Source: a virus
Lineage: Duplodnaviria > Heunggongvirae > Uroviricota > Caudoviricetes
Length of the DNA stretch: 4,535 nucleotides
Virus record (IMG/VR): IMGVR_UViG_2667527584_000004
Direction: 5' to 3' (one strand)
The notes beneath the pieces are model-generated. The model searched no databases and was not told where the DNA came from. It saw nothing but the letters and a program-made list of their open reading frames with translations. The position numbers were made by a program, and so were the translations under genes. Below are positions 1 through 4,535 of the stretch, one piece after another. Within the stretch, counting starts at the first letter, position 1. Every line of letters starts with the position of its first letter.

Positions 1-325
1 CGGCAAGAGTCAGTAATTGTCCCTGGTCTTCCTGCAGAATAGTCAGGCGACCACCGCGATTGACATACATCGGCGTTTCGGTGGTGTCTTCTTCGGAAAT
101 TTTCCCGCGGTTAGTCGGACGAACATATGAGAGTTTGTGTTTTATTTTCACACGGTTCTCATCAAACGGTTCGATTTCCAGGTTGAGCGAGACCTTACCT
201 TTGGTTTTCGTGTTCATCACACCGGAAGCGACTTCACTGAGAACTGCGCCGATTTTGGTTTCAAATACGCCGCCGTCCAGCTCCCCGATAAATTCCTGCA
301 CGTTGGTACTGCGTTCGCTAGCCAT
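1..325 (-). CDS. Hypothetical prophage early-left protein; N-terminal ~108 codons only, gene continues past the window start
   Basis: Minus-strand reading frame open to the window edge, so absent from the ORF track. ATG at 325-323 with GAGGAG (338-333) 7 nt upstream. Translation begins MASERSTNVQEFIGELDGGVFETKIGAVLSEVASGVMNTKTKGKVSLNLEIEPFDENRVKIKH. Family not recognised. Confidence 0.7.
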   Translation of the reverse strand, partial: MASERSTNVQEFIGELDGGVFETKIGAVLSEVASGVMNTKTKGKVSLNLEIEPFDENRVKIKHKLSYVRPTNRGKISEEDTTETPMYVNRGGRLTILQEDQGQLLTLA

Positions 326-373
326 TTTGCTGCTCCTCATCATATCGACCCTGCAAGGTCGGTTGGTTTCTCC

Positions 374-462
374 ACAAAACAGAGAAGAACACCTGCGGTG
401 GCAGCCGCCCGGGTGGATTGGGTTATGAGCCCGTCGTCCGGTGATGCTCTTCTCTGTTTTGT
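374..462. repeat. 15-bp perfect inverted repeat (ACAAAACAGAGAAGA at 374-388, TCTTCTCTGTTTTGT at 448-462) around a 59-nt GC-rich spacer
   Basis: Read directly from the sequence; the arms are exact reverse complements. Confidence 0.8.
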
Positions 463-508
463 AAAAAGAGCGGTACCAGCCGGAAGCAAGGGTACAAGCT
501 GGTACCGC
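461..508 (-). terminator. Candidate intrinsic terminator for leftward transcription
   Basis: 11-bp perfect GC-rich stem (470-480 GCGGTACCAGC pairs with 498-508 GCTGGTACCGC) with a 17-nt loop. On the minus strand the stem is followed by TCTTTTT (469-463). No T-tract follows it on the plus strand. The loop is long for a canonical terminator. Confidence 0.45.
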
Positions 509-793
509 CAGGACTACACACAGCATAAAGTTGTGGTGCCGGGTGCCTCCCGGTGCCTGGCGAAGGTTGCACACCAGGCGGGTGGGTATCCACAGAAGGT
601 CGACTGTCAGCCTCAACCTTAACCCGCGTGCGCTGAGCCGCATTCACCACAACGCTAAGGATTCTCTCTGGTTGAAAATACTTAGCTGTTATGTGCCTGC
701 TTTTAGCCACATCAGGCGAGGTGGGCCTGGTTATTCCCCAACAACAAGGATTCGGCTAATCTGGATGACTCTGTTCTTAGAGGGGATAATTAA

Positions 794-1306
794 ATGGGAG
801 CGATTTATGTTAAACGTTTGATTCTGTCGGTAGCACTGATAATACCGATAGCATCCAATGCTTCTGATGCTTTGAACCAGCCGAGCAGTAGTCTAAATGA
901 TGGTGTTGAGACTTTTTTTATTTCCTGCTTTGATATGCCTCAGGAAACAACTACTGATATGGACGCTTGTCAGAGAGTTCAGTTAGCTCAGGTTAGTTGG
1001 GTTAAGAATAAGTATTCGGTGGCCGCCCTGAATCGTTTGAAACAAGACAACAAGGATGATCCACAGCGTCTGCAGGAATTAACTGCTTCTTTTAACGCGG
1101 AAAGTGAAGCTTGGACAGAATTAATTGAGAAAGCGTCAAAGTCCGTCCAGGTTGATTATGCAGGAGGAACTATAGCTGGCACTGCAGTTGCATCACGTCA
1201 AATTGGTCTTCTGGAATTACAATCCCACGATATCTGGGAGCACTGGCTACGATTCGAGGACTCAACTCCTCCTCTTTTGCCAGAACCAAAGTTCAAATCT
1301 GAGTAA
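794..1306 (+). CDS. Secreted/periplasmic protein with Sec signal peptide; tentatively DUF1311 (LprI lysozyme-inhibitor-like) family; prophage moron
   Basis: 170-aa ORF. ATG at 794 with GAGGGG 9-14 nt upstream. N-terminus MGAIYVKRLILSVALIIPIASNA then SDA has the n-region, hydrophobic core and AXA cleavage site of a signal peptide. Double stop TAATAA, then a terminator. GC content clearly lower than flanks. Family assignment rests on a remembered motif pattern (Cys pair near N-terminus, AW...YAGG segment). Confidence 0.8.
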   Translation: MGAIYVKRLILSVALIIPIASNASDALNQPSSSLNDGVETFFISCFDMPQETTTDMDACQRVQLAQVSWVKNKYSVAALNRLKQDNKDDPQRLQELTASFNAESEAWTELIEKASKSVQVDYAGGTIAGTAVASRQIGLLELQSHDIWEHWLRFEDSTPPLLPEPKFKSE

Positions 1307-1319
1307 TAAGTCATCCAGA

Positions 1320-1332
1320 TTGTTAAAGAGCG
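1320..1332 (-). promoter_or_regulatory. boxA-like motif CGCTCTTTAACAA on the minus strand, about 100 nt downstream of the PL-like promoter
   Basis: Reverse complement of plus 1320-1332. Matches the lambda/rrn boxA core CGCTCTT(T)A and 12 of 13 positions of the rrn boxA as I recall it (TGCTCTTTAACAA). Functional status unknown. Confidence 0.3.
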
Positions 1333-1333
1333 A

Positions 1334-1360
1334 AGCGTCCTATAGGGCGCTTTTTTGTTG
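1334..1360 (+). terminator. Rho-independent terminator of the secreted-protein gene
   Basis: Stem AGCGTCC (1334-1340) / GGGCGCT (1345-1351) with one G-U pair, loop TATA, followed by TTTTTTGTTG, 28 nt after the stop codon. Confidence 0.7.
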
Positions 1361-1441
1361 CTAACGAATCATCCTGGACTTCATATGCCCCAGGCGGCTA
1401 CTTCGTGGGCGTCCTGCCTGTTTGTTGTTTCTCTTGGGTAC

Positions 1442-1469
1442 ATTATGTATCTCAAAGGTACATTGTCAA
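1442..1469 (-). promoter_or_regulatory. PL-like leftward promoter
   Basis: Minus strand: -35 TTGACA (1469-1464), 16-nt spacer, -10 CATAAT (1447-1442). An operator overlaps the spacer. Confidence 0.6.
1446..1462. promoter_or_regulatory. OL-type operator TGTACCTTTGAGATACA (one mismatch from TGTAC-N7-GTACA)
   Basis: Same 17-bp dyad as the two perfect sites between the repressor and cro-like genes. An extra TGTACC half-site lies at 1441-1436 on the minus strand. Confidence 0.5.
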
Positions 1470-1470
1470 G

Positions 1471-1497
1471 TATAAAAAAACCTGCCGAAGCAGGTTC
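1471..1497 (-). terminator. Intrinsic terminator downstream of the repressor gene
   Basis: Minus strand reads AACCTGC-TTCG-GCAGGTT followed by TTTTTATA: a 7-bp stem with a UUCG tetraloop and T-tract, starting 12 nt after the repressor stop (1509-1511). Confidence 0.75.
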
Positions 1498-1508
1498 ATA
1501 AACATTGA

Positions 1509-2183
1509 TTAGGCTTTGATTTTGTATCTTCTTGGTTTTCCTGAGAAAATCACAGTACCAATTATAGAGCAATTACCGTTGATCTTAATGTAAGGCTCAG
1601 GCCAGTTTGGGTTTAACGCTTTGAGATAACGCTGTGTCCCATCTTCTATCAACCTTTTGAAGGTGGTTTCACCTGTATCGTGCATCAATGCAATAACGTC
1701 GTCACCGTGGCAGGCAGGTACTTCAGGATCGACAAAAATCATGTCTCCCGGGCGGTACTCATCAATCATTGAATCACCTATCACCCGCAAGATATAAGTC
1801 ATTTCCCCACAGGGTACAGGGCAGGGATACGTTTCTGCTGTGCTCAAATCAACCTCAGAATATCCAACTTCTTTCCATGCTCCGGCCTGTACCCATGATA
1901 TGACAGGGACTAATGTGATTTGTTTATTAGTGATTGAAACATCAGGTTTTTTTGTGATGTTCGTTGTCTGGTGTTCTTGATCGAGCCATCCGACAGGCAG
2001 GTCGAAACATTTTTCGATGTGTCGTGCCATGCTGTCACCGATATTTTTAGTAGCACCATCTCCCATAAACCTGCTGGTCTGGGTTGGCTCGCGATCAATC
2101 ATAGTGGCAAAGGAAGAATTCCCGCCAACACCATCTCTCAGTTTTCTGGCGTTAGACCGCCGGATGTCATGGATTGTTTTCAT
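1509..2183 (-). CDS. cI: CI-type prophage repressor (N-terminal HTH, C-terminal S24 LexA-like autopeptidase domain)
   Basis: 224 aa. C-terminal half carries the S24 signatures: VQAGAW (Ala-Gly cleavage site), ILRVIGDSM (catalytic Ser), TFKRL (catalytic Lys), and a VDPEV...LKALNPNWP...INGNCSIIG pattern resembling P22 C2 / lambda CI. Divergent from the cro-like gene across an operator region. Confidence 0.92.
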   Translation of the reverse strand: MKTIHDIRRSNARKLRDGVGGNSSFATMIDREPTQTSRFMGDGATKNIGDSMARHIEKCFDLPVGWLDQEHQTTNITKKPDVSITNKQITLVPVISWVQAGAWKEVGYSEVDLSTAETYPCPVPCGEMTYILRVIGDSMIDEYRPGDMIFVDPEVPACHGDDVIALMHDTGETTFKRLIEDGTQRYLKALNPNWPEPYIKINGNCSIIGTVIFSGKPRRYKIKA

Positions 2184-2200
2184 AACGAAATTAAAACCCT

Positions 2201-2217
2201 TGTACCGTTAAGGTACA
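2201..2217. promoter_or_regulatory. Operator TGTACCGTTAAGGTACA (perfect TGTAC-N7-GTACA dyad), proximal to the repressor start
   Basis: Perfect 17-bp dyad, 18 bp from the repressor ATG (2183-2181). Confidence 0.65.
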
Positions 2218-2223
2218 AGTATC

Positions 2224-2251
2224 TTGAAGGTTCATTTCAATCATGTAATAT
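2224..2251 (+). promoter_or_regulatory. PR-like rightward promoter
   Basis: -35 TTGAAG (2224-2229), 16-nt spacer, -10 TAATAT (2246-2251). GGAGG (2259-2263) then ATG at 2274. Exact hexamers are tentative. Confidence 0.5.
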
Positions 2252-2267
2252 GTACACCGGAGGTACA
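2251..2267. promoter_or_regulatory. Operator TGTACACCGGAGGTACA (perfect TGTAC-N7-GTACA dyad), overlapping the PR-like -10/start region
   Basis: Perfect 17-bp dyad, 50 bp centre-to-centre from the first operator, immediately upstream of the cro-like ATG. Confidence 0.65.
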
Positions 2268-2273
2268 CATTGT

Positions 2274-2474
2274 ATGAAAGCGTATTGGGACTCTTTAACC
2301 AAAGAACAGCAGGGCGAGTTGGCCGGAAAAGTTGGCTCAACACCTGGCTACTTACGGCTGGTTTTCAATGGCTATAAAAAAGCCAGTTTTGTGCTGGCTA
2401 AAAAACTTGAGCAATGCACGTCAGGTGCAATTACGAAATCTGACTTAAGACCGGATATCTATCCGAAAGATTAG
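2274..2474 (+). CDS. Cro-like HTH regulator (YdaS/Cro family)
   Basis: 66 aa, MKAYWDSLTKEQQGELAGKVGSTPGYLRLVFNGYKKASFVLAKKLEQCTSGAITKSDLRPDIYPKD. GGAGG 11 nt upstream. The in-frame upstream ATG at 2250 lies inside the operator/-10 and is rejected. Pattern matches short YdaS-type Cro analogues. Confidence 0.85.
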   Translation: MKAYWDSLTKEQQGELAGKVGSTPGYLRLVFNGYKKASFVLAKKLEQCTSGAITKSDLRPDIYPKD

Positions 2475-2505
2475 CAGAACACTTTCAATTTTTAACCACA
2501 GAACG

Positions 2506-3069
2506 ATGAGGCTAATCGTGGGTAAGCATCACTGGAAAATAGAAAAACAGCCTGAGTGGTACGTGAAAGCTGTCAGAAAAACGATCGCGGCGTTGCCGGG
2601 TGGTTACGCTGAAGCGGCTGACTGGCTCGATGTAACAGAAAACGCTTTATTCAACCGCCTTCGTGCAGATGGCGATCAGATTTTCCCGCTGGGATGGGCA
2701 ATGGTTTTACAGCGTGCTGGTGGCACTCACTTCATTGCTGATGCTGTGGCGCAGTCTGCAAATGGCGTCTTTGTGTCTCTTCCTGACGTCGAGGATGTGG
2801 ACAACGCCGATATCAACCAACGCCTGCTGGAGGTCATTGAACAGATCGGCAGTTATTCAAAACAGATTCGTTCAGCAATTGAAGACGGTGTAGTGGAACC
2901 GCATGAGAAGACAGCAATTAACGATGAGCTGTACCTCTCAATTTCGAAGCTGCAGGAGCATGCAGCACTGGTCTACAAAATCTTTTGCGTTTCAGAAAGT
3001 AGTGACGCCCGCGAGTGTGCAGCTCCGGGCGCCGTGGCGTGTCGTGACTGTGGAGAAACTAACGCATGA
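2506..3069 (+). CDS. YdaT/CII-like early regulator
   Basis: 187-aa ORF 31 nt after the cro-like gene. Family call is from remembered similarity to YdaT-type proteins that follow YdaS in Rac-like prophages. ATG 2506 has no clear Shine-Dalgarno; an in-frame GTG at 2518 preceded by GAGG (2508-2511) is an alternative start. C-terminus has a CRDC motif. Confidence 0.8.
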
Positions 3070-3404
3070 ACAGTTTAACAACACACTACCGTCGCTCGCA
3101 ACTGATTGCGCTTCCTGTACCGGGTGGAAAAGCGAAGGTGGAGTATTGCTATGCAGTAAATGTACCAGGTGACAGGGAAATTGTAACCCACAGCTTTGCT
3201 GAGTGGGCTGTGGGTGATTTCAACCGGCAGAAGGAGACAGTCCTTTGCGACAAGTTAACCGCTGGTTCAAAGATCACTACGGAGTGCCCGTCAGAGTCAT
3301 TCGTTGGGAACCGGAAACACAACGGGTTATCTACCTCCGCGAAGGCTATGAGCATGAATGCTTCAGTCCGCTCGAACAGTTTCGTCGTAAATTCAGGGAA
3401 ATAG
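3066..3404 (+). CDS. Hypothetical ORF (doubtful); overlaps the stop of the preceding gene (ATGA) and the whole small gene at 3245..3424
   Basis: 112-aa ORF from the track. The N-terminal half looks protein-like; the C-terminal half is Ser/Asn-rich and looks like an off-frame read of the 3245..3424 gene. Confidence 0.3.
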
Positions 3405-3424
3405 AGGTCGGTCATGAGCACTAA
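3245..3424 (+). CDS. Small phage protein, DUF4222-like (tentative), TTG start
   Basis: AGGAG (3232-3236) 8 nt upstream of TTG 3245. Translation [59 protein letters not shown] fits a remembered DUF4222 pattern. Overlaps the O-like start by 11 nt. Below the ORF-track length cut-off. Confidence 0.5.
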
Positions 3425-4325
3425 ATTAACCGGCTATGTATGGGATGGTTGCGCTGCGTCAGGCATGAAGTTATCCAGCGTGGCAATTATGGCCCGCCTG
3501 GCTGATTTCAGTAATGACGAAGGTGTGTGCTGGCCATCAATTGAAACCATTGCCCGCCAGATTGGCGCGGGGATGAGTACCGTCAGAACGGCTATCGCAC
3601 GGCTGGAAGCAGAAGGCTGGTTAACGCGTAAGGCGCGTCGCCAGGGTAACCGCAATGCGTCGAATGTTTATCAGCTTAACGTTGCGAAGCTTCAGGCAGC
3701 GGCATTTTCTCAACTGTCAGATTCTGACCCGTCAAAATTTGATGCGTCGAAATCTGGCAAAAAAGCGGGTTTTCACCCGTCAGAATCTGGCGGGGATCCG
3801 TCAGTAAAATCAAAACATGATCCGTCAGATAAAAAAACTTCTCGTCCGGACGCTTCGCAACCGGACACGCAGACGGCTGAACAGGAGTTTTTAACTCGCC
3901 ATCCTGATGCTGTTGTATTCAGCCCTAAAAAGCGCCAGTGGGGAACGCAGGATGATTTGACCTGCGCACAGTGGCTCTGGAAAAAAATCATCGCCCTGTA
4001 CGAGCAGGCTGCCGAATGTGACGGCGAGGTGGTTCGTCCCAAAGAACCGAACTGGACAGCCTGGGCAAACGAAATTCGCCTGATGTGTGTGCAGGATGGT
4101 CGTACTCACAAACAAATCTGCGAGATGTACAGCCGCGTCAGCCGCGATCCGTTCTGGTGCCGTAACGTGCTCAGCCCGTCGAAGCTGCGGGAAAAATGGG
4201 ATGAGCTTTCCCTGCGCTTATCGCCGTCCGTAAGTACGTACACCGAAAAACGCGAGGACCCGTACTTCAAAGCCAGTTACGACAACGTGGACTACAGCCA
4301 GATCCCGGCAGGATTCAGGGGGTGA
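3414..4325 (+). CDS. Replication initiator, lambda O-like (N-terminal HTH, iteron-encoded linker, C-terminal domain)
   Basis: 303 aa. GAGG (3403-3406) 7 nt upstream. N-terminal winged-helix-like segment SIETIARQIGAGMSTVRTAIARLEAEGWL. The central low-complexity DPS-rich linker is encoded by DNA direct repeats, the hallmark of ori-lambda-type origins inside O genes. Confidence 0.9.
   Translation: MSTKLTGYVWDGCAASGMKLSSVAIMARLADFSNDEGVCWPSIETIARQIGAGMSTVRTAIARLEAEGWLTRKARRQGNRNASNVYQLNVAKLQAAAFSQLSDSDPSKFDASKSGKKAGFHPSESGGDPSVKSKHDPSDKKTSRPDASQPDTQTAEQEFLTRHPDAVVFSPKKRQWGTQDDLTCAQWLWKKIIALYEQAAECDGEVVRPKEPNWTAWANEIRLMCVQDGRTHKQICEMYSRVSRDPFWCRNVLSPSKLREKWDELSLRLSPSVSTYTEKREDPYFKASYDNVDYSQIPAGFRG
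3714..3836. repeat. Iteron array, probable phage replication origin within the O-like gene
   Basis: Six copies of a CCGTCAGA-type core starting at 3714 (CTGTCAGA), 3729 (CCGTCAAA), 3744 (GCGTCGAA), 3777 (CCGTCAGA), 3798 (CCGTCAGT) and 3822 (CCGTCAGA), followed by an A-rich tract (3829-3837). Confidence 0.7.
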
Positions 4326-4327
4326 TC

Positions 4328-4535
4328 ATGAGTCTGTTAAATGACGTTCAGAAATTCATTGAAGCCCATCCGGGGTGTACTTCCGGTGACATTGCGGATG
4401 CTTTTGCAGGTTACTCACGACAGCGCGTTCTGCAGTCAGCAAGCAAGTTACGTCAGAGTGGGCGTGTGGCTCACCGTTGTGAAGGAGATACACGCAGACA
4501 TTTCCCGCGCCTGACTGAGAGAGCGCAGGAACCGC
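4328..4535 (+). CDS. Hypothetical protein, 5' part only; sits where lambdoid phages encode the helicase loader (P/DnaC-like), function unverified
   Basis: ATG 4328 is 2 nt after the O-like stop, with AGGGGG upstream. Frame stays open to the window end, so it is absent from the ORF track. Begins MSLLNDVQKFIEAHPGCTSGDIADAFAGYSRQRVLQSASKLRQSGRV. Confidence 0.7.
   Translation, partial: MSLLNDVQKFIEAHPGCTSGDIADAFAGYSRQRVLQSASKLRQSGRVAHRCEGDTRRHFPRLTERAQEP

Follow-up and report, generated by a model that had tools for sequence, protein, structure and literature searches.

What occupies the interval between the early-left promoter PL and the first early-left gene, yfdP, in a lambdoid prophage that has no N gene? 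The question is raised by a window of 4,535 nucleotides (the whole stretch of DNA analysed here), whose source is a prophage of the e14/SfV/ST64B type, without N. In the genome, yfdP is followed by yfdQ, yfdR, two hypothetical ORFs and int. The initial annotation, made from the letters of the window, had described positions 340-793 as a GC-rich, structured, non-coding block, for which four options were offered: a leader, an attenuator, an RNA-based antiterminator of the HK022 put kind, or a small RNA (sRNA). These options were borne out in part. Transcribed leftward, the block serves as the leader of the early-left operon (yfdP, yfdQ, yfdR ... int), and it encodes no protein; it is a PL-sense RNA element, includes the yfdP leader, has a core that belongs to the prophage sRNA superfamily STnc100/PasD, and carries a conserved terminator, but the analogy with HK022 put did not hold. 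Most of the block is contained in ∼1,600 of 5,426 complete E. coli genomes. The features of the region are collected in Table 1.

Table 1. Coordinates of the RNA and DNA features discussed in the text, in the order of leftward transcription.
Feature	Position	Strand	Description
PL promoter	1442..1469	-	TTGACA-16-CATAAT; the terminator of ymfK (1509-2183), a cI-like repressor gene, immediately precedes it
PL-proximal leader element (PLE)	1361..1428	-	68-nt structured RNA, ∼+8 to +75 of the PL transcript
Hairpin, then boxA	1317..1354	-	Hairpin is the moron terminator read in reverse; rrn-type boxA GCUCUUUAACAAUCU, PL-sense
Leader 5' part	656..793	-	On the strand opposite the promoter/start region of the divergently oriented moron ORF (794-1306, +)
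Hairpin H0	717-695	-	GCCUG...CAGGC, within the leader 5' part
Hairpin H-1	686-654	-	Adjoins P1 of the core
RNA core	528..655	-	Five-helix junction (P1 to P5), divergent STnc100 superfamily member
P1	653-645 with 538-530	-	Closing helix of the core
J1/2	644-642	-	AAU
P2	641-626	-	5 bp, A bulge, UCAGC loop
P3	625-580	-	Closing GGGU/ACCC and two hairpins
G579	579	-	Unpaired, between P3 and P4
P4	578-556	-	Core helix
P5	553-539	-	CCGGG-AGGCA-CCCGG
Spacer	510..529	-	UUUAUGCUGUGUGUAGUCCU; unpaired in the minimum-free-energy fold
Intrinsic terminator T	462..509	-	Stem GGCGGUACCAGC / GCUGGUACCGC, 15-17 nt loop, then UCUUUUU
Long hairpin (LH)	367..462	-	Outer stem 462-443 with 393-374, inner three-way junction
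Small hairpin (SH)	344..363	-	ACCGACC-UUGCA-GGGUCGAU, immediately preceding the ribosome-binding site of yfdP
Shine-Dalgarno, ATG and yfdP 5' part	1..339	-	GAGGAG 339-334, ATG 325-323

The structured, non-coding character of the block was confirmed. On the minus strand, the region 320-800 folds at -193.1 kcal/mol, versus -156.3 ± 5.7 kcal/mol for shuffled sequences (z -6.4), the plus strand giving a z-score of -3.3, and the coding tests described below failed. The GC excess is present, but it is modest and uneven: the value for 340-793 is 0.54, versus 0.50 at 1-339 and 0.435 at 794-1306, and the GC-rich portion proper is 340-655 (0.58, with 0.44 for 656-793). Similarly, the block is non-coding by our tests, as had been stated, although mechanical ORFs of 95-161 amino acids overlap it. 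None of the minus-strand ORFs between PL (1469-1442) and position 325 is N-like, in agreement with the initial annotation. Homology with other phages breaks at 724 and at 764-766.

Part of the block is currently annotated as a protein gene. PGAP treats 340-650 of the minus strand as a frameshifted pseudogene of the ymfH family (“frameshifted hypothetical protein”), an intact ymfH ORF of 103 amino acids runs over the homologous DNA of e14 in strain K-12, and a 95-amino acid ORF is open in the window. These are the grounds for supposing a decayed protein-coding gene, in which the helices would be incidental. An intact homologous ORF had indeed been named beforehand as a sign of such decay, and one exists in K-12, but every coding test failed. 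Substitutions were spread evenly over the codon positions (11/13/9, 19/20/21 and 21/29/24), with no excess at the third, and homologues differ by many indels of 1-2 nt. The ymfH frame is broken in the window, ST64B, Klebsiella and phiES15. In K-12, translation would have to begin at a GTG within helix P1 that lacks a ribosome-binding site, and the single frame of this ORF is set apart from that of the window by 1-nt deletions, the first of them in the P5 loop. A Pfam scan of the neighbouring proteins matched no family. Against this background, and that of the strong base-pair covariation of the core, a ymfH pseudogene is extremely improbable. A small ORF through the long hairpin was also considered and rejected: nonsynonymous exceeded synonymous changes (10:3, 7:3 and 12:4), codon positions were again flat, and Klebsiella and Scandinavium have interruptions in the frame. 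The window, e14 and ST64B keep it open, and some phages have an SD-like AGGAGG in the terminator loop. The K-12 ymfH gene has been placed in the same iModulon as xisE and intE (PMC12133099), which fits co-transcription from PL through the terminator.

The core of the block was assigned by two covariance models. The Rfam STnc100 model (RF02076) matched positions 683..461 of the minus strand over its entire length (model positions 1-206 of 206) with 45.4 bits (E 9.2e-8), which is below its gathering threshold of 47 bits; late-region relatives scored 57-78 bits with the same model, and other PL-side copies 35-41 bits or went undetected. A model of the core built in this analysis (R1) gave 88.5 bits for the window, where 28 of 28 pairs are canonical, and 72.6-82.7 bits for the copies of e14, ST64B and phiES15, all outside the training set. 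Among 96 distinct relatives, 93.7% of the base-pair cells were paired, versus 39-46% with slid partners, and compensatory changes on both sides were observed in 18 of the 28 pairs; the covariation values were reached by none of 500 shuffles. In the Klebsiella copies, P5 is fully compensatory (GGUGG-AGGCA-CCACC). The fold and several loops were kept across 39 sequence clusters, and the invariant STnc100 segment CACCGGGAGGCACCCGGCACCA occurs in the window as an exact 22-mer at 555..534, in a junction closed by P1.

The core is a divergent, promoter-less STnc100/PasD relative and an exchangeable cassette between conserved flanks. The variants found between these flanks include type A, type B, a Klebsiella version and an unrelated insert (type C), and in rare natural variants the core is absent, while the terminator and downstream genes are retained. 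Type B sequences were part of the R1 training alignment, and their 27-31 bits are no independent evidence. The type C inserts, examined as possible family members, share only the P1 arms and AAU, and were not counted as homologues, because R1 gave them 6-8 bits. No second copy of the core was found in the rest of the prophage (the window together with the stretches L002 and L204 makes up the whole of it). Genome contigs were also scanned with the pattern CACCACAAN{3,14}TGCTGTGTG; nearly all matches were due to chance, and 2 of 10 inspected loci were genuine. A tRNA- or tmRNA-like reading of the cloverleaf-like junction was rejected, as ARAGORN returned nothing and no Rfam tRNA-type match was obtained at E up to 1. 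Canonical STnc100 copies are promoter-RNA-terminator cassettes of the late region, with Q or a DNA methylase gene on one side and esterase or holin genes on the other; tandem arrays also occur among relatives, with 3-5 copies and promoters of their own. PasD, a structural relative of STnc100, has been validated by northern blot and is an abundant sRNA associated with Hfq (10.64898/2026.05.13.724894).

On the 656-793 side of P1, no abutting sigma-70-like promoter was detected in the window, the best match being 6/12; 52 of 119 relatives reach at least 8/12 beside P1. The sequence TTAACA-16-AATTAT at 813-786 was dismissed as the core's own promoter, since it lies in moron-specific DNA, not common to relatives. 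In one phage type, PL fires straight into P1, such that the core starts at about +1 of PL. Because the PL-side variant has no promoter of its own, it is most likely transcribed from PL. With PL as the sole promoter, the RNA would be missing in lysogens, unlike PasD.

Downstream of the core, the sequence UGCUGUGUGWAGUC within the spacer is kept in the E. coli, Salmonella, Klebsiella, Cronobacter and Scandinavium versions, and the spacer is a candidate seed or Hfq-proximal region. A search for targets of this single-stranded motif within the prophage gave a best non-self site of -26.6 kcal/mol, no better than shuffled seeds. The terminator-like hairpin and T-tract proposed at 508-463 were recovered 20 nt downstream of the core, as a hairpin at 509-470 followed by CUCUUUUU at 469-462 (dG -23.7 kcal/mol), with the U-run at 467-463. 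Its stem is compensatory in ST64B (GUCGGCGUC/GACGCCGAC), Klebsiella (GGCGGUUAUCC/GGAUAACCGCC) and phiES15 (GCCCGC/GCGGGC), with CUUUUU retained throughout, and its tail, CGCUCUUUUUACAA, is also boxA-like. A consensus terminator scan missed this hairpin solely because of the large loop.

The hairpin that follows had been described as having a 15-bp stem; it is present, but the outer stem is really 20-25 bp long and closes a small three-way junction. In 12 lineages, 93.5% of the LH cells were paired, versus 39-53% in slid controls, and six pairs carry changes in both partners. Pairing is possible between the conserved GGAGAAA (373-367) and the U-tract of the terminator. Hairpins of the type GGCGG-UGGCA-GCCGCC take the place of SH in Salmonella, Klebsiella and Scandinavium, and the stems of the terminator, LH and SH all covary among the phages of E. 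coli, Salmonella, Klebsiella and Scandinavium. Transcripts that read through would have LH as their 5'UTR, and its duplex may be of the RNase III type. The Shine-Dalgarno sequence and ATG of the gene at 1..325 are present as annotated.

The explanation that we consider fairly probable is that of a structured leader RNA of the STnc100/PasD type, with its terminator and 5'UTR hairpins. It builds on the non-coding status of the block, the fold and its covariation, the family relationship, terminator conservation, cassette modularity, the absent adjacent promoter and the genomic context. That the RNA ends at ∼463, is set free and acts in trans, that read-through is partial, and that RNase III has any part in this, we infer. 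Upon inactivation of the repressor, transcription from PL would cross ∼780 nt of untranslated RNA and synthesise the junction RNA. Much of this transcription would end at the terminator, releasing a structured RNA with a hairpin-plus-U 3' end, which, as the analogy to PasD and STnc100 suggests, would work in trans, perhaps with the help of Hfq. The terminator would also limit entry into yfdP...int, and polymerases that read through would produce an mRNA, whose 5'UTR duplex may tune stability or translation. The loop of 15-17 nt is atypical for a strong terminator, which counts against this explanation, as do the Rfam score below the gathering threshold, the negative search for targets within the prophage and, with PL as the sole promoter, the expected absence of the RNA from lysogens. 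Moreover, simple base-pairing sRNAs do not usually have a multi-helix fold this rigid and invariant, which hints at a protein- or polymerase-binding role outside the explanation.

A leader or barrier acting purely in cis is somewhat unlikely. The junction RNA would then have no trans function and would be a module for folding, pausing or processing, the terminator would be a tL-like barrier, and the hairpins would control mRNA stability or translation, the block as a whole gating and tuning early-left expression. Such a role is consistent with the terminator, LH and SH being the constant parts, with a core that is exchangeable and sometimes absent, and with the position of the element upstream of differing first genes (yfdP, xisE and kil). 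It accounts less well for the conservation of the core fold and several loops across the 39 clusters, and the recurrence of the same fold in stand-alone promoter-terminator cassettes of late regions argues for a function of the RNA itself. That this function concerns bacterial immunity, the RNA acting on a defence or host system as its decoy, sponge or trigger instead of regulating mRNAs, appears very improbable. The thought arises from a K-12 “ymfH” overexpression clone that was among the triggers of the retron-Sen2 toxin RcaT (bioRxiv 10.1101/2020.06.22.160242) and spans almost the whole junction RNA, the terminator and LH; the tandem arrays of relatives described above also suggest a dosage effect. 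The authors of that study, however, credited the trigger effect to a protein (bioRxiv 10.1101/2020.06.22.160242), and no defence gene was consistently linked to the RNA in the surveyed contexts.

Antitermination by RNA alone is the remaining alternative to the structured leader RNA favoured above. In HK022, put is an RNA of ∼70 nt with two stem-loops, which occurs as putL after PL and putR after PR, and needs no protein factor for its action on RNA polymerase, which goes through the zinc-binding domain of beta' (PMC9378689). By a put-like mechanism, the nascent junction RNA would bind the transcribing RNA polymerase and carry it past the neighbouring terminator and those further on, thereby replacing N. 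The N gene is absent, the core is always ∼20 nt upstream of the terminator at the head of an operon that needs expression, in one phage type it begins near +1 of PL, and its invariant loops are as expected of a binding surface; in addition, N-less relatives “may have a put RNA” according to a paper of 2025, in which none was located (PMC12315714). The suggested analogy of 340-793 to put was nevertheless contradicted, as the core comprises ∼125 nt and five helices versus 70 nt and two stems, and R1 found nothing in HK022 (E up to 1). There is a single copy per prophage, with none in the PR or late operons, and core-less variants retain the terminator and genes. Canonical relatives with their own promoters lie directly upstream of holin or esterase genes; self-antitermination would be harmful there, since lysis genes would be expressed in lysogens. 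Finally, a separate element at 1428..1361 is better placed for the task. Taken together, a put-like action of the core is quite unlikely. The broader proposal of early control by RNA alone in the PL leader of this N-less phage group, in which the junction RNA and/or the element at 1428..1361 make polymerase read through 509-462 and beyond, is unlikely. If true, processive antitermination would be due to an RNA whose fold has no relation to that of HK022 put, and the terminated product would double as a small RNA.

The element at 1428..1361 (PLE), an unannotated conserved RNA distinct from the core, which was absent from the initial annotation too, occupies a put-like position right after PL.

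An invariant 28-mer, CAGGCAGGACGCCCACGAAGUAGCCGCC, begins at about +17 of the PL transcript, and both the closing helix P0 and stem II of PLE covary. PLE is not in Rfam, and a covariance-model search (R2) revealed no relation to HK022 put. The words common to put and PLE (CGAAC.G and AGGAUGA) were set aside as coincidence, given that R2 misses put and that their structural positions differ. Minimum-free-energy folds of PLE and of HK022 putL and putR all gave z-scores near 0; with even genuine put at this level, PLE was judged by covariation. We regard it as a better candidate than the junction core for N-independent antitermination. Further downstream, the boxA 12-mer GCTCTTTAACAA is exact in the PL-sense strand; compared with the rrn boxA consensus, the boxA at 1332-1320 is of the rrn type. 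A lambda N/nut system was not recognised: the first PL gene is not N-like, and the boxA is present, but in rrn-like order (hairpin, then boxA).

These results place the STnc100/PasD fold at the head of operons in two contexts, i.e., late, after Q, where it has a promoter of its own and often forms tandem arrays, and early-left, after PL, where it is promoter-less. A terminator follows at once in both, and hypotheses on the function of the family are therefore narrowed. Early-left expression in N-less lambdoid phages (e14, SfV, ST64B and LLS) becomes a testable question, with three RNA candidates for its control (the junction RNA, the PL-proximal 68-nt element and the rrn-type boxA) and a defined terminator. 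An annotation is also corrected: the RefSeq hypothetical protein or pseudogene (ymfH in K-12) is an RNA gene just missed by the Rfam cut-off, and the retron trigger phenotype of “ymfH” may stem from the RNA, not from a protein.

Among known systems, STnc100/PasD is the closest. Shared with it are the five-helix junction closed by P1 (..UGGUGAAU ... CACCA..), the P2 architecture, the invariant P5 hairpin CCGGG-AGGCA-CCCGG, the order of spacer and intrinsic terminator, and a prophage-borne location in Enterobacterales (10.64898/2026.05.13.724894). In contrast to canonical STnc100, the copy in the window has fully compensatory sequences in P2 and in the closing helix of P3, a terminator with a large loop that is physically coupled to a long-hairpin 5'UTR, and a position in the PL early-left leader, between PL and yfdP. 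With HK022 put, the locus has in common an N-less phage and an RNA element of conserved structure in the PL transcript upstream of terminators, which in one relative begins at the PL transcription start. The core differs from put in that no sequence or structure matches, in being a single copy with no PR-side partner, and in lying ∼780 nt from PL in the window. The terminated leader RNAs of lambdoid late operons, namely the “6S” RNA of lambda (PR'-tR') and StxS of Stx2 phages, are likewise short RNAs made at the head of an operon, and the terminator that ends them has to be passed before genes further on are expressed. Canonical STnc100 copies occupy the equivalent interval from Q to holin; here, however, the operon is that of PL rather than PR', and an antiterminator protein is not known for the PL-side core. 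LH, in turn, is comparable to the RNase III hairpin of the lambda N leader and to sib retroregulation, in that a long, near-perfect duplex stands in an untranslated leader, directly upstream of the first early-left ribosome-binding site. It differs from these in having no sequence similarity and in a duplex that encloses a three-way junction.

The window matches E. coli ATCC 11775 (NZ_CP033092.2) with 100% identity and spans the immunity region of a lambdoid prophage that is e14/SfV-like; to the left of yfdP come yfdQ and yfdR, then a pair of hypothetical ORFs and int. The prophage carries a Q-type late antiterminator gene, and its annotation includes no N gene, in agreement with the reported absence of an N-like ORF. 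The divergent moron ORF, which is antisense to PL transcription, encodes 170 aa with a signal-peptide-like N-terminus and has no Pfam match; at the same position other phages have different inserts or none.

Features of the immunity region and of the leader RNA
Feature	Position	Strand	Characteristics
yfdP	325..1	-	truncated by window edge
Small hairpin	363-344	-	covarying
Conserved GGAGAAA	373-367		able to pair with terminator U-run
Long hairpin	462-374	-	covarying
Terminator T	509-462	-	CUUUUU kept
Single-stranded stretch	529-510	-	core UGCUGUGUGWAGUC kept, E. coli to Cronobacter and Scandinavium
Junction core	655..528	-	five helices, P1-P5
P1			8-9 bp; AAU linker
P2			5 bp, one-base bulge; UNNGC loop
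P3			3-bp closing helix and variable insert
Unpaired G			between P3 and P4
P4			7 bp
P5			CCGGG-AGGCA-CCCGG; stacked directly on P1
Divergent moron ORF	794-1306	+	own terminator at 1332-1353
Hairpin, then boxA	1317-1354	-	PL-sense, ~100 nt downstream of PL start
68-nt structured RNA	1428..1361	-	unannotated; ~+8 to +75 of PL transcript; outside the 340-793 block
PL promoter	1469-1442	-	
ymfK	1509-2183	-	cI-like repressor gene
Beyond ymfK			cro-like ymfT, then ymfL, DUF4222 gene, O-like replication gene

The block at 340-793 is real and non-coding. The minus strand of 320-800 folded at -193.1 kcal/mol, versus -156.3 +/- 5.7 for shuffled sequences (z -6.4), while the plus strand gave a z of -3.3. 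The initial annotation had placed a terminator-like hairpin, the long and small hairpins, a Shine-Dalgarno sequence and an ATG correctly throughout; the GC excess it described is genuine but modest (0.54 versus 0.50 and 0.435 in the flanks) and confined to 340-655 (0.58). Its statement that there is no credible ORF needs a qualification, since the block is overlapped by mechanical ORFs and PGAP has a frameshifted hypothetical protein at 340-650 (-). In K-12 e14, the homologue (89.5% identity) carries the annotation ymfH, with 103 aa, and immediately precedes xisE. The ymfH ORF begins at a GTG within P1 that has no ribosome-binding site; its single frame is set apart from that of the window by 1-nt deletions, beginning with one in the P5 loop. 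Substitutions by codon position were flat between the window and e14 (11/13/9), ST64B (19/20/21), sal3 (15/23/20), Klebsiella (21/29/24) and phiES15 (8/13/14), indels of 1-2 nt were frequent in these comparisons, and the ymfH frame does not stay open in ST64B, Klebsiella or phiES15. These features together argue against ymfH as a protein gene. Given the negative coding tests, the decayed gene that had been offered as a counter-explanation exists as an annotation only. Another open frame runs through the long hairpin and was also rejected as coding, its substitutions being flat and nonsynonymous changes exceeding synonymous ones.

Searched against the Rfam covariance models, as the initial annotation had suggested, the region gave one significant match, full length to STnc100 (RF02076) at 683..461 (-), with 45.4 bits (E 9.2e-8), just below the family cut-off of 47 bits. 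The 22-mer CACCGGGAGGCACCCGGCACCA (555..534) was found in at least 120 IMG/VR contigs, which yielded 104 distinct cores in 39 clusters (<75% identity). A covariance model of the junction core, built from the alignment of these cores, scored the window at 88.5 bits with zero non-canonical pairs, window-type sequences being among those used for training; copies outside the training set scored 72.6 (e14), 81.7 (ST64B) and 82.7 bits (phiES15). The compensatory changes sought in the helices were found among 134 matches representing 96 distinct sequences: 93.7% of the pair cells held standard pairs, versus 39-46% with slid partners, both sides had changed in 18 of 28 pairs, and the covariation score was 0.387, versus at most 0.081 in slid controls; none of 500 shuffles came up to these observed values. 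The window P2 (GCGGC/GC-A-CGC) is a full compensatory version of the canonical CCCCC/GG-A-GGG, as is its P3 closing helix relative to the canonical one, and P5 of Klebsiella is compensatory (GGUGG-AGGCA-CCACC). In the e14 copy P5 is damaged: its loop has lost 1 nt, and a G is replaced by A.

Downstream of the core, the terminator stem showed compensatory replacements in ST64B, Klebsiella, Scandinavium and phiES15. In the long hairpin, 93.5% of cells were paired, versus 39-53% when slid, with both-side changes in six pairs. The terminator loops of ST64B, Klebsiella Kp4866-6 and Scandinavium contain an extra hairpin that bears AGGAGGAAG, a strong SD-like sequence, together with a start codon; the Klebsiella ORF has 54 codons and shares an ATGA at its end with the yfdP-like start, and the frames show no conservation between these three lineages.

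Among 80 IMG/VR loci encoding near-identical YfdP, homology to the window broke at 510, 724 or 764-766, the terminator and hairpins being constant and the core variable. Besides the window type, cores were of type B, which combines the P1 arms and AAU linker of the window with a P5-like CCGG-AGAUCAGCA-CCGG hairpin, or of type C, an unrelated insert between the same P1 arms that scored only 6-8 bits with the junction model; rarely, the core was absent. The position of the type C insert points to recombination at the P1 arms as the route by which cassettes were exchanged. Carriers of type C include L136, L145 and L148 (~170 nt upstream of the terminator), L329 and L335, where arms GUUGUGGU...CCACCACAAC and the AAU linker flank an insert that the family model does not recognise. 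One phage type has a PL promoter, with operator palindromes on its flanks, that fires straight into P1. The first gene downstream varies (yfdP, xisE or kil).

The PL-proximal 68-nt RNA contains an invariant 28-mer, CAGGCAGGACGCCCACGAAGUAGCCGCC, which starts at ~+17 of the PL transcript and occurs in 91 of 388 fetched loci and in 51 phage records, from E. coli, Shigella, Salmonella, Klebsiella, Citrobacter, Pantoea, Yersinia, Pectobacterium and Aeromonas. Wherever the upstream sequence or annotation was inspected, this element lies just after a repressor gene and PL, preceded overall by at least eight different promoter/operator types; each phage has a single copy. Its closing helix (CGAA/UUCG, CAUC/GAUG, CCACC/GGUGG) and stem II (CCUGG/CCAGG through to CUACC/GGUAG) both covary; 98.6% of cells were paired, versus at most 54% when slid, with both-side changes in 8 of 12 pairs. 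The element had no match in Rfam, and its own covariance model did not detect it in HK022, put included. The hairpin and exact rrn-type boxA (GCUCUUUAACAAUCU) that follow it recur in many E. coli loci and are absent from e14, ST64B, Klebsiella and phiES15. The rrn boxA is known for its role in protection from Rho, and by analogy this boxA may provide Nus-factor protection over the ~1.1 kb untranslated leader.

A PL-driven leader is the best-supported reading of the block; past its anatomy and conservation, we infer that termination at ~463 would set the junction RNA free as a small RNA, that the terminator would gate yfdP...int, and that read-through mRNAs would carry the hairpin 5'UTR. In K-12, ymfH shares an iModulon with xisE and intE, and no promoter preceding it is reported as reliably active (PMC12133099); both points are consistent with PL transcription through the terminator. 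A clone of the 'ymfH' ORF of K-12 e14 (L001 3002-3313, -) was reported to trigger the retron-Sen2 toxin RcaT (bioRxiv 10.1101/2020.06.22.160242); almost all of the junction RNA is in this clone, as are the terminator and the long hairpin, and the trigger effect could thus be due to the RNA.

The initial annotation had listed, among other options, an RNA-based antitermination element akin to the HK022 put RNAs. That reading is disfavoured, since put differs from the junction core in size and fold, HK022 has no match to the core, the prophage holds no second copy, natural variants without the core exist, and canonical cassettes are located just upstream of holins. According to a 2025 paper that locates none, the N-less relatives LLS and ST64B 'may have a put RNA' (PMC12315714); the 68-nt element is the obvious candidate for it, and could be an element of the leader or of antitermination independent of N. 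The block is informative for the annotation of ymfH and for the question of how early transcription proceeds without N.

Canonical STnc100 copies are often in tandem (2-5 copies). Arrays of 3-5 copies with ~250 nt spacing lie between Q and the holin or esterase genes in L057 (4349-5513), L010 (2323-3353), L026 (1723-2344) and L018 (370-991), isrI RNA being interleaved among the copies of L057; related phages have Rfam matches to C4 antisense RNA and IsrK close to their immunity regions (L132 209-397, -; ST64B, L205, 5232-5308). STnc100 has been located 75 nt downstream of stx2 (PMC12370729) and is a structural relative of PasD, an EPEC sRNA that is abundant in Hfq RIL-seq (10.64898/2026.05.13.724894); a function has been demonstrated for neither in the literature. 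The finding is ordinary in kind: a new, sub-threshold, promoter-less variant of this known prophage sRNA family, joined to a conserved terminator-hairpin leader. Canonical copies score 57-78 bits and pass the Rfam cut-off, whereas PL-side copies fail it. The canonical sigma-70 promoter abutting P1 is often good (at least 8/12 in 52 of 119), in contrast to only 6/12 in window-type copies, and canonical copies sit between Q (PF03589 or PF06530) or DNA methylase genes and sialate esterase or holin genes, unlike those in the early-left leader.

Follow-up and report, generated by a model that had tools for sequence, protein, structure and literature searches.

A conserved three-way-junction RNA in the early-left operon leader of enterobacterial lambdoid prophages

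Background

In bacteriophage lambda the leader of the PL transcript carries a hairpin, between nutL and the ribosome-binding site of N, that is processed by RNase III, and its cleavage sets the 5' end, the stability and the translatability of the mRNA. The put RNAs of HK022 stand close to the promoters of both early operons, ahead of the terminators that they suppress, and work through the zinc-binding domain of beta' to give processive antitermination. Mimics of the tRNA anticodon arm are known from mRNAs and viral RNAs, among them the thrS operator of E. coli and the tRNA-like element of HIV-1. Lambdoid phages of the LLS/ST64B/phiNP group are without an N homologue and their early antitermination and regulation are unexplained, with a put-like mechanism having been suggested for LLS (PMC12315714).

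Here we describe an element found in a 4,535-nucleotide stretch of DNA from a virus of the Caudoviricetes (IMG/VR record IMGVR_UViG_2667527584_000004), the whole of which was analysed and is called the window below. The window is a lambdoid immunity region encoding an S24-peptidase repressor (1509-2183, minus strand), a cII-like CP76 protein (2506-3069) and an O-like replication protein (3414-4325). Within the O-like replication gene, at 3718-3833 on the plus strand, repeated units of 15-21 nt with CCGTCAGA (repeat families D5, D6 and D15 and inverted repeat I4) look from their sequence like origin iterons, as in lambda ori. An earlier note on this DNA had drawn attention to a perfect inverted repeat at 374-462, and we show here that this repeat is the closing helix, P1, of a conserved three-way-junction RNA of about 90-105 nt which is read from the minus strand (462→374). 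No description of this element was found in the searchable literature.

Results and Discussion

The inverted repeat and its copy number

The perfect 15-bp inverted repeat was confirmed, with ACAAAACAGAGAAGA at 374-388 lying 59 nt away from its exact reverse complement at 448-462, and so was its placement between a terminator hairpin (470-508, minus strand, with a U-run at 463-469) and the leftward ATG at 325-323. A repeat search extended it to 25-nt arms (374-398 and 438-462) which are 84% complementary, and it is the longest inverted repeat in the window. By our own estimate, about 4e-4 perfect 15-bp inverted repeats within 100 nt would be expected by chance in 4.5 kb; the repeat is far beyond chance and a real feature. 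The perfect 15 bp belong to the E. coli/Shigella variant only; in the majority of relatives pair 11 is a fixed mismatch, sometimes joined by one at pair 7.

An 89-bp unit with perfect 15-bp inverted ends resembles a miniature inverted-repeat element (MITE), as the earlier note had remarked, and we counted its copies with this in mind. The unit was present in 2808 of 5426 complete E. coli genomes (about 52%), at a median of 1 and a maximum of 5 places, which amounts to approximately one copy per lambdoid prophage, and it always lay between the repressor/PL region and the first early-left gene of such a prophage, so membership of a family with dispersed copies was rejected. The flanks GGTTTCTCC and AAAAAGAGC were searched for a target-site duplication and have no direct repeat in common. 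The alternative that the terminal repeats are conserved transposase sites was rejected as well, because the arms change in a compensatory manner (GC:24 vs CG:23 and AU:35 vs GC:11 at two of the pairs). Conservation is also strand-asymmetric, as described below. We consider the probability that this is a MITE, or any other repeated palindromic DNA element, to be negligible.

Structure of the minus-strand RNA

The fold prediction for the minus-strand transcript that the earlier note had called for was carried out on the RNA from 470 to 366 and gave -49.2 kcal/mol, compared to a mean of -25.7 for shuffled sequences (z = -7.3, with 0 of 200 shuffles as good); the plus strand folds worse (-44.9 kcal/mol, z = -4.9). 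The RNA forms three helices, P1, P2 and P3, joined by junction strands of only 1, 0 and 1 nt, and the coordinates given here for its parts are all on the minus strand. The 5' strand of P1 (443-462, RNA ACAAAACAGAGAAGAGCAUC) includes the right arm of the repeat at 448-462, and its 3' strand (374-393, RNA GGUGUUCUUCUCUGUUUUGU), which is pyrimidine-rich and the better conserved of the two, includes the left arm at 374-388. P1 is 20 bp long, or about 25 bp if pairing of the terminator U-run with the GGAGA motif described below is counted.

In the P2 arm (409-441) a lower stem CCGG(A/G)/(U/C)CCGG is followed by a short GA/UC helix, then an internal loop and finally the apical hairpin GGGCUCAUAACCC, at whose apex (420-432, GGG-CUCAUAA-CCC) three G-C pairs close a 7-nt loop in which CAU occupies 427-425. 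The P3 arm (395-408, GCGG-CUGCCA-CCGC) varies among relatives in length, from 14 to about 45 nt, and in sequence, its loop often being UUGCAG. Directly 3' of P1 lies GGAGAAAC (366-373), a Shine-Dalgarno-like GGAGA motif that can pair with the U-run, and GGAGA(A/U)A follows P1 in all of the homologue sets, including those anchored solely on the apex. A further small hairpin, H4 (346-361, CGACC-UUGCAG-GGUCG), was read from the sequences. The hexaloop NKGCAG (UUGCAG, UGGCAG or GUGCAG) recurs in H4 of relatives and in many P3 arms, and loop-loop pairing of P3 with H4 via UGCA/GCAG was considered and rejected, being feasible in some variants only. A start codon, either (A/G)UG fused to GGAGA or UUG/GUG in the H4 loop, was likewise rejected as it is unconserved and absent from the Kp4866 and phiNP types.

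Two other readings of the fold were discarded. P1 is not an intrinsic terminator, as what comes after it is GGAGAAAC in the minus-strand sense and AAAAAG in the plus-strand sense, and the real terminator is the separate hairpin at 470-508. A ribozyme or riboswitch was rejected given the short junction strands, the lack of a conserved core and a P1 that is far too stable. When the element (374-462) was compared to Rfam 15, the best matches reached at most 17.5 bits against gathering scores of 40-88 and no family was found even at E<=10.

Covariation and the functional strand

Homologues were collected by BLAST against phage and E. coli records, by a P2-apex pattern in species-representative genomes and viral contigs and, leaving the apex free, by a pattern of the P1 3' strand plus GGAGA in viral and metagenome contigs. 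An alignment of 47 diverse sequences (A1) was made and a covariance model was built from it. In A1, 92.1% of cells are paired, compared to 35-49% in controls in which the 3' partners were slid, and 12 pairs have double changes, with 87 compensatory cells versus 31±4 in shuffles; the covariation score was matched by 0 of 500 shuffles. All three helices contribute. The 20 pairs of P1 have 93.7% of cells paired and 5 pairs with double changes, with exchanges of GC:24/CG:23, AU:35/GC:11, AU:38/GC:6 and CG:38/AU:6, and P1 does not vary in length, as there is no indel in any of the 47 sequences. Double changes are seen in 4 pairs of P2 (helix 2), for example GC:32 vs AU:8, and in 3 of the 4 basal pairs of P3, for example GC:33/AU:8/UA:3. 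RNAalifold run on A1 recovers P1, P2 and P3 unprompted and extends P1 by the U-run:GGAGA pairing, whose U:A/G pairs are retained in 44-45 of 47 sequences. The stable long-range RNA stem predicted in the earlier note is therefore borne out by conservation, by compensatory changes and by conserved G·U pairs in the minus-strand transcript.

The same data bear on whether the repeat acts as DNA, either as the cruciform that was the earlier note's other suggestion or as protein half-sites 59 bp apart for a phage regulator, an integrase or an excisionase accessory factor. The arms are indeed perfect in the E. coli variant, and the unit of the K-12 prophage e14 adjoins xisE-intE, as might be expected of such a site. 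However, a U·G pair conserved in 39 of 47 sequences, together with several other G·U pairs, fits the minus sense only, since these would be C·A mismatches on the opposite strand, which disfavours a cruciform. With the covariance model the minus sense reaches 127 bits, compared to 41 bits for the mirror strand (ranges 96-144 and 22-44), and from this asymmetry and the conserved U·G and G·U pairs it follows that the functional form is leftward-transcribed RNA. Protein half-sites would moreover be expected to be conserved in sequence rather than to change in compensation, and it is the P2 interior, not the P1 arms, that is better conserved. A DNA-level site thus appears very improbable.

Open reading frames do cross the element (a 49-codon TTG ORF at 340-489 in the window, "ymfH" in K-12 and orf40 in cdtI), but a small protein or uORF was rejected because the frame differs among relatives and P3 insertions carry stops; for these reasons the unit is, on our reading, no fragment of a decayed coding sequence either, which the earlier note had allowed for. 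The K-12 CDS ymfH (our locus L001, 2964-3275) overlies the e14 copy of the element and an STnc100-like region, and RNA covariation along with frame-breaking changes of P3 length in relatives suggests that ymfH is no real protein gene. The same doubt attaches to cdtI orf40 and mEp460_036.

Distribution and synteny

Carriers of the element include SfV, SfII, SfIV, ST64B, phiNP, LLS, mEp460, cdtI, e14 and some Stx2 phages. The order of features in SfV, ST64B, phiNP, LLS, mEp460, Stx2a_WGPS2, cdtI and K-12 e14 is the repressor gene (cI), PL, a non-coding leader of about 400-950 nt, a terminator, the element and then the first early-left gene, and this layout recurs in at least 12 enterobacterial genera and before at least 5 unrelated first genes. 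GGAGA, a small hairpin and the ribosome-binding site of the first gene follow the element, whichever gene this is. These first genes belong to the YfdP family, two RdgC types, a YfbR-like nucleotidase, DUF551 and excisionase, and as the first gene varies the element must serve the operon and not a single gene. Searching with the covariance model found exactly one sense copy per locus in 31 loci, with no copy in right operons and none in HK022. A large group of enterobacterial lambdoid phages and prophages is thereby shown to carry the element once, in the leader of the early-left (PL) operon, and that it is a functional leader domain acting as RNA in cis we regard as very probable. No N homologue was reported or annotated in these lambdoid phages where this was checked.

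A different arrangement of RNAs was seen in the right operons of ST64B (L003, 6732-6920) and mEp460 (L007, 5671-5859), where isrK and C4-antisense RNA matches lie next to each other, both clearing the gathering scores by a wide margin; this is antirepressor control of the P1/P7 type. Neither isrK nor C4 was found in the right operon of the window itself.

The leader upstream of the element

Leftward transcription presumably starts from a PL-like promoter (TTGACA-16-CATAAT, 1442-1469, minus strand), which lies among 17-nt operator repeats (1426-1464) and is identical to a promoter in phage cdtI; we presume this to be the source of the transcript bearing the element. An internal promoter was rejected, as there is no acceptable -10/-35 pair on the minus strand between 330 and 520 and the "TTTACA" of the U-run is without a -10 partner. 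From PL the transcript crosses a plus-strand moron gene (794-1306) in antisense and then an STnc100-like RNA (461-683, minus strand), which matches RF02076 over its full length with 45.4 bits against a gathering score of 47 (E = 9e-8) and lies upstream on the same transcript as the element.

The 3' end of the STnc100-like RNA is an intrinsic terminator (463-508, minus strand), with a stem of 508-498/480-470 and a tail UCUUUUU at 469-463, and P1 starts at the base right after the U-run of this terminator. Such a U-run adjoins P1 in 120 of 126 distinct upstream contexts, the other 6 keeping the element without a terminator, and a hairpin with a dG of -10 or lower precedes the U-run in 106 upstream contexts (median -18.5). 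As read from the upstream sequences, the terminator hairpins fall into several unrelated sequence classes. In relatives with other leaders (cdtI, mEp460, LLS and phiNP) the STnc100 match is absent, and the leaders of these four share a conserved GCUGUGUGUAGUCYUGG just before the terminator. One class of relatives (L004 at about 3110-3180, minus strand, L010, L293, L325 and others) has an upstream terminator with a 12-bp stem and a loop of about 38 nt that contains AGGAGG followed by a start-stop mini-ORF (AUG UUC UGA), and a ribosome on this loop could, judging from the sequence, prevent formation of the terminator.

Downstream of the element, the first early-left gene of the window begins at an ATG at 325-323 preceded by a Shine-Dalgarno sequence GAGGAG at 338-333 (323-338, minus strand); it is of the YfdP family (annotated homologues yfdP/orf32/sb37) and leaves the window at base 1. 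The reading frame of the YfdP-family start at 325 holds extra ATGs at 343-341 and 340-338 (minus strand). A frame of 11 codons opens with GUG at the 3' end of P1, closes with a UGA that overlaps the ATG at 343-341 (AUGA), and is unconserved in other relatives.

The product of the moron at 794-1306 is 170 aa long, its N-terminus resembles a signal peptide, and it matches the LprI lysozyme inhibitor weakly (E = 0.006). The moron is inserted antisense into the PL leader and is flanked by an imperfect 24-nt inverted repeat (758-781 and 1298-1321) with the core AATCTGGATGAC. A perfect rrn-type boxA, GCUCUUUAACAA, is found at 1331-1320 on the minus strand, directly after a hairpin at 1353-1332 and about 105 nt downstream of PL, where 0.02 would be expected by chance; this hairpin-plus-boxA cassette doubles as the plus-strand terminator of the moron. 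A boxA-like motif occurs upstream in 28 of 303 related loci, the cassette being nearly unchanged in several of the 28, and going by its sequence and position the boxA may be where Nus factors load onto the PL transcript in the absence of N. A boxA within the terminator tail or the P1 3' strand was also considered and was rejected because the resemblance is unconserved.

The P2 apex and initiator tRNA

The apex of P2 together with the C that precedes it, CGGGCUCAUAACCC (433-420), is identical over 14 of 14 consecutive nucleotides to the anticodon stem-loop of E. coli tRNA-fMet, the sequence of which was verified against annotated tRNA-Met genes. Within homologue sets collected without selection on the apex, 85 of 113 unique sequences have the loop CUCAUAA, the others including CUCAUUC (18), CCCAUAA (4), CCCAUCA (2), UUCAUAA and GUCAUAA. 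Among the 48 unique sequences of the metagenome set, 47 have the C, 46 the A and 48 the U of CAU, and CAU is absent from e14 (UUAAUAA) and from two metagenome variants. The three G-C pairs of the apex are conserved in identity in A1, whereas the other helices co-vary.

These observations raise the question of whether the P2 apex engages something that recognises tRNA-fMet, be it the 30S P site with IF3, MetRS (as in the thrS operator) or a PIN toxin that cleaves tRNA-fMet (VapC/MvpT), and such a mimic could exist in two forms, acting in cis on translation of the first gene or being excised as a tRNA-sized decoy or sensor of about 70 nt. The 14-nt identity, the near-invariant CAU in sets unselected on the apex, the fixed identity of the three G-C pairs and the conserved Shine-Dalgarno-like GGAGA beside the element are all in keeping with this. 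On the other hand, U33 and purine-37 of the tRNA loop, which are near-universal in tRNAs, are both kept in most variants but not in all: position 37 is U in 22 unique variants (CUCAUUC 18, CUCAUUA 4; about 20%) and position 33 is C in the 6 CCCAUAA/CCCAUCA variants. The match is also limited to the top 3 bp of the anticodon stem, ARAGORN found 0 tRNA genes in the element and the Rfam tRNA and tmRNA models gave no match at E<=10, CAU itself is missing from the exceptions given above, and the resemblance was spotted post hoc. Nor is there consistent complementarity between the loop and the start region of the first gene beyond AUG; kissing of the apex loop with the start codon was rejected, as longer complementarity (AUGAG) is found in YfdP-type genes only and not in RdgC, xis or other first genes. 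Engagement of a tRNA-fMet recogniser by the apex is on balance quite unlikely.

We would also call unlikely, if a little less so, the broader proposal that the phage encodes an anticodon-arm mimic of initiator tRNA, whether as a leader in cis that docks into the 30S P site with IF3 or onto MetRS to gate the early-left genes, or as an RNase III-excised decoy or sensor of about 70 nt for enzymes directed against tRNA-fMet (VapC-type). Were the likeness functional, this would be the first natural mimic of the initiator-tRNA anticodon arm in a bacterial or phage mRNA leader and, if true, a new class of bacterial/phage regulatory RNA carried by about half of E. coli genomes.

A role after transcription, in cis

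A put-like role was considered for the element as a whole, in which nascent P2 and P3, bound to RNA polymerase during elongation, would protect it from pausing, Rho and intrinsic terminators along the lengthy early-left operon, replacing the missing N. The phages concerned have no reported N and include LLS, for which such a mechanism has been suggested (PMC12315714), the element heads the operon regardless of the first gene, and its conserved sequence suggests a conserved host target; P2 and P3 are adjacent hairpins with no linker, and put consists of two stem-loops of about 70 nt (PMC9378689). However, no likeness to HK022 putL/putR was seen by eye, and a search of HK022 27.6-30 kb, where PL-putL lies and where putR is also expected from its position, gave no hit of the covariance model at E<=1. 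In addition, the element lies downstream of the only strong terminator of the leader and cannot suppress that terminator, there is no second copy in the right operon, few convincing intrinsic terminators are found downstream in the left operon of SfV, and the enclosing 20-bp helix is without a counterpart in put. Action on Rho-dependent termination may still apply, and the put-like reading overall is distinctly improbable.

We rank a post-transcriptional role in cis first among the readings as the most likely. For its mechanism, RNase III processing coupled to translation is our tentative and somewhat doubtful proposal, ahead of the alternatives above. The element would affect, in cis, the PL transcripts that have passed the terminator. 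About 22 bp of dsRNA fit into RNase III (PMC6212723). A site for this enzyme calls for about two turns (20-22 bp) of nearly continuous dsRNA, and P1 is of the expected size; its 20 or about 25 bp, its invariant length and the fixed central mismatch of most relatives would make it an RNase III-sized duplex. Cleavage of P1 would sever the upstream non-coding leader or sRNA from the coding part of the operon, and this severing would set the 5' end, the stability and the translatability of the early-left mRNA. Intact P1 would sequester the pyrimidine-rich strand CUCUUCUCU, which is complementary to the purine-rich Shine-Dalgarno region downstream, and cleavage might either free or mask this 3' strand; as P1 is too stable (about -30 kcal/mol) for a switch, the anti-Shine-Dalgarno idea could work only after cleavage. 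The sequence-invariant P2 apex would be a recognition module for a conserved host component, the tRNA-fMet likeness pointing to the machinery of translation initiation or of tRNA-fMet handling, with MetRS, the 30S P site with IF3 and nucleases directed at tRNA-fMet as candidates.

Several points count against this processing model. A simple RNase III site needs neither a near-invariant P2 apex nor the conserved GGAGA or H4 motifs, the passage of PL transcripts through the upstream terminator is left unaccounted for, the six contexts without a terminator retain the element, and e14 is repressed in K-12. The function given here is inferred from structure, conservation and context.

For the N-less lambdoid phages (ST64B, SfV, LLS and some Stx2 phages), which have no established mechanism of early antitermination or regulation, the element is a concrete and mutable target, being the one strongly conserved non-coding feature that heads their early-left operon. 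It is widespread yet uncatalogued, occurring in about 52% of complete E. coli genomes, in K-12 e14 and across at least 12 enterobacterial genera while being absent from Rfam, and it is currently annotated over by the dubious CDSs ymfH, cdtI orf40 and mEp460_036.

Comparison with known systems

The element shares with MITEs and REP-type repeats a short length and terminal inverted repeats, and differs from them in being single copy per prophage and syntenic, without target-site duplication and with compensatory arms. As for the prophage sRNAs STnc100 and PasD (RF02076), the STnc100-like RNA just upstream shares a transcript with the element and its terminator adjoins it, but the element lies outside the STnc100 model and is also found behind leaders without an STnc100 match.

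Like the mimics in thrS and HIV-1, it has a 5'-leader hairpin that reproduces, in its loop and upper stem, the anticodon arm of one particular tRNA. Unlike them, it would copy the initiator tRNA, it does not hold strictly to the loop positions universal in tRNAs, its hairpin stands about 100 nt away from the ribosome-binding site and its partners are candidates only.

As with put of HK022, the element is a structured RNA, put being cis-acting, in an early operon of a lambdoid phage without N and has two adjacent stem-loops of comparable size, but it is enclosed by a 20-bp helix, occurs as a single copy in the left operon only and has no similarity to put in sequence or by covariance model. Furthermore, putL starts at +1 (PMC9378689), whereas the element comes after the leader terminator, hundreds of nucleotides from PL.

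The element and the hairpin of the lambda N leader are both large, branched and about 100 nt long, both precede the first gene of a lambdoid PL operon in its untranslated leader, and both have a long, RNase III-sized basal helix just ahead of the Shine-Dalgarno sequence. The element differs in being preceded by a terminator, with no nut site or N gene found here, and in its sequence-invariant apical module and conserved 3' motifs, which lambda is without; the likeness to lambda is one of niche and size, with cleavage a prediction only and no sequence relationship seen. By the features that can be tested here the element belongs to none of the lambda N-leader, put or thrS-type systems, and we rate it as belonging with the structured leader RNAs of lambdoid early operons.

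Follow-up and report, generated by a model that had tools for sequence, protein, structure and literature searches.

A conserved hairpin and U-tract upstream of yfdP, the probable Rho-independent terminator of an STnc100-like RNA in an SfV-like prophage

The hairpin at positions 509 to 469 on the minus strand of an SfV-like prophage, together with the C-U5-AC tail that follows it, is probably the Rho-independent terminator of an STnc100-like RNA in the leftward early (pL) operon. This assignment, made from sequence comparison, draws on the anatomy of the hairpin, its homology to the STnc100 terminator, its conserved position, covariation in its stem, and its independence from the immunity type of the phage that carries it.

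The stretch of DNA that we analyzed, here called the window, is 4,535 nt long (IMG/VR record IMGVR_UViG_2667527584_000004) and comes from a lambdoid, SfV-like prophage, of which it is the immunity region. A UTI89/IHE3034-type prophage matches it at 99.9% identity, and the Shigella phages SfV, SfIV, and SfII are close kin. All positions are those of the window unless stated otherwise, and the genes and control sites that frame the hairpin are as follows.

1 to 324, minus strand: 5' part of yfdP (ORF reading, RefSeq annotation of the identical UTI89 prophage, PHROG 204)
1426 to 1462 and 2201 to 2267: five 17-bp operators, TGTAC-N7-GTACA (inverted repeats, position weight matrix [PWM])
1426 to 1442 and 1446 to 1462: the oL operators, overlapping pL (inverted repeats, PWM)
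1442 to 1469, minus strand: pL-like promoter, TTGACA-16-CATAAT (promoter scan, 11 of 12 consensus matches)
1509 to 2183, minus strand: cI-like repressor gene, Peptidase_S24 (ORF and domain reading)
2274 to 2474: cro-like gene (ORF reading)
Rightward part of the window: cII-like gene, DUF4222 gene, and replication gene (ORF and domain reading)

In the pL operon, the hairpin belongs to the transcribed strand and has the orientation of cI, pL, and yfdP; pL is ~930 nt upstream of it, and yfdP starts ~140 nt downstream. The gene downstream of it, yfdP, is the first of the early-left operon yfdP-yfdQ-yfdR...int; in UTI89, the RefSeq annotation gives yfdP, then yfdQ and yfdR, and more genes up to int. 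The pL-like promoter is the likely source of the transcripts that reach the terminator, and the promoter scan found no strong sigma-70 promoter just upstream of the RNA body described below.

Other parts of the window differ from the relatives in ways that we record here. In the region from 758 to 1366, what looks like a moron cassette replaces SfV orf33. This region holds an ORF (794 to 1306, plus strand) that opposes pL and encodes 170 amino acids, with a signal-peptide-like N-terminus and a weak match to an LprI lysozyme inhibitor (PHROG 7681). A 24-nt inverted repeat (758 to 781 and 1298 to 1321) flanks this ORF, which has its own terminator (1332 to 1353). The replication (O-like) gene measures 912 nt in the window (3414 to 4325) versus 942 nt in UTI89 (9414 to 10355 of the UTI89 locus). 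The size difference and the BLAST match, which falls into two pieces, point to an indel of 30 bp, whose most probable place is the repeat-rich (iteron-like) middle of the gene. A C4 antisense RNA and isrK are found in the antirepressor region of SfV, mEp460, cdtI, and Stx2a_1447, and isrK is found in ST64B; the window lacks both and has other genes to the right of the cII-like gene.

The RNA elements of the leftward transcript are listed here in the order in which polymerase would reach them from pL.

1371 to 1432, minus strand: ~62-nt RNA element (the pL-leader element), starting within a few nucleotides of the predicted pL start
510 to 683, minus strand: STnc100-like structured RNA body (covariance-model match, fold, homologues)
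512 to 525, minus strand: single-stranded linker UGCUGUGUGUAGUC, 14 nt between body and terminator (alignment)
469 to 509, minus strand: probable terminator stem-loop (fold, STnc100 alignment, basal-stem covariation in 22 distinct sequences)
509 to 497, 496 to 482, and 481 to 469, minus strand: 5' arm, 15-nt loop, and 3' arm of that stem-loop (fold)
461 to 468, minus strand: tail of the probable terminator, C(468) UUUUU(467 to 463) AC(462 to 461) (sequence)
374 to 467, minus strand: long leader helix (inverted repeat, fold with z = -5.86, consensus structure of 15 sequences from many genera)

Read as RNA, the hairpin is a 13-bp stem, made up of 11 Watson-Crick pairs (GCGGUACCAGC/GCUGGUACCGC) and two G.U pairs, that encloses the 15-nt loop; 8 of the 13 pairs are G-C. 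Its folding energy is -23.7 kcal/mol, compared with a mean of -13.2 for 200 dinucleotide shuffles (z = -4.4), none of which folded as well. The base of the stem and the tail together yield a boxA-like string, the minus strand from 472 to 461 reading CGCTCTTTTTAC, and the tail also opens the 5' strand of the long leader helix.

A motif search of the plus strand placed GGTACC at 472 to 477 and 501 to 506 and GGTACA at 491 to 496; the preliminary description of this DNA had given the positions of the inner GTAC of each. One palindromic GGTACC sits in each arm, and GGTACA sits in the loop. Because GGTACC is self-complementary, one copy in a perfect stem forces the other, and the two copies count as one event. 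GGTACA in the loop adds one more match, in a window that is generally rich in GGTAC. Hairpin, motifs, and boxA-like string are thus all present as first described, but while the hairpin exceeds chance, the three motifs do so only in part and the resemblance to boxA does not. Counted on either strand, GGTAC occurs 21 times in the whole window versus 4.9 expected under a first-order Markov model. Eleven of these belong neither to the operators nor to the hairpin (for example, 1717, 1754, 1813, and 1889, inside cI, and 2931, 3117, and 3162).

The suggestion that the minus strand carries a terminator of the tL kind is supported by the anatomy of the stem and U-tract, by the alignment with the STnc100 terminator, and by compensatory changes across at least 12 genera. 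The stem is G+C rich and well over the 5 bp required, the U-run follows it after a single C, within the 0 to 2 nt allowed, and structure rather than sequence is conserved, all as in intrinsic terminators. The one departure is the loop, which at 15 nt exceeds the 3 to 8 nt typical of efficient intrinsic terminators. A consensus terminator scan that allowed loops of up to 8 nt passed over the hairpin for this reason. A loop of this length makes incomplete termination probable, and the terminator may be only a partial one.

We then compared the locus among relatives. The segment from 330 to 510 is 95 to 99% identical in SfV, SfIV, mEp460, cdtI, and Stx2 phages, and in mEp460, cdtI, and the Stx2 phages the homology breaks off exactly at the 5' edge of the hairpin. 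The same module is present in 2,470 of 5,426 complete E. coli genomes (~46%). More distant loci were collected through YfdP homologues, with one genome per species, and from phage records, which gave 26 loci from at least 12 genera (Escherichia, Shigella, Salmonella, Citrobacter, Mangrovibacter, Atlantibacter, Franconibacter, Leclercia, Kosakonia, Phytobacter, Providencia, Scandinavium, and others). Every one of the 26 has a hairpin of -14 to -33 kcal/mol lying 100 to 170 nt before yfdP. In 25 of them 5 to 8 U residues directly follow the stem, the exception being Stx2a_1447, where the fold is off register. The arms of the relatives' terminators are separated by 13 to 40 nt, which often contain an inner hairpin.

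The basal stem varies in sequence and keeps its pairing. Among 22 distinct sequences, whose arms were extracted by anchoring on the stem base, 7 of 10 pairs had changed on both sides and 91.4% of cells were paired, compared with 30 to 50% when the partner was slid by 1 to 3 columns; none of 500 shuffles reached the observed value. The stems include such different versions as GGUACCAG/CUGGUACC, GGCGUCUGA/..GACGCC, and GGCACC/GGUGCC, and that of ST64B is wholly different (GUCGGCGUC/GACGCCGAC) while its tail is the same (CCUUUUUACA). Since the shape is conserved together with the U-tract, we regard this as a terminator-like signature.

A group of distant relatives (L015, L016, L033 to L035, L038, and ST64B, L008) has an insertion in the terminator loop, with an inner hairpin CUUCC/GGAGG and a conserved GAUAAUGUUCUG. 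The latter reads as a Shine-Dalgarno sequence followed by an AUG or GUG start inside the terminator; the frames downstream are not conserved, and the window has no such insertion. In these relatives the insertion may represent a leader-ORF attenuator.

An Rfam scan of the whole window returned one significant match, to STnc100 (RF02076), at 683 to 461 on the minus strand. The match covers model positions 1 to 206 of 206 with 45.4 bits (E = 9.2e-08), which is 1.6 bits short of the gathering score of 47 bits, and we therefore call the window copy STnc100-like, a subthreshold relative of the family. In the Rfam alignment, the hairpin and its tail occupy the terminator helix and U-tail of the model. 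Independent folding gave the same architecture as the model, namely, a multihelix body with a long-range closing helix, followed by the terminator, and the whole 236-nt stretch folds beyond its shuffles (z = -4.55). The body has a closing helix (GUUGUGGUG/CACCACAAC) and a conserved hairpin (CACCGGGAGGCACCCGG), and homologous bodies are present in SfV, ST64B, 118970_sal3, phiES15, and P1.

STnc100 is known from prophages of Salmonella and E. coli (Rfam RF02076), and the window, too, is prophage DNA. It is a multicopy prophage small RNA, with eleven copies transcribed in enterohemorrhagic E. coli EDL933, one of them confirmed by Northern blotting (PMC5331693). One copy lies downstream of stx2 (PMC12370729, PMC12711010), and expression has been shown for copies other than that in the window (PMC5331693, PMC12711010). 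The family is considered to be related to PasD (bioRxiv 10.64898/2026.05.13.724894).

In phage P1, an STnc100-like core (model positions 31 to 147, 33.4 bits) lies at 2504 to 2623 of that genome on the plus strand, between upl and tciA, within the ban operon, whose orientation it shares; the P1-like phage-plasmids SJ46, RCS47, and JL22 also match. In a Buttiauxella locus (L017) and four viral contigs (L051, L061, L097, and L122), the body is fused directly to the ...UGUGGAG... of the yfdP leader, and terminator hairpin, U-tract, and long helix are all missing. The terminator is therefore dispensable in some phages, in which the body is a plain part of the 5' untranslated region.

The linker UGCUGUGUGUAGUC is nearly invariant in six relatives and is identical to the conserved segment of RprA that precedes the RprA terminator. 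This segment is presumably the second seed region of RprA. The phiES15 homologue gave a weak match to the RprA model over AUUGCUGUGUGUAGUCUUU.

We infer from this architecture how the element would work. Polymerase arriving from upstream would transcribe the G+C-rich stem, pause on the U-tract, and release the RNA at 467 to 461. The product would be a small RNA of ~220 nt with the stem and U-tail as its 3' end and UGCUGUGUGUAGUC as its last single-stranded stretch. Termination would also limit entry into yfdP-yfdQ-yfdR...xis-int. In transcripts that escape, the U-tract would fold into a 25-bp helix with the downstream sequence (374 to 467). The GGTACC pair is then a palindrome that serves to build the stem, and the boxA-like string is the junction of stem base and U-tract.

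The pL-leader element raises the question of whether some transcripts are made to pass this point. It is nearly invariant in heteroimmune phages of Escherichia, Shigella, Salmonella, Citrobacter, Klebsiella, Yersinia, Pectobacterium, and Pantoea, an invariance that at positions 8 to 33 is partly forced by the search pattern and that the few hits found by similarity also show. More than 120 IMG/VR viral contigs contain an exact 26-mer of it, and in 59 of 93 contigs the terminator/long-helix module follows 0.3 to 1.8 kb downstream. There is strong covariation in its closing helix and in a hairpin of 5 bp, 98% of cells being paired in 72 distinct versions compared with 19 to 41% after sliding; the pair 37-54, for instance, is GC in 30, CG in 28, UA in 11, and AU in 3. 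Single-sequence folds were no stabler than shuffles (z = -0.36 and z = -0.25), so that covariation alone speaks for the structure. The element contains a seven-codon mini-ORF, MKSRMIR, and had no Rfam match in the scan of the window.

In position and size class, the pL-leader element agrees with putL of phage HK022 (PMC9378689). A BLAST comparison with HK022 gave no match, and the element has no sequence similarity to putL of HK022 or HK639; a BLAST search with HK022 putL recovered the known put family only (HK75, O276, phiEt88, HK639, and others). No second copy of the element was found downstream of pR, where a counterpart of putR would lie, with up to 3 mismatches allowed. We also considered the STnc100-like body as a put RNA and set it aside, since the Rfam STnc100 model found no match in the putL/putR region of HK022 and the body is thus not put by sequence.

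By analogy, the terminator might nevertheless be the checkpoint of a protein-independent antitermination in which the pL-leader RNA modifies RNA polymerase like a put RNA, an idea that we hold to be doubtful. Transcripts from pL would then cross the antisense moron and the terminator at 509 to 461 and continue into yfdP...int. Those starting elsewhere would stop at the terminator and yield the small RNA, and the 25-bp helix that swallows the U-tract would separate the two products.

That helix is the basis of a rather unlikely alternative to termination, in which the hairpin does not terminate and is the first half of a two-part leader, cut by a double-strand nuclease such as RNase III, that determines how stable the yfdP mRNA is or how well it is translated. 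In that case the hairpin would be no more than a protective 3' end left by processing. The helix has a 25-bp stem that pairs 467 to 443 with 398 to 374, so that UUUUUAC and the next 18 nt would be paired in read-through RNA, and it is capped by two small hairpins. In 15 sequences the U-tract pairs invariably with GUGGAGA, and there are compensatory pairs elsewhere, one of them C-G in 8, G-C in 6, and U-A in 1. An inner sequence, GACGGGCUCAUAACCCAAUCC, is almost invariant, Providencia keeps the arrangement despite an unrelated helix interior, and the scan of the window assigned the helix to no Rfam family. Relatives have hairpin, U-tract, and helix all together or not at all, the Buttiauxella locus and the four viral contigs lacking all three, and this joint gain and loss, like the invariable pairing of the U-tract, the covariation of the helix, and the length of the loop, fits a two-part leader. 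A duplex of 25 bp is long enough to be a substrate for RNase III. However, a run of 5 to 8 U residues right after the stem is found in every genus examined, and the helix would need merely U-A or U-G pairing there. The long helix cannot prevent termination, because its downstream arm is made only after polymerase has passed the U-tract. The two readings are also compatible. We keep the terminator and regard the helix as probably a processing or leader element, which may be an RNase III-type processing site. The U-tract does have a second role, as the 5' strand of the leader helix rather than as boxA.

The preliminary description had also suggested a nut-like element. On this reading the tail, CGCUCUUUUUAC, would be a boxA that with the hairpin forms a nut-like site, loading NusB/NusE, with or without a phage protein, onto polymerase. 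Within the pL operon, the transcribed strand carries the string CGCUCUUUU, which agrees with CGCUCUUUA at 8 of 9 positions. With one mismatch allowed, CGCTCTTTA has 3 matches in the window versus 0.82 expected, and the hairpin tail is one of the two imperfect ones; as ~0.8 one-mismatch matches are expected per window, the resemblance is at chance level. The first three bases of the string (CGC) are paired in the stem. The heptamer CGCTCTT is found in only 10 of 60 distinct versions, the others reading CGCCCTT, CGTCCTT, CGCACTT, CGACCTT, etc. The hairpin stands 5' of the motif and its 15-nt loop is unlike boxB, whereas 3' of the string there is no boxB and the 25-bp leader helix is found instead. 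The distance from pL is ~930 nt. No N-like protein was found among the window ORFs (Pfam), in the UTI89 prophage annotation, which lists a Q-type antiterminator only, or among small pL-proximal genes of relatives: in five relatives PHROGs gave no antiterminator family for these genes, and Pfam and PHROGs placed SfV orf33 and the small ORFs of YeP1, ZF40, AH07, phiES15, and 118970_sal3 in families of unknown function only. We consider a nut-like site very unlikely and dropped the boxA identity on the chance statistics and the lack of conservation.

The only exact match to CGCTCTTTA in the window lies elsewhere, at 1324 to 1332 on the minus strand. It is part of a 13-nt sequence, CGCUCUUUAACAA (1332 to 1320, minus strand), which contains CGCUCUUUA and lies on the pL transcript. 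This sequence presumably agrees with the rrn boxA at 12 of 13 positions, and it comes just after a hairpin, an order that we take to be rrn-like. It is located ~100 nt into the pL transcript and opens ~500 nt of untranslated RNA antisense to the ORF at 794 to 1306. It is specific to the cassette, occurring in 3 of 93 related viral contigs.

The preliminary description had further suggested an extra repressor contact, which would make the GGTAC motifs an auxiliary low-affinity cI site, used, for example, for looping with oL or oR or to block transcription. GGTACA/TGTACC is indeed an operator half-site, and the enrichment of GGTAC in the window (21 versus 4.9) agrees with such a role. However, two of the three motifs are one palindrome imposed by the stem, and the region from 455 to 515 contains no dyad with the operator spacing (17-bp TGTAC-N7-GTACA). 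A PWM derived from the five operators gave the best 17-mer there a score of -0.8, the 68th highest in the window, while the true operators scored 16.5 to 22.7 (12.3 to 21.1 when each was left out in turn). The same hairpin is present in mEp460 and Stx2a_1447, although their repressors share only 21% identity with that of the window and their operators differ. In close relatives the loop GGTACA has become TGTACA or TATACC. Together with the 22 of 60 distinct versions of the hairpin that have no GGTACC, these results separate the motifs from the repressor; we think an operator extremely improbable and abandoned that identity on the PWM scan and the heteroimmune relatives.

Nor is the region likely to any appreciable degree to be protein coding with an incidental hairpin, even though a 49-codon ORF (489 to 340, minus strand) is listed and hypothetical proteins have been annotated there in several phage and RefSeq records, since the helix substitutions are compensatory, homologous segments measure 141, 143, 144, 145, 149 nt, and other lengths whose differences are not multiples of 3, the candidate frames vary among relatives, and RefSeq itself flags the ORF as a "frameshifted hypothetical protein."

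The hairpin is thus an ordinary element that can by most criteria be classed as an intrinsic terminator and would work like one, and it is neither a nut site nor an operator. The RNA elements in its neighborhood are more interesting than the terminator and are undescribed. One outcome is a correction to annotation, as proteins called "hypothetical" or "frameshifted" in RefSeq and in several phage records overlie a structured RNA and its terminator. Furthermore, the early-left operon of the SfV/ST64B type, from yfdP to int, lies behind at least one conserved terminator with no recognizable N-type antiterminator, which makes the expression of integration and excision genes in these very common prophages a concrete question. 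Finally, an STnc100-like RNA with a linker identical to that of RprA in an early operon offers a testable link between prophage induction and the small-RNA networks of the host.

Several known systems invite comparison. Like lambda nutL and nutR and the rrn boxA, the transcribed strand here carries a string, CGCUCUUUU, close to CGCUCUUUA (8 of 9), but it is partly paired and unconserved, the hairpin is in the wrong order for lambda, and neither a boxB-like loop nor N accompanies it. The pL-leader element is like putL of HK022 and HK639 in size class and in its position after pL and unlike it in sequence. The terminator itself recalls those of the lambda tL type: each has the anatomy of an intrinsic terminator, lies on the early leftward transcript past the immunity region and before the recombination and integration genes, and would have to be read through if int and xis are to be expressed from pL. 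In contrast to lambda, there is no recognizable N gene or nutL (boxA plus boxB) and no sequence homology, and the terminator of the window is at the same time the 3' end of an RNA element. That element shares with STnc100 the conserved core UGGUGAAU ... CACCGGGAGGCACCCGGCACCA and a location in prophages. It differs in that its homologues in SfV, phiES15, and 118970_sal3 score only 37 to 41, in its terminator loop of 15 to 21 nt compared with ~6 nt in STnc100, in the RprA-like linker, which is absent from the Rfam consensus, and in its place in the early-left operon upstream of yfdP, whereas the late region holds the copy downstream of stx2 (PMC12370729). The remainder of the RNA is unrelated to RprA, the Hfq-dependent small RNA of the host, but in both the linker UGCUGUGUGUAGUC stands directly 5' of the terminator.

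Follow-up and report, generated by a model that had tools for sequence, protein, structure and literature searches.

A consensus boxA bordering a moron slot in a prophage without N, a candidate site for host Nus factors

Phage boxA elements are known as one half of the N-dependent nut site, and outside rRNA a boxA served by host Nus factors alone is, to our knowledge, known only for suhB, CRISPR arrays and a toxin gene. The locus described here raises the question of what a boxA does on the early leftward transcript of a phage that has no N gene. The window, which is the whole stretch of 4,535 nucleotides that was analysed, matches a prophage found in E. coli UTI89 and other B2/K1 strains at 99.9% identity, and it reads as the immunity region of an SfV/SfIV/e14/CPS-53-like temperate phage. 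The comparisons reported below suggest that this N-less prophage probably uses host Nus factors alone to keep its early leftward transcription going.

The early leftward transcript and its boxA

The cI-type repressor gene and the features of the leftward (PL) transcript are given here in the order in which the transcript is read, with the cro-like gene of the opposite strand placed last.

1509..2183, minus strand: gene of the cI-type repressor YmfK (Peptidase_S24; annotation and Pfam)
1497-1478, minus strand: the cI gene's own terminator, directly upstream of PL (terminator scan)
1469-1464 and 1447-1442, minus strand: PL-like sigma-70 promoter, TTGACA and CATAAT with a 16-nt spacer (11 of 12 positions match)
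1373..1394, minus strand: leader hairpin 1, whose stem of 5 bp (CCUGG/CCAGG) closes a 12-nt loop, GGCAUAUGAAGU; the conserved GAUGAUUCG comes next
1352-1333, minus strand: hairpin directly 5' of boxA, with arms at 1352-1345, AAGCGCCC, and 1340-1333, GGACGCUU, and the loop UAUA
1333..1358, plus strand: intrinsic terminator of the convergent moron, the stem 1333-1352 followed by T6 (terminator scan and folding)
1332-1320, minus strand: boxA, CGCTCTTTAACAA (also given as CGCUCUUUAACAA), 0 mismatches
1298..1321: right arm of an inverted repeat, AATCTGGATGACTT..., which begins in the last two bases of boxA
794..1306, plus strand: moron ORF of 170 aa with a signal-peptide-like N terminus, read in antisense by the PL transcript
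758..781: the repeat's left arm, AATCTGGATGACTCTGTTCTTAGA, placed 13 nt before the ATG of the moron
461..683, minus strand: STnc100-like structured RNA (RF02076; 45.4 bits against a gathering score of 47, E 9e-8)
376..460, minus strand: hairpin of 85 nt (outer stem, 18 bp) shortly before yfdP (-39.2 kcal/mol, z -6.4)
1..324, minus strand: yfdP (5' part), ~1.1 kb past the predicted start and the first translated gene that the PL transcript reads in sense
2274-2474, plus strand: cro-like gene

The window also holds a CII-like gene (YmfL), a DUF4222 gene and an O-like replication gene. Transcription from the PL-like promoter is predicted to start near 1435. Operator-like repeats (ATGTACC) overlap this promoter and occur in the same kind between cI and cro, and the promoter is kept in e14, SfV, SfIV and relatives in other genera. 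The first structured element of the leader, hairpin 1, covaries clearly: in alignment A1, 97.8% of cells are paired, both sides have changed in four of the five pairs, and the observed covariation score was reached by none of 500 shuffles. The same hairpin is found in all boxA-less relatives. Taken as a whole, the leader folds no more stably than its shuffles (z -0.3), and boxA is thus not locked in a strong local structure. Further along the transcript, the STnc100-like RNA ends in a strong intrinsic terminator (stem 509-469 followed by U5; -23.7 kcal/mol, z -4.4), and the 85-nt hairpin upstream of yfdP is kept in SfV, SfIV, Ayreon, e14 and cdtI. A scan of the whole window against Rfam at E<=1 returned STnc100 and two chance-level matches only, with no known family over the leader or boxA and no C4/P4-CI match; SfV is described as having a P4-like transcription-termination immunity. 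Unrestricted duplex folding of the leader with the STnc100-like RNA was uninformative, and a pairing of the hairpin 1 loop with ACUUUAUGC in the small RNA, picked out by eye, was dropped when the e14 variant gave it no support.

The initial annotation had described a near-consensus boxA on the leftward transcript, preceded by a hairpin and about 100 nt downstream of a PL-like start, and on closer inspection these observations held. The boxA at 1320-1332 is on the stated strand (minus) and without mismatch, it begins ~104 nt after the predicted PL start, and the stem 1352-1333 lies directly 5' of it. Bases 2-12 of the element (GCTCTTTAACA, 1331-1321, minus strand) match GYTCTTTAANA, the consensus for functional boxA elements in gamma-proteobacteria (Baniulyte et al. 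2017, PMC5725501), while bases 2-13 are identical over 12 nt to the boxA of E. coli rrnH. The window contains one consensus match, with 0.03 expected from 200 shuffles. The NusB:NusE complex binds the rrnG BoxA with a Kd of 5-8 nM, as against 80-90 nM for the lambda nut BoxA (PMC2800207). Judged by its sequence, the 13-mer is a genuine rrn-type boxA and a candidate high-affinity NusB/NusE site on the PL transcript.

The partners of a phage boxA were sought well beyond the window. That no N-like ORF accompanies the element, as first noted for the window, holds for the whole UTI89 prophage (L001), where the RefSeq annotation contains none; a Pfam search of ten early-region proteins found only a Q-type antiterminator (PF03589) and no N, and a six-frame scan for arginine-rich N-terminal motifs gave only out-of-frame ORFs inside other genes. 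Likewise, the earlier remark that no boxA follows the cro-like gene was borne out, with no other consensus boxA either in the window or between cro and Q in the rightward early operon. A boxB was not found either, the sequence 3' of boxA and TCTGG being cargo-specific and devoid of a shared local hairpin. A lambdoid nut site working with N was rejected, as it fails on boxB, on the N protein and on the second nut site.

Two further phage systems were considered and set aside. An HK022-type put RNA finds no match here, since there is no putL similarity (no meaningful local alignment of the HK022 PL-nun region with either the leader or the whole PL-yfdP stretch) and one covarying stem only. The mEpimmI 'Nus-dependent non-lambdoid' phages are a different group, possessing an N-like Gp17 with nut sites. 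In the literature, a limited direct search gave unrelated papers only and no link of a boxA with SfV, e14 or CPS-53-like phages, and the SfIV and SfI genome papers contain no discussion of such a boxA.

A counterpart of the element does occur in a complete lambdoid setting. The viral contig L279 carries a canonical nutL in which the extended boxA, TGCTCTTTAACAATCTGG, recurs; 6 nt further on comes a boxB-like hairpin, and then a 96-aa N-like ORF with the arginine-rich motif NARERRRIKRENERK. On account of this identity, the boxA studied here probably shares ancestry with the lambdoid nutL boxA and has been kept without boxB or N.

A moron terminator seen from behind and an exchangeable slot

The hairpin that precedes boxA has a function on the opposite strand. 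Read on the plus strand, it forms 9 pairs (-13.3 kcal/mol) followed by T6 and lies 27 nt past the stop codon of the moron, and it is thus an intrinsic terminator, with the G+C-rich stem, the T run and the location after an ORF that characterize such elements. On the PL strand, the same stem folds at -7.2 kcal/mol, with a C·A mismatch in place of the G·U pair of the plus strand and with no U tract. The arms GCGCCC/GGACGC, this asymmetry included, are unchanged in 124 of 125 copies, and a Limnobaculum hairpin has the same asymmetry at another stem position (-14.1 vs -9.7 kcal/mol). The hairpin is the terminator of the moron met from behind, and its PL-strand form is kept weak by the conserved C·A mismatch. 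The order of hairpin and boxA is that of rrn, as the initial annotation had said, but the hairpin, which is a terminator on the other strand and weaker by ~6 kcal/mol on the PL strand, is unlikely to act as an analogue of, or partner like, the rrn boxB.

The moron itself belongs to a varied set. The 170-aa protein has a weak match to the lysozyme inhibitor LprI (PF07007; 17.3 bits, below the 22-bit cutoff), and Pfam gave nothing significant for the other moron families. When viral contigs were scanned with the hairpin only, at least eight unrelated downstream sequences were seen to start after boxA and TCTGG; further scans brought the number of cargo sequences that follow the hairpin-boxA unit to at least ten, with five unrelated moron protein families among them. 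In every cargo type for which ORFs were listed, the largest ORF runs opposite to PL, and the boxA-bearing units of these types contain 640-900 nt of A+T-rich cargo (39-44% G+C). A separate tally of boxA by the direction of the first ORF (>=100 aa) was too noisy to use, as spurious ORFs overlie the small-RNA region. From these comparisons, the boxA appears as the PL-proximal border of an exchangeable slot for backwards-facing morons.

The slot is widespread in prophages of E. coli and Shigella, and the serotype-converting phage SfIV is among its carriers.

What the PL transcript meets beyond boxA depends on the cargo. In the window, the first co-oriented annotated gene is yfdP (324), ~1.1 kb downstream, and the antisense-moron RNA that lies between is richer in C than in G (C/G ratios of 1.2-2.1 between 1200 and 760), a composition that favours Rho loading. 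Relatives without the unit have a co-oriented translated ORF ~100 nt past the promoter (e14, SfV, Atlantibacter, Phytobacter, Kluyvera and others), and relatives of the cdtI, Ayreon, mEp460 and Stx2c types have a ~600 nt untranslated leader and no boxA. In the SfIV type, which is the commonest, 45 nt separate boxA from the start of a co-oriented ORF of 68 aa that has a Shine-Dalgarno sequence, GAGGAGG, meaning that most copies lack a fully untranslated cargo stretch; near boxA, a co-oriented ORF is missing from the window type and from several further cargo types. The intrinsic terminator after the STnc100-like RNA is present in boxA-less relatives as well, and must therefore be overcome by other means. 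Complexes of the rrn type are not known for overcoming intrinsic terminators efficiently.

Conservation of boxA and the inverted repeat beside it

Conservation of the 13-mer across related prophages, which the initial annotation had proposed as a check, was confirmed. The consensus GYTCTTTAANA is kept in 118 of 125 related copies and broken in seven, raw counts that overstate the number of independent observations, as most copies are closely related E. coli prophages. The hairpin-only scan of viral contigs recovered 122 copies, 118 of which continue with NGCTCTTTAACAA or a consensus-compatible variant. Across the 125 copies, the boxA core is nearly as invariant as the hairpin arms, and the changes fall around it or at positions where the consensus is free: variants per site number 8 in the hairpin loop, 8 in the linker and 7 in the five nucleotides beyond boxA, the base that precedes the G of boxA is A in 91 copies, C in 30 and T in 4, and the N position of the consensus has gone from C to A in five copies. 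An exception is the lineage of L237 and L196 (3/125), which keeps the hairpin and the antisense ORF with a degenerate boxA, CACTTTTGAAC.

More distant relatives separate boxA from its surroundings. Limnobaculum L144, with a cI that shares 79% identity, carries TGCTCTTTAACAA even though its hairpin has another sequence and its spacer is 17 nt long, and the viral contig L258 has an L144-type unit beside a moron 36% identical to the E. coli 'MTRDD' moron; in both, the 12-mer is identical to that of the window boxA despite the diverged hairpin and spacer, the hairpin before boxA being a different one of the terminator type. The extended boxA TGCTCTTTAACAATCTGG was matched 20 times in viral contigs, nine times with an antisense moron directly downstream, and these nine follow two kinds of upstream hairpin, one of the terminator type and one with a large loop that is not a terminator. 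The latter kind precedes boxA in L269 and L278, which have a different repressor and a small ydfA-like gene upstream. Conversely, L023 and L064 carry the same terminator hairpin in a structural-gene region without a boxA. The suggestion that the antisense face of the terminator might have produced boxA by chance thus fails, the hairpin occurring without boxA (L023, L064) and boxA with other hairpins (L269, L278, L144, L258). The boxA is real and not a coincidence. Given that variation falls at consensus-free positions, that many cargoes follow the element and that divergent lineages keep the 12-mer, it is under purifying selection, in a pattern that fits the specificity of NusB/NusE.

A second element accompanies boxA. 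The arms at 1298-1321 and 758-781 (24 nt, 79% complementary) bracket the moron, and equivalent repeats are present in SfIV (L003; 20 nt, 75%), L278 (22 nt, 82%) and L360 (14 nt, 100%), with the arm consensus AATCTGGATATCCCCAACAA. The arms differ between cargo types and co-vary, giving predicted duplexes of about -15 to -32 kcal/mol, so that the PL transcript has boxA followed by the 5' arm of a putative helix that encloses ~520-660 nt. No such inverted repeat was found in L258, a Limnobaculum-type unit in which boxA is present. A comparison of the two strands by duplex energy and G·U counts did not discriminate between them: the mean energies by transcript sense (-26.0 vs -24.5 kcal/mol) are similar, and the window type favours the moron sense. 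Selection on the repeat may accordingly act on the PL-sense RNA, on the moron-sense RNA or on the DNA. In rrn operons, Nus factors and SuhB have been proposed to tether boxA to the polymerase and to aid formation of the 16S stem (PMC4807359), and the order of boxA and inverted repeat seen here lends the rrn comparison unexpected support, as it recalls how an arm of a long-range stem comes after boxA in rrn leaders.

Possible modes of action and known BoxA systems

From the sequence, position, conservation and modular context of boxA, and from the absence of N, we infer binding of Nus factors and effects on Rho or on RNA folding along the following lines. In the lysogen, the moron would be transcribed rightward and transcription would stop at the hairpin and T6. 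Upon induction, RNA polymerase coming from PL would meet the hairpin in its weak orientation, transcribe boxA, and then have to cross ~1.1 kb without a co-oriented ORF, made up of the antisense moron, the STnc100-like RNA and the long hairpin. The boxA would load NusB/NusE together with NusA, NusG and SuhB and with no phage protein, as it does at rrn operons and CRISPR arrays, and, once loaded, the complex would withstand Rho throughout the untranslated distance and may, in addition, keep the 5' arm of the inverted repeat close to the polymerase. There is precedent for the anti-Rho step, as a BoxA is by itself enough to keep Rho from terminating the long untranslated transcripts of CRISPR arrays (Stringer et al. 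2020, PMC7665894). This precedent, the context of the unit and the contrast in Kd make host-only Nus loading the most economical mechanism, and we assign a probability of about 0.55 to the reading that host-only loading of NusB/NusE would let RNA polymerase cross the ~1.1 kb to yfdP. Arguments against it are the boxA-less relatives with a ~600 nt untranslated leader, the degenerate boxA of L237 and L196, the co-oriented ORF close to boxA in the SfIV type, and the strong terminator after the STnc100-like RNA, which boxA-less relatives share. In the absence of an N gene, of a boxB 3' of boxA and of a rightward nut site, a host-factor-only site is the best reading, as the initial annotation had proposed next to the option of a coincidence, which did not stand.

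Other readings differ in what the boxA complex would do, or in whether host factors would suffice. If the site worked by looping and processing as in rrn, resistance to Rho would not be its chief task; boxA would tether the nascent 5' arm (AAUCUGG...) until it could pair with the 3' arm 520-660 nt later, and the antisense-moron RNA would be looped out and perhaps excised by RNase III. A 24-nt, 79% repeat that starts inside the last two bases of boxA, with equivalents in SfIV (L003), L278 and L360 and with arms that co-vary from cargo type to cargo type at about -15 to -32 kcal/mol, speaks for this reading, but duplex stability is about equal in both transcript senses (with the window type favouring the moron sense), the repeats could be DNA-level cassette ends or the left arm a shared promoter region, and L258 keeps boxA without a repeat; we regard looping as unlikely to be the role of the site. 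Less probable again is a remnant or variant of nutL, in which boxA would need a phage factor so far unrecognised (a binder of hairpin 1, for example) or the N of another prophage. The identical extended boxA in the canonical nutL of L279 speaks for such a history, as do the covariation and conserved 12-nt loop of hairpin 1, which would be expected of a binding site. However, hairpin 1 occurs in all boxA-less relatives and is thus no dedicated partner of boxA, the sequence 3' of boxA is cargo-specific and holds no conserved hairpin, the prophage has no N-like ORF, and 12 of 12 bases would not have survived in lineages with diverged flanks had the element been a remnant free of selection.

The complex might instead act as at suhB, repressing translation of a downstream ORF and promoting Rho termination such that the cargo side of PL stays quiet. 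The 68-aa ORF of the SfIV type, 45 nt after boxA, falls inside the 50-nt window for suhB-like targets (PMC5725501), but no co-oriented ORF lies nearby in the window type or in several further cargo types; with boxA common to them and the small ORF not, control of this kind is very improbable as the general role. Hardly credible at all is the idea that boxA is the antisense face of the terminator or functionless hitch-hiking DNA. It could appeal to the direct contact of boxA with the terminator stem and to the near-identity of most copies, which are E. coli prophages, and it is opposed by the 0.03 matches expected per window, by the independent occurrence of the terminator hairpin without boxA and of boxA with other hairpins and spacers, and by substitutions that fall mostly at consensus-free positions.

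Going beyond host-only loading, a broader proposal can be put forward tentatively, as one that is possible and that we think rather less likely than not to hold in full. The terminator, boxA and inverted repeat would together constitute a two-faced insulator for morons inserted backwards: one strand would terminate the moron transcript, and the other would present an rrn-like boxA and helix arm, with host Nus factors and SuhB carrying transcription through and the antisense RNA looped out and perhaps excised by RNase III. If so, N-less temperate phages would have borrowed the machinery for rRNA transcription and folding.

A consensus boxA followed by CTGG is also found in other phage leaders, which hints at a wider spread of the two-faced insulator design.

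Should host-only loading be correct, temperate phages would be able to secure early transcription with host factors only, and it would become clear how an early operon can take up backwards-facing accessory genes and still express the recombination and integration genes beyond them. The prophage would also offer a simple system, consisting of one promoter, one boxA and one 0.5-kb insert between complementary arms, for the debated role of Nus factors and SuhB in blocking Rho or in folding RNA by looping.

[quoted passage not shown] In the prophage, by contrast, the element belongs to a phage early operon under repressor control, what goes untranslated is the antisense of an accessory gene, and the candidate boxA is fused to a moron terminator and an inverted repeat. 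The boxA of the suhB 5'-UTR and other mRNA sites act on a single adjacent gene, whose translation they repress and whose termination by Rho they favour (Baniulyte et al. 2017, PMC5725501); they share with the present candidate a consensus boxA outside rRNA and have the reliance on Nus factors only that is proposed here, whereas no adjacent co-oriented gene is common to the prophage variants. The rrn leader and rrnTAC share the identical 12-nt boxA, a hairpin 5' of it and an arm of long-range complementarity 3' of it, which in the prophage may or may not act as RNA, and differ in having a large-loop boxB rather than an opposite-strand terminator 5' of boxA, a GU-rich boxC that the prophage leader lacks, and rRNA as the enclosed RNA in place of ~0.5 kb of antisense mRNA.

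Lambdoid nutL sites likewise lie shortly after PL and contain the boxA sequence, and the prophage differs from them in having no 3' boxB, no N gene and no nutR counterpart. The put RNA of HK022, an N-less lambdoid phage, brings about antitermination without a protein through ~70 nt with two stem-loops after PL; both phages lack N and have a structured RNA just after PL, but the leader studied here combines boxA with a single covarying hairpin and not with the two-stem put fold. In its sequence, in its position relative to a predicted promoter and in its conservation, the boxA agrees with the N-independent BoxA class, and as a candidate it is best placed among the host-only BoxA elements, for which the edge of a moron slot in a prophage without N is a new setting.

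Structured elements of the PL transcript

The minus strand of the window carries the following structured elements.

Structured elements in the window
1373-1394 (-), flanks 1420-1360: leader hairpin, with compensated stem changes across genera
461-683 (-): STnc100-like structured RNA (RF02076, E 9e-8), whose 45.4 bits are slightly below the gathering score of 47
376-460 (-): hairpin of 85 nt (-39.2 kcal/mol, z -6.4), its outer stem 18 bp long

The leader hairpin stem occurs in six different compensated versions across genera; 97.8% of the cells in its alignment are paired, and both sides have changed in four of the five pairs. The loop is a conserved 12 nt, GGCRUAYGAAKN, the flanks CAGGCAGGACGCCCACGAAGUAGCC and GAUGAUUCG are conserved as well, and the element is found both with and without boxA (the rrn-type, putatively NusB/NusE-binding element) downstream. 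It has the appearance of a site that binds some partner.

The STnc100-like RNA contains a long-range helix, GUUGUGGUG/CACCACAAC, and its 3' end is a strong intrinsic terminator (509-461). No complete promoter for it was found within the conserved module, and the RNA is therefore probably derived from the PL transcript. P4-like termination immunity has been reported for the small-RNA region of SfV. In E. coli K1, an mEp460-like prophage expresses a related RNA of 193 nt, 'sRNA-17' (PMC7719688).

Between the small-RNA terminator and the Shine-Dalgarno sequence of yfdP, the first co-oriented translated gene, sits the 85-nt hairpin, which is kept in SfV, SfIV, Ayreon, cdtI and e14; the e14 copy lies upstream of xisE and differs in its inner part. 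A RefSeq pseudogene of the complete UTI89 prophage L001, a 'frameshifted hypothetical protein' at 20340-20650 (window 340-650, -), spans the STnc100-like RNA and this hairpin, and the ymfH annotation in e14 overlies the same elements. Both calls probably represent non-coding RNA misannotated as CDS.

An alternative untranslated PL leader of ~330 nt, from which boxA is absent, is found in L004, L127, L128 and L129 (Ayreon, cdtI, mEp460 and Stx2c phages). It is common to phages with different repressors and is accompanied by variant small RNAs that retain the GUUGUGG/CCACAAC helix and the terminator.

The cargo slot and its flanking repeats

The region from boxA to the small-RNA module (720-1320 in the window) is a cargo slot, present in the window, L005, L006, L008, L009, L015, L054, L191, L200, L233, L258, L278, L329 and L360. 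As a hot spot, it houses no fewer than five unrelated families of morons, accessory genes on the opposite strand, and none of the five listed here gave an above-threshold Pfam match.

Moron families of the cargo slot
LprI-like putative lipoprotein: in the window
144-aa protein: in SfIV
Zinc-ribbon 'VIAEL...' protein: 155-205 aa
Membrane 'MTRDD...' protein: 150-172 aa, found repeatedly in several phage backgrounds
'MDKFDRS...' protein: 167 aa

Every E. coli-type moron cassette examined is flanked on both sides by imperfect inverted repeats, the arms of which co-vary from cargo type to cargo type.

Inverted-repeat arms
Window: 758-781 / 1298-1321
SfIV (L003): 2258-2277 / 2934-2953
L278: 3728-3749 / 4367-4388
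L360: 3374-3387 / 4049-4062

The window has an additional direct partial copy, TTGTTGGGGAATAACCAGG, at ~735-753. The repeats could be a long-range RNA helix, the ends of the cassette or a shared promoter region.

boxA-like matches in other transcripts and phages

The boxA consensus is matched exactly once more in L001, by GCTCTTTAAGA at 31121-31131 (+), on the late-transcript strand in a 650-nt gap separating lysis genes from HNH/terminase genes. With 0.18 matches expected per 44 kb, this match may be due to chance. Early leaders of other phages carry TGCTCTTTAACAATCTGG, namely the L283 type (six viral contigs), L295, L323 and L328, and neither a boxB-like hairpin nor an N-like ORF adjoins it in these leaders. 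In the L283 type a cI-like repressor is followed by TGCTCTTTAACAATCTGG and then by an untranslated stretch containing CTGTTTAGACCCCT; the L295 type has an acidic 123-169-aa ORF downstream of TGCTCTTTAACAATCTGG. boxA sites acting through host Nus factors alone may be commoner among phages than the window's family by itself would indicate.

Follow-up and report, generated by a model that had tools for sequence, protein, structure and literature searches.

In phage lambda, CII is an unstable activator encoded just after cro which turns on leftward promoters (pRE, pI and paQ) that provide repressor and transcripts antisense to later genes. Lambda CII binds to direct TTGC repeats which flank the -35 element. 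The P2-like phage 186 encodes a CII protein of the Pfam family PF06892, with a HTH and a helical C-terminal domain. Its gene follows a Cro/Apl analogue and is itself directly followed by the division inhibitor gene fil. As read from annotation and sequence, the start codon of 186 cII is overlapped by the CII site, ATGTTTG-N13-CAAACAT, from which the leftward promoter pE is activated. The 186 protein is unstable through its C-terminal region, which recruits FtsH and RseP (PMC7708051).

The prophages Rac and CP-933P carry the YdaS/YdaT pair (PF15943 and PF06254; PDB 8BT1) beside a repressor, as Cro/CII equivalents, at the genomic position which the pair described here also takes. The operator of YdaT is given as TTGATT-N6-AATCAA (PMC9986795). 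The window, which is the whole stretch of 4,535 nucleotides analysed here, contains a pair of genes that was originally predicted to form a Cro-like/YdaT-like module.

The ymfT-ymfL pair and its surroundings

The two open reading frames of the original prediction are both real and correctly placed on the plus strand, at 2274-2474 (66 amino acids) and 2506-3069 (187 amino acids counted from the ATG). RefSeq names them ymfT and ymfL in the UTI89-type prophage, whose repressor is ymfK and with which the window shares 99.9% identity. Judged by sequence they are near-identical copies of the E. coli K-12 e14 genes ymfT (b1146, encoding a Cro-like HTH protein) and ymfL (b1147, annotated as 'uncharacterized'); YmfT differs from its K-12 counterpart by one residue and YmfL is identical outside its tail. 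Of 5426 complete E. coli genomes, 399 have both genes at a query coverage of at least 80%; their pairing is more than chance.

The pair is divergent from ymfK (1509-2183, minus strand) and lies upstream of an O-like replication gene, within a complete immunity and replication region. YmfK is a CI-type repressor of 224 amino acids with a LexA-like S24 autopeptidase domain (PF00717, E=1.5e-26; phrog_4 transcriptional repressor) and is 100% identical to K-12 YmfK at the amino acid level. Two TGTAC-N7-GTACA palindromes (2201-2217 and 2251-2267) make up the right operator region (2201-2267) between ymfK and ymfT, and a third is located at a pL-like promoter (1446-1462), so that a pattern search finds three matches in the window against 0.10 expected. 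A candidate pR (2224-2251) is placed between and over the right palindromes; its putative hexamers, TTGAAG (2224-2229) and TAATAT (2246-2251) with a 16-nt spacer, were read by eye and score 8/12, which is under the threshold of the promoter scanner. The Cro/CII functional analogy was correctly drawn, since the pair occupies the cro/cII position of a lambdoid immunity region, and the region probably serves an e14-type lambdoid prophage of E. coli as its early-right regulatory block. The gene order ymfK-ymfT-ymfL-ymfM is common to the window and to K-12 e14, but e14 is a defective remnant whereas the window prophage, of the UTI89 type, is more complete and includes genes for replication and lysis.

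YmfT (2274-2474) matches phrog_35 'transcriptional repressor' (E=3e-15) and HTH_3. The Cro-like reading of the first gene holds in so far as BLASTP against K-12 YdaS (E=1e-5, 26% identity) and the PGAP label 'YdaS family HTH' make YmfT a distant HTH protein of the YdaS/Cro type, but its score against PF15943 ('YdaS_toxin'; 25.1 bits, E=1.5e-5) stays below the cut-off of 30. As part of the overall explanation given below, YmfT is likely to be the Cro analogue.

Downstream, ymfM (3066-3404, plus strand) encodes 112 amino acids and its start overlaps the ymfL stop (ATGA). YmfM differs by three residues from its K-12 counterpart, whose annotation is that of a cell division inhibitor, and only its first ~60 amino acids are conserved among relatives. 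The end of the ymfL coding sequence (GETNA) contains the ymfM Shine-Dalgarno sequence, GGAG (3051-3054); the last five ymfL codons would be fixed because they appear to carry both this signal and the ymfM ATG. A further open reading frame (3245-3424, plus strand; 59 amino acids, PF13973, E=8.6e-19) with a TTG start and its own GGAG (3233-3236) encodes a DUF4222 protein. It overlaps ymfM out of frame and also reaches across the start of the O-like replication gene (3414). It is annotated by RefSeq in UTI89, and a coding signature is present in the DUF4222 frame.

YmfL as a member of the phage 186 CII family

YmfL scores 169.8 bits against NF041471, the NCBIfam YmfL family (cut-off 90, profile positions 2-143 of 143), and 51.4 bits against PF06892 Phage_CP76, the phage 186 CII family (cut-off 26, positions 5-141 of 146), and it matches phrog_101 'CII-like transcriptional activator' with E=1.3e-70. 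A profile built from 71 family members in turn matches the PDB entries 'Regulatory protein CII' (6VLI/6VMH) with E=8e-4. The AF2 model of YmfL (mean pLDDT 87.2) begins with an XRE-type HTH domain whose helices span 13-80; a long helical hairpin follows at 96-156, the tail (157-183) is disordered, and the recognition helix ENALFNRL is invariant across the YmfL subfamily. The eight best Foldseek matches of this model in the PDB are all 186 CII chains (6VLI, 6VPE and 6VMH); the six full-length ones give alignments of ~145 columns at a probability of 1.00, with E values of 3.6e-4 to 1.4e-3 and target TM-scores of 0.49-0.52. Pairwise similarity to 186 CII is not significant by BLASTP (E=14), and homology is therefore based on the profiles and the predicted fold. 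The lambda CII profile Phage_CII does not match YmfL; at E<=10 only PF06892 and a chance-level DUF7577 are found.

The original prediction was right about the functional analogy of the pair but named the wrong family for its second gene. The YdaT profile PF06254 has no match to YmfL at E<=10 in a search in which the K-12 YdaT control scored 1.8e-11, and BLASTP against K-12 YdaT gives E=11. The POU-like YdaT structures 8BT1 and 3C4R, which are present in the PDB, are absent among the fold-search matches of YmfL, and the YdaT operator has no match in the window even with up to two mismatches. YmfL thus shares neither sequence nor fold with YdaT, and profile, pairwise, fold and operator searches together rule out membership of that family; the label 'YdaT-like' was interpretation rather than observation. 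By profile and structural model, YmfL is a predicted CII analogue of the phage 186 family and not of the lambda CII or YdaT families.

The start of ymfL had been considered ambiguous between ATG 2506, which lacks a Shine-Dalgarno sequence, and GTG 2518, which has GAGG (2508-2511) 6 nt ahead of it. These observations hold, as does the length of 187 amino acids from the ATG, but the ambiguity is resolved in favour of GTG 2518 by 74 related loci. The GTG is found at this position in 70 of them, five (L006, L009, L010, L030 and L075) have an in-frame stop immediately upstream of it, and distant homologues start at a Met that aligns with YmfL V5 (in the 187-amino-acid numbering). On this alignment evidence the start is settled as GTG 2518, giving a predicted protein of 183 amino acids (2518-3069, plus strand).

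YmfL and 186 CII both end in a C-terminal tail outside the folded core. Residues 157-183 of YmfL are predicted to be disordered (pLDDT 55-63) and contain the conserved motif DARECAAPG; by its likeness to 186 CII, this tail is a probable degradation signal. The cysteine-containing CRDC noted earlier is present in the window protein, but it is not a conserved motif: the tail ends in a stretch of 11 residues (letters not shown) whereas that of K-12 YmfL ends in ...VASIASGCGETNA, with SIASGC in place of CRDC. Within the subfamily the only nearly invariant cysteines are those of 'FC' and 'RECAAPG'. A zinc knuckle was rejected for the tail, as the sole sequence match in the PDB is a HIV nucleocapsid peptide at chance level (E=1.3), and it is also disfavoured by the lack of CRDC conservation and by the predicted disorder.

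Paired inverted repeats and predicted leftward promoters

Two inverted repeats with the core CCAC-N18-GTGG are located in the window, against 0.07 expected. Site 1 (2494-2523) reads AACCACAG-N14-tCGTGGGT (the right arm is also given as CYGTGGGT); its spacer contains the GAGG and its right arm the GTG start and second codon (GGT) of ymfL. Site 2 (3186-3215) reads ACCCACAG-N14-CTGTGGGT and lies inside ymfM with the same core and spacing. The arms approximate to A[A/C]CCAC[A/G]G and are 22 bp apart from centre to centre. Site 1 is found at this position in 71 of the 74 related loci next to very different upstream genes, with a spacing of N18 except for N19 in four copies, and site 2 in 62 of the 74, with N18 every time; because the loci are related by descent such counts overstate the number of independent observations, and the clusters of flanks (43 and 17) give a fairer count. 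Other N18 cores number only ~6 in the 446 kb over which the background was counted, which is about the number expected by chance. The codons of site 2 are fixed (AAC/ACC-CAC-AGY and GTG-GGN). As site 2 lies within a coding sequence, part of its conservation is at the protein level.

Clustered at 40% identity, the upstream cro-like genes of these loci form 17 groups, and clustering of the repressors at 70% yields 29. Because the motif is constant throughout, the sites are not immunity operators; those of the window itself are the TGTAC-N7-GTACA palindromes. Site 1 is also kept in loci without ymfM and DUF4222 genes, which leaves YmfL as the only protein that always accompanies it. Distant homologues (25-33% identity) have an AACCA-type inverted repeat with the start codon in the right arm too, and its two arms co-vary (CATAC/GTATG, CCACT/AGTGG and CCACC/GGTGG). 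Two other candidates for CII sites, the direct repeat AGAAAAAC (2541/2575) and CAGAAC (2475/2498), were rejected as unconserved, the conservation being explained by CCAC-N18-GTGG. A literature search on YmfL, CP76 and e14, covering part of the journals, turned up no account of a binding site for YmfL.

Instead of YmfL, another protein of the host or of the phage could occupy these DNA sites. Each arm resembles a DnaA box, with TTAACCACA differing at one or two positions from the consensus, TTATCCACA, and the sites lie just upstream of the replication genes. A strict inverted pair with a fixed 22-bp spacing and a conserved terminal G outside the DnaA box is not in keeping with such a binder, however, and in distant homologues the arms vary together with the CII-like protein. 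Site 1 also always travels with ymfL although the downstream genes differ, but in two loci (L012 and L077), where an open reading frame is inserted before ymfL, it stays beside cro, which fits a promoter function and not a link to replication. Another binder than YmfL is for these reasons unlikely.

On the minus strand, TTAnnn-N17-TAnnnT follows at the same distance after each site. Predicted promoter 1 (2468-2495), the putative analogue of pRE and pE, consists of the hexamer TTAAAA at the -35 position (2495 to 2490) and the -10 TAATCT (2473 to 2468) with a start at ~2461. TAnnnT is present 23 nt (+/-1) beyond site 1 in 67 of 67 unique contexts and in all 43 left-flank clusters below 70% identity; other offsets and the plus strand show no such enrichment. 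The TA of this -10 is an upstream stop codon in just 13 of 69 loci, and a stop-codon artefact was accordingly rejected as its source. Predicted promoter 2 (3159-3187) consists of GTTACA at the -35 position (3187 to 3182), a 17-nt spacer and the -10 TACATT (3164 to 3159) with a start at ~3152, and here TAnnnT lies exactly 23 nt beyond the site in 60 of 60 unique contexts. The choice of codons preserves this -10 although the encoded amino acids vary (Val is GTA in 42/42, Ile is ATA in 14/14 and Arg is AGA or AGG in 25/25), and the codons used are rare ones. Rightward promoters at the two sites were rejected, as the plus strand has no -10 enrichment. The -10 and -35 elements predicted here are weak, and they are missing from the list of a generic promoter scanner. 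Both sites and their -10 hexamers are also found in K-12, and the predicted starts map near 1,203,211 and 1,203,908 of MG1655 (NC_000913.3). The two leftward promoters are inferred from these patterns, and it is probably through the conserved site which spans the ymfL GTG start that the CII-like protein can activate two promoters facing backward.

YmfL might bind the sites mainly as a repressor or roadblock, with autorepression at its own start, a block to rightward transcription at site 2 and inactive -10-like hexamers. Site 1 indeed covers the Shine-Dalgarno sequence and start of ymfL, site 2 separates the early regulators from the genes for replication, and YdaT, the Rac-type analogue, is described as the equivalent of the 'CII repressor' (PMC9986795). 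This role is improbable to the same degree as a foreign binder, since a TAnnnT in every one of the 60 and 67 contexts, spelled with rare codons, is hard to explain unless it belongs to a promoter, and 186 CII, to which YmfL is structurally related, acts as an activator (PMC7708051).

It is very unlikely that the repeats act as RNA hairpins, for example as a translational operator that hides the GTG, rather than as DNA sites. Their arms are complementary and co-vary in distant homologues, an arm of site 1 contains the start codon and its loop the Shine-Dalgarno sequence, and site 2 of the window folds well (-19.3 kcal/mol, z=-3.7). Site 1, however, has no folding advantage over shuffled sequences (z=-0.08), and in L022, a typical relative, the two sites have none either (z=-0.07 and -0.96). 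Site 2 is away from any translation start, and hairpins do not account for the conserved -10-like element which the opposite strand carries at a constant distance. An RNA family search found nothing within the range of the pair.

A YdaS/YdaT-type toxin-antitoxin or otherwise toxic module, the other reading in the original prediction, is suggested by the sub-threshold match of the first gene to 'YdaS_toxin' (25.1 bits) and by papers that call Rac ydaS/ydaT toxic (PMC5917430, PMC5917428), but it is without support and extremely improbable given that YmfL has no YdaT match where the control scored, that a PADLOC search for defence and toxin-antitoxin profiles found no match, that the setting is a complete immunity and replication region, that induced K-12 ymfL causes no filamentation and leaves cell length unchanged, the e14 division inhibitor being the next open reading frame, ymfM (bioRxiv 10.1101/2020.11.19.390815), and that the Rac pair has itself been reinterpreted as Cro/CII equivalents (PMC8630535, PMC9986795).

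A putative lysogeny-establishment circuit

The best overall explanation, which the sequence comparisons make fairly likely, is that of a CII-like YmfL with two site-dependent leftward promoters. It is proposed that pR would transcribe ymfT-ymfL-ymfM after loss of the repressor or upon infection, and that YmfL, as an oligomer held by its helical hairpin, would bind both repeats via the recognition helix and activate two weak leftward promoters from site centres near -48.5. Transcription from promoter 1 would run antisense through ymfT into ymfK and lead to the establishment of lysogeny. A terminator-like hairpin is located on the minus strand inside ymfT (2399 to 2381) and could stop these transcripts before ymfK, in which case a short antisense RNA would be made instead of repressor mRNA. 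Promoter 2 would produce RNA antisense to the 5' end of ymfM and all of ymfL, thereby counteracting transcripts that run rightward into the genes for division inhibition and replication, with feedback on ymfL itself.

The proposed logic is like that of lambda CII with its three promoters, but the proteins are unrelated. There is also a likeness to 186: in both phages an inverted repeat whose arms are separated by about two turns of the helix lies over the start of the gene itself and beside a leftward promoter (a predicted one in the window), the cII-like gene follows a Cro-type gene (ymfT in the window), and a division inhibitor gene comes next (ymfM in the window). The arms differ in sequence (ATGTTTG in 186, AACCACAG in the window), as does the position of the start codon, which is in the left arm in 186 and in the right arm here, and the second site with its predicted promoter is found in the window and not in 186. 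By our own reading the distance from the site centre to the first base of the -10 is ~24 nt in 186 and ~36.5 nt in the window, or ~12 bp further out, so the mechanism of activation may differ. The phages are themselves of different kinds, 186 being P2-like and the window phage lambdoid with a S24 repressor.

An even chance may be given to the fuller reading in which the GTG start is held family-wide as an arm of the protein's own operator, and in which YmfL-type proteins would drive a so far undescribed lysogeny-establishment circuit in e14/SfV-type lambdoid phages. Such a circuit would have two activator-dependent antisense promoters with centres at about -48.5, unlike those of lambda or 186 CII, one reading towards the repressor gene and the other, inside the division-inhibitor gene, back over cII.

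The gene pair itself consists of ordinary cro-like and cII-like regulators, and it is the site architecture that provides a testable prediction for an uncharacterised K-12 gene. A tempting mislabel is corrected, as ymfL is neither YdaT nor a toxin, and the start codon is fixed for a gene which about half of the complete E. coli genomes carry. The overlap of ymfM and DUF4222 raises the question which of the two products is the SOS-inducible division inhibitor SfiC. K-12 ymfL gains a predicted function, tied to a pair of defined 30-bp sites and to two predicted starts of transcription. Should the circuit be confirmed, it would show how a 186-type CII protein is wired into lambdoid immunity regions and would explain the family-wide GTG start, with one sequence serving as operator arm and start codon.

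YmfL, its family and its start codon

The ymfL gene was initially paired with its upstream neighbour ymfT as a Cro-like/YdaT-like module. The first ORF (2274-2474, plus strand) does encode 66 amino acids, as predicted, and its product is a small HTH protein which matches phrog_35 'transcriptional repressor' (E=3e-15), scores 25.1 bits against Pfam YdaS_toxin (cut-off 30) and shares 26% identity with K-12 YdaS (BLASTP, E=1e-5), so that 'Cro-like, distantly YdaS-like' is a fair description. The YdaT label of the second gene is wrong. YmfL does not match the PF06254 (YdaT) profile even at E<=10, where the K-12 YdaT control gives 1.8e-11, BLASTP against YdaT returns E=11, and the YdaT structures 8BT1 and 3C4R, both in the PDB, are absent among the Foldseek matches of the YmfL model, which together rule out this identity. 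The 'toxic module' reading is unsupported.

YmfL is a CII analogue of the phage 186 family; the CII part of the proposed Cro/CII analogy is thus upheld, in a family other than YdaT. The protein matches NCBIfam NF041471 'YmfL family putative regulatory protein' (169.8 bits, cut-off 90), Pfam PF06892 Phage_CP76, the CII protein of phage 186 (51.4 bits, cut-off 26), and phrog_101 'CII-like transcriptional activator'. The YmfL family is small: 194 clusters at E<=1e-3 emerged when 1.84 billion cluster representatives were searched exhaustively, and the distant members have 150-170 amino acids and 25-35% identity. The AlphaFold2 model, built from a 71-sequence alignment, is confident (pLDDT 87.2) and comprises a five-helix XRE-type HTH domain (helices 13-25, 29-37, 41-48, 58-68 and 72-80), a long hairpin of two antiparallel helices (96-121 and 128-156) and a tail of low confidence (157-183, pLDDT 55-63). 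Its top eight Foldseek PDB matches are all phage 186 transcriptional regulator chains (6VLI, 6VPE, 6VMH), with six full-length chains aligned over the whole length at probability 1.00, and the family profile matches the chains of these entries, named 'Regulatory protein CII', by sequence (E=8e-4). Direct BLASTP between YmfL and 186 CII is not significant; the kinship is remote and is supported by two independent methods, profile and fold.

The 2506-3069 ORF has 187 amino acids counted from ATG 2506, which lacks a Shine-Dalgarno (SD) sequence, while GAGG (2508-2511) lies six bases ahead of GTG 2518, all as originally predicted; the ambiguity between the two starts is now settled for GTG. In a 25-homologue alignment the first Met of the distant homologues is aligned with V5 of the ATG-started ORF, and in all of 74 related loci from different Enterobacterales species the start codon lies no more than one codon from the GTG position (GTG in 70, ATG in four). 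The upstream ATG occurs in only three near-identical loci of the 74, five loci (L006, L009, L010, L030 and L075) carry an in-frame stop directly 5' of the GTG, and PGAP also chooses GTG. YmfL is therefore a protein of 183 amino acids.

The C-terminus of the ORF also reads as predicted. Its Cys-containing CRDC is present here but not conserved, the K-12 counterpart being SIASGC. The conserved elements are the Cys in the 'FC' that closes the last helix, shared with distant relatives, and, within the YmfL subfamily, DARECAAPG(A/V)VA. The last residues, GETNA here and MEKSA at other loci, are coded by GGAGAAACTAACGCATGA and are conserved because this DNA carries the SD (GGAG, 3051-3054) and ATG (3066) of ymfM, whose start overlaps the ymfL stop. 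The Pfam domain covers residues 21-154 of the 187-residue ORF and the tail falls outside it. Phage 186 CII is stabilised when its C-terminal region past residue 145, which recruits FtsH and RseP, is deleted (PMC7708051). By analogy, the most economical reading of the YmfL tail would be a degradation signal. The family protein P0215 is 28% identical to YmfL overall with an almost identical tail, which suggests that the tail, or its DNA plus the junction to the next gene, may be a separately moving module.

Two conserved sites and their predicted promoters

The 74 loci carry unrelated genes upstream of ymfL, to within about 25 nt of the GTG. When the DNA around the start codons is aligned, every locus shows, ahead of the GTG, tAACCACAG, about nine variable bases, the SD and (T/A)TAACC, leading into GTG-GGT. 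This forms an imperfect inverted repeat, AACCACAG-N14-C(C/T)GTGGGT, with the core CCAC-N18-GTGG and arms 22 bp apart centre to centre (site 1, 2494-2523). A second copy with identical spacing lies some 690 nt further downstream, within the ymfM-like gene (site 2, 3186-3215). Site 1 is found in 71 and site 2 in 62 of the 74 loci, the remaining 446 kb of which hold about six other N18 cores, the chance expectation. The window contains two cores against 0.07 expected, and a 16.5-kb stretch of the UTI89 prophage has none beyond the two sites.

A strong hairpin is predicted only at site 2 of the window; for site 1 (z=-0.08) and for the two sites of the typical relative L022 (z=-0.07 and -0.96), folding is no stronger than in shuffled sequences, and a consistent RNA hairpin was rejected. 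An immunity operator was rejected since the motif is invariant while its neighbours diverge, with upstream cro-like genes in 17 clusters at 40% identity and repressors in 29 at 70%, and since the operators of the window are TGTAC-N7-GTACA (2201-2217, 2251-2267 and, with one mismatch, 1446-1462; three matches versus 0.10 expected). A tie to the downstream genes is dismissed by loci that keep site 1 where other genes succeed ymfL. At loci L012 and L077 an extra ORF (2545-3004, 145 aa, and 2526-2818, 89 aa, respectively) starts at the GTG-GGT of site 1, which still lies beside the cro-like gene, split from a ymfL that starts with ATG. The extra ORF resembles a moron that entered the gene a few codons after its start, and the layout fits the GTG start being kept as part of site 1.

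On the minus strand both sites have TTA-rich hexamers at the -35 position and TAnnnT exactly 23 nt (+/-1 at site 1) beyond the 26-bp core. Predicted promoter 1 consists of TTAAAA (2495->2490), a 16-nt spacer and TAATCT (2473->2468), with a start at about 2461, and predicted promoter 2 of GTTACA (3187->3182), a 17-nt spacer and TACATT (3164->3159), with a start at about 3152. K-12 MG1655 carries intact copies of the two, whose predicted starts fall near 1,203,211 and 1,203,908. TAnnnT has the exact offset in 54/67 unique contexts at site 1, is within one base in 67/67, and is found in 60/60 at site 2; it is present in all left-flank clusters (<70% identity; 43/43 and 17/17), with no comparable enrichment at any other offset or on the plus strand. 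Only 13/69 loci have the site 1 TA within the stop codon that ends the upstream gene. The site 2 hexamer is in register with the codons of ymfM and is retained while the amino acids vary: the first codon is AGA, ATG, AAT, AAA etc., with Arg encoded by AGA/AGG in 25/25 cases despite a 67% share of CGN among the Arg codons of these ORFs, and the second is GTA (Val 42/42), ATA (Ile 14/14) or TTA/CTA. Judged by this codon choice, the hexamer is selected at the nucleotide level and not at the protein level. TGGCTATAAAAAAGCCAGTTTTGTGCTGGCTAAAAAA (2369-2405), within ymfT, forms terminator-like hairpins on both strands, of which the minus-strand hairpin (2399->2381) might end predicted promoter 1 transcripts early, after about 85 nt.

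The surrounding prophage and the ymfM overlap

The window corresponds to the immunity and early-right region of a lambdoid prophage. Along its entire length it shares 99.9% identity with a prophage carried by E. coli UTI89 and by many other ExPEC strains, and of 5426 complete E. coli genomes 399 contain at least 80% of it. RefSeq labels in the UTI89 copy include ymfK (LexA-family repressor), ymfT ('YdaS family helix-turn-helix protein'), ymfL, DUF4222 protein and HTH replication protein. The K-12 cryptic prophage e14 has the same ymfK-ymfT-ymfL-ymfM order; its YmfK is 100% identical to the window protein, YmfT differs at one residue, YmfM at three, and YmfL only across the last 25 or so residues. 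The pairing of ymfT and ymfL is an ordinary one that annotation already records.

The 3' half of ymfM (3066-3404) is overlapped in another frame by a 59-residue DUF4222 ORF (3245-3424, plus strand) with a TTG start and an SD (GGAG, 3233-3236). Among 36 unique relatives, 52% of differences affect third positions of DUF4222 codons, the DUF4222 frame has 61% amino-acid identity versus 35% for the ymfM frame, and eight have ymfM-frame stops; from these comparisons, selection on YmfM appears to cover only the first 60 or so residues. K-12 has an identical, unannotated DUF4222 ORF. Of the 59 DUF4222 codons, 53 would be present in the published pBAD-ymfM clone, for which that publication reports no frame controls, so either the ymfM or the DUF4222 product may be the division inhibitor SfiC.

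The strongest sigma-70-like promoter of the region (TTGACA-16-CATAAT, 1442-1469, minus strand, 11/12) points leftward from a position immediately past the ymfK end and is a probable pL/OL analogue. The operator-like site TGTATCTCAAAGGTACA (1446-1462) and a 19-nt direct repeat (1426-1464) overlap it. A 170-residue ORF (794-1306, plus strand), between the leftward early region and ymfK, has a signal-peptide-like N-terminus and a weak match to LprI, a lysozyme inhibitor (PF07007 E=0.006; phrog_7681), and is a possible lysogenic-conversion gene; a terminator-like hairpin (1332-1353) follows it. The minus strand of 461-683, labelled a frameshifted hypothetical-protein pseudogene in UTI89, matches the full Rfam model of STnc100, a gammaproteobacterial sRNA (45.4 bits, E=9e-8), narrowly missing the gathering score of 47. 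The O-like replication gene (3414-4325) contains iteron-like repeats (3707-3833), which comprise four copies of a unit of about 15 bp with CCGTCA(A/G)AATCTG and two GATCCGTCAG units. UTI89 has exactly two more 15-bp units (30 bp), hence an O-like protein of 303 and not 313 amino acids in the window, which looks like copy-number variation of origin iterons.

YmfL as the likely binder of both sites

YmfL is the sole protein that always accompanies site 1, and its recognition helix ENALFNRL (41-48) is, like the motif, invariant in the subfamily. Phage 186 CII, the structural relative, offers a precedent: it activates the leftward promoter pE and binds ATGTTTG-N13-CAAACAT, an inverted repeat with arms two helical turns apart that overlaps the cII start codon (according to GenBank annotation and sequence), although the site centre lies about 24 nt from the -10 there and about 36.5 nt here. 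Six distant homologues from different hosts (25-33% identity; individual look-ups, L082-L087) have an AACCA-type motif some 25 nt ahead of the start. L083, L086 and L087 show clear pairing of the arms, which covary (CCACC/GGTGG, CATAC/GTATG and CCACT/AGTGG), L084 has GTGG after the ATG, and L082 and L085 are degenerate. Together these features make YmfL the likely binder of both sites.

In the proposed mechanism, pR would transcribe ymfT-ymfL-ymfM and the downstream genes, and YmfL would build up, bind both sites and activate the two weak leftward promoters. Promoter 1 would produce antisense ymfT RNA and then ymfK, a pRE/pE function. Promoter 2 would yield RNA antisense to the 5' end of ymfM and all of ymfL and would converge with transcription heading rightward to DUF4222 and the replication genes, a role comparable to that of lambda paQ or to 186 promoter interference.

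No description of this two-site, two-promoter architecture was found in the searchable literature. The added value lies in the settled start codon and in this conserved, predicted architecture, which gives the uncharacterised ymfL of K-12 a testable function.

Follow-up and report, generated by a model that had tools for sequence, protein, structure and literature searches.

Embedded gene pairs are known from lambda (Rz/Rz1) and phiX174 (E within D), in which a small, independently started gene occupies another frame of a larger one. Termination-reinitiation coupling at overlapping or adjacent stop and start codons, such as ATGA and TAATG, is common in phage operons. Prophages of the e14 type are repressed during normal growth. 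In the e14 element of E. coli K-12, ymfM (b1148) has been reported to be the SOS-inducible division inhibitor SfiC, and a clone of the ymfM ORF was reported to block Z-ring formation and cause filamentation (Ansari et al., bioRxiv 10.1101/2020.11.19.390815). In the preprint literature ymfM is treated as a simple ORF. DUF4222 is not mentioned in the preprint, and the word "frame" appears there just as "open reading frame" in a figure legend (bioRxiv 10.1101/2020.11.19.390815).

We analyzed a 4,535-nt stretch of phage DNA (the window). It comes from an e14-like prophage and spans the immunity/replication region, with the gene order ymfK, ymfT, ymfL, ymfM and an O-like gene. An earlier note on this DNA had listed three overlapping readings between a gene it called "YdaT-like" and the O-like gene: a 112-aa ORF in frame 0 that starts on the stop of the preceding gene, a 59-aa ORF in frame 2 with AGGAG and a TTG start, and a frame-2 segment with a CxxC-N11-CxxC pattern. 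All three are present in the sequence at the stated coordinates; the first two go far beyond chance, and the third does not. The comparisons described below show both frames to be maintained and indicate that positions 3050-3424 probably contain a pair of real genes that overlap, ymfM and, nested within it, a DUF4222 gene. This region would then belong to the rightward early operon of a lambdoid prophage of the e14 type.

The 112-aa ORF is the same gene as K-12 ymfM, with the same length and the same position, and the 59-aa ORF is a full-length member of the DUF4222 (PF13973)/phrog_1343 small phage proteins. As in Rz/Rz1 and E/D, the smaller gene is placed inside another gene, in a different frame, and brings its own start. 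Unlike in those pairs, the DUF4222 gene reaches 20 nt beyond the end of the outer ORF. In addition, both products of Rz/Rz1 and E/D are constrained in sequence, whereas the ymfM frame in the overlap is only free of stops with a fixed end. Compared with the published view of ymfM, the second half of the gene is here an unconstrained overlap with a better conserved gene.

The locus also has the look of coupled cistrons. In sequence layout alone, ymfL passes into ymfM through ATGA, and the ymfM stop touches the next Shine-Dalgarno, 9 nt before the ATG. The DUF4222 stop falls just past the O-like ATG, and distant phages have AATGA, TAATG or TGATG at the junction between the ymfM-like gene and the +1 ORF. 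Unlike usual coupling, however, coupling here would have to span 52 codons that are, in another frame, part of a different gene. The locus occurs in E. coli K-12 itself, yet it is annotated in three incompatible ways: PGAP calls DUF4222 only, and other pipelines call ymfM or an antisense ORF.

The locus and its neighbouring genes

The features are collected in Table 1. The gene upstream of ymfM, called "YdaT-like" in the earlier note, is instead ymfL, a CII-like regulator, as its Phage_CP76 and NF041471 matches indicate. It is annotated as ymfL in both ATCC 11775 and MG1655, and PGAP places its start at GTG 2518. The C-terminal end of YmfL reads CRDC. The ymfM ATG (3066-3068) shares bases with the ymfL stop TGA (3067-3069), which confirms that the 112-aa ORF (3066-3404, ending in TAG 3402-3404) starts on the stop of the preceding gene. 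CGC[A/G]TGAAC is found at this junction in 18 of 29 sequences (the window and 28 genome loci), and bases 3065-3079 show 94% conservation at the nucleotide level.

On the other side, the GAGG of the O-like gene overlaps the final base of the ymfM stop. Phage records name this gene "DNA replication protein O" or "primosomal protein". Roughly one complete E. coli genome in two (2,701 of 5,426) has the e14-like locus.

Table 1. Features of the ymfL to O-like region, in window coordinates
Feature	Position	Strand	Evidence or status
ymfL, CII-like regulator, upstream gene	2506..3069	+	Pfam Phage_CP76 E=1.4e-13; NCBIfam YmfL NF041471 E=2.7e-50
Frame-2 CxxC-N11-CxxC segment	3050..3172	+	Not a gene; alternative frame of the ymfM N-terminal domain
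ymfL/ymfM junction	3052..3069	+	GGAG 3052-3055, then ATGA 3066-3069 (read from sequence)
ymfM N-terminal domain, ~60 codons, frame 0	3066..3245	+	Frame-0 selection, PHROG match, stand-alone homologues
Antisense shadow ORF, 90 aa	3149..3421	-	Not a gene
Shine-Dalgarno AAGGAG of the DUF4222 gene, inside ymfM	3231..3236	+	Read from sequence
DUF4222 gene, 59 aa, frame 2, TTG start	3245..3424	+	Pfam PF13973 E=8.6e-19; phrog_1343 E=2.1e-34
ymfM tail, 52 codons and TAG, frame 0, crossing the DUF4222 gene	3246..3404	+	Stop-free, unconstrained
GAGG and O-like ATG	3404..3416	+	GAGG 3404-3407, ATG 3414 (read from sequence)
O-like replication initiator (HTH_36), downstream gene	3414..4325	+	Pfam HTH_36 E=4e-11

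The nested DUF4222 gene

The 59-aa ORF had been taken for a real small DUF4222-like gene, and our results bear this out. It corresponds to the PGAP CDS WP_001250269.1. Its Pfam DUF4222 match scores 67.3 bits against a cut-off of 27, with residues 2-53 on profile positions 3-52 of 53. Representatives of the family are mostly 57-80 aa long, and an ORF of 59 aa under purifying selection fits among them. The pN/pS of this frame is 0.18 (pS 0.68), and the E. coli SNPs in the overlap comprise 14 that are silent in DUF4222 versus 1 that is silent in frame 0. As judged from these substitution patterns, the DUF4222 frame is maintained by strong purifying selection at the amino acid level. The AF2 model (pLDDT 84.1) predicts that the protein folds as an SH3/Tudor-like beta-barrel.

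The gene lies in the 3′ half of ymfM, in the -1 frame relative to it, so that the ymfM tail runs in the +1 frame of DUF4222. TTG 3245 stands 8 nt downstream of AGGAG (3232-3236). A purine-rich element (GGAG, GAGG or AAGG) is found 5′ of the start in most loci, and the start falls at the same column in all loci, as ATG in most and as GTG or TTG in some. The stop TAA (3422-3424) gives an overlap of 11 nt with the O-like gene, counted from its ATG.

The N-terminal domain of ymfM

The 112-aa ORF is the classical K-12 ymfM (b1148), located between ymfL and the O-like gene. It matches phrog_1170 over residues 1-112 of 112 (E=9.7e-70), and both full-length similarity and synteny in ATCC 11775 and MG1655 assign it to YmfM. 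Three residues differ from K-12 YmfM, all of them in the tail.

PGAP's annotation implies that DUF4222 is the only gene and that frame 0 is a non-coding open frame. RefSeq indeed has just the DUF4222 CDS in ATCC 11775 and MG1655, neither Pfam nor NCBIfam has a model for YmfM, and the tail lacks amino acid constraint. However, the 179 nt between ymfL and DUF4222 show purifying selection that is specific to frame 0. The pN/pS of the N-terminal domain is 0.66 in this frame versus 0.95 and 1.08 in the other two, and 51 E. coli haplotypes carry 18 synonymous versus 7 nonsynonymous SNPs there. This frame-specific pattern contradicts the DUF4222-only reading. The same reading is opposed by the conserved ATGA start junction, by the matches to PHROG families 1170 and 20047 (the latter to the N-terminal domain, E=5.5e-43) and by the active exclusion of stops downstream. 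It is also opposed by homologous stand-alone proteins of 58-72 aa in distant phages, which end at the DUF4222 start. We regard it as extremely unlikely; the N-terminal domain of ymfM is real coding sequence. AF2 gives this domain a beta-beta-beta-alpha fold, with a block-mean pLDDT of 61-77 over residues 11-50.

Conservation of the two-frame layout

The same layout was found in 1,935 E. coli records, counting those that cover at least 80% of the query, and in 28 loci spread over roughly a dozen genera of enterobacteria. In the window and these 28 loci, frame 0 runs without a stop from the ATGA junction to a fixed end. Two independent complete genomes match the window at 100% identity over positions 2900-3500. 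Neither ORF is broken in any of 79 viral-contig copies. Because DUF4222 served as the query that yielded the 28 genome loci and the 80 viral loci, the apparent conservation of DUF4222 among them is inflated. Six DNA-matched phage loci, which are free of this frame bias, share the two-frame layout. Loci found through the YmfM protein (L113 and L116) also carry a nested DUF4222 in the -1 frame, 40% identical to that of the window. The first viral-contig scan, made with the DUF4222 alignment, returned only copies with 97-98% identity and was usable for SNPs only. A scan with P0225 as the query gave no matches.

Across diverged relatives both frames are maintained by selection, and no indel separates them. 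The earlier note had considered a sequencing indel near 3200-3245. An indel of this kind in sequencing or assembly, or a decaying pseudogene, is rejected by the identical layout in the E. coli population and across genera and by the intact viral copies. Apart from the overlap as such, nothing speaks for it, and we assign it practically no probability.

The note had also considered one frameshifted gene. A single gene, made by programmed -1 frameshifting or split by a frameshift, would join the N-terminal domain and DUF4222 into a fusion of about 119 aa. In most loci the two frames share 27-117 nt of open sequence ahead of the DUF4222 start, and there are rare database proteins of just this fused form (P0184, with 119 aa and 14 member sequences, and P0179). 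P0184 and P0179, together with P0151 and P0085, turned out to be single-indel variants of near-identical E. coli sequences, mostly from raw-read assemblies. Reading of positions 3218-3260 revealed no X XXY YYZ slippery heptamer, and reading of the homologues revealed no conserved one. DUF4222 has its own conserved Shine-Dalgarno and start codon, and a frame-2 stop lies directly 5′ of the DUF4222 ATG in L016 and L032. In distant phages the N-terminal domain and DUF4222 are separate adjacent genes. With the same two-frame layout in the E. coli records, the enterobacterial loci and the DNA-matched phages, a frameshifted gene is very unlikely.

A third option in the note, two small genes, was correct in the number of genes. 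They are not separate small genes, however: ymfM is a full-length gene, and DUF4222 is nested in its 3′ half. The note further held that the other readings would fall if homologues clearly conserved only one frame. The CxxC segment is discarded, but two frames are maintained, each in a different manner. Of the protein searches it proposed, that with the 59-aa ORF hits Pfam DUF4222 and that with the 112-aa ORF hits PHROG families, whereas the CxxC segment has no Pfam hit.

The ymfM tail is open without sequence constraint

Purifying selection on the amino acids of both products was not found within the overlap: the tail has a pN/pS of 1.73 in frame 0. Its pLDDT in the AF2 model is below 50. The synonymous sites of DUF4222 are not suppressed in the overlap, the pS of 0.68 comparing with 0.62 in the O-like gene.

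The tail frame is open in 31 of 31 diverged loci, at an expected probability of 0.02-0.14 per locus. Ordinary genes served as null calibration, with 6.6% open observed versus 8.6% predicted, and 1.6% versus 1.8%. The idea that such a frame is always open as an artefact of codon usage was rejected by the ordinary genes of the same loci (6.6% open). At the danger columns, where certain codons would create a stop in the tail frame, purine-ending codons are absent (0 of 124), versus 258 of 543 at other four-fold sites. Shared ancestry was handled by a tree-based neutral model with a stop-free ancestor assumed. On this tree, which is rough and built on few four-fold sites, the neutral probability of openness is 6e-9 at kappa 1, 2e-5 at kappa 4 and 1e-3 at kappa 8.

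The tail frame is open in 11 of 12 lineage representatives. In the L224 group, a distant lineage, a +1-frame stop lies 79 nt upstream of the next gene, because it is forced by a Met-Ile dipeptide in DUF4222. Since this group tolerates a stop, the constraint is not absolute. The comparison of loci shows the tail frame to be maintained only by the exclusion of stop codons. The locus provides a clean case in nature of an alternative frame conserved for openness rather than for its encoded product. Frames that are open but unconstrained are handled poorly both by gene finders and by dN/dS-based searches for gene overlaps.

Stop/start junctions and the downstream gene

In 19 of 21 e14-like junctions, the frame-0 stop lies exactly 9 nt before the next ATG, whatever the next gene. 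This layout is kept with five downstream N-termini (MSTKL/MSSKL, MSLLM, MSQIF/MSRIF/MRQIF, MNTLI and MVFKP). With the exception of one lineage, the frame-0 stop is found -11 to +18 nt from the next ATG, a conserved proximity of the kind seen in coupled cistrons. The DUF4222 stop is found from 92 nt past the next ATG to 12 nt before it. What follows the ymfM/DUF4222 pair is in most cases a replication gene. The +1 frame of SfV and Stx phages runs straight into the downstream Ash/Rha protein.

Quite possibly, although we would stop short of calling it probable, ribosomes that start at ymfM travel through the open tail to the start of the replication gene. At about the same level of confidence, they would terminate on the Shine-Dalgarno of that gene and then re-initiate, which would amount to translational coupling. 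With such a delivery of ribosomes, the selected trait would be the act of translation and not the peptide. Two observations speak against coupling. The DUF4222 frame, presumably translated too, likewise ends at the downstream start, and the need for a second stream of ribosomes is not obvious. The RNA at the O-like start has no structure for upstream translation to melt (-3.4 kcal/mol, z=0.2); hairpins at the DUF4222 Shine-Dalgarno and at the O-like start were no better than shuffles. Rfam gave no significant family in 3000-3450, and the search for promoter or terminator consensus gave no hits.

More tentatively, the +1 frame across DUF4222 genes could be a family-wide "ribosome conduit", selected for being translated through and for its end position, not for its product. 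The frame would be fused to the YmfM domain in the e14 type and to an Ash/Rha regulator in SfV and Stx phages, and it would be re-initiated at ATGA in distant phages. Each version would pass ribosomes on to the gene that comes next, in most cases one for replication.

Alternatively, the +1 ORF could encode a functional peptide whose exact sequence is of little weight, the frame being kept for the product and not for ribosome traffic. Such a peptide could be a disordered or biased tail needed for division inhibition by YmfM, and a separate small hydrophobic protein in distant phages. Those phages keep an ATG at +8 in all three of their stop/start configurations (AATGA, TAATG, TGATG), and it opens an ORF of 55-62 codons with a hydrophobic N-terminus (MKIQIILIGCIWISAVFVFVSYVM...). 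Stop exclusion is family-wide, and the ORF reported to cause filamentation is the full 112 aa. The high pN/pS of the tail, the unsuppressed synonymous sites of DUF4222 and the low pLDDT all argue against a functional peptide. Its character also varies, being hydrophobic in low-GC phages and polar, rich in Ser, Thr and Ala, in the e14 type. Moreover, N-domain proteins without any tail exist, and an Entomohabitans variant lacks 39 tail codons while its frame is still open to the O-like start. On balance we consider a functional peptide unlikely, and prefer openness itself as the maintained property.

Implications for SfiC

The ymfM clone that causes filamentation includes the DUF4222 Shine-Dalgarno, its start and 53 of its 59 codons, that is, the whole DUF4222 domain. 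The shotgun clone D1-8E carried both the ymfM and the DUF4222 genes. Because the ymfM clone carries DUF4222 as well, the published "YmfM" experiments cannot tell which product acts. The reported SfiC gene overlaps a better conserved gene that is present in every construct tested, and this puts the identity of the active product in doubt. A corollary of the conduit reading is that SfiC, attributed to "YmfM" after 35 years, could lie in the 60-aa N-terminal domain or in the DUF4222 protein nested there, instead of being the 112-aa product as annotated.

The CxxC segment and the antisense ORF

The CxxC segment had been described as a zinc-ribbon-like coding segment without a good start. The absence of a good start was confirmed; the coding role was not. 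Its frame ends at TGA 3170-3172, and in Shigella flexneri a stop lies inside it. Only 3 of the 29 sequences, all near-identical E. coli copies, keep the motif complete and free of stops, and we regard it as a chance pattern. Read as a small zinc ribbon or as a C-terminal continuation of YmfL, the segment has in its favour the motif itself and the CRDC end of YmfL. However, outside those 3 copies there are stops or lost cysteines, with stops in most loci, the region is under frame-0 selection, and neither a startable open frame with four conserved cysteines nor a Pfam hit was found, which leaves a zinc ribbon with a negligible chance.

The antisense ORF was likewise rejected as a gene, being broken in 3 of 31 loci and without any family hit. 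Stops in its frame arise solely from TTA, CTA or TCA codons. This ORF is annotated as a CDS in the phage records ST101-KPC2phi6.3 and vB_EcoS-716R3.

Genes of the disputed stretch

The window, 4,535 bases long, comes from an e14-like lambdoid prophage, whose immunity and early-right region it represents. All three readings of the disputed stretch were found in the sequence at the positions that the earlier note had assigned; the gene upstream, which it had called YdaT-like, is ymfL. Reading (a), 112 codons in frame 0, starts within an ATGA that also holds the ymfL stop and ends at TAG 3402-3404. It is the classical K-12 gene ymfM (112 aa; phrog_1170, E=9.7e-70). Reading (b), 59 codons in frame 2, has its TTG start 8 nt past AGGAG and its TAA (3422-3424) 11 nt inside the O-like gene. 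Its suspected likeness to DUF4222 was borne out by a match over the whole Pfam DUF4222 domain (E=8.6e-19). Reading (c) lies in frame 2 and ends at TGA 3170-3172.

Features of the window and the readings of the disputed stretch
Feature	Position	Strand
Rfam STnc100 match	461-683	-
170-aa ORF	794-1306	+
cI/LexA-like repressor (ymfK)	1509-2183	-
Small HTH gene (ymfT)	2274-2474	+
ymfL (CII-like)	2506/2518-3069	+
Conserved block in ymfL 3' end	3005-3034	
Disputed stretch (ymfM + DUF4222 gene)	3050-3424	+
Reading (c), CxxC segment	3050-3172	+
Reading (a), ymfM	3066-3404	+
Reading (b), DUF4222 gene	3245-3424	+
O-like replication gene	3414-4325	+

Reading (b) is the NCBI PGAP call, and RefSeq of ATCC 11775 and MG1655 has a DUF4222 CDS and no ymfM. 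Phage records disagree: ymfM is called in vB_EcoM-720R4 and Eeyore, DUF4222 in ST147-VIM1phi7.2, and an antisense ORF in ST101-KPC2phi6.3 and vB_EcoS-716R3.

Over positions 2900-3500, identity to E. coli ATCC 11775 and to NCTC11151 is 100%. The stretch was matched in 2,710 records, representing 2,701 of the 5,426 complete genomes of E. coli (K-12 MG1655 among them). The O-like ORF has 303 aa in the window versus 313 aa in ATCC 11775 (L001 3515-4456), and the next gene differs as well, the ATG at 4329 opening another ORF in place of the yfdN of ATCC 11775. The window thus derives from a different mosaic than this strain, although 2900-3500 match perfectly.

Loci compared

We compared 28 loci from Escherichia, Shigella, Citrobacter, Enterobacter, Kluyvera, Kosakonia, Raoultella, Atlantibacter, Phytobacter and other genera, 80 near-identical viral-contig copies, and about 120 loci surrounding distant DUF4222 relatives. 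DUF4222 was the bait for several of these sets. Further loci were collected with YmfM as protein query instead, and eight phage loci (six e14-type, SfV and an Stx2a phage) were matched by DNA and hence carry no frame bias.

Two overlapping genes

The pattern of conservation shows the disputed stretch, at the sequence level, to be two overlapping genes. Judged by its substitutions and start signals, DUF4222 is a strongly constrained protein gene with an independent start. In the overlap its frame has a pN/pS of 0.18, with a pS (0.68) as high as that of the O-like gene (0.62). E. coli SNPs there were DUF4222-silent in 14 of 15 cases, a figure biased by the use of DUF4222 as query for that set. 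The start codon occupies a single alignment column (mostly ATG, some GTG, TTG in the E. coli type), preceded in most loci by a purine-rich SD-like element. In two loci (L016 and L032) an N-terminal extension is excluded by a frame-2 stop immediately 5' of the ATG. A search by sequence found no solved structure of a DUF4222 relative, and viral structures gave no functional label.

Frame 0 upstream of 3245 is coding, and the N-domain, about 60 codons from the ATGA junction, is constrained as protein. Its pN/pS is 0.66 in frame 0 versus 0.95 and 1.08 in the other frames (29 sequences), and among 51 E. coli haplotypes 18 SNPs are synonymous and 7 nonsynonymous in frame 0. The N-domain occurs as three homologous sequence types, has its own PHROG (phrog_20047), and is predicted by AlphaFold, modestly, to adopt a beta-beta-beta-alpha fold. 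More distant phages have it as a complete protein of 58-72 aa, with a stop 6-9 nt past the DUF4222 ATG.

Reading (c) is a wrong frame of the N-domain. Its CxxC-N11-CxxC string is present, but the proposed zinc ribbon did not hold up: of 29 sequences, 3 keep the four cysteines and an open frame, and in Shigella flexneri a stop interrupts the string.

An open tail without protein constraint

The tail, the last 52 codons of ymfM, is constrained only to remain open and to terminate at the start of the next gene. Across the overlap its pN/pS in frame 0 is 1.73, and it is predicted to be unstructured. Nevertheless, it is stop-free in 31 of 31 diverged loci, where an exact calculation, conditional on the DUF4222 protein and the local codon usage of each locus, gave a chance of 0.02-0.14 per locus. 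This neutral null agrees well with what ordinary genes of these loci show: there the 52-codon +1 frame (relative to the gene) was open in 6.6% of windows versus 8.6% predicted, and in the low-GC distant set in 1.6% versus 1.8%.

The stop-exclusion signal lies at four "danger" dipeptides of DUF4222: Val/Leu-Asn, Val-Ile (twice) and Leu-Glu. The third base is a pyrimidine in all 124 codons at these places, with GTT and GTC, or CTT and CTC, replacing each other; at other four-fold sites of the gene it is a purine in 258 of 543 codons. On a rough tree whose ancestor was taken to be stop-free, the probability under neutrality was 6e-9, 2e-5 and 1e-3 at kappa 1, 4 and 8, respectively.

The antisense ORF was rejected as a gene. 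This frame, open in 28 of 31 loci with stops in three, is a classic shadow frame, in which stops arise only from TTA, CTA or TCA codons.

Position of the stop

In all lineages except one with a Met-Ile dipeptide, the frame-0 (or +1) stop falls between -11 and +18 nt from the ATG of the next gene. Of 21 distinct e14-type junctions, 19 have it exactly 9 nt 5' of this ATG, and the spacer is rich in purines (TAGaggtcggtcATG, TAAaggacgaccATG). The spacing is kept before five kinds of downstream N-terminus (MSTKL/MSSKL, MSLLM, MSQIF/MSRIF/MRQIF, MNTLI and MVFKP). In contrast, the DUF4222 stop ranges from 92 nt past the next ATG to 12 nt before it. In the window, the ymfM TAG runs into the O-like gene's GAGG (3404-3407).

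These positions suggest, tentatively, that the open frame delivers ribosomes to the replication gene by translational coupling. Ribosomes started at ymfM would pass along the open tail, terminate on the SD of the replication gene and then re-initiate. However, DUF4222 translation already terminates at the same place, the O-like start has no RNA structure to melt, and one lineage tolerates a stop. The main alternative, that the tail or the +1 ORF is a functional peptide tolerant of sequence change, we consider unlikely.

The same arrangement in other phages

In three loci (L113, L116 and L124) whose DUF4222 is just 40-43% identical to that of the window, the gene likewise lies within an N-domain ORF, in its -1 frame. 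The +1 frame is stop-free in 11 of 12 lineage representatives, and the exception is forced by the Met-Ile dipeptide. In SfV and the Stx2a phage, the +1 ORF over DUF4222 continues directly into an Ash/Rha-family protein, the Ash domain starting at residue 117 in one and 73 in the other. Both ORFs (SfV orf37, L117 766-1602, with Ash; L121 830-1663, with Ash and Rha) are annotated as a "transcriptional regulator" of about 278 aa, whose N-terminal 70-115 residues correspond to a complete but unannotated DUF4222 gene read in its +1 frame. A degenerate YmfM N-domain precedes this stretch of orf37.

The N-domain gene stands apart from the +1 ORF in distant low-GC phages. There an ATG at +8, in the +1 frame, overlaps the N-domain stop (AATGA, TAATG or TGATG) and opens 55-62 codons across DUF4222. 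At L204-L223, L123 and L242 this ORF starts with a hydrophobic, transmembrane-like segment (MKIQIILIGCIWISAVFVFVSYVM...). The segment may be no more than a consequence of third positions rich in T in the DUF4222 codons, or the ORF may be a real small membrane protein.

A natural "DUF4222-minus" variant is found in Entomohabitans teleogrylli (L114 1501-1737) and L115. Here the DUF4222 core is lost by deletion of 39 codons, which keeps both genes in frame, and the remaining 78-aa YmfM-like ORF still reaches the O-like start (11-nt overlap).

A sequencing indel near 3200-3245, a pseudogene and a single frameshifted gene were all rejected. The database fusions are sporadic single-indel variants: four E. 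coli proteins (P0184, P0179, P0151 and P0085; 118-119 aa) join the N-domain in-frame to DUF4222. P0184 represents 14 sequences, which come from assemblies of raw reads. The fusions may be either true mutants or errors of assembly.

Cell-division phenotype

The K-12 ymfM ORF in pBAD24 causes filamentation, and its product was named the inhibitor SfiC (bioRxiv 10.1101/2020.11.19.390815). The 339-bp insert also carries the DUF4222 SD, the TTG start and 53 of 59 codons, which include the entire Pfam domain. An earlier shotgun clone contained ymfL(142-185), ymfM and ymfN(1-92), so both genes were aboard, and a UTI89 screen mapped only to a 1.8-kb region. Since ymfM clones also hold DUF4222, the division block may be due to either product, and the published assignment of SfiC to YmfM cannot separate YmfM from the nested protein. 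The preprint makes no mention of the overlap, and only five papers of the literature searched name DUF4222.

Other features of the window

Upstream of the repressor module is a full-length match to STnc100, a gammaproteobacterial sRNA, just under the gathering score (45.4 versus 47 bits; E=9e-8). The 170-aa ORF between the leftward genes and the repressor has a signal-peptide-like N-terminus and no annotation beyond hypothetical protein (WP_000500990.1, ATCC 11775); it is possibly a moron or lysogenic-conversion gene.

The 30-nt block in the 3' end of ymfL (ACGCCCGCGAGTGTGCAGCTCCGGGCGCCG) shows 93-96% nucleotide conservation in 26 loci of many genera, compared with about 65% in flanking coding DNA; 3065-3079 is a second conserved spot. 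Within the block lies an inverted repeat rich in GC (hairpin on the + strand, -25.2 kcal/mol, z=-2.3), and no promoter or terminator consensus was found there. The location is reminiscent of lambda's oop/P_O region, where cII ends. Alternatively, the block may be a mosaic recombination joint, because Klebsiella-phage homology begins at 2993.
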